This document shows, in pieces, positions 1 to 32,000 of a DNA stretch of 32,000 bases. The position numbers were made by a program, and so were the translations under genes. The stretch lies in the NCBI RefSeq assembly GCF_002310835.1, contig NZ_CP011041.1, positions 960,001 to 992,000 of the forward strand, written 5' to 3'. This stretch comes from Pseudoalteromonas tetraodonis (GTDB lineage: Bacteria; Pseudomonadota; Gammaproteobacteria; Enterobacterales; Alteromonadaceae). Under the pieces are notes generated by a model. That model saw nothing but the letters and a program-made list of their open reading frames with translations, ran no database searches and had not been told where the DNA came from. The first letter of the stretch is position 1. The number at the start of each line of letters is the position of its first letter.

Positions 1-438
1 TATAATAAAATAATGGTAAAAGCCGTAGCCGACAGACTCGCTGAGGCGTTTGCCGAATACTTGCACGAACAAGTGCGTAAAGAGTATTGGGGTTATGCAC
101 CGGATGAAAACCTGGGTAACGATGAGCTAATCCGCGAAAACTACCAAGGTATTCGCCCAGCACCGGGTTACCCAGCGTGCCCAGAGCACACTGAGAAAAA
201 GAAAATTTGGCAGTTACTCGATACTGAAAAACGCATTGGTATGCAGCTCACCAGCTCGTACGCCATGTGGCCAGGTGCTGCGGTGTCGGGTTGGTACTTT
301 TCACACCCACAAGCAAAATACTACGCCGTAGCGGCAGTACAACGTGACCAAGTGGAAGACTACGCCAAGCGAACAAATATGACGCTCGCAGAAGCCGAAA
401 GGTGGTTATCGCCTAACTTGGGGTATGAGCCGGAGTAA
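1..438 (+). CDS. metH: Cobalamin-dependent methionine synthase, C-terminal fragment (gene starts upstream of window)
   Basis: Frame 1 is open from base 1 to TAA at 436-438. The translation (...[25 protein letters not shown]...[22 protein letters not shown]...[12 protein letters not shown]) matches, from memory, the extreme C-terminus (AdoMet-binding/reactivation domain) of enterobacterial MetH almost residue for residue. Confidence 0.93.
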
Positions 439-500
439 AGCGAAGTGGTTAAATAGCGAAGCGGTCAGTTTTTAGCTGTCAGCTATCAGTTAAAACAAAA

Positions 501-530
501 ACGAGCCAAGTTAGGCTCGTTTTTTATTTT
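501..530 (+). terminator. Rho-independent terminator after metH
   Basis: Hairpin ACGAGCC (501-507) / GGCTCGT (514-520) with a 6-nt loop, followed by TTTTTATTTTT. Confidence 0.7.
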
Positions 531-688
531 TGTATCTTTTTATCGCAATAAATATCGATAACTCAATTGTTTACATAATAGGCATTAGATGTGACTATTG
601 AATGAATTGAACGTGTAGTCTAGGTATTAATTTTTTGGACTAAGCATAAAGAATACTAAGTTTTAGTTACTCTAATTAAGGAATTATA

Positions 689-1555
689 ATGCAGACAATT
701 ACGGAAGATCAGCTATCTCTTGAATATTACGGTGCAGCAGTTGAAAAAGGGCAGCTAAAAGCGAAAGATGTTGCTCGCTATATTTTAGCACTAGATGAAT
801 TTATGAACGTGATTACAACAGAAGCTTATGGTAAAGATGCATCGCTATGTATGGATGTCTCAGGTTTTAGAGGGCAATCATTTGATATTGATTTTTTACT
901 ACAGGTGGTAGGTTTATCCTCTGGAGCATTATTTTGTACTAGCTCCCCCAAAGACCTTATTACTCTGGCTACTGACTCAATTAAATTATGTATTCATTTA
1001 GCTGGCAATCAACCGAAGCAGTGCACACCAGATAGTAATGCGAATACAGTTAATATCGAAAACTCTAATGGTCATACTCAGGTATTTCATATTCAAACGC
1101 TAAACGTTCTTTCTGATCCAAAAGCTGCTAATTCGTTAGATACATTTATTAGGGAGCCTTTGGTTAAAGGATTAAGCGAAGTAAAGTTAAAATCTTCAAA
1201 GTTTGATATCCAAACTAAAGCTTCGGCTAATGATGCTGAATTTTTTAAACCTCTTGATTTCGATTTACCAATTTCAAAAAATACAATTACTACAGGTTTA
1301 ACGATTGAATCTCCATCCTTTAAAGATGGAAATAAGTGGAAATTATTTGATGGACAGTCCAGTTTTTATGCAGAAATTACTGATAGAGAGTTTATTGATA
1401 CTGTTGATAAGGGAGAGAGGTTTGGAAAAGGGGATCTATTAATAGTTGAAATGGAAATAATTCAGACTAAAACACCGCAAGGTTTGAAGATCGAAAAACT
1501 TATTACGAAAGTTACCGATCATAAAGAAGCGCCTCAACAGAAAGGTATGTTTTAA
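689..1555 (+). CDS. Hypothetical protein (288 aa), no family recognised
   Basis: Long ATG ORF preceded by AAGGAA (678-683). It lies in a markedly AT-rich segment. There is no signal peptide or TM segment, and I recognise no catalytic motif. Confidence 0.6.
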   Translation: MQTITEDQLSLEYYGAAVEKGQLKAKDVARYILALDEFMNVITTEAYGKDASLCMDVSGFRGQSFDIDFLLQVVGLSSGALFCTSSPKDLITLATDSIKLCIHLAGNQPKQCTPDSNANTVNIENSNGHTQVFHIQTLNVLSDPKAANSLDTFIREPLVKGLSEVKLKSSKFDIQTKASANDAEFFKPLDFDLPISKNTITTGLTIESPSFKDGNKWKLFDGQSSFYAEITDREFIDTVDKGERFGKGDLLIVEMEIIQTKTPQGLKIEKLITKVTDHKEAPQQKGMF

Positions 1556-1609
1556 GATTTTAGGTCAAAGTATTAGCACATAACGAAAGTCAAAATTGAA
1601 GGTTTTTTA

Positions 1610-2377
1610 ATGAAGTATCTAAATTACATATTGCTTTGCCTATCCCTATTTTTCACATCGAACACATTTGCGCTTGAGCAAAAGTATCACGAGAGTGTTT
1701 TACCTGTTATTACTGCTTTTAAAATGCATGATAAAACTGCGATTGCTGCGCATATTCGCTACCCTCTAAAAAGGCAATATCCATTGCCCGACATTAAAAA
1801 TGAAGTTGAGTTTATTACCCGCTTTGATGAAGTGTTTGACGAAGAACTTGTTGGCGTTATTGCCAGTTCAAATATTGATACTGATTGGGATAAAGTGGGT
1901 TGGCGCGGCATTATGCTCAATAACGGCATAGTGTGGGTAGACAAAGACGGCAAAATTATTTCTGTGAATACACAAAATGCCACTGAGCAAGTGCGTGTTG
2001 AAAAGCTAATTTCTCAAGATAAACAATCACTCCATTCAAGTATTAAAACCTTTCAAAAACCAATACTCGATTGGGACACAGCAAAATACCGAGTTCGTGT
2101 TGATGATTTAGGCGATGGAAACTTCCGTTATGCGTCGTGGAGCATTGATAAAAGCCCAAGCGATAAGCCTGATATCGTTTTAATTAATGGTGATATTACC
2201 TTTGAAGGTAGTGGCGGCAATCATCACTATACGTTTAAAAACGGACGTTACAGTTACGTATTGCAAGTAACTGTAATTGGTTGTGATACCTCACCACCAG
2301 GTTGGCTTGAAGTATATAAAGACGATAAGTTGTTATTGTCTGACGCTGTGATAAGTGCAGTTAATAAAGCTAATTAA
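1610..2377 (+). CDS. Hypothetical secreted/periplasmic protein (255 aa)
   Basis: ATG ORF 54 bp after the previous gene. The N-terminus MKYLNYILLCLSLFFTSNTFA-LEQ looks like a Sec signal peptide with an A-x-A-type cleavage site. No family recognised. Confidence 0.65.
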   Translation: MKYLNYILLCLSLFFTSNTFALEQKYHESVLPVITAFKMHDKTAIAAHIRYPLKRQYPLPDIKNEVEFITRFDEVFDEELVGVIASSNIDTDWDKVGWRGIMLNNGIVWVDKDGKIISVNTQNATEQVRVEKLISQDKQSLHSSIKTFQKPILDWDTAKYRVRVDDLGDGNFRYASWSIDKSPSDKPDIVLINGDITFEGSGGNHHYTFKNGRYSYVLQVTVIGCDTSPPGWLEVYKDDKLLLSDAVISAVNKAN

Positions 2378-2448
2378 GTTTCTAGTGAAGAGCGGCTATT
2401 TTTAACTTACTGTGAAACGTAAACTGCGATCGAGAGAGGGAACTAGCT

Positions 2449-3144
2449 ATGAAAACAATCGGCATGCTCGGAGGTATGAGTTGGGAGTCAACAGCCAGCT
2501 ATTACAAAGTTTTAAACGAAGGCGTTAAAAACTCATTGGGTGGACTACATAGTGCCAAAATTTGTATGGTGAGCGTCGATTTTGCAAAAATTGAAGCGCT
2601 ACAGCATCAAGGTGATTGGCAACAAACAGCTAAGTTACTCACCAAGGCAGCTAAATCTGTAGAGGCTGGTGGTGCCGAGTTTTTACTTATTTGTACCAAC
2701 ACTATGCATAAAGTGGCCGATGAGATTGCCAGTAATATTACTATTCCTATTTTGCATATTGCCGATGCCACCGCTGAGCAACTAAAGCACGATAACATTA
2801 CGCGAGTAGGGTTGTTGGGAACGCAATTTACAATGGAGCAAAACTTTTACAAAGAGCGTTTAACTAATAAGCATAACATTGAGGTATTAATACCTGAGCC
2901 TAATGAGCGAAAGCGAGTGCACGAGGTTATTTATTCGCAGTTATGCCAAGGGATTATTGATGACGATTCGCGAGCTGATTATATACGCATTATAGAGCGA
3001 TTATTTGCACAAGGCGCGCAGGCCATCATTTTAGGCTGTACTGAAATCGCCTTGTTGGTAAAGTCACAACATACGCAGGTTCCGCTTTACGACACCACCA
3101 AAATACATGCCGAGGCAGCAGTGAAGTTAGCACTGGCAAAATAG
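2449..3144 (+). CDS. ygeA: Aspartate/glutamate racemase family protein (YgeA-like)
   Basis: MKTIGMLGGMSWESTASYYKVLNEG...LHSAKI...LICTNTMHKVAD...ILHIADAT...ILGCTEIALLV. The two catalytic Cys contexts (CTNTMH and GCTEI) and overall collinearity match the YgeA/Asp-Glu racemase family as I recall it. Confidence 0.9.
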   Translation: MKTIGMLGGMSWESTASYYKVLNEGVKNSLGGLHSAKICMVSVDFAKIEALQHQGDWQQTAKLLTKAAKSVEAGGAEFLLICTNTMHKVADEIASNITIPILHIADATAEQLKHDNITRVGLLGTQFTMEQNFYKERLTNKHNIEVLIPEPNERKRVHEVIYSQLCQGIIDDDSRADYIRIIERLFAQGAQAIILGCTEIALLVKSQHTQVPLYDTTKIHAEAAVKLALAK

Positions 3145-3160
3145 TTAAGCTTGAGATAAC

Positions 3161-3190
3161 AAAAAAACCGCCAATTGGCGGTTTTTTATT
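3161..3190. terminator. Bidirectional rho-independent terminator (after ygeA)
   Basis: AAAAAAA-CCGCCAATTGGCGG-TTTTTTATT. A perfect palindromic stem is flanked by an A-run and a T-run. Confidence 0.8.
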
Positions 3191-3218
3191 AGCAAGTAAA
3201 GCTGTTAACACGCTTATA

Positions 3219-3259
3219 TTAATGACCTTTCTCAAAGTCATTTACTTCGCGCTCGGCTT
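3219..3259 (-). pseudogene. Orphan 3' remnant of a csbD-like gene (last 12 codons + stop)
   Basis: The reverse complement reads (TAA)-A-E-R-E-V-N-D-F-E-K-G-H-TAA, the same C-terminal peptide as the intact gene at 5209-5406. An in-frame stop lies immediately upstream, so only the tail is present. It carries a synonymous GGT vs GGC difference in the Gly codon. Confidence 0.8.
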
Positions 3260-3425
3260 AACTTCCTTTAACCTATACATCTGAAGCTTTAATTATTGTA
3301 TTTTATATAGGCTTGTTTATCATATGAGGTCTATTTACAAAGGCATGTGAATATTTAAGCTTATAGGGAATCATGTAGCAACCCTCCACAAAATGTTCAC
3401 GGCCTATTTTTAAGGCTTCTTGTTT

Positions 3426-3956
3426 ATGTCATTTTTAACGACACTTAAAAAGTTTGGTAATCATATTGGTGCTTACAAAGTGCACTTGTGCCCTGAGGTG
3501 AAAGGCCAAGTTAGTGAAAAGGGCAAGCCTTTATCTAATGTGAGAATAGACAGAGTATTAAATTTTTCTGATGGCAAATGTGCTGAAGATTTCACTTACA
3601 CCGATAAGAACGGAAGTTTCTTACTACCTGAAATTAATATCCGTTCTAATCAACCAGCAGTCCCACTTGCTGAGATTTTTACTTCTCAAGCTATTTATTT
3701 ATCCTACAATCATGAAGAATATTGCCTTTGGGGTTCCAGATTGTCAGGCGCTAAATACCGAGAGGAATATGCAAAAAAATTAAGGCAATTAATAGCCGAT
3801 ACCACTGATGAAAAGGTTCTTTTTAAATTTGAGAATAAAAAAACTGAAGGCTATAAATTTGAAGCTTTAAGTATCTGTCGTTGGTCTGATGATTTTGAAG
3901 TAGTGGAAAAAAATGCTTATTTTGACCTTTCAGAAATTGAAACGGATGAAAATTAA
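3426..3956 (+). CDS. Hypothetical protein (176 aa), cassette gene 1
   Basis: The ORF track starts at TTG 3420; I prefer ATG 3426. There is no signal peptide. The stretch KGQVSEKGKPLSNVRIDRV...YTDKNGSFLLPEI weakly resembles carboxypeptidase-regulatory/prealbumin-like beta-sandwich signatures. The C-terminus is acidic. The segment is low-GC. Confidence 0.6.
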   Translation: MSFLTTLKKFGNHIGAYKVHLCPEVKGQVSEKGKPLSNVRIDRVLNFSDGKCAEDFTYTDKNGSFLLPEINIRSNQPAVPLAEIFTSQAIYLSYNHEEYCLWGSRLSGAKYREEYAKKLRQLIADTTDEKVLFKFENKKTEGYKFEALSICRWSDDFEVVEKNAYFDLSEIETDEN

Positions 3957-3988
3957 TAAAACAAAACCTAAATTATAAGGAAATATTG

Positions 3989-5137
3989 ATGAATGTTTTA
4001 AGCCCTGCAATAGCTGCTAACTTTGCTGCTATCTCATACGAAAGCCTTGATAAAAGAGGCTTAAGAGCTAATCCATATTTTGAAAGGATTAGCTCTTTAT
4101 TTTCATTCGAATCAGAATCTATAAAAGGTGTAAGTGGTTCTATTCTTGAGCGAGTTTTTAATCACTCGACCAATTTTGGCTGTATTGCAAAAGGTAAGAA
4201 GGGTGCATATGAAGATGATTATGTTTTAGCTTTACGTGGCACGGCAAAAATACGTGATGTTGTTACTGACTTACATTGTGGTTTAAGTACTTGTAGTAAT
4301 AATCAACCTGTACATGCAGGCTTCAACCATACATTTAACTCTTTCAAAAATCAGTTAGAGCTGTATTTTAAACAAAGCACTAAGAAAAAATTAAACATTC
4401 ATGTTGTAGGTCATAGTTTAGGTGGTGCTTTAGCAAACTTAGCTGCTAACTGGTTAAAGCAACGTTTTGGAGCGAATGTAAAATTATATACTTTTGGTGC
4501 GCCGCGAGTTGGTTATAATAGTTTTGCAGTAAAAACTGAGTCCGCAACAGATAATAGCATTTATCGTTGTGTACATGCAGCCGACCCAGTTCCTTTAGTG
4601 CCTGTGTGGCCATTTATGCATACGGAGCAAGAATATATTTTACACGGTGCTGCCACTATTACTCCAAAAGCACATAGTATGACTAAGGATACGCCAGGAT
4701 ATTTGCATACAGCTAGCAACTTCAAAAGTTATTCTGCTATTAACAAGGGAATGGAAAAACGAATTCAAGAAGAGGTAAGGCTTGATTATGATAGACGACT
4801 CGAATGTAGCCGCACCTCTAAATGGGCTCGGAAAATTGGTGCAGCTTTAATTACTCATTTACGTGAGACTGGTAAATTATATGCGATACAAAATCATTTT
4901 TCGAACGCTCTCACAGTATACGATCAGATAGCTAAAGCATTAGCTGATAGCATTGATTTTTCTAAAAATTGTACTAAAGATGTAAAAGGGATTTTAGGGC
5001 ATATGCTGACATTTTGTGGCTATCCATTTCAGGTGATTTCTTTTACTTACGCTTCTATTAGGCATATTTTGCAATTAATGCTTAAAAATATTTTTGCACT
5101 TGCTGGCGAAGCGCTAGCATTAGCAAAACCTTCCTAG
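3989..5137 (+). CDS. Class-3 lipase family alpha/beta hydrolase with ~150-aa C-terminal helical extension (382 aa)
   Basis: ATG 3989 lies 7 nt after AAGGA (the ORF track uses TTG 3986). The nucleophile elbow is VVGHSLGGALA. It is followed by YTFGAPRVGY...CVHAADPVPLVP...FMHTEQEY, the Ser/Asp/His arrangement typical of Lipase_3. There is no signal peptide. I do not recognise the C-terminal third. Confidence 0.85.
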   Translation: MNVLSPAIAANFAAISYESLDKRGLRANPYFERISSLFSFESESIKGVSGSILERVFNHSTNFGCIAKGKKGAYEDDYVLALRGTAKIRDVVTDLHCGLSTCSNNQPVHAGFNHTFNSFKNQLELYFKQSTKKKLNIHVVGHSLGGALANLAANWLKQRFGANVKLYTFGAPRVGYNSFAVKTESATDNSIYRCVHAADPVPLVPVWPFMHTEQEYILHGAATITPKAHSMTKDTPGYLHTASNFKSYSAINKGMEKRIQEEVRLDYDRRLECSRTSKWARKIGAALITHLRETGKLYAIQNHFSNALTVYDQIAKALADSIDFSKNCTKDVKGILGHMLTFCGYPFQVISFTYASIRHILQLMLKNIFALAGEALALAKPS

Positions 5138-5148
5138 AATTAAGGTAT

Positions 5149-5249
5149 ACAAAAAACCGCCAATTGGCGGTTTTTTATTAGCAAGTAAAGCTGTTAACAC
5201 GCTTTATTTTAATGGCCTTTCTCAAAGTCATTTACTTCGCGCTCGGCTT
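5149..5249. repeat. Right copy of 101-bp direct repeat
   Basis: See 3159-3259. This copy is continuous with the intact csbD-like gene. Confidence 0.92.
5151..5180. terminator. Bidirectional rho-independent terminator (lipase gene / csbD-like gene)
   Basis: AAAAAA-CCGCCAATTGGCGG-TTTTTTATTA sits between convergent genes ending at 5137 (+) and 5209 (-). Confidence 0.8.
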
Positions 5250-5406
5250 CCTCTTTCGATTTACCGTATTTTTGCTGAATTTTACCAACAAGCTCGGTAC
5301 GGCTACCTTCAATTTTATCTAAATCATCGTTGGTAAGATCGCCCCATTTTTGCTGCGCTTTACCTTTAAGTTCTTTCCAGTTTCCTTCGATACGATCGCT
5401 ATTCAT
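5209..5406 (-). CDS. CsbD/YjbJ-family general stress protein (65 aa)
   Basis: MNSDRIEGNWKELKGKAQQKWGDLTNDDLDKIEGSRTELVGKIQQKYG is the characteristic CsbD-like repeat pattern. AAGGAG lies 6-7 nt upstream of the ATG on the minus strand. Confidence 0.9.
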   Translation of the reverse strand: MNSDRIEGNWKELKGKAQQKWGDLTNDDLDKIEGSRTELVGKIQQKYGKSKEEAEREVNDFEKGH

Positions 5407-5693
5407 AATTAGCTCCTTATTAAGAGTGATGATTTTTCATTTTAAAAGCGTTACTAATAAAATGATTTTTAACGTTCACTTATAAAGTTGCAAAGGCTAT
5501 ACCAGAAAATAAAACTTTTAATTTCATTTATATATCAACTGCTTATGGTTTTTTGATGCGTAAAGTCTTTTAGCTGGTGGCGAGCTTTATAAAAATTCTG
5601 CAGGGTGGCTTGTAATTATTGCAGGGACTGTGACTTCAGGGGCTGTTACTTCAAGGGGGATTATTGCAAGTACACTGTGCTGGTTTTTATAAG

Positions 5694-5725
5694 TACAAAA
5701 AAAGCGAGCTATTAAAGCTCGCTTT
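5694..5725 (-). terminator. Rho-independent terminator after the permease gene
   Basis: The minus strand reads AAAGCGAGCT-TTAAT-AGCTCGCTTT followed by a T-run, 18 nt past the stop codon. Confidence 0.7.
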
Positions 5726-5742
5726 GGTGTTTAATAAAGGAA

Positions 5743-7260
5743 TTAATGTCTAAAGCTTGGCATTAGCGCAGGAATGCCTGGCAGCATACCTACCAGTGCC
5801 ATTACACCGGTTAATAACACAAACATAATAAGTGGGATGATCCAGCGGCTCATTCGTGATAAATCAGCACTTCTTTCTTTACAGCCAATAAGGCCCAAGT
5901 TATCCAAAAGCATAGTCAGTGACCAACCAAATGCAGGGTTTACTAAGCTTGAGGCAAACACCACAATAGCTGCCGACTGCGTGGTTTTACCTTCACGGGT
6001 CATTTCCATACCCGCTTCAAGTAGTGGAATAAACACCCCTACAATTAAGGCAACACATAATACTGGCTGCCAAATAGCTAAGTCCATTGGATAGCCCCAA
6101 ACACCCGCGATAATACAAAATAACGCAGTTAAAATAGCGCCTGCAGGAATAGGGCGTTTTGCAATAGCAGCAGGAACAATGTAAGTGCCCCAAGATGATG
6201 CAAAGTTAGCACCGCCTAATAGCGAGCCAAAGGTTTGTCTTGTTGATGCGCTAAGCATGGTATCGTCAATATTCATTTGTACTTTTTCAGTACGCTCTGG
6301 GTAACTAATTTTTTGAAATACTTGATGGCCTAAAAAGTCAGGCGACCACATAGCAACCGCTAAAACTGCAAAAGGAAGTACAACTACAAAGCTTTCAGCG
6401 GTTGGTAAACCAAGCATCCAACCAGTGTTTTCCCCCCACCAGTACATAGGGTTCATGTTTGGTAAGCCTGGAGCTGTATGAAACTCAAACGGTGCGCCCA
6501 ATGCAAAAGCAGTAAAACCACCAATTAAACAGCTCAGTGGCACGGCTAACCAGCGTTTTTTGTAATGCTCCAATAAAGCATAAAGTAAAATTGTGGCTAA
6601 GATTACGATAAAAGCAATATGGGTCATTTGAATTTCTTCAGCCCATGCAAACAGCTTTTTAACTTGTGAAATGGTACCCACAAAGCCTAAATAGAGGAGT
6701 AGGCCACCACACACCCCTTTACTGGTGAGCTTGGCCATGAGGCTGCCGCCTTTACTAAATGCTAATATCAATCCAAAGGCACCTATGAGTAAACCAAAGG
6801 CCATAGGGTGTCCGCCTGCGGCAACTACAATAGGAATTAATGGAATGAGTGGGCCATGAGTACCCGCTAAGTTAGCGGTCGGTAAAATAAAGCCCGAAAA
6901 TAGTAAAATAAATAGCGAAACAATTAAAAGTTCGTAGCGTACGTTTTCAAGTACAAAGCCATCACTTAAACCCAAAGGGCCTGCAAACGTGGCAGCAATG
7001 GCTGCAACCATGACTACTTTCCCTATAGTAGCGGCCATCGCAGGAATGGTGTCTTCAAATTCAAAGCGATAATCTCTAAATGGTAAATTTGGACGCCAGC
7101 GTTTTGGCTGCATAATTTGCAGTTCGTGCTCTAGGTAAGCGTCGCGGCTTTCAAACTCAGAGCTGGGCTTATGAAGATTTTCATAGCTATCGGACACGGT
7201 TTGAGTATCCGCTCCTGGTATAGCATCAGATGAATTATCATCTAGCGGCTTGGTGGTCAT
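5743..7260 (-). CDS. Polytopic inner-membrane permease (505 aa), possibly DUF3360 / NCS2-like superfamily
   Basis: A hydrophilic ~70-aa N-terminus is followed by >=10 hydrophobic segments rich in G/A/L. AGGAGA lies 5 nt upstream of the ATG. The family assignment is from memory and uncertain. Confidence 0.8.
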   Translation of the reverse strand: MTTKPLDDNSSDAIPGADTQTVSDSYENLHKPSSEFESRDAYLEHELQIMQPKRWRPNLPFRDYRFEFEDTIPAMAATIGKVVMVAAIAATFAGPLGLSDGFVLENVRYELLIVSLFILLFSGFILPTANLAGTHGPLIPLIPIVVAAGGHPMAFGLLIGAFGLILAFSKGGSLMAKLTSKGVCGGLLLYLGFVGTISQVKKLFAWAEEIQMTHIAFIVILATILLYALLEHYKKRWLAVPLSCLIGGFTAFALGAPFEFHTAPGLPNMNPMYWWGENTGWMLGLPTAESFVVVLPFAVLAVAMWSPDFLGHQVFQKISYPERTEKVQMNIDDTMLSASTRQTFGSLLGGANFASSWGTYIVPAAIAKRPIPAGAILTALFCIIAGVWGYPMDLAIWQPVLCVALIVGVFIPLLEAGMEMTREGKTTQSAAIVVFASSLVNPAFGWSLTMLLDNLGLIGCKERSADLSRMSRWIIPLIMFVLLTGVMALVGMLPGIPALMPSFRH

Positions 7261-7743
7261 GACTTCTCCTGCAACTTAGTTGCTAACTCAAAATAAAAAT
7301 ACAGCTTTTACAAAGCAAATGAACATTGAGTGCGCAGGGTAAAACAGCTTGCTACAGATTGTAATTAGGCAAAAGGTCGTGCATAGCCCAGTTTAACGCT
7401 TTGTAAGTGTTAACAAAAATGGCAAAGGGATGTGTTGTAACTGGCTTGTTAAATCTAAAAGATATTTAAATTCAATGTCTTATGTTTTTGTTTTTACAGT
7501 GTGATCTTGCCATGCAGAATAGCAAAAAGGTCATAAAATCAGCAGGTTCAGCAGCAATCATTCTTTAGTCTAATAAAGGTGGCGTTAGCCGCTATTTGCT
7601 TATTATAAATACAATTAGCCGCAAAGTTGCACAAAAGCTAACAATACTAAGCTTTAACGGAACGACTATTTTTGGACTCAAGATAGGATTTTGAAAGGTA
7701 ATAATAGGAGTAAAGTAAAAATATGGCGTAAAGTGACTAAACA

Positions 7744-7778
7744 AGAAAAAGCCTTTATGTAACGTATTTATAAAGGCA
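7744..7778 (-). terminator. Rho-independent terminator overlapping the flgN stop
   Basis: The minus strand reads GCCTTTAT-(11-nt loop)-ATAAAGGC followed by TTTTTCT. The first arm includes the last flgN codons. Confidence 0.6.
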
Positions 7779-8190
7779 TTTCTGGGTACGCTTGTTTGTT
7801 TTCACCGCCAGTTAAACGCTGTAACAACCGACGTTGGCTTGACAGTAATTGCCCTGAGCGTTCATTCATTATTTTGCAGGTTTTGGTTTTTAGCTCAAGT
7901 TGGTGTAATAATTTTGTGGTGAGCGAGTTTATATCAGCAGGCAGCAACGCGGTTAATTGTGCTAAGCCTTCTTTGCCACCTTGCAGGCCTAAACTCACCA
8001 AAAAGCCATCGCGCTGGTTATGCGATTCATTTAAGCTTTCTAAAAAGCCAAGCATTTTTTTATTGTGTGTTTCTAGCTGCACATTACGTTGGCTTAGCAA
8101 TTCGTATTGCGTTTCAAGTAATTCAATTAATGCGTCTAGCTTAGTAATGTCTTGTTGCAGACTTACAATATACTCTTTTACAGTTTTCAT
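7768..8190 (-). CDS. flgN: Flagellar chaperone FlgN (for FlgK/FlgL)
   Basis: 140-aa helical protein in the conserved position after flgM. Its ATG overlaps the flgM stop (ATGA). The pattern LxxLLxxEyELLxxRN...L is typical of the FlgN family. Confidence 0.8.
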   Translation of the reverse strand: MKTVKEYIVSLQQDITKLDALIELLETQYELLSQRNVQLETHNKKMLGFLESLNESHNQRDGFLVSLGLQGGKEGLAQLTALLPADINSLTTKLLHQLELKTKTCKIMNERSGQLLSSQRRLLQRLTGGENKQAYPEMPL

Positions 8191-8477
8191 TTTTTATGAA
8201 GTTCAACCATAGCGTTAACGGTTTCATCAATATTAATTTTAAATTCACCACTGGCAATTGCCGCTTTCATTTGGGCTACTTTATCCATATCAACGTCTGG
8301 CTTTGCAGCTAAATCTTGAAATGTTGAGTCTATTGATTTACTTAATGCACTCACTGAATTTACTTGCTCTTGTTTAGCCGCTACAGTTTGTTGCTCTGGT
8401 TTTGCATCCAGTGATGAACGCTGGTTTGTTTTTTGACTTTGCTCAACCGCAGTGGTCGTTATTGCGCTTATATTCAT
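8187..8477 (-). CDS. flgM: Anti-sigma-28 factor FlgM
   Basis: 96 aa with a low-complexity N-terminus. The C-terminal DMDKVAQMKAAIASGEFKINIDETVNAMVE matches the FlgM sigma-28-binding helices. Confidence 0.87.
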   Translation of the reverse strand: MNISAITTTAVEQSQKTNQRSSLDAKPEQQTVAAKQEQVNSVSALSKSIDSTFQDLAAKPDVDMDKVAQMKAAIASGEFKINIDETVNAMVELHKK

Positions 8478-8526
8478 TGTTTGTTACCTAATTCGTTTAT
8501 CGAATTTATATTGCTTAGTTTATATC

Positions 8527-8557
8527 AGCGACCAAGTACAAGCATTACTTAACTTTT
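8527..8557 (-). promoter_or_regulatory. Bipartite motif AAAAGTT-N17-GGTCGCT upstream of flgM (candidate class-3 promoter/operator)
   Basis: The minus strand reads AAAAGTT (8557-8551), 17 nt, then GGTCGCT (8533-8527), 49 nt before the flgM ATG. The same two heptamers with the same spacing occur at 19514-19544 upstream of the flagellin gene. Confidence 0.35.
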
Positions 8558-8570
8558 ATTTCGACATTTT

Positions 8571-9332
8571 TTAAAACGCCGCCTCTGCCACACCTTGCGC
8601 AATTACTCTGCCTTGAACAACTTTTTTTGATGATAAATTTTTTACATTAATAACCTCACCAAGTTGACCATCTTCAAGGGCAATAGCTTTAACATTAGCT
8701 GAGAAAGTTGCGGTCGTTATTTGCAGTGAAATATGCTCATTTTTATTGATTAAATACTGCTTTTCTAGGTACCGGTTGGAGATCACCGTGCCTTTATCAA
8801 TCTCGCGTTTAACGGTGAATCCAACGAGCTGGTCAATACCTGTTTCGCCTTGATGGCGGTGCTTGCCTAAATCCACGCTTTTATATTCTAAGTCTTGCTT
8901 ATTAAGCACTTTACCTCGGTTTAAAGTGTGCTTAGCAGCTACTAGGTTTATCCACACACTTACTTTGGCGCTGGCTCTAAAGCGCCAAGCAGGCGATGGG
9001 CAAGATACAGAAACACTTACTCTGCCTGCGGGTGGCGTGTGACTTTGTGAGCGAGTGATTTGCAATTCATCACAGCTTAAATTTTCGCTGCCTTTAGGAA
9101 TAAATAATTCTATATCTTGTCGCTGACTTTGCGAATTAACCGAGCGCAAATAGCTCTTAATTTCACTGTGCAAAAACTGCTGAATTTCTTTATCAAAATT
9201 AATGGGGGTGGCCATAGCATGAGCTGGCAGTAGTCCAATAGTTAAAAGCAAGCGGAAAAACCAACGCTTCCCTTGGGGAAGTTTAGCTTCCGTATGTTGG
9301 GCTGTTTTTTGCTCTTTTTTTATATAAGTCAT
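8571..9332 (-). CDS. flgA: Flagellar P-ring assembly chaperone FlgA
   Basis: 253 aa with a signal-like segment (WFFRLLLTIGLLPAHAMA). The C-terminal SAF-type region (GTVISNRYL...GQLGEVINVKNLSSKKVVQGRVIAQGVAEA) is typical of FlgA. It is divergent from flgB. Confidence 0.85.
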   Translation of the reverse strand: MTYIKKEQKTAQHTEAKLPQGKRWFFRLLLTIGLLPAHAMATPINFDKEIQQFLHSEIKSYLRSVNSQSQRQDIELFIPKGSENLSCDELQITRSQSHTPPAGRVSVSVSCPSPAWRFRASAKVSVWINLVAAKHTLNRGKVLNKQDLEYKSVDLGKHRHQGETGIDQLVGFTVKREIDKGTVISNRYLEKQYLINKNEHISLQITTATFSANVKAIALEDGQLGEVINVKNLSSKKVVQGRVIAQGVAEAAF

Positions 9333-9355
9333 TGAAAAAATATACTTTTAAAAGT

Positions 9356-9371
9356 TGGCATAAAGGTTGTT
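9356..9371 (+). promoter_or_regulatory. Candidate sigma-54 promoter for the flgB operon
   Basis: TGGCAT-AAAGG-TTGTT. The GG and the G(T) are 12 nt apart as in TGGCAC-N5-TTGCW, but the -12 element reads GT instead of GC. It lies ~65 nt upstream of the preferred flgB ATG. Confidence 0.4.
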
Positions 9372-9436
9372 ATACACAAGGTAGAAAGTGTATGCGAAGC
9401 GCGAAAGCATACAAGAAACAAAAATTAGAGGCAACA

Positions 9437-9811
9437 ATGGAACTATTTGATAAAGCGTTAGGTGTTCACCCTTTTTCAATGAAATTAAGGTTAGACAGAG
9501 CAGAAATCATTGCCAGTAACTTGGCTAATGTTGACACGCCAGGGTTTAAATCTCGAGATGTAGATTACCGTCAAATTATGCAAAGTGTTTCATCCAGTTT
9601 TTCGCAAAACAGAGATGTTGATTTTGCTGGCGTACAAACAGATGAACTTAAATATCGCGTTCCTTATCAACCATCAAGTGATGGTAATACTGTTGAGTTA
9701 AATATTGAGCAAGCAAAATTTGCTAGCAACAGTATGGATTTTCAAACCAGTTTGACCTTTTTAAATATGAAAATAAATGGCTTACATAAAGTTATTTCAG
9801 GGAAATCATAA
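9437..9811 (+). CDS. flgB: Flagellar basal-body rod protein FlgB
   Basis: I prefer ATG 9437 (GAGG 5 nt upstream). MELFDKALGVH...RAEIIASNLANVDTPGFKSRD is the FlgB N-terminal rod motif. The ORF-track start at 9332 would abut the flgA start codon at the same base and adds a non-conserved basic leader. Confidence 0.9.
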   Translation: MELFDKALGVHPFSMKLRLDRAEIIASNLANVDTPGFKSRDVDYRQIMQSVSSSFSQNRDVDFAGVQTDELKYRVPYQPSSDGNTVELNIEQAKFASNSMDFQTSLTFLNMKINGLHKVISGKS

Positions 9812-10227
9812 TGTCTTTTAATTCAATTTATGACGCTAGCGGCAGCGCCATGCGCGCTCAAGTTATTCGCCTCGATACCATTGCATCTAACTTAGCGAAT
9901 GCCGATACCGCAGCCGGTTCAGAAGCCGACGCTTACAAGGCACTTAAACCGGTATTTTCTGCTTTGTACAAACAAACTCAAGACAGCCAATCAATTTCAG
10001 CCTCGGTTGATGTACTAGGGATCACTGAGTCAAACCGAGCGGTAGAGCAGCGCTACGAGCCAAACAACCCAATAGCTAACAACGATGGTTATGTATTTTA
10101 CTCCAACGTAAATGCACTCGAAGAAATGGCAGACATGATGTCTGCAAGTCGCAGCTATCAAACATCTGTTGAAGTAATGGGGCGTGTAAATAGCATGCAG
10201 CAAAGCATTCTTAAGTTAGGGCAATAA
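9811..10227 (+). CDS. flgC: Flagellar basal-body rod protein FlgC
   Basis: MSFNSIYDASGSAMRAQVIRLDTIASNLANADT...SYQTSVEVM is the canonical FlgC pattern. Its start overlaps the flgB stop (TAATG). Confidence 0.93.
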   Translation: MSFNSIYDASGSAMRAQVIRLDTIASNLANADTAAGSEADAYKALKPVFSALYKQTQDSQSISASVDVLGITESNRAVEQRYEPNNPIANNDGYVFYSNVNALEEMADMMSASRSYQTSVEVMGRVNSMQQSILKLGQ

Positions 10228-10231
10228 TATT

Positions 10232-10885
10232 ATGCAAGTTAATTCAGCCGTTCCAAGCGCTGCAGACGCCACAAAAAACACCACGAATATTGCCGGTAAT
10301 AGTTCTGCAGATGAAATGTCGACCATGTTTTTAGAGTTACTCGTTGCGCAAATTAGTAATCAAAATCCATTACAACCTATGGACGGCACTCAGTATGTAA
10401 GCCAGCTTGCAGAGTTTTCGAATGTTGAGTCGTTACAAAGCATTCGCCAAAACACCGCCGATGGCTTGGATTATGTCAGCAGCTTAGCGGTGCTTGAAGC
10501 CACTAATATGGTTGGTCAAACGGTTGATGTGCAAGCAAGCAGTATTGCCCTTGAGCAAGATGGCAGTGTCTCAGGCATGGTTAATTTAGGTGAAGCCGCA
10601 GACTCTGTCACTGTACAACTTTATAACCAAGATGGTGAGTTAGTTGAAGAAAAACAACTGCCTTATTCAGGAGTCGGTTCGCTGCGTTTTGAATTTGAAA
10701 ACCAAGAAGCCGGTGCGTATGCAGTCAGAGCGTATGCCACTACAGCCGAGGTGCCAAAGCAGCTTGATACTTGGTTAAGCGGTGAGGTTGAGCGTGTTTC
10801 TGTAGGTAAGTCGTTAGAAGATATTTTATTGCAAGTCGATGGTTTGGGTAATTTTGGTATCACTGAAATTAATCAAGTGGCATAA
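10232..10885 (+). CDS. flgD: Hook capping/assembly protein FlgD
   Basis: FLELLVAQISNQNPLQPMDGTQYVSQLAEFSNVESLQ is the FlgD N-domain signature. Confidence 0.92.
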   Translation: MQVNSAVPSAADATKNTTNIAGNSSADEMSTMFLELLVAQISNQNPLQPMDGTQYVSQLAEFSNVESLQSIRQNTADGLDYVSSLAVLEATNMVGQTVDVQASSIALEQDGSVSGMVNLGEAADSVTVQLYNQDGELVEEKQLPYSGVGSLRFEFENQEAGAYAVRAYATTAEVPKQLDTWLSGEVERVSVGKSLEDILLQVDGLGNFGITEINQVA

Positions 10886-10903
10886 ATAAGAGGAATAAAT
10901 AAT

Positions 10904-12232
10904 ATGTCTATGTTCAATATAGGATTAAGTGGTCTTAAAAGTACCCAAGCAGGATTAGAAGTAACCAGTAATAATATTGCTAACTCGGGTACTGCTGGTT
11001 ATAAAAATAACACTGCAGAATTTGCCGCGGTTTATAACGGTAGCCAACGCGGTGGTGTAAAAGTTGCCAATGTTAAAGAAGATTTTGTTACCGGTGGTGA
11101 AATTGTGCGCACTGGTAATGCGCTGGATATTGCTATTGATGGCCAAGGGTTTTTTGCCATATCAGAAAACGGCCGAACGGCTTACACCCAAGCTGGCCAG
11201 TTTCAGTTAGATAACGACTTAAATGTTGTTAATGCCAACGGCGGCAAACTGCAAGGCTTTGGCGTGTCTCAAGTTGATGGTGGTGATCCGACAATTGTAC
11301 CGGGTGTATTAACCGATTTAAAAATTGAAGCCTCAAACATAGAAGCGCAAGCTAGTACAAACATTAATTTTAACGGTAACTTAAGTTCTTCTAGCGACGT
11401 GATTGCTTATCCAACAGCTCCTGCGGTATTTGATCCTAAAGATGGTAGCCAATATAACTTTTCTCAATCTACCGAAGTGTTCGACTCATTAGGTAATAGC
11501 CATGTGATGACCCAGTACTTTAACCATACGGGTAGTAACGAATGGCAAGCGATGTTTTTCTTAGATGGTAAACCCCTTACTCAAGGTCAGCTCTCAGCGC
11601 TTGGTGCTACGACAGGTACTCAAGCTATTGATGATGGTGCGGGTGGTTCAATTAACGCCGGTACCATTACACTTAACTTTGATACCGATGGCCAAATGGT
11701 GCCGTTTTCAGGCGATTTAACGGCGGTTGATTTAGAAGTGCCTATTACTTCAACACCAGGTAATGCAGAAATAACCAGTGGTGCTGCAGCATTAAATATC
11801 GCACTTAAATTCGATGGCACTACGCAGTTTGGTTCAAGTTTCAGTGTTAACGAAAATGATGCCAACGGCTATACCTCAGGAGCGTTCTCTGGTGTGAAAG
11901 TTGAAGACGATGGCCGTGTATTTGCGACATTTACTAACGGTGAATCTAAATTACAAGGCCAAGTTGTACTTGCCTCGTTTGCGAACGTTGATGGTTTAGA
12001 GCAAGGCAGCAATACCGTGTGGTATCAAACTGAAGAGTCTGGCTCTGCACTCTACGGCGAGCCAGAAAGTGGCTCTTTGGGTAAATTGCTATCGGGTTCA
12101 TTTATGGGCTCAAATGTTGATATTAGTGAGCAGCTGGTTGGCTTAATGTCATTTCAACAAAATTACCAAGCCAATGCTAAAACCATCAGCAGCGCTGATG
12201 AAATGATGCAAATTTTATTTAGTAACACCTAA
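10904..12232 (+). CDS. flgE: Flagellar hook protein FlgE
   Basis: N-terminal SGLKSTQAGLEVTSNNIANSGTAGYK, then ALDIAIDGQGFFAI...YTQAGQF, and C-terminal SNVDISEQLVGLMSFQQNYQANAKTI. 442 aa. Confidence 0.93.
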   Translation: MSMFNIGLSGLKSTQAGLEVTSNNIANSGTAGYKNNTAEFAAVYNGSQRGGVKVANVKEDFVTGGEIVRTGNALDIAIDGQGFFAISENGRTAYTQAGQFQLDNDLNVVNANGGKLQGFGVSQVDGGDPTIVPGVLTDLKIEASNIEAQASTNINFNGNLSSSSDVIAYPTAPAVFDPKDGSQYNFSQSTEVFDSLGNSHVMTQYFNHTGSNEWQAMFFLDGKPLTQGQLSALGATTGTQAIDDGAGGSINAGTITLNFDTDGQMVPFSGDLTAVDLEVPITSTPGNAEITSGAAALNIALKFDGTTQFGSSFSVNENDANGYTSGAFSGVKVEDDGRVFATFTNGESKLQGQVVLASFANVDGLEQGSNTVWYQTEESGSALYGEPESGSLGKLLSGSFMGSNVDISEQLVGLMSFQQNYQANAKTISSADEMMQILFSNT

Positions 12233-12243
12233 GGAAGCTGAGC

Positions 12244-12975
12244 GTGGAAAAGTTAATTTATACCGCCGTCTCGGGTGCTGAACTTAATAATACCGCCTTA
12301 CGTGTTGCTGCAAATAACCTAGCAAATGTTAGTACGGTGGGCTTTAAAGCCGACTTAGAGCAAGCGCAATCAATGATGGTACAAGGCGAGGGGTTTCGTA
12401 CTCGTTACCACGCGCAACTAACGCCAGTAACTACTGATTTATCGTCAGGGCCAATCATGGACACTGGCCGTAACCTTGATATAGCGCTGAGCAATGGCGG
12501 TTATTTAGAAGTGATGGATGACAATGGCGAACCGGCTTATACCCGCGCGGGTAATTTAGTGGTTGATGCCGATGGCTTTGTTACTGTTAATGGCCGACGT
12601 GTGCAAGGTGACGGTGGCGATATTCAACTTCCTGAGTTTGGTGATATTGAAATTGGCTCAAACGGCATGATTAACCTAACCCCCATTGGTGGCGGTGTAA
12701 TTGCAGAAGATGCGCAAATTAAATTAGCCAGCACCGATGCAAATTTAATTAAAGGTGCTGATGGCTTACTCAGAGCTAACGATTTACAGCCTCTTGAGGC
12801 CGACGAAACAATCACAGTAAGAACTGGTGCTTTAGAAGGCTCTAATGTGAATGCCGTGGCTGAAATGATCAAAACCATGAATATCAGTCGCCAATTTGAA
12901 ATGAACGTAAAAATGATGAAGTCTGCTGACGAATTAGCGACCAGCGGTAATAAGCTCATCAGTGGACGTGGATAA
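12244..12975 (+). CDS. flgF: Proximal rod protein FlgF
   Basis: GTG start 6 nt after AAGGAAG. LIYTAVSGAELNNTALRVAANNLANVSTVGFKAD and the C-terminal EGSNVNAVAEMIKTMNISRQFEMNVKMM are rod-family motifs. Confidence 0.9.
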   Translation: MEKLIYTAVSGAELNNTALRVAANNLANVSTVGFKADLEQAQSMMVQGEGFRTRYHAQLTPVTTDLSSGPIMDTGRNLDIALSNGGYLEVMDDNGEPAYTRAGNLVVDADGFVTVNGRRVQGDGGDIQLPEFGDIEIGSNGMINLTPIGGGVIAEDAQIKLASTDANLIKGADGLLRANDLQPLEADETITVRTGALEGSNVNAVAEMIKTMNISRQFEMNVKMMKSADELATSGNKLISGRG

Positions 12976-12989
12976 ACAGGAAGCCAAAC

Positions 12990-13775
12990 ATGAATTCAGC
13001 ATTATGGGTGAGTAAAACTGGTCTTGCAGCGCAAGATTTAAGAATGACAACAATATCTAATAACCTCGCGAACGTGAGCACTGCCGGTTTTAAAAAAGAC
13101 AGAGCGGTATTTGAAGACTTATTTTACCAAGTACAAAAACAACCTGGCGCGCAGGTAGATGAGCTTAATCAGCTGCCATCTGGGATTCAGGTGGGAACCG
13201 GTGTGCGTATTAACGGCACGCAAAAGCAATTTACTGAAGGCAGTTTTGAAACAACCAGTAATCAGTTAGATGTGGCCATTGCTGGGCAAGGTTTCTTTCA
13301 AATTGAAAGCCCTGACGGCGAGTTATTATTTACCCGTAACGGTCAGTTTCAGCTTAACTCTGAGTCATTACTGGTAAACAGCAACGGCTTACCATTGGCA
13401 CAAAATATTGCGCTGCCAGAGGGCACCACTAAAGTGAGTATTGGCACCGATGGCACCGTTACTGCGGTAGTGGGTAAAGATGCGCAAGCGGTAGAGTTAG
13501 GTCAAATGTTAACGGTTAACTTTGCAAACCCTGCAGGCTTACAAAGTTTAGGTGGCAACTTGTACCGCGAAACAGCGGCATCCGGTGAACCTGTTGAGGG
13601 TATCCCTGGCGAAGATGCTTTTGGGGGCTTACAACAATTTACTATTGAAGGCTCAAACGTGAGCGTCGTTGATGAAATGGTGAGCATGATTGCCGTACAG
13701 CGCGCTTACGAGATGAACGCTAAAGTAGTCTCTGCGGCAGATGAAATGCTGCGCTTTATAAACCAAAACGTATGA
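12990..13775 (+). CDS. flgG: Distal rod protein FlgG
   Basis: ALWVSKTGLAAQDLRMTTISNNLANVSTAGFKKDRAVFEDL...IEGSNVSVVDEMVSMIAVQRAYEMNAKVV. 261 aa, canonical FlgG. Confidence 0.95.
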   Translation: MNSALWVSKTGLAAQDLRMTTISNNLANVSTAGFKKDRAVFEDLFYQVQKQPGAQVDELNQLPSGIQVGTGVRINGTQKQFTEGSFETTSNQLDVAIAGQGFFQIESPDGELLFTRNGQFQLNSESLLVNSNGLPLAQNIALPEGTTKVSIGTDGTVTAVVGKDAQAVELGQMLTVNFANPAGLQSLGGNLYRETAASGEPVEGIPGEDAFGGLQQFTIEGSNVSVVDEMVSMIAVQRAYEMNAKVVSAADEMLRFINQNV

Positions 13776-14500
13776 TTATGATGAATAAGTTAACATTATT
13801 TTTGCTGCTTTTAGGTGTTGCTGGTTGCAGCAACACTCCATCAAAAACCCAAATGGTGGAATGTGAAGTGGTGTATGGGGAAGTGAAATGCCCACAAAAT
13901 ACCACTCAAAAATCAGTTCAAGACTATGAAATAAGCCAAGATGCCTATGCACAGGGTTTGAATCAGCAAGATGGTAGCTTATTTCAAGATAACTATATGT
14001 TTTCTTTGTATGCAGATAAACGTGCTTACCGGGTTGGCGATATTTTAACTGTGGTGCTTAACGAGCGTACGCAATCGAGTAAAAGTGCCGATTCGAGTTT
14101 AGATAAAAGTACCGACTTGGATGTTTCGGTGCCAGTAGCTGGTGCACTCAATGTAGCTGATTTTAATTTGGGTATAGGCTCGAGTGCTAAGTTTGACGGT
14201 GAAAGCAGTGCCAGCCAGCAAAACTTCCTCAGTGGCGCTATTACTGTACGGGTTAATCATGTTTTATCTAATGGGTCGCTGGTTATTAAAGGGCGTAAGC
14301 AAATTAAGCTCAACCAAGGTGATGAATACATTGAAATTGAAGGGTTGGTTCGCCCAGGCGATATTGATGTAAGTAACCGTGTTTCGTCGCTTCGTATTGC
14401 AGAGGCACAAATAAGTTATACCGGCAAAGGCACTTTGGCAGATGCGAATCGCCCAGGTTGGTTTACCACTTTATTTACCCGATTCTTAAATCCGTTTTAA
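13772..14500 (+). CDS. flgH: L-ring lipoprotein FlgH
   Basis: Lipobox LLLLGVAGC-S, then DKRAYRVGDILTVVLNERTQSSKSA...ISYTGKG. Its start overlaps the flgG stop (ATGA). Confidence 0.92.
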   Translation: MIMMNKLTLFLLLLGVAGCSNTPSKTQMVECEVVYGEVKCPQNTTQKSVQDYEISQDAYAQGLNQQDGSLFQDNYMFSLYADKRAYRVGDILTVVLNERTQSSKSADSSLDKSTDLDVSVPVAGALNVADFNLGIGSSAKFDGESSASQQNFLSGAITVRVNHVLSNGSLVIKGRKQIKLNQGDEYIEIEGLVRPGDIDVSNRVSSLRIAEAQISYTGKGTLADANRPGWFTTLFTRFLNPF

Positions 14501-14518
14501 GGGATTACTGAGGTTTTA

Positions 14519-15628
14519 ATGAAATATTTACTATTAATGCTAGTGTGCTTTTTTAGCCTATTAGCGCCTGCAACTGTAGCCGCCAAAGCACGTCCATTAC
14601 TAGATATTGTTGATGTGCTAGGTGTGCGAGAAAACCAACTGGTAGGTTACGGACTAGTGGTAGGTTTACCGGGGTCGGGTGATAAAGCCCAAGTGAAATT
14701 TGCCGGCCAATCATTAAGTAATATGCTAAAGCAATTTGGTGTCTCTGTAGATGAAGAACGATTACCAAAATCAAAAAATATAGCGGCTGTTGCGGTACAT
14801 GCTACGTTGCCGCCAATGGGAAGCCCAGGCCAAGCCATTGATGTAACTGTGAACTCATTAGGCGATGCAAAAAGCTTACATGGTGGTAGCTTAATGTTGA
14901 CCCCGTTAAAAGGGGTTGATGGCAAAGTGTATGCGCTAGCACAAGGTAACTTAGTGGTAGGGGGTATTAATGCCAGTGGTAAAAGTGGCTCCTCGGTGAC
15001 TGTCAATGTGCCTACTTCGGGGCTTATTCCCAATGGCGCCATCATTGAGCGCAGTGTTACGGCTATGTATGAAAGCCAAAGCGATGTGATTCTTAATTTA
15101 AAAGATCCAAATTATCAAACTGCTCGCAATGTCGTGCGCGCAATAAACAAAGTATTTGGACCCGATGTGGCCACTGCTGAAAATTGGGCGCGTTTAGTGG
15201 TCAGTGCGCCAAGCGATGCCAATAGTCGCAACACGTTTATGTCGATGCTACAAGACATTAGTGTAGAGCAAGGCTCTGAGCGTCCTAAAATCGTATTTAA
15301 TAGTCGCACCGGTACTGTCGTAATGAACGATACTGTACGGGTGAATCAGGCGGCTGTTAATCATGGCAATTTAACCATTACCATTAGCGAACAAGAGCAA
15401 GTGTCGCAACCTGGGCCGTTTTCAAATGGCCAAACCACAGCTACACAATCAAGTGATATCACGGTAGATCAACAACAAAGAAATATGCTGCTGTGGCCTG
15501 AAGGCACCTCATTAGATGAGATAGTAAAAGCGGTAAATGCACTTGGCGCAACGCCAGCCGAGTTAATGTCGATACTAATTGCACTAGATAATGCTGGGGC
15601 TCTAGAAGCCGAGCTATTAGTTATTTAA
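14519..15628 (+). CDS. flgI: P-ring protein FlgI
   Basis: Signal peptide, then NQLVGYGLVVGLPGSGDK, and C-terminal IVKAVNALGATPAELMSILIALDNAGALEAELLVI. Confidence 0.95.
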   Translation: MKYLLLMLVCFFSLLAPATVAAKARPLLDIVDVLGVRENQLVGYGLVVGLPGSGDKAQVKFAGQSLSNMLKQFGVSVDEERLPKSKNIAAVAVHATLPPMGSPGQAIDVTVNSLGDAKSLHGGSLMLTPLKGVDGKVYALAQGNLVVGGINASGKSGSSVTVNVPTSGLIPNGAIIERSVTAMYESQSDVILNLKDPNYQTARNVVRAINKVFGPDVATAENWARLVVSAPSDANSRNTFMSMLQDISVEQGSERPKIVFNSRTGTVVMNDTVRVNQAAVNHGNLTITISEQEQVSQPGPFSNGQTTATQSSDITVDQQQRNMLLWPEGTSLDEIVKAVNALGATPAELMSILIALDNAGALEAELLVI

Positions 15629-15639
15629 AGGAAATAGCC

Positions 15640-16101
15640 ATGAAAATAGAGTCATCAACCCAATTATCTCAGTCATTAGCGATAGACCCCACTCACCTAG
15701 AAAATATTACCGGCAACAGTGAAGCAGGCGTAAAGCAAGCGGCAGAGCAGTTTGAAGCGATTTTTTTACAACTCGTGTTAAAAAGCATGGACAGCACCAC
15801 CAAAACTATGGCCGGTGACAATGGTTTTTTTAATAGTAACGAGCAAGCCCAATTTAGAGACATGCATAACGCCCAAACTGCGCAGCACTTGGCCTCAACT
15901 CATCAATTGGGTTTAGCCGAAGCGATTATTAAGCAGTTTGATGAGAAAATTACCCCGATAGAAAATACATTTAAGAATAGCCAAACCTTGGTCGCTAATG
16001 ATCATCATAAAGATGCTGAAAATGTTGAACCCACCAAAAGCTATGATATTTATGCAGGGTCGGCGTTTGTTCAGCCATTGAATGCTAATACGATTAGGTA
16101 G
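15640..16101 (+). CDS. flgJ: Rod-binding (FlgJ N-domain-only) protein, 153 aa
   Basis: AAEQFEAIFLQLVLKSMDS is the Rod_binding motif. The ORF stops at 153 aa with no glucosaminidase/muramidase domain. Confidence 0.8.
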   Translation: MKIESSTQLSQSLAIDPTHLENITGNSEAGVKQAAEQFEAIFLQLVLKSMDSTTKTMAGDNGFFNSNEQAQFRDMHNAQTAQHLASTHQLGLAEAIIKQFDEKITPIENTFKNSQTLVANDHHKDAENVEPTKSYDIYAGSAFVQPLNANTIR

Positions 16102-16107
16102 TTAATT

Positions 16108-17415
16108 ATGTCTATGTTAAATAACGCGTTAAGCGGCCTCAATGCTGCAAATATTGCGCTGACTGTGTCAGGGCAAAATGTCGCGAATGCAGCCGTTGAG
16201 GGTTATTCGCGTCAGCAAGCTCAATTTAAAACCTCTAATGTATATTTAGGCGGGGTTGAGGTGGCGTCTGTTGATCGGGTTGTTGACGCCTTTTTAAATG
16301 ACGATATTTGGCGCACTAATTCTGATACCACTTATTATGAAAACAAACAGTCATATCTAGGTTTTATTGAGCAAATCATTGGTACCGACTCGTTAAACTT
16401 AAATAACTCCCTTGCAAGCCTAACAGATGCACTCAATGCTGCAGCAACCAAGCCTGATTCACAGGCTTTCAGGCAACAATTTTTATCCTCTGCAGAGGGC
16501 TTTATGCAAGATATTGCGCAAATTAATGGCGCTTTGGCAGGACAAGCAACAAAGTTAAATGCACAAATGAGTAATGTGGCGCTTAATGTGTCTTCTATTA
16601 CTAAGCAAATAGCCGAAATTAACAGTAGCATTGGATTAGCAACAGCAAACAAGCAATCAACCGCAGAGTTAAAAGATAATCGAGAACGCCTAGTAAACCA
16701 GTTATCAGGGCATATTGGCGTATCTATTGTTGAGCGAGATAATGGCTTTATTGATATTAGTACCTTAAGTGGTGCCCCGCTGGTGGTAGGGAGTAAAGCG
16801 GCATCAATCTCAGTAAATGGAACAACAGTAACGAGTAACTTTATTGGTCAAGAATTCACCCTTGATAAAAACGTTGGTGGTCAATTTGGTGGCTTAATAA
16901 GCGTTGATAACGATGTAATAAAACCAACCCTTGCAACCTTAAATAGCTTAGTTGCCGACCTTGCCGATGATATGAATGGCGCATTACAAAGTGGTTTTGA
17001 TTTAAATAACGACCCCGGTGAAGCACTGTTTACATACAATCCATTAAACCCATTAGGGACGATTGAGATTAACCCTGCGATCACCACTGATAAACTTGGC
17101 TTTAAAGACAGTAGTACCTCAGGACCTGGTGATAACTCTAATATTGCTAATATTGTTGCTTCAATGGCAGGAAAAGGCGATAAGTTTACGTTATTAGTAG
17201 GAGATCTTGCTATTACTAGTAAGCAAAACTTAAATAGCATTACCACCGCTACTAATTTAAGTGAAAACGCCATTGCTGCGCGCGATAGCTACAGCGGGGT
17301 GAACCTTGATGAAGAGGCGGCAAACTTAATGCATTTTCAACAAATGTACAGTGCCAATGCCAAAGTAATTAGCACGGCAGATCAAATGTTTAAATCTTTA
17401 CTGCAAATGTTTTAA
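16108..17415 (+). CDS. flgK: Hook-associated protein 1 FlgK
   Basis: MSMLNNALSGLNAANIALTVSGQNVANAAVEGYSRQ and C-terminal VNLDEEAANLMHFQQMYSANAKVISTADQMF. Confidence 0.92.
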   Translation: MSMLNNALSGLNAANIALTVSGQNVANAAVEGYSRQQAQFKTSNVYLGGVEVASVDRVVDAFLNDDIWRTNSDTTYYENKQSYLGFIEQIIGTDSLNLNNSLASLTDALNAAATKPDSQAFRQQFLSSAEGFMQDIAQINGALAGQATKLNAQMSNVALNVSSITKQIAEINSSIGLATANKQSTAELKDNRERLVNQLSGHIGVSIVERDNGFIDISTLSGAPLVVGSKAASISVNGTTVTSNFIGQEFTLDKNVGGQFGGLISVDNDVIKPTLATLNSLVADLADDMNGALQSGFDLNNDPGEALFTYNPLNPLGTIEINPAITTDKLGFKDSSTSGPGDNSNIANIVASMAGKGDKFTLLVGDLAITSKQNLNSITTATNLSENAIAARDSYSGVNLDEEAANLMHFQQMYSANAKVISTADQMFKSLLQMF

Positions 17416-17427
17416 AAGGGCAATGTT

Positions 17428-18324
17428 ATGCGAGTTAGTAGTCATCAGTTTCATTTAAATTCAATCAAAAACATTCAAAGTAATACTGAAAACTTTAACG
17501 AAAAATCAATTCAGTTAGCAACCAATAAGCGTATTCTTAAGCCCTCAGATGATCCGCTTGGCACTGTAATGATCATGAACCTAGGTTCAGAAATAAAATC
17601 GTTAGAGCAATACAAAACCAATATGGATGCAGTTAACTTTTCATTAGGTCAACAAGAAGTACAGCTAACCGGTATTGTTAACCAAATATATTCACTGCAA
17701 AGTTTAATTACCACCGCAGCTGATGGTTCAATGGGCGAGGCAGAAATTAAAGCACTCGGCCAAGAAATGAGTGTGGCTTTTCCGGCAATTGTTGATTTAC
17801 TAAATGCAACCGACAGCGATGGACAATATTATTTTTCGGGTAGTAAAACCGATGAAAAACCGTTTCAAATTGATGCGACGGGTAATTATGTTTATGCCGG
17901 TGACGATATTGTCAGAGAAGTCGCTGTATCTGACGACTCAAGTGTAAAAAACAATATCGTAGGTAATGATTTAGACCCCGGTGCAGGTTTTTTAAATGCC
18001 ATGCAAGACTATCTTGTTGATGTAAATAATCCGCCAGCAGGTGGTGTTGGCAATCAATCACGGGTGATGATAGATAAATTAGCTGACTTTTTAGGTACTA
18101 TTAGTAGCCAAGTGACCACCATAGGCTCTACTATGGCTTCGCTTGATTCGATTACTACCAGTAATCTAGATATCACCACATTTACGGTTAACTTGCAGGA
18201 CGATTTGAGTGCTGTAGATTATCCAGAAGCGTTTATTTCGATGAATGAATCTATGGCGGCGTATGAATCATCGATGCAGGTTTACTCGACAGTAAGTAAA
18301 CTTTCATTGTTTTCATACATTTAA
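17428..18324 (+). CDS. flgL: Hook-associated protein 3 FlgL
   Basis: MRVSSHQF...QLATNKRILKPSDDPLG is the flagellin-like N-terminal motif of FlgL. 298 aa. Confidence 0.88.
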   Translation: MRVSSHQFHLNSIKNIQSNTENFNEKSIQLATNKRILKPSDDPLGTVMIMNLGSEIKSLEQYKTNMDAVNFSLGQQEVQLTGIVNQIYSLQSLITTAADGSMGEAEIKALGQEMSVAFPAIVDLLNATDSDGQYYFSGSKTDEKPFQIDATGNYVYAGDDIVREVAVSDDSSVKNNIVGNDLDPGAGFLNAMQDYLVDVNNPPAGGVGNQSRVMIDKLADFLGTISSQVTTIGSTMASLDSITTSNLDITTFTVNLQDDLSAVDYPEAFISMNESMAAYESSMQVYSTVSKLSLFSYI

Positions 18325-18350
18325 AATTATAATACTTTCAGGAACTAACT

Positions 18351-19376
18351 ATGCTGGTTAAAAGTAGCGAAAAAGCGCAAGCAATTGACTTGGTTAATAC
18401 CAATAAATCGGATGCACTCGTTACATCAACAAAGGATTCTGCTAACAATTTGTGGAAAAACAAAATTGTTGCCAGAGAGGAGCAAGTTAAAGTACTGACT
18501 GGCTGGGCGCAGCGCGGGGCACTGAGTCAAGCGCTAGCAAAAGCCGAGCAAAGCGAAAGCACTATTCGTAATTTGTATATGGGACTTGAAAAATTAGCAC
18601 AACAATTAAATACCCAAGCTGCTAATACTCAGCCACAACCTATGCAACAACAGCAAATTAAAGTGCAAATAGGGTCATTACAAAACATAGCAAATAAAAA
18701 AGGCTCAGGACTTGATACCCAGCTAAAAATAACAGATCCAAATCGCGCTATTAGCAAACAGCTTAATGCAAATATAGACCTGCTTAGCGCACGTCCACAT
18801 GAAGAAAATATCCAGTTAGTGATGGGTCGTTCGGGCAAATCATTAAGCTTAAAGCTACCCGCCTATCAAGACGAAAAAACCAATTTAACCACCATTCAAA
18901 ATGCGTTTTCACCACATCATATTAATGTTGAGCTTAATCGTGAAAACCGTCTGCTTTTTAGTGCGCAAAAAGAAAATGCATCCCCACTTTTAGAGCCTTG
19001 GGTGATGAGTGGTCAAGGTGTGCGCGTTGCGGCGGGTAACCCGATTTCGTTGCAGCTTAATGATTTAGATAACCCACTTAATGAGCTTGCTAAAATAGCG
19101 GATAAAAATGCCTCTATTGCACAGCATCGTGAACAAATTCAAACTGCGCAGCGTCATTTAAAGGCCAATTTAATAAAAATTCAGGCACAAAAACAGCAAT
19201 TACAAAGCCAACTAGAGCAGCTTGACTCTGCTAGTTCATTAGGCAATACCGATGAACTACTTGCTTTAAGTTTAGGGGTTAAACAGCATATGCAAAACCC
19301 GAGTGTAAATAGTGTGGCTGCGATTATGTCGCAAGCAAACATTACTCGTAATATGGTGCAATACTCTCTCACTTAA
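18351..19376 (+). CDS. Orphan flagellar-locus protein (341 aa), Q-rich/coiled-coil; occupies the position held by LafW in E. coli Flag-2
   Basis: AGGAA RBS, 26 nt after flgL, with no terminator in between. The first terminator follows this gene, so it appears co-transcribed with flgKL. It has a Gln-rich tract and a C-terminal heptad-like region. No family recognised with confidence. Confidence 0.6.
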   Translation: MLVKSSEKAQAIDLVNTNKSDALVTSTKDSANNLWKNKIVAREEQVKVLTGWAQRGALSQALAKAEQSESTIRNLYMGLEKLAQQLNTQAANTQPQPMQQQQIKVQIGSLQNIANKKGSGLDTQLKITDPNRAISKQLNANIDLLSARPHEENIQLVMGRSGKSLSLKLPAYQDEKTNLTTIQNAFSPHHINVELNRENRLLFSAQKENASPLLEPWVMSGQGVRVAAGNPISLQLNDLDNPLNELAKIADKNASIAQHREQIQTAQRHLKANLIKIQAQKQQLQSQLEQLDSASSLGNTDELLALSLGVKQHMQNPSVNSVAAIMSQANITRNMVQYSLT

Positions 19377-19383
19377 TTTTTTA

Positions 19384-19420
19384 ATGCAGCAATCTAGTAT
19401 TGCTGCATCGTTTTTTATTT
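19384..19420 (+). terminator. Rho-independent terminator ending the flgB-to-orphan gene transcription unit
   Basis: ATGCAGCAAT-CTAGT-ATTGCTGCAT (10-bp perfect stem) followed by CGTTTTTTATTT. Confidence 0.85.
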
Positions 19421-19513
19421 CTGCTATTCCACTTATCTGCTTTTAGCCAGTCTAAAACGCTTAATTTACCTTTTTTGAACACATTGATTAAAAAAATAAA
19501 AAAATAATTAGAA

Positions 19514-19544
19514 AAAAGTTTATGTAATTAAAAATATGGTCGCT
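19514..19544 (+). promoter_or_regulatory. Bipartite motif AAAAGTT-N17-GGTCGCT upstream of the flagellin gene
   Basis: AAAAGTT 19514-19520, 17 nt, then GGTCGCT 19538-19544, 67 nt before the flagellin ATG. It is identical in both halves and in spacing to the element upstream of flgM. Confidence 0.35.
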
Positions 19545-19611
19545 CTTAGTTATTAGAAGGTGATTTAGGTTCACTAATTACTTTAGCTATTAATTCAAAG
19601 AGGAAATAAAC

Positions 19612-20451
19612 ATGGCTTTATCAATTCAATCAAACATGGCTTCAATGTCAATCCAAAACCAACTTGGTCGTAGCAACAACGATTTGTCTACAGCACTTGA
19701 GCGTTTAGGTTCTGGTTTTAAAATTAACTCTGCAAAAGATGATGCAGCTGGTCTACAAATCGCTTCACGCTTAAACGCACAAGTACGTGGTCAAGACGCT
19801 GGTTTATACAACGGTAACAACGCTATGTCTATGATGCAAACTGCTGAAGGTGCGTTTGATGAAATGACTAATATTGCTTACCGCATGAAAGAACTTGCTA
19901 CCCAAGGTTCAAGTGATACAAACGGTGCAAAAGAGTGGGCTGCACAAAGTGCAGAATACACAGCACTAGCTACTGAGCTTACAAACATCATGACTAATAC
20001 GTCGTTTGGTGATGGCACTAAACTTTTAGCAGCTGCTGGTAAGTTTGGTGCAGGTGCGGTTAATTTCCAAGTAGGTTCAAGTGCAGCAGAAACCCTTAAT
20101 GTTGATATTTCTACAGAGCTAGGGAATGTGACAACGGCTATTGGTAATGCTGCTGCATTTACAGACGTTGCAACAGCACAAGCGCAGATTGCGTTTGTTG
20201 ATACTTTGGTTGGCGAAATTGGTACTGCACGTTCAACGCTTGGTGCATCAATGAACCGTCTTGACCATACAATGACTAACGTATCTAACATGAAGCAAAA
20301 CACTCAAGCTGCTGTAGGTACGTTAATGGACGCTGATTTTGCTGCTGAAACATCAAACATGACTAAGCAACAATTGCTAATGAACTCTGGTATCTCGGTA
20401 CTGAGCACAGCTAACAGCACAACACAAATGATTGGTTCACTACTTCGTTAA
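19612..20451 (+). CDS. lafA: Flagellin, short lateral type (279 aa)
   Basis: N-terminal SMSIQNQLGRSNNDLSTALERLGSGFKINSAKDDAAGLQIASRL and C-terminal TKQQLLMNSGISVLSTANSTTQMIGSLLR are conserved D0/D1 flagellin termini with almost no variable domain. GAGGAA RBS. The lafA symbol is used by analogy only. Confidence 0.93.
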   Translation: MALSIQSNMASMSIQNQLGRSNNDLSTALERLGSGFKINSAKDDAAGLQIASRLNAQVRGQDAGLYNGNNAMSMMQTAEGAFDEMTNIAYRMKELATQGSSDTNGAKEWAAQSAEYTALATELTNIMTNTSFGDGTKLLAAAGKFGAGAVNFQVGSSAAETLNVDISTELGNVTTAIGNAAAFTDVATAQAQIAFVDTLVGEIGTARSTLGASMNRLDHTMTNVSNMKQNTQAAVGTLMDADFAAETSNMTKQQLLMNSGISVLSTANSTTQMIGSLLR

Positions 20452-20475
20452 TAGTGATTAATCAATTAAGTATGC

Positions 20476-20509
20476 ATAGCTACACCTAAGGGTGTAGCTA
20501 TTATTGTTT
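20476..20509 (+). terminator. Probable terminator after the flagellin gene
   Basis: ATAGCTACACC-TAAG-GGTGTAGCTAT (11-bp stem) followed by a T-rich but interrupted tail (TATTGTTTA). Confidence 0.55.
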
Positions 20510-20575
20510 ATAGTCATAAGTAAAAATATTTACCCTAGATTTTTTTGCTTATAACTAAAATGCTTGGAGATTAAA

Positions 20576-21874
20576 ATGAGCTCTGCAATAGGAATCAATC
20601 CTGGGCAATTAGCCTCACAATATACACAAATTGAGCGTAGCGCTAAAGATCAGCAATTAAGTACTAAAAGTAGCCTTTTTAGCAATCAAATTAAGGCGTT
20701 TGATAGCTTGAAAAGTAAATTATCAAGCTTTTTTGATGACTTACAAGCTAGCTTAAAAGACACCAGCAGTTTATTTTCCAACACAGCCACAGTGAGCAAT
20801 CCATCGGCATTAGGTGTGAGTGCAACTGGCACAGCAGCCAGCGGCGAGTACGATGTATTTGTGGAGCAATTAGCACAAGCACACCAAGTGGCATTGAGTT
20901 TTGATCCGGCTAAAGCTTTAACCACCGATGGTGAGTTAAGTATCGATTTGGCAGGCAGTGCGTTTAGTGTTGACTTTGCAAGCCTTGGCGCCGATGCATC
21001 ATTAACTGATGTTGCTAATGCCATCAACTCACATGTTGATAATAGCGGTGTTAAAGCCTCTGTTGTTCGCTCTGGTACCGAAACGTTTTTAACCTTAACC
21101 AGTGCTGAGTCGGGTGCTGCTAATCAGGTAGGGGTGAGCTTTACTCCAGCTGCGGATGCCAATGGCAGTGATATCACCAATGCTATAACAAACAAACAAG
21201 ATTTAACCTTAGCGCAAGATGCGATTGTTAAGCTAGGGGCTAACTCGGCACTTACCATCACTTCAAGCAGTAATAAACTCGATACGGTTATTGATGGGGT
21301 AACGATTGATTTAACGCAGGCGCAGTCGCCGGGCGATCAGCCAATTCATATATCAATTAACCAAGATCAAGAAAGCTCTAAAGAAAACATTCAAAGTTTT
21401 GTAGATAAATTTAATTCGCTCACCAATGGTATTACCAGTAATCAGTACTTAAAAAGAGACAATATGGCTGCCGGCCTTGCTCGCTCTTTACGCAACGATT
21501 TTCAGGGTACGTTTGAAGGTAAAACCTTATTCTCTGTAGGTATTGAGTTTGATCGTAGCGGCAACTTAAAAATAGATAATAAAAAACTTGAAGAAGCCAT
21601 GGCTACTAACCCTGAGCAGTTAACTAGCATGCTGACAGGTGAAAACGGGTTGTTATCTAAGCTAGAAACCCGCGTAGAGCCTTTCACTAAAAGCTATGGT
21701 TTGATGACGGATAAAAAGCAATCATTGCAGGCGAGCTTAAATATAGTCACTAGGCAACAAAAAGATCATGAAGTGTCGATGGAGCAAGTGTACCAACGTT
21801 ACTTGTCGCAGTTTACACAAATGCAACAGACTATTGCGCAATTAGAATCTACAATGGGTCAATTTGGGAGCTAA
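20576..21874 (+). CDS. fliD: Filament cap protein FliD
   Basis: I prefer ATG 20576 (GGAGA 5 nt upstream) over the track's TTG 20564. GINPGQLASQYTQIERSAKDQQL...FDSLKSKLSSF and the C-terminal coiled region are typical of FliD. Confidence 0.9.
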   Translation: MSSAIGINPGQLASQYTQIERSAKDQQLSTKSSLFSNQIKAFDSLKSKLSSFFDDLQASLKDTSSLFSNTATVSNPSALGVSATGTAASGEYDVFVEQLAQAHQVALSFDPAKALTTDGELSIDLAGSAFSVDFASLGADASLTDVANAINSHVDNSGVKASVVRSGTETFLTLTSAESGAANQVGVSFTPAADANGSDITNAITNKQDLTLAQDAIVKLGANSALTITSSSNKLDTVIDGVTIDLTQAQSPGDQPIHISINQDQESSKENIQSFVDKFNSLTNGITSNQYLKRDNMAAGLARSLRNDFQGTFEGKTLFSVGIEFDRSGNLKIDNKKLEEAMATNPEQLTSMLTGENGLLSKLETRVEPFTKSYGLMTDKKQSLQASLNIVTRQQKDHEVSMEQVYQRYLSQFTQMQQTIAQLESTMGQFGS

Positions 21875-21880
21875 ACATAG

Positions 21881-22267
21881 ATGTTAGATTTAAATGATGG
21901 CTTTTCAGCCTATAAAAGCACATCGGTAGATGCAAAAGCGGCCAGTGCTGATATTCATAAACTGGTGTTAATGTTATTTGATGGTTTTTCGGATGAGCTT
22001 GAAAGAGTAACCGGCCATATAAAACAAAAAAGACATGATAAAAAAGCCGAAAGTATTGAAAAGCTAATGCGCATTTTAGGCGGGCTTGAGGCCTCATTAG
22101 ACCTTGAAAAAGGCGGTGAAGTAGCGCAAAACATGCAAAACCTTTATCAGCATTGTGGGCAAGCGTTATTGCAAGCGAGTATAAAAAACGACTTGAGCTA
22201 TATTGATTCCACCCGTGTGGTGATGAACAACCTGCAAGAAGGGTGGCAAGGGTTAGGCACACAATAA
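21881..22267 (+). CDS. fliS: Flagellin-specific chaperone FliS
   Basis: AYKSTSVDAKAASADIHKLVLMLFDGF...IEKLMRILGGLEASLDLEKGGEVAQNMQNLYQHC shows the four-helix FliS pattern. Confidence 0.9.
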   Translation: MLDLNDGFSAYKSTSVDAKAASADIHKLVLMLFDGFSDELERVTGHIKQKRHDKKAESIEKLMRILGGLEASLDLEKGGEVAQNMQNLYQHCGQALLQASIKNDLSYIDSTRVVMNNLQEGWQGLGTQ

Positions 22268-22276
22268 ACGTATTAG

Positions 22277-22309
22277 AACCAGCTACCCTTAGCTGGTTTT
22301 TTCATTTTT
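22277..22309 (+). terminator. Rho-independent terminator after fliS
   Basis: AACCAGCT-ACCCTT-AGCTGGTT followed by TTTTCATTTTT. Confidence 0.75.
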
Positions 22310-22456
22310 AACACGGCTATTTTTTACTTCCTCTACTGCTTAAATAATCTTTCTATTTATTATTAATAGCACATCACTTCCTTCCGAGGTGGAAGTTCCG
22401 CTTCCGCCTTTTTGGGTTTTTATTTTATTTATTAATATAAAACAACAACTTAAAAT

Positions 22457-22472
22457 TGGCTTGCTTTTTGCT
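22457..22472 (+). promoter_or_regulatory. Candidate sigma-54 promoter for the fliT-like/fliK/fliL/fliA/motAB transcription unit
   Basis: TGGCTT-GCTTT-TTGCT. GG (22458-59) and GC (22470-71) are 12 nt apart, matching TGGCAC-N5-TTGCW at the invariant positions. Confidence 0.5.
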
Positions 22473-22492
22473 AAAAGAAATATGAACTTATA

Positions 22493-22828
22493 ATGAATTC
22501 AGTATTGCTAATGGAACACTCTCAAAAATACGCAGCTCAAAAAATGGAACAATTACTTAGCACCATGGAAGATGCTATCCATGAGAGTAATTGGTATCAA
22601 GTTAAAGCAGCCGATAAGCAGTTACTTGCGCTTTATGCACAGTTACAAAGTATGCCTTGCTTTAGCTCAATGAAAACTGAACAAGACAATCTAAAAGCAC
22701 GCTACGCGGACTTAATTGAGCTGGTTAGTCAAAAGCAAGCAGCTATCAAAGTGCAAATGCAGCGCCATCAAGAGGATAAAGAAGGCTTACTGGCATATGA
22801 AAAAGTACAACAAGGACTGTCATTATGA
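22493..22828 (+). CDS. Small helical protein in the FliT/LafD position (111 aa)
   Basis: It lies between fliS and fliK, and its stop overlaps the fliK start (ATGA). It is predicted all-helical. The assignment as a FliT-like chaperone is positional only. The start codon is uncertain (no SD; alternative ATGs at 22511 and 22544). Confidence 0.55.
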   Translation: MNSVLLMEHSQKYAAQKMEQLLSTMEDAIHESNWYQVKAADKQLLALYAQLQSMPCFSSMKTEQDNLKARYADLIELVSQKQAAIKVQMQRHQEDKEGLLAYEKVQQGLSL

Positions 22829-24114
22829 GTATTCAAGCGAATAATATGGCGACAAAGACTGACTTTGGCAGTGCCACTAATAAACCAACCATATTAAAAA
22901 GTAGTACGCCTGCAGATGCGCAAGAACTACAGAGCGAGCTTGAGCCGTTTACGCTTTCTTCAAAGCAACAGCAAACAAAACAGCAAAATGTGCAAGGTGA
23001 ACAACCTCAAGAAAGTTCAGAACAACTAGCGCAAGAAGATGCTAGTGCAGAAACACAAGAAATAATAAATCCGTATTTTTTTAGCACCGCAAATTATAAT
23101 CTTGATACCAATAAAATAAGCGCGCCTGTCAAAACCTTACTAAATCCAAATAGTAACCTTGGTGTAGATAGCGAAGTAATGGCTGAGGAAACACCAACAG
23201 CACAGCTTGTGACTAATGAACAGCTACAGACTACGCATTTAGAGACTCAGAGCGAAGACAGCTTTGTAACTCAAGAGCCTGCTAAAACTACGCCTGTGCA
23301 AAACATTGCAATGAACATAGCCACCACGGCTGCGCCTACTGCGGCGATAAATGTAACGCCAGCAAATGCAGTAGTTAATAAAGAATTAAATACACTCGAA
23401 GTAGACAAAGCACCACAAACACTATACTCGCAAGCGCTTTTGAATCGATTAAATCAACCTTCGGTAGTGTTGAACACTTATGCACAAGCGCAATCAAGTA
23501 GCCTAACCAGTGAGCAAGTAGCCATACAACCGAGTGTGTCGCTGAGCAAACTTGAGCTTGCGGCATTGTCACAAAGTGCGCAATCGAAAATGGTCTTTAC
23601 AGAAAGTCGCGAGAGTACGGGTCAAAAATCAACATTAGTGAATGCATTTTCAGCGTCCGCACCCGCGCCAGAGAGCTTTGAGTGGCATAAAGAAAAATTA
23701 AAAGAGGCTCCCAGTGAGTGGGGGCAGCGCTTATTACATGTACTTGGCGACAAGGTAAAACTGCAAATAGGCCAACAACTACAACGCGCGCAAATTAGAT
23801 TAGATCCTCCTAATTTAGGCAGTATTGAAATATCGATAAATATTGAAGGTGATAAAACCTCAGTCAGTTTAACTACGAGTAATGCGCAGGTGAGAGATGC
23901 TATAGCACAAACTTTAGATCAGTTGCGTCAGTCATTATCACAAAACTCATCCACCACAGTGGATGTTAATTTAAGTGATAAACAGCAGCAGTCGCAACAG
24001 CAGCTTGAAAATAACGAGATTGCAAATAATCAAACCGAGTCGCCCTCCCATAGTGATACAGCCAGCACTCACTCAGCAAAATCGCCATTAGATTGGTTAG
24101 ATTTATTAGTATAA
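22825..24114 (+). CDS. fliK: Hook-length control protein FliK
   Basis: Q/T/S-rich disordered N-terminal two-thirds. The C-terminal Flg_hook-type domain is LQRAQIRLDPPNLGSIEISINIEGDKTSVSLTTSNAQVRDAIAQTLDQLRQSL. Confidence 0.88.
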   Translation: MSIQANNMATKTDFGSATNKPTILKSSTPADAQELQSELEPFTLSSKQQQTKQQNVQGEQPQESSEQLAQEDASAETQEIINPYFFSTANYNLDTNKISAPVKTLLNPNSNLGVDSEVMAEETPTAQLVTNEQLQTTHLETQSEDSFVTQEPAKTTPVQNIAMNIATTAAPTAAINVTPANAVVNKELNTLEVDKAPQTLYSQALLNRLNQPSVVLNTYAQAQSSSLTSEQVAIQPSVSLSKLELAALSQSAQSKMVFTESRESTGQKSTLVNAFSASAPAPESFEWHKEKLKEAPSEWGQRLLHVLGDKVKLQIGQQLQRAQIRLDPPNLGSIEISINIEGDKTSVSLTTSNAQVRDAIAQTLDQLRQSLSQNSSTTVDVNLSDKQQQSQQQLENNEIANNQTESPSHSDTASTHSAKSPLDWLDLLV

Positions 24115-24139
24115 CTACCTTGGATTAAGAGAGATAAAA

Positions 24140-24571
24140 GTGAAAAAAATAATAATACCCCTAACCGTATTAGCACTTATTGCGGCTGCATTTTTTGCGG
24201 GACAGTTTTTTAACGACAGTGACTCATCTCAAGGGAGTAAACAAGCTGACATTAGTAAAGTTGAATATCACGAAATGGAGCGCTTTATTATAAGCGTATC
24301 AGATGACTCAATTGCCCGTTATTTGGTGCTCGACTTGGTACTTGTTACTTCGCCATCAGTTTACAACACAGGAACAGAGGCCATGGAGCCGCTAGTGAGA
24401 AATGTACTGGTAAAACAGTTTGCCAACATGAGCCATAGCCAAGCAAAAGCTGTTTTTAAGGATATCGATGCGGTTCAAAAAGACTTACTCGAGCAGTTTA
24501 ATTTGGTTTTAGCGAATGCTGTTTCGGTTCGTCTAGATAATGTACTCATTACGAATGTCTTTATTCAATAG
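24140..24571 (+). CDS. fliL: Basal-body-associated protein FliL
   Basis: GTG start after GAGAGA. It has a single N-terminal TM helix (IIIPLTVLALIAAAFFAGQFF) followed by a FliL-like periplasmic domain (YHEMERFIISV...YLVLDLVLV). Confidence 0.8.
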   Translation: MKKIIIPLTVLALIAAAFFAGQFFNDSDSSQGSKQADISKVEYHEMERFIISVSDDSIARYLVLDLVLVTSPSVYNTGTEAMEPLVRNVLVKQFANMSHSQAKAVFKDIDAVQKDLLEQFNLVLANAVSVRLDNVLITNVFIQ

Positions 24572-24580
24572 GCTATCGCT

Positions 24581-25303
24581 ATGATGCTGCAAGAGGAGTG
24601 GGGCGAGCTAGTCACCGAGCCGCCAGTGATATTCACACCGCAAAAAGAGACGCAACTATTATCGCAGTACGCTTTTTTAGTTAATAGAGCGGCTGCGCAT
24701 ATGCGCACTCAAGTAGGCGTTATTGTTGATAACGATGATATTTATCAAATAGGCATTATTGCCTTGCTGTCGTCTATTCGTCGCTATGGCCGCGACTTAG
24801 ATGAAAAGTTTGCTGCATTTGCGTTTAAGCGTATTCGTGGAGCCATGCTAGATGAATTTCGACGTGTTGATTGGCGACCGCGTCAACTAAGGCAGCAGTC
24901 TCATCAGCTTCGTGATATGAGCCGCTCACTTCAAAAGCAGCTTGGTCGTGATGCAACAGACACCGAAATGTGTGAAGCATTAGGCATAAGCCATAAAGAG
25001 CTTATTCAACTGCACTACAGTGAGCAAGCCGAGGCATTTGATAGCCTTGAAGCGCTATTAGAAGCTAACCCTAATTTAGCGCTTACCAGTGCCCATACAC
25101 ACGACAAAGAAGAGACAGCAGCTACGCTAAAAGCGGCCATGAGCAAGCTCAATACCCGAGAAAAGCTGCTCTTACAATTGTATTACATGCACGAAATGAA
25201 TATGAAAGAAATAGCATTAACACTCGATTTAACAGAGGCACGTGTTTGCCAACTTCATAAACAAGCACTTGAAGCGCTCACACAAGCGCTTCAAAAAATC
25301 TAA
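24581..25303 (+). CDS. fliA: Flagellar sigma-28 factor FliA (lateral-type, LafS-like)
   Basis: Region 2 (DIYQIGIIALLSSIRRYG...FAAFAFKRIRGAMLDEFRR), region 3 and region 4 HTH (MKEIALTLDLTEARVCQLHKQAL) are those of a sigma-70-family group 3 factor. The position before motAB matches lateral systems. Confidence 0.9.
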   Translation: MMLQEEWGELVTEPPVIFTPQKETQLLSQYAFLVNRAAAHMRTQVGVIVDNDDIYQIGIIALLSSIRRYGRDLDEKFAAFAFKRIRGAMLDEFRRVDWRPRQLRQQSHQLRDMSRSLQKQLGRDATDTEMCEALGISHKELIQLHYSEQAEAFDSLEALLEANPNLALTSAHTHDKEETAATLKAAMSKLNTREKLLLQLYYMHEMNMKEIALTLDLTEARVCQLHKQALEALTQALQKI

Positions 25304-25320
25304 TACCTAAGGAATAAAGA

Positions 25321-26184
25321 ATGCAAAGAGTTATAGGGTTAATAGTGGTACTTGCAACAGTATTAGGTGGTTTTGCGTTTGCCGGCGGTAACATTGCCAC
25401 TATGTGGCAGCCATACGAATTTTTAATCATTTTTGGCGCTGGCTTAGGAGCGCTAATTGTGGGTAATTCAAAATATGTACTGACAGAAATGCTATCGCAA
25501 TTAAAGTATCAATTTATTAGTGGTAAAGGAACCGATACCTCTGAGCTTTACCACGACCTGCTACTGGTTATTTACTCTTTATTAGATTTAGCCAGAGTGA
25601 AAGGCATAAAGGGCCTAGATGAGCATGTTGAAAACCCCGAAACCAGCTCTATTTTTCTTGCCTACCCAAAAGTATATGAGTTCCCCCAATTAGTCACTTT
25701 TATTTGCGATAACTTACGTTTGTTTAGTATGGGAAAAATCAACTCGCATGATTTTGATGCCATGTTAGAGCAAGAAATTTACACCATTGAAGAGCAGCGC
25801 CTGAAGCCATCTCACTCACTGGCTAATATTGCTGAAGCTATGCCCGGTTTTGGTATTTTGGCTGCGGTAGGCGGCATTATTATCACCATGCAACACTTAG
25901 ATGGGCCTTTAAGTGAAATTGGCTACCATGTAGCAGCCGCGCTAGTAGGAACCTTTATTGGTATTTTTGCCTGTTATTGTTTAATTGCACCGCTTGCTTC
26001 TGCGATGGAGCAGTATGTAAAAAAACAAGTGGCAATGTTTGAGTGTGTGCGTGCCATGTTAGTGGCTCATGCCAAGGGCCACGTGCCAATTGTGGCGACT
26101 GATTCAGGCCGAAAATTAATTAATGAAGAAATTAAACCGACCTTTACCACCATGGAAGAGTGGATCACTAACAAGGCGGCTTAA
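25321..26184 (+). CDS. motA: Stator protein MotA
   Basis: 287 aa with four TM segments. AMPGFGILAAVGGIIITM and the cytoplasmic loop are typical of MotA/LafT. Confidence 0.9.
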   Translation: MQRVIGLIVVLATVLGGFAFAGGNIATMWQPYEFLIIFGAGLGALIVGNSKYVLTEMLSQLKYQFISGKGTDTSELYHDLLLVIYSLLDLARVKGIKGLDEHVENPETSSIFLAYPKVYEFPQLVTFICDNLRLFSMGKINSHDFDAMLEQEIYTIEEQRLKPSHSLANIAEAMPGFGILAAVGGIIITMQHLDGPLSEIGYHVAAALVGTFIGIFACYCLIAPLASAMEQYVKKQVAMFECVRAMLVAHAKGHVPIVATDSGRKLINEEIKPTFTTMEEWITNKAA

Positions 26185-27182
26185 TGATGGAAAACAAAAA
26201 TCAAGAAATCGTCATCAAACGCTCTCGTAGAAGAGCAACCGAAAAGCCTCATGGTGGTGCTTGGAAGGTTGCCTTTGCCGATTTTACTTTGGCGATGATG
26301 GCGTTTTTTATGGTGATGTGGATCATGGCGATCACCAATGAATCTGAGCGTGAAGAAATAGCACACTATATGCGAACTCACTCAATTTTTGATGGTGGCC
26401 CCGCTATTTTTGATCCTCAAAACAGCCCATTCCCCGTTGATTTAGGGGGATCTCCTTCTGTAATTAAGCACTTAGAGTCGGGAATTACGCCTCCGGACTC
26501 TCCAAAACCTGGAATGAGTGAAGTATTACAAGTGCCCGATGGCACCGTTGAGCCTAAAGCTGGGCAAGGCGAGAAGTTAAATTCAGCCATTGATAGCCAA
26601 TTTGAAGCTTCATCTGAGCTGAGCTTATTACTGGAAAGTATTGATGAACTCAGTAAAGAAGAGTTACTAAAAAATAACTTACTAGTTGAAGAAGTGCCCT
26701 TGGGGCTCAGAGTGATCATTAGAGACGACAAGCACCACCAAATGTTTGAACGCTCAAAGTCGCAAATGACTCCGTTTTTTGAAGATCTGTTTTTATACCT
26801 TGGCGGCTTAGTAAAAGACATTAATAACAAAATTATTATTTCTGGGCACAGCGACGCCAGCCTATTTATTGATGGTAGCTCTCGTAATTGGGATATTTCT
26901 GGCGATAGGGCGCAACAGGCCAGAAAAGTGATGACCATGGGCGGAATGCCATCAAGCCAAGTGTTGCAAGTAAATGCATTCTCCTCTAATCGACCACTGA
27001 ACAAAGAAAACCAAAAAGCCAGTGAAAACAGACGGGTTGAACTACTTATTTTAACTAAAGATGCAGAGGGAAAATTTAATCAGTTGTTTGATGATAGCAA
27101 TATTAATAACCCAGTAAAAAAATCTGCCAGTGCGGCAACTGCTAATAAACCTGTGCTACGCCTTGAAGAGAATTATGAGTAA
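26184..27182 (+). CDS. motB: Stator protein MotB with OmpA-like peptidoglycan-binding domain
   Basis: GGAWKVAFADFTLAMMAFFMVMW contains the conserved channel Asp. C-terminal ISGHSDA...GDRAQQARKVM...NRRVELLI is OmpA-like. Its start overlaps the motA stop (TAATG). Confidence 0.9.
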   Translation: MMENKNQEIVIKRSRRRATEKPHGGAWKVAFADFTLAMMAFFMVMWIMAITNESEREEIAHYMRTHSIFDGGPAIFDPQNSPFPVDLGGSPSVIKHLESGITPPDSPKPGMSEVLQVPDGTVEPKAGQGEKLNSAIDSQFEASSELSLLLESIDELSKEELLKNNLLVEEVPLGLRVIIRDDKHHQMFERSKSQMTPFFEDLFLYLGGLVKDINNKIIISGHSDASLFIDGSSRNWDISGDRAQQARKVMTMGGMPSSQVLQVNAFSSNRPLNKENQKASENRRVELLILTKDAEGKFNQLFDDSNINNPVKKSASAATANKPVLRLEENYE

Positions 27183-27576
27183 CCAATCAGAAACTAAACG
27201 AAGTTACAAAAGATGGAATTTAAACCTCAAAGATAATTACGAGCCAGAGTCAGTTCAGCTTGGCGGGGTGGGCGTACAGTTACTTCGCCGCTGCTTTATT
27301 GATATTCCACTTTGTCATGGCGTTGCAAAAGACATTAGCGTGGGTGGTGTGGGTTTATTAGTGCCTGCTGAAAAGGCTATTCCTGACAAATTTATTGTGG
27401 TTTTTGATAAAGCCAATCGATTGACTGGCAAGGTAACGTACCGCCGCGAAGTAAGTGACAAGTTAGTGTTTTTAGGGGTTGAGTGGATAAGTAAAAATGA
27501 GCGCCTACGCAGCGATATAGTTAACCATTTACAGTTACAAGCCCAATTAAAAAAAGCAAAAAAAACCAATGCATAG
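27175..27576 (+). CDS. Stand-alone PilZ-domain (c-di-GMP receptor) protein, 133 aa
   Basis: I prefer ATG 27175 (GAAGAG upstream), which overlaps the motB stop by 8 nt. Both PilZ signatures are present: RSYKR (RxxxR) at residues 9-13 and DISVGG (DxSxxG) ~40 residues later. Confidence 0.8.
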   Translation: MSNQSETKRSYKRWNLNLKDNYEPESVQLGGVGVQLLRRCFIDIPLCHGVAKDISVGGVGLLVPAEKAIPDKFIVVFDKANRLTGKVTYRREVSDKLVFLGVEWISKNERLRSDIVNHLQLQAQLKKAKKTNA

Positions 27577-27609
27577 GCAACATAGAAATGAATCAGGAAA
27601 TACAGTGAT

Positions 27610-28515
27610 ATGAGTAAAACGTTAAGCGCTAAAGCAAAGTTAATTAAAGCGAAAGATTCTGAGCATATTACTCCATTTGCACTAACGCTAGAGCAAAGAG
27701 CCTACGAACACGCGCAGCAAAAAGCAGCGCAAATAAACGTCAATATTCGTAAAGCATTGGAGTTAGAACTTGCCCAATTATTTAACGACAGCCGCTTTGA
27801 TGTAGAAATTTCGCCTTGTTCGCATTCAACCATTAATAGTTGGTTTAAAGAATCGCCTAGAATATTTCTTGCCTGTCCTTTATTTGCACCCACTCAAGGC
27901 GAAGCTTTCTTAGCGCTTGATTTTCAAAGTGCTCATAAAACAGCTGATTTATGTTTAGGCGGGCAATTCAATAATTCAGATAATTCAAGCCACGATTACT
28001 CGCCTACCACGAATGAATTGAGTGCAACAGAGAGCCGTATTTGTGGCCGTTTATTACAACGCCAAGTGCAAGGTATTCAGGGCTTATTATTTAGAGAACG
28101 CTCTGCGCTATTAGGTGAAATACAAAAATCACATGCTTTACCAGAAGCATTACAATATTTGGCTTTTAAAGTGCGGTTTATATTAGAAAGCCAAGTAATA
28201 AGTTGGTTTTTATGGCTACCAATTAGCTTTTTTTGCGCAGCCGATAGCGAGCAAGACCCAGCAAGTAGCGACACACTCAATACCGATATGTGGGCACAGT
28301 TTGCAGTGCAAGGCCAAATTGAAATGGCGAAGAAAAAAGTCACATTAAAACAACTAAAAGCCTGTGTTGCTGGCGGTGTCTTACCGATTGAGCTTAATGA
28401 AGCGGCGCTATTTAATCTAGGGCATAAACAAATATTTAAAGGCCAAGTCGTTGAGCAAGAGGCTGGCTTAGCATTTCAAATCACACAATTATCAAACAAT
28501 ACAACGAGTAATTAA
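27610..28515 (+). CDS. fliM: Switch protein FliM, N-terminally short variant (301 aa)
   Basis: The middle domain with ADLCLGGQF...ELSATESRI (FliM GGxG region) and a C-terminal SpoA-like segment are present. An in-frame TGA at 27589-27591 excludes any upstream extension. No LSQxEIDxLL-type peptide is present. Confidence 0.82.
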   Translation: MSKTLSAKAKLIKAKDSEHITPFALTLEQRAYEHAQQKAAQINVNIRKALELELAQLFNDSRFDVEISPCSHSTINSWFKESPRIFLACPLFAPTQGEAFLALDFQSAHKTADLCLGGQFNNSDNSSHDYSPTTNELSATESRICGRLLQRQVQGIQGLLFRERSALLGEIQKSHALPEALQYLAFKVRFILESQVISWFLWLPISFFCAADSEQDPASSDTLNTDMWAQFAVQGQIEMAKKKVTLKQLKACVAGGVLPIELNEAALFNLGHKQIFKGQVVEQEAGLAFQITQLSNNTTSN

Positions 28516-28518
28516 ATT

Positions 28519-28851
28519 ATGAACGAAAACCTTGATAGTGCCTTAGCGGGCTTAGAGCTGGATGCTTTTGATGGATTTGATGATAAATCTGCTAATAAAA
28601 CGAACGAAGGCAGTATGTCATTTTTTCAAGACGTTCCTTTGTTAGTGACTCTTGAAGTTGCAAGTACTGAAATTACCTTAGGCGAGCTTAGCCAAGCCAA
28701 AGAAGGCGACGTGCTTAAACTAGATAAAGTAGCCGGCGAAGCGCTTGATGTAAAAGTGAATGGGGTGTTTTTTGCTAAAGCAGAAGTCGTGATGGTTGAA
28801 GGGCAGTATGGTTTGAAATTTGCTCAAACAGATACCGCAAAGGATCAGTAA
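28519..28851 (+). CDS. fliN: Switch protein FliN
   Basis: The SpoA domain is VPLLVTLEVASTEITLGELSQAKEGDVLKLDKVAGEALDVKVNGVFFAKAEVVMVEGQYGLKF. Confidence 0.92.
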   Translation: MNENLDSALAGLELDAFDGFDDKSANKTNEGSMSFFQDVPLLVTLEVASTEITLGELSQAKEGDVLKLDKVAGEALDVKVNGVFFAKAEVVMVEGQYGLKFAQTDTAKDQ

Positions 28852-28855
28852 AAAA

Positions 28856-29608
28856 ATGAATAAACGCGTAATTTTTAAAGTTAGCCTACTGTTGATCATG
28901 TTGTTTATACCAAGCTGGCTAAATGCAGAAGAACTTACGCTGTTTTCGCTAAAAGATACGGCCGACGGACAAGACTATAGCGTTAAACTGCAAATACTTT
29001 TGTTAATGACGGTATTGAGCTTATTACCTGCGCTATTAATGGTTTTAACGTCTTTTACGAGGATTATCATTGTATTGGCGATTTTACGCCAAGCAATGGG
29101 GTTACAACAAAGCCCGCCGAATAAAATTTTAATTGGCATCTCACTGATGCTCACCATGTTGATTATGCGACCGGTTTGGCAAGATATTTATCAAAACGCG
29201 TATACGCCTTTTCAGCAGCAAACCATAGGATTAGAAGACGCTTTACTCACCGCTGAAAAGCCTTTACGTGCTTTTATGCTCAGACAAACCCGTGAAAGTG
29301 AGTTGCGCCAAGTGCTACTAATTGCCAATGAGCCAACGACACTCACCGCCGAAGAAATTCCGTTTGAAGTGTTAATGCCTGCGTTTGTATTAAGTGAGCT
29401 TACTACCGCTTTTCAAATTGGCTTTATGTTGTTTATTCCTTTTTTAATTATTGACTTAGTGGTCAGTAGTGTATTGATGTCTATGGGTATGATGATGCTA
29501 TCGCCGCTGATCATTAGTTTACCGTTTAAGCTCATGGTGTTTGTACTTGCCGATGGCTGGTCAATGATAGCGGGTACACTGGCGGCTACATTTGGAATGT
29601 CACCATGA
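28856..29608 (+). CDS. fliP: Export gate protein FliP
   Basis: I prefer ATG 28856, just after the fliN stop. A signal-like N-terminus is followed by LLLMTVLSLLPALLMVLTSFTRIIIVLAILRQAMGLQQSPPNKIL, the canonical FliP pattern. Confidence 0.93.
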   Translation: MNKRVIFKVSLLLIMLFIPSWLNAEELTLFSLKDTADGQDYSVKLQILLLMTVLSLLPALLMVLTSFTRIIIVLAILRQAMGLQQSPPNKILIGISLMLTMLIMRPVWQDIYQNAYTPFQQQTIGLEDALLTAEKPLRAFMLRQTRESELRQVLLIANEPTTLTAEEIPFEVLMPAFVLSELTTAFQIGFMLFIPFLIIDLVVSSVLMSMGMMMLSPLIISLPFKLMVFVLADGWSMIAGTLAATFGMSP

Positions 29609-29874
29609 CCCCAGAAATGTCGGTAGAGCTTATTTCAAGCGCAGTTTACACCATCATCAAGCTCATTTTAGTGCTTATTGTACCCGGATTATTGTTGGGT
29701 ATTGTGGTCGCCATTATTCAAGGTGCTACTTCTATCCAAGAGCAAACTCTGACGTTTTTACCCCGTATGTTATTAACCTTGTTAATGGTGGTATTTGCAG
29801 GCCATTGGATGCTACAAATTTTGATTGATTGGTTTGATAAGCTCAAATTTATGTTACCTGGGGTATTTGGTTGA
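29605..29874 (+). CDS. fliQ: Export gate protein FliQ
   Basis: 89 aa with two TM helices. Its start overlaps the fliP stop (ATGA). Confidence 0.92.
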   Translation: MTPEMSVELISSAVYTIIKLILVLIVPGLLLGIVVAIIQGATSIQEQTLTFLPRMLLTLLMVVFAGHWMLQILIDWFDKLKFMLPGVFG

Positions 29875-30650
29875 GCTCATTACTCTCTTTAACGTCTACT
29901 GATTTAGTCAGCTGGATGGGCACGCTTTGGTGGCCATTTGTGCGTTTTTCTGCACTTTTATGGTCTATGCCGGTATTTGATAATCCGGCGGTAACGCCGC
30001 GCTCTCGTATTTTAGTGTCTATGATGTTGGCTTTTTTAGTCGCCCCGCAGTTACCGCTAGCCCCTGCTATTGACTTATTTTCTTTGGATGCGGTCATTTT
30101 AACGTTCGAACAAATCATTTTTGGGGTGATGATGGGGCTATCACTGCGCATCTTGTTTGAAGTGATGGCGATGATAGGGCTGATTTTATCCATGCAAATG
30201 GGTTTGTCGATGGCGCTTGTTATGGACCCAGGCAGCGGTAATCAAGTTGCCCTGTTAGGGCAATTATTTTGGATTATGTGTGCCTTATTATTTTTTGCTG
30301 TTGATGGCCACCTGATAACTCTACAAGTTATGGTGGAGAGTTTTCATAGTTTTCCGATTGGGCGCAGTATTTATGAGTTTGATATTCAATCGATCATTAT
30401 GCTATTTGCGTGGATGTTCTCCTCTGCTTTACTGCTTTCGCTACCAGGAATAGTCGCCATGTTATTGGTTAACTTAACCTTTGGTGTGGCAAGTAGAGCA
30501 GCGCCGTCATTGAATATTTTTGTATTGGGTTTTCCTATGTCGCTGTTGATGGGCTTTTTCTGTGTATTTATGACCTTAGAGTACACTGGAAGTGCGTTTT
30601 CAAGGCTAACGTATTATGTGCTAACAACCTTTGCACAGGCGATGAGGTAG
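29871..30650 (+). CDS. fliR: Export gate protein FliR
   Basis: 259-aa polytopic protein. WPFVRFSALLWSMPVF and PGIVAMLLVNLTFGVASRAAPSLNIF are FliR motifs. It has a TTG start overlapping the fliQ stop (TTGA). Confidence 0.88.
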   Translation: MSSLLSLTSTDLVSWMGTLWWPFVRFSALLWSMPVFDNPAVTPRSRILVSMMLAFLVAPQLPLAPAIDLFSLDAVILTFEQIIFGVMMGLSLRILFEVMAMIGLILSMQMGLSMALVMDPGSGNQVALLGQLFWIMCALLFFAVDGHLITLQVMVESFHSFPIGRSIYEFDIQSIIMLFAWMFSSALLLSLPGIVAMLLVNLTFGVASRAAPSLNIFVLGFPMSLLMGFFCVFMTLEYTGSAFSRLTYYVLTTFAQAMR

Positions 30651-30654
30651 CGAT

Positions 30655-31785
30655 ATGTCTCAAAATAGCTCGCAAGAAAAAACAGAACAACCCACAGAAA
30701 AACGGCTAAAAAAAGCCAAAGAAGACGGCCAAGTTGCGCGCTCAAAAGAGCTTAACACCGCTATTTTATTAATGGTTAGTATTGCTGGGCTATTGTGGTT
30801 TGCCAATTTATTTTACAGCTTATTTGTTAACTTAATGAACAGTACCATGGTGCTGGATCACACAATTATAAATAACAAAAAAATGATGCCCATCGCATTG
30901 AGTGACGCCATTATGAATATGCTGTCGACCCTTACGCCGTTTTTATTATTAAGCTTTTGCGCAATGTGGATCACTGGGTGTTTACCGGGTGGGTTTGTGT
31001 TTTCAAAAAAACTGGTCGCACTAAAAATGAGCAAGCTCAACCCATTAACCGGGTTAGGCAAAATGTTTGGTAAACAGTCGTTAGTTGAGCTGCTTAAATC
31101 GATATTAAAAATAACCTTACTGGCGATTTGCTTATATACCTTTTTAACCAAGCTGTGGATGCAGCTGATGATGTTACAAAACTTAGATATCAAAGTGGCG
31201 ATAGGCCAAGGTATTGAGCTGTTATTTTTATCATTAATGATCACGGTAACTTTGCTGCTTTTTATTGCGGTTATTGATGTGCCTTTTCAGCAAAAACAGA
31301 TTGCTGATAAAATAAAAATGACCCACCAAGAAGTAAAAGAAGAGCGTAAATCTTCAGACGGTAGCCCTGAGATAAAAAATAAAATTCGGCAAATACAATA
31401 TCAGCAATCAAACCGAAAAATTGAAGAGCGTGTTCCCACTGCCGATGTCATTGTCACCAATCCAACTCATTATGCTGTGGCAATAAAGTACAGTGAAGAG
31501 GCAGCTAAAGCCCCTTATGTTGTCGCCAAAGGCGTGGATGAAATGGCGCTGAGAATACGCGAAGTGGCCCGTATGAATAACAAAGAAATTATAGAAATCC
31601 CTGCATTAGCACGGGCTATTTATTTTTCGACCCGGGTCGACCAAGAAGTGCCTAACGGCTTATACAGTGCGGTTGCCTATGTACTGACCTACGTATTGCA
31701 ACTAAAAGCATACAAGCAAGGGCGTGGGCAAGCACCCGCAGCCTTACCTGAATTAACAATCCCTAAAAACTTACAGAAACCTTAG
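30655..31785 (+). CDS. flhB: Export switch protein FlhB
   Basis: EKTEQPTEKRLKKAKEDGQVARSKEL at the N-terminus. The autocleavage motif NPTH is in VIVTNPTHYAVAIKY. Confidence 0.95.
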   Translation: MSQNSSQEKTEQPTEKRLKKAKEDGQVARSKELNTAILLMVSIAGLLWFANLFYSLFVNLMNSTMVLDHTIINNKKMMPIALSDAIMNMLSTLTPFLLLSFCAMWITGCLPGGFVFSKKLVALKMSKLNPLTGLGKMFGKQSLVELLKSILKITLLAICLYTFLTKLWMQLMMLQNLDIKVAIGQGIELLFLSLMITVTLLLFIAVIDVPFQQKQIADKIKMTHQEVKEERKSSDGSPEIKNKIRQIQYQQSNRKIEERVPTADVIVTNPTHYAVAIKYSEEAAKAPYVVAKGVDEMALRIREVARMNNKEIIEIPALARAIYFSTRVDQEVPNGLYSAVAYVLTYVLQLKAYKQGRGQAPAALPELTIPKNLQKP

Positions 31786-31801
31786 ATGTTGGAGTTATAA
31801 T

Positions 31802-32000
31802 TTGAACTGGCGCAGTTTTACTCAACCTTACACCGCTATTCCTATTTTGCTGTTAGCTGTTTTGTCGATGGTTATTTTGCCATTACCAGGATGGCTATTA
31901 GATGCATTATTCACTTTTAACATTGTATTGTCGGTGATTGTATTGTTAGTGGCGGTATCTACTAAAAAGCCGCTCGATTTTTCTGTATTTCCGACTATTT
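31802..32000 (+). CDS. flhA: Export apparatus protein FlhA, N-terminal fragment (continues beyond window)
   Basis: TTG 31802 lies 7 nt after GGAG. My own translation LNWRSFTQPYTAIPILLLAVLSMVILPLPGWLLDALFTFNIVLSVIVLLVAVSTKKPLDFSVFPTI matches the FlhA N-terminal TM region (ILPLP...LDxLFTFNIxLS...FPT). It is not in the ORF track because it is truncated. Confidence 0.85.
   Translation, partial: MNWRSFTQPYTAIPILLLAVLSMVILPLPGWLLDALFTFNIVLSVIVLLVAVSTKKPLDFSVFPTI

Follow-up and report, generated by a model that had tools for sequence, protein, structure and literature searches.

A 1.9-kb accessory operon between direct repeats of its own target site in Pseudoalteromonas, possibly integrated by host homologous recombination

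How does a two-gene cassette come to lie between near-identical direct repeats that duplicate the 3' end of the gene next to it? This question is raised by a 1.9-kb accessory operon on an SM9913-type chromosome, whose site, the ygeA-csbD interval, is a hot spot of variation between strains. It is addressed here with a window of 32 kb, meaning the whole stretch of DNA that was analyzed, and with related loci from other strains and clades.

The repeats, the cassette and its genes

The features of the locus are as follows.
2449-3144, plus strand: ygeA-like Asp/Glu racemase gene, the left flank (Pfam Asp_Glu_race, 3.6e-46; NCBIfam PRK10200)
3159-3259, no strand assigned: left direct repeat, made up of a terminator (3162-3187), a spacer and the orphan csbD tail
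3219-3259, minus-strand sense: orphan csbD tail, the stop plus 12 codons
3260-3316, no strand assigned: junction DNA from the orphan tail to the cassette promoter region, with a joint common to all occupied loci
3317-3425, plus strand: cassette upstream region, TTTATCATAT...TACAAAGGCATGTGAA, presumed promoter or regulatory DNA, conserved in the L094, L103 and L101 cassettes
3426-3956, plus strand: gene for a DUF6795 protein of 176 aa, ATG at 3426 (Pfam DUF6795, 2e-22)
3989-5137, plus strand: gene for a 382-aa class-3 lipase/phospholipase-A1-like protein whose C-terminal domain is helical (Pfam Lipase_3, 8e-29)
5149-5249, no strand assigned: right direct repeat, made up of a terminator (5151-5176) and the live csbD 3' end
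5209-5406, minus strand: intact csbD, 65 aa, the right flank (Pfam CsbD, 5e-21)

By repeat search, MAFFT and global alignment, the two repeat copies, 101 nt each, differ by 2 indels, one in an A-run and one of a T, and by 2 substitutions. These are the differences that an earlier note on this DNA had described for a pair of near-identical direct repeats with a terminator and a csbD tail, and its observation that the only coding difference is a synonymous one, GGT versus GGC, was likewise borne out by alignment. Each copy holds a perfect 26-nt palindrome, AAAAAACCGCCAATTGGCGGTTTTTT, and after it the final 12 csbD codons with their stop; this palindrome is the bidirectional ygeA/csbD terminator, scoring as a minus-strand terminator in the left copy and recurring identically in the right one.

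The 101-nt pair is the only long repeat family that a repeat search recovered from the 32-kb window, and no further copy was detected off-site in thirteen related loci of 9-17 kb. The dispersed REP-like repeat that the earlier note had considered as an alternative was thus found neither in the window nor in these loci; the sequence is the native ygeA-csbD junction, an intergenic terminator plus a coding tail. Two further candidates were rejected. For a dif/Xer-type site, no dif-like 11-6-11 motif was seen by eye, the palindrome being a plain terminator, and the imperfect motif CTTCCT...TATAC, tentatively proposed for the inner edges of the repeats, is at chance level, with a local alignment score of 12 versus a shuffle mean of 12.7.

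The left repeat allele is a 99% match to that of empty-site strains (L083, L087 and L090), and the flank that it adjoins is the one found at empty sites. The right repeat matches the single copy of L086, L088 and L089 at 100% identity. That the copies represent different alleles, as the earlier note had supposed, is therefore confirmed by their separate occurrence in other strains, which also rules out in-situ tandem duplication; the difference would fit one copy having come with the insert.

At 3259/3260 the orphan csbD tail joins non-csbD DNA in one novel joint, ...CGCGCTCGG(C/T)TT|AACTTCCTTTAACCTATAC, which is identical in every occupied locus. In a copy of the cassette at another locus, of the L106 type and described below, the csbD-derived part is about 14 nt longer (CATCTTTCGCTTTAT), and positions 3260-3272 of the window may be degenerate csbD; an extension of the csbD tail beyond 3259 within the window had no statistical support. 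On the two sides of the site, the ygeA-like gene is found in all strains of the complex, and the exact CsbD protein occurs in 351 collection blocks; the 23 contigs on which it was read represent several states of the site. Nearby, the open reading frame at 689-1555 matches the PADLOC candidate PDC-S42.

The cargo (3260-5148) has a GC content of 35.1%, compared to 40.5% for the window, so low that it falls within the bottom 0.7% of windows of equal size; the compositional dip noticed earlier is real, yet less deep than the 30-34% estimated by eye. The first cargo gene is taken to start at ATG 3426, as in public annotations (176 aa), the open reading frame list having TTG 3420 instead. Its product was modeled as a beta-sandwich (pLDDT 76), for which structural matching gave nothing informative, and neither sequence nor fold searches of the PDB hinted at a function; the gene is often tandemly duplicated at other loci. 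The second product is predicted to be a catalytically intact class-3 lipase, with Ser143 of a GHSLGG motif, Asp199 and His residues invariant, and its model (pLDDT 85) matches fungal lipases and plant PLA1.

Database searches with the two proteins were largely uninformative as to function. Neither has a match in PADLOC-DB v2; NCBIfam returned nothing for the DUF6795 protein and only matches far below threshold for the lipase, and PHROGs returned nothing for the former and only generic esterase/lipase for the latter. Viral contigs yielded only distant lipase-domain proteins (at most 39% identity over the core) and lacked the repeat, and a literature search found no mention of DUF6795. The lipase has 1,644 homologues, those among the named matches coming mostly from marine Gammaproteobacteria, and the pairing of DUF6795 with a lipase bearing a helical C-terminal domain is widespread, again mainly in marine Gammaproteobacteria among the named matches. 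Our best guess, held with low confidence, is that the cassette is a conflict system, for instance in phage defense or as a toxin/immunity pair. The pair is a reasonable candidate for a new system of this kind, being patchy, recently transferred, adjacent to defense-like genes and given to DUF6795 duplications.

Site states in relatives and copies in other clades

Four states of the ygeA-csbD site were encountered in relatives: empty, with an ankyrin insertion, with the cassette, and with both. Empty sites consist of ygeA, one repeat and csbD within the same flanks, with the single copy seen in L083, L084, L087 and L090. The precise empty sites that the earlier note proposed to look for thus exist in close relatives, and the locus is a true insertion/deletion polymorphism. 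Where the ankyrin and cassette insertions occur together, only the left 101-nt repeat lies between them, and this, with the four site states, points to recombination inside the repeat or to recurrent insertion. The ankyrin insertion itself is not bracketed by the repeat. A pre-duplication or donor state, in which ygeA, cargo, terminator and csbD follow one another with no left copy, was not found in the species complex, and a metagenome scan with the left end of the cargo added one ankyrin-plus-cassette locus and turned up no haplotype of the donor type.

The cargo is 99.3-99.6% identical across lineages, compared to 90-96% for ygeA, DUF3360, the intergenic DNA and the flagellar flanks, which supports recent exchange of the cargo between lineages. 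The right end of the high-identity tract varies, lying at about 5215-5239, inside the right repeat, in L104 and at about 5479, some 230 nt past it, in L082; variable ends of this sort would be typical of homologous recombination.

In other clades the surroundings of the cassette differ. Lipase, terminator and csbD form one contiguous homologous block in CF6-2 and in P. gelatinilytica, at 75% nucleotide identity, near the 78.5% found for metH as a comparison. Because this block is syntenic in other clades, the right repeat copy is native DNA and not an element-borne mimic of the target. In the P. gelatinilytica-type background, the cassette of L103 is a clean 1,870-bp indel that adjoins the same terminator and csbD without duplication, L115 and L116 being empty.

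The search for the cassette at other loci, suggested by the earlier note, also led to a permuted copy at an unrelated locus in a third clade. In L105-L114, a 92%-identical copy of exactly one unit lies between a Y1_Tnp pseudogene and rnpB, with the csbD tail (the equivalent of 5202-5263) ahead of the cargo and the terminator part (5146-5196) behind the lipase. Both ends of this unit share the 10-nt sequence AAAGC(A/T)GTTA, and the copy in L106 opens at this same sequence, AAAGCWGTTA. Judged from its sequence, the copy reads as a circular permutation of the cassette opened inside the repeat, and it would fit a unit-length, possibly circular, intermediate; it may instead be a linear fragment, whose two ends would then have come to lie at almost one repeat coordinate by a coincidence of roughly a few percent. 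As judged from the junctions alone, integration of the L106 type would have used microhomology.

How the cassette may have entered

We favor, with a probability of about one half, a reading in which the cargo and one repeat, as a single unit, integrated by single-crossover homologous recombination that duplicated the homology, so that host recombination rather than an integrase was at work. At first the cassette would have been a neighbor of the csbD terminator, a position that it retains in other clades (step 1). An illegitimate joint would then have linked csbD, at a point 12-17 codons short of the stop, to cassette-upstream DNA, giving a unit of cargo, terminator and csbD tail (step 2). This unit, as a circle or as a permuted linear molecule, would have entered by single-crossover 'Campbell' or ends-in homologous recombination, pairing over about 101-115 bp of homology with the resident single copy (step 3), and the homology would thereby have been duplicated on both sides of the cargo with csbD kept intact (step 4). 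Host RecA-type recombination is the presumed engine of this series and a dedicated recombinase would be unneeded; we infer the RecA dependence, the circular form and the order of events. Loss by recombination between the repeats would return a single-copy site like the empty ones, and the repeats could serve as a short homology arm in reshuffling with the ankyrin insertion and in spread between lineages. At the L106-type locus, one unit would have inserted at a microhomology of 9-10 nt, and the model predicts a cassette-free target that reads ...CGCTAAAAAGCAGTTAGTGTTATG... between two 26-nt inverted repeats. Against this reading, neither a circular form nor an excision product was seen, and a homology of 100 bp is on the short side for RecA-dependent integration to be efficient.

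A one-off event of homology-facilitated illegitimate recombination, known as 3'-end displacement, is a somewhat unlikely alternative that would have yielded the same topology as that observed. Here a linear donor of cargo, terminator and csbD would have undergone a homologous crossover in or beyond csbD and an illegitimate joint 12-17 codons ahead of the stop of the resident csbD, by which the terminator and tail already there were displaced and orphaned, with no unit-length or circular intermediate; later spread would have been solely by ordinary homologous recombination in the flanks. The native lipase-terminator-csbD block of other clades makes such a donor fragment plausible, exchange tracts with variable right ends reach past csbD, and displacement of this kind has been proposed for orphan 3' ends at rhs loci and in T6SS arrays (PMC5361080). 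However, it leaves unexplained the single permuted unit of L105-L114, whose two ends fall at one coordinate of the repeat, and the donor-type haplotype that it calls for was not found in the complex.

The attL/attR-like reading put forward in the earlier note has the topology right, but the integrase-type element that it implies is unsupported. A version of it, a degenerate, CIME-like site-specific element with attL and attR at the csbD 3' end and an integrase located elsewhere or lost, would account for direct repeats that duplicate the 3' end of a gene and restore it, for the precise empty sites and for a left junction that is identical in two genetic backgrounds, and the 10-nt sequence at both ends of the permuted unit could be a crossover core. 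Yet no integrase, transposase or terminal inverted repeat is present in the cassette, as had been noted, or within about 8 kb of it, and in about 20 contexts the site showed, apart from the insertion sequence named below, neither an integrase or transposase (Phage_integrase, resolvase, rve) nor a larger integrase-bearing element using it. Further points against the idea are the clean indel beside the terminator in the sister clade, with no att-like duplication, exchange tracts that are not bounded by the repeats, a right copy that is native syntenic DNA and ankyrin cargo at the same site without repeat brackets, and we consider it improbable. An IS3-type insertion sequence in L082 and L104 is a secondary insertion in the loop of the left terminator.

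Single-strand mobilization by an HUH/Y1 transposase (IS200/IS605- or RAYT-type), with the terminator and the csbD-tail sequence AATGACCTTTCTCAAAGTCATT as subterminal hairpins, is very improbable: the permuted unit does directly adjoin a Y1_Tnp gene, has a hairpin near each end, lacks terminal inverted repeats of its own and a target duplication, and has ends abutting GTTA, but that Y1 gene, located outside the unit, is a truncated one of 112 or 75 aa, none lies near the window site, the tail hairpin is within conserved coding sequence, and a duplication made of native flanks on both sides, as homologous recombination predicts, would be an odd coincidence for transposition.

Returning to integration by host recombination, a stronger version, which we advance only tentatively, is that cassette plus repeat form a natural recombinase-free mobile unit that loops out as a circle by way of its 101-nt repeats, re-enters chromosomes with the single terminator-csbD-tail sequence by host homologous recombination, and now and then enters unrelated sites at microhomology. 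If this were true, a duplicated fragment of the target would act as a portable homology arm in place of an integrase, and a small conflict-type operon (DUF6795 plus lipase) could spread among Pseudoalteromonas lineages. More generally, a cargo accompanied by about 100 bp of its target may need nothing more to be gained, lost and reshuffled repeatedly at a hot spot. The locus suggests that no integrase is needed for an att-like signature, precise empty sites included, to arise and spread, and annotation pipelines that take such repeats as the mark of an integrative element could be led astray.

Comparison with known systems

CIMEs are att-flanked islands lacking integration and transfer genes (PMC6323972). 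The present locus resembles them in that direct repeats flank a recombinase-free cargo and empty sites exist, but it differs in having no cognate integrase-bearing ICE or IME at the site, in repeats that are native flanks and in a repeat-free insertion in the sister clade.

With 3'-end displacement the locus shares one homologous anchor, one illegitimate joint and an old 3' end left orphaned beside the module. The names of de Vries and Wackernagel (2002) and of Jackson (2009) are reportedly attached to homology-facilitated illegitimate recombination and 3'-end displacement. Displacement of 3' ends, or of C termini, has been proposed for rhs loci and T6SS effector-immunity arrays (Kirchberger 2017, PMC5361080). 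Unlike in these cases, the displaced csbD tail encodes the same peptide, with no toxin-tip diversification, the anchor csbD is outside the cargo system, and the permuted copy suggests a unit-length intermediate that is absent from those models.

Minimal mobile elements (Saunders & Snyder 2002), by the definition quoted in PMC3787668, are variable cassettes between conserved genes subject to homologous exchange. The likeness lies in close relatives that differ in which whole genes fill a single site between conserved neighbors, in a cassette without mobility genes and in cargo more alike between lineages than its flanks. The present cassette differs from them in that a duplicated 101-nt stretch of its own site encloses it and in that it occurs as a permuted unit at an unrelated locus; moreover, the host is Pseudoalteromonas.

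The arrangement also recalls Campbell-type integration. There, as in laboratory work with suicide or insertion vectors, one homologous crossover brings in a non-replicating circle. Both have duplicated homology around the insert, an intact target gene and reversible loss via the repeats, whereas here the insert would be a natural chromosomal cassette, in which no replicon or vector backbone was seen and for which the circle is presumed.

Repeats bracketing the cassette and states of the ygeA-csbD site

The two-gene cassette (window 3260-5148) lies between two 101-nt direct repeats at the ygeA-csbD junction. Alignment reproduced exactly the differences listed in the earlier note, namely two substitutions, one T indel and one A-run indel. 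The relevant features are as follows.

3159-3259: left direct repeat, 101 nt; terminator, spacer and orphan csbD tail
3426-3956: DUF6795 protein gene, 176 aa, co-oriented with the lipase gene
3989-5137: class-3 lipase gene, 382 aa, co-oriented with the DUF6795 gene
5149-5249: right direct repeat, 101 nt, continuous with intact csbD
5209-5406, minus strand: csbD, 65 aa, intact (Pfam CsbD)

Each repeat contains the perfect palindrome AAAAAACCGCCAATTGGCGGTTTTTT (3162-3187, unchanged at 5151-5176), which terminator scoring at 3162-3187 identified as a minus-strand intrinsic terminator, followed by a 31-nt spacer and the csbD stop with the last 12 codons; the terminator and codons claimed earlier are thus present in both copies. 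Likewise, the right copy was seen to be live and the left tail to be an orphan with a single, synonymous coding change. An imperfect hairpin, AATGACCTTTCTCAAAGTCATT, also lies within the csbD tail of each repeat (3221-3242 and 5211-5232), making two hairpins per repeat with the terminator included. The left repeat was a 99% match to the allele carried by empty-site strains, and the right was 100% identical to that of ankyrin-only strains, so that the copies differ in history, as the earlier note had proposed. No further copy of the 101-nt sequence was found in the window or 13 related loci, contrary to REP-like dispersal, and identity as a dispersed REP was rejected because the sequence is the native ygeA-csbD junction and fails the REP test. 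A CTTCCT motif tentatively noted at the inner repeat edges was indistinguishable from chance.

Exact-protein look-ups matched the window to Pseudoalteromonas sp. SM9913 (CP001796.1) and close relatives, and site states were read on contigs carrying a csbD protein identical to that of the window.

Table. States of the ygeA-csbD site
Empty site (L083, L084, L087, L090): ygeA stop, one 101-nt copy, csbD
Ankyrin-repeat gene (L086, L088, L089): inserted between ygeA and terminator; single repeat copy
Cassette with both repeats (L081, L085, L091-L093): arranged as in the window
Ankyrin gene and cassette (L100, L102): both insertions
Ankyrin gene, cassette and IS (L082, L104): IS3-type IS in the left terminator loop

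Empty sites of the form envisaged earlier (ygeA, one repeat, csbD) therefore exist, and their left flank, TAGTTAAGCTTGAGATAA..., is the same as that of the left copy in the window. The cassette is an insertion/deletion polymorphism whose empty sites are precise and keep a single repeat copy. Across every occupied locus the left junction is constant, with ...CGCGCTCGG(C/T)TT joined to AACTTCCTTTAACCTATAC. Ankyrin gene and cassette occur in all four combinations, and only the 101-nt left repeat separates the two insertions, so either recombination inside that repeat or recurrent insertion must have taken place. In agreement with the earlier note, the contexts read contained no integrase or transposase at the site, bar the IS of L082 and L104. 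This IS3-family element (reverse complement ~10240-11700; HTH and rve ORFs; ends TGAAGTGACCCC...) is secondary to the cassette, splitting the left terminator loop at the equivalent of window 3174-3176 with, as we read the sequence, an apparent 3-nt AAA duplication.

Native arrangement, recent transfer and a permuted unit

Orthologous cassettes of the same orientation directly abut the csbD terminator in Pseudoalteromonas sp. CF6-2 (L094) and P. gelatinilytica (L103). The CF6-2 lipase (P0002) is 82% identical to that of the window, and homology continues without a break over window 3395-5419, which spans the cassette promoter, the lipase gene, the terminator and csbD as far as its start, at 75% nucleotide identity, close to the divergence of metH (78.5%). 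These alignments show the right-hand lipase-terminator-csbD arrangement to be native and no mimic of the target. The P. gelatinilytica-type background is also polymorphic: L115 and L116 carry GGDEF-terminator-csbD, relative to which L103 has a clean 1,870-bp insertion between GGDEF stop and terminator, without duplication. Around cassettes in Shewanella and in other contexts, csbD and flanking repeats were absent. The clean indel and these repeat-free cassettes therefore show the duplication to be specific to the SM9913 complex and no intrinsic end structure of the cassette.

Over the 1,889 nt of cargo, the window is 99.3-99.6% identical to L082, L104 and L100, and the surrounding sequence is far more diverged.

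Table. Flank identity, window versus L082, L104 and L100
ygeA flank: 95.5%
DUF3360 gene flank: 96.2% or 90.7%
csbD-DUF3360 spacer: 92%
Flagellar genes: 95%
metH: 90%

Judged by these identities, the data show recent transfer of the cargo between lineages. The high-identity tract ended at ~5215-5239 in L104, inside the right repeat, and at ~5479 in L082, past csbD; homologous recombination best fits the movement because the endpoints vary, which a fixed crossover core would not predict. Across the csbD-DUF3360 segment, at the equivalent of window 5239-6500, L104 carries an 88-91% allele, much more divergent than that of its near-twin L082, which indicates a separate recombinational import with its left edge in the csbD tail.

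The same cassette was also found at another locus, a possibility raised in the earlier note. In another Pseudoalteromonas group (L105-L114), a 92%-identical copy has a truncated Y1_Tnp gene on one side and rnpB on the other. It aligns to window 3214-5196, from within the left repeat to within the right; the csbD tail (equivalent to 5202-5263) comes ahead of the cargo and the terminator portion (equivalent to 5146-5196) behind the lipase, and AAAGC(A/T)GTTA is common to both ends. As aligned, this copy amounts to exactly one cargo and one repeat in circular permutation, with the opening between terminator and csbD stop. Its tail extends 14 nt further into csbD than that of the window, which places the original joint ~17 codons from the csbD stop; window 3260-3272, a match not significant on its own, may be a degenerate csbD remnant. 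The simplest source of the permuted unit would be a circle or unit-length piece of the repeat-flanked form; two independent breaks at one repeat coordinate are possible but unlikely.

In L106, 26-nt inverted repeats (6723-6748 and 8817-8842; 88% complementary) flank the unit, whose insertion may have been into a REPIN-like hairpin; the adjacent Y1 gene (6342-6680) is truncated and RAYT-like, and RNase P RNA (rnpB, 8981-9358) also adjoins. An island with AAA-ATPase and Phage_integrase genes lies right of the cassette in L105 (9114-14531), where other strains have rnpB-rsmI.

We favor insertion of a cargo-terminator-tail unit by a single homologous crossover. An illegitimate joint would have linked the 3' part of csbD with sequence lying upstream of the cassette, generating the unit, which would then integrate at the resident terminator-tail by one crossover (Campbell or ends-in), duplicating ~101-115 nt of shared sequence and leaving csbD intact. 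Host recombination between the repeats could delete the cassette again, and the repeat could serve as a short arm for further exchange. The main rival, one-off homology-facilitated illegitimate recombination (HFIR) or 3'-end displacement of a linear fragment, proposed for rhs and T6SS arrays (PMC5361080), would give the same structure but leaves the permuted unit unexplained. For a cis-mobilizable element (CIME) served by an integrase in trans, the contexts read contained no supporting recombinase or sister element. For a Y1-transposase route, the one pointer is the neighboring pseudogene in L105-L114.

The DUF6795-lipase pair

At 35.1% GC, the cargo falls below the window as a whole (40.5%) and into the bottom 0.7% of segments of its length; the reported dip is thus real, though milder than first estimated. 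The lipase has a class-3 catalytic core with invariant GHSLGG Ser143, Asp199 and His residues, and its predicted model has a C-terminal helical domain of ~115 residues, with fungal lipases and plant phospholipase A1 as best structural matches. Weak fold matches (TM ~0.3) of this core and helical bundle include plant EDS1/PAD4, which share the lipase-like plus helical-domain layout. DUF6795, with a strongly conserved N-terminal motif (YKVHLCPEV), was modeled as a beta-sandwich, for which structural search returned no informative match. No signal peptide was obvious by eye on either protein.

Lipase homologues numbered 1644, and the pair has a wide but patchy distribution, in which marine Gammaproteobacteria make up most of the named hits. 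Elsewhere, two or three tandem DUF6795 copies often precede it, and this duplication is recurrent (L094 4574-5841; L097 4244-6323; L101 475-1660; Marinomonas spartinae P0250, P0256 and P0265). Within the first 300 nt the two L094 copies share ~90% identity, and beyond that ~71%; in L097 the duplication and the lipase gene overlap, and a 109-aa ORF is found at the upstream copy. We found no defence, phage or literature record for the pair; a conflict function (defence or toxin/immunity) is suggested very tentatively. A second hot spot with defence-like genes adjoins the site (PDC-S42 in the window, AbiGi in L086). In other strains this strain-variable spot, between metH and ygeA (439-2448), is empty or holds either an AbiGi gene or a DUF1240-containing set; in the window it holds two genes.

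689-1555: PDC-S42/LAPAL-family protein, 288 aa
1610-2377: protein without family hit, 255 aa

Relation to known systems

Altogether, the locus offers a clear case from nature of att-like repeats that probably arose with no integrase involved, and DUF6795-lipase is an uncharacterized, recently mobile gene pair. The att-like element first proposed is supported as an indel polymorphism with precise empty sites and not as an integrase-type element: the defining feature of an integrase-based element or CIME (as defined in PMC6323972) is missing, as neither cognate recombinase nor sister elements were found in the contexts read. An HFIR or 3'-displacement product would have a similar joint, and minimal mobile elements (PMC3787668) or hot-spot islets behave as this site does. 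The cassette topology equals the product of Campbell integration of a circle, and a circular intermediate is a testable prediction of the favored single-crossover reading.
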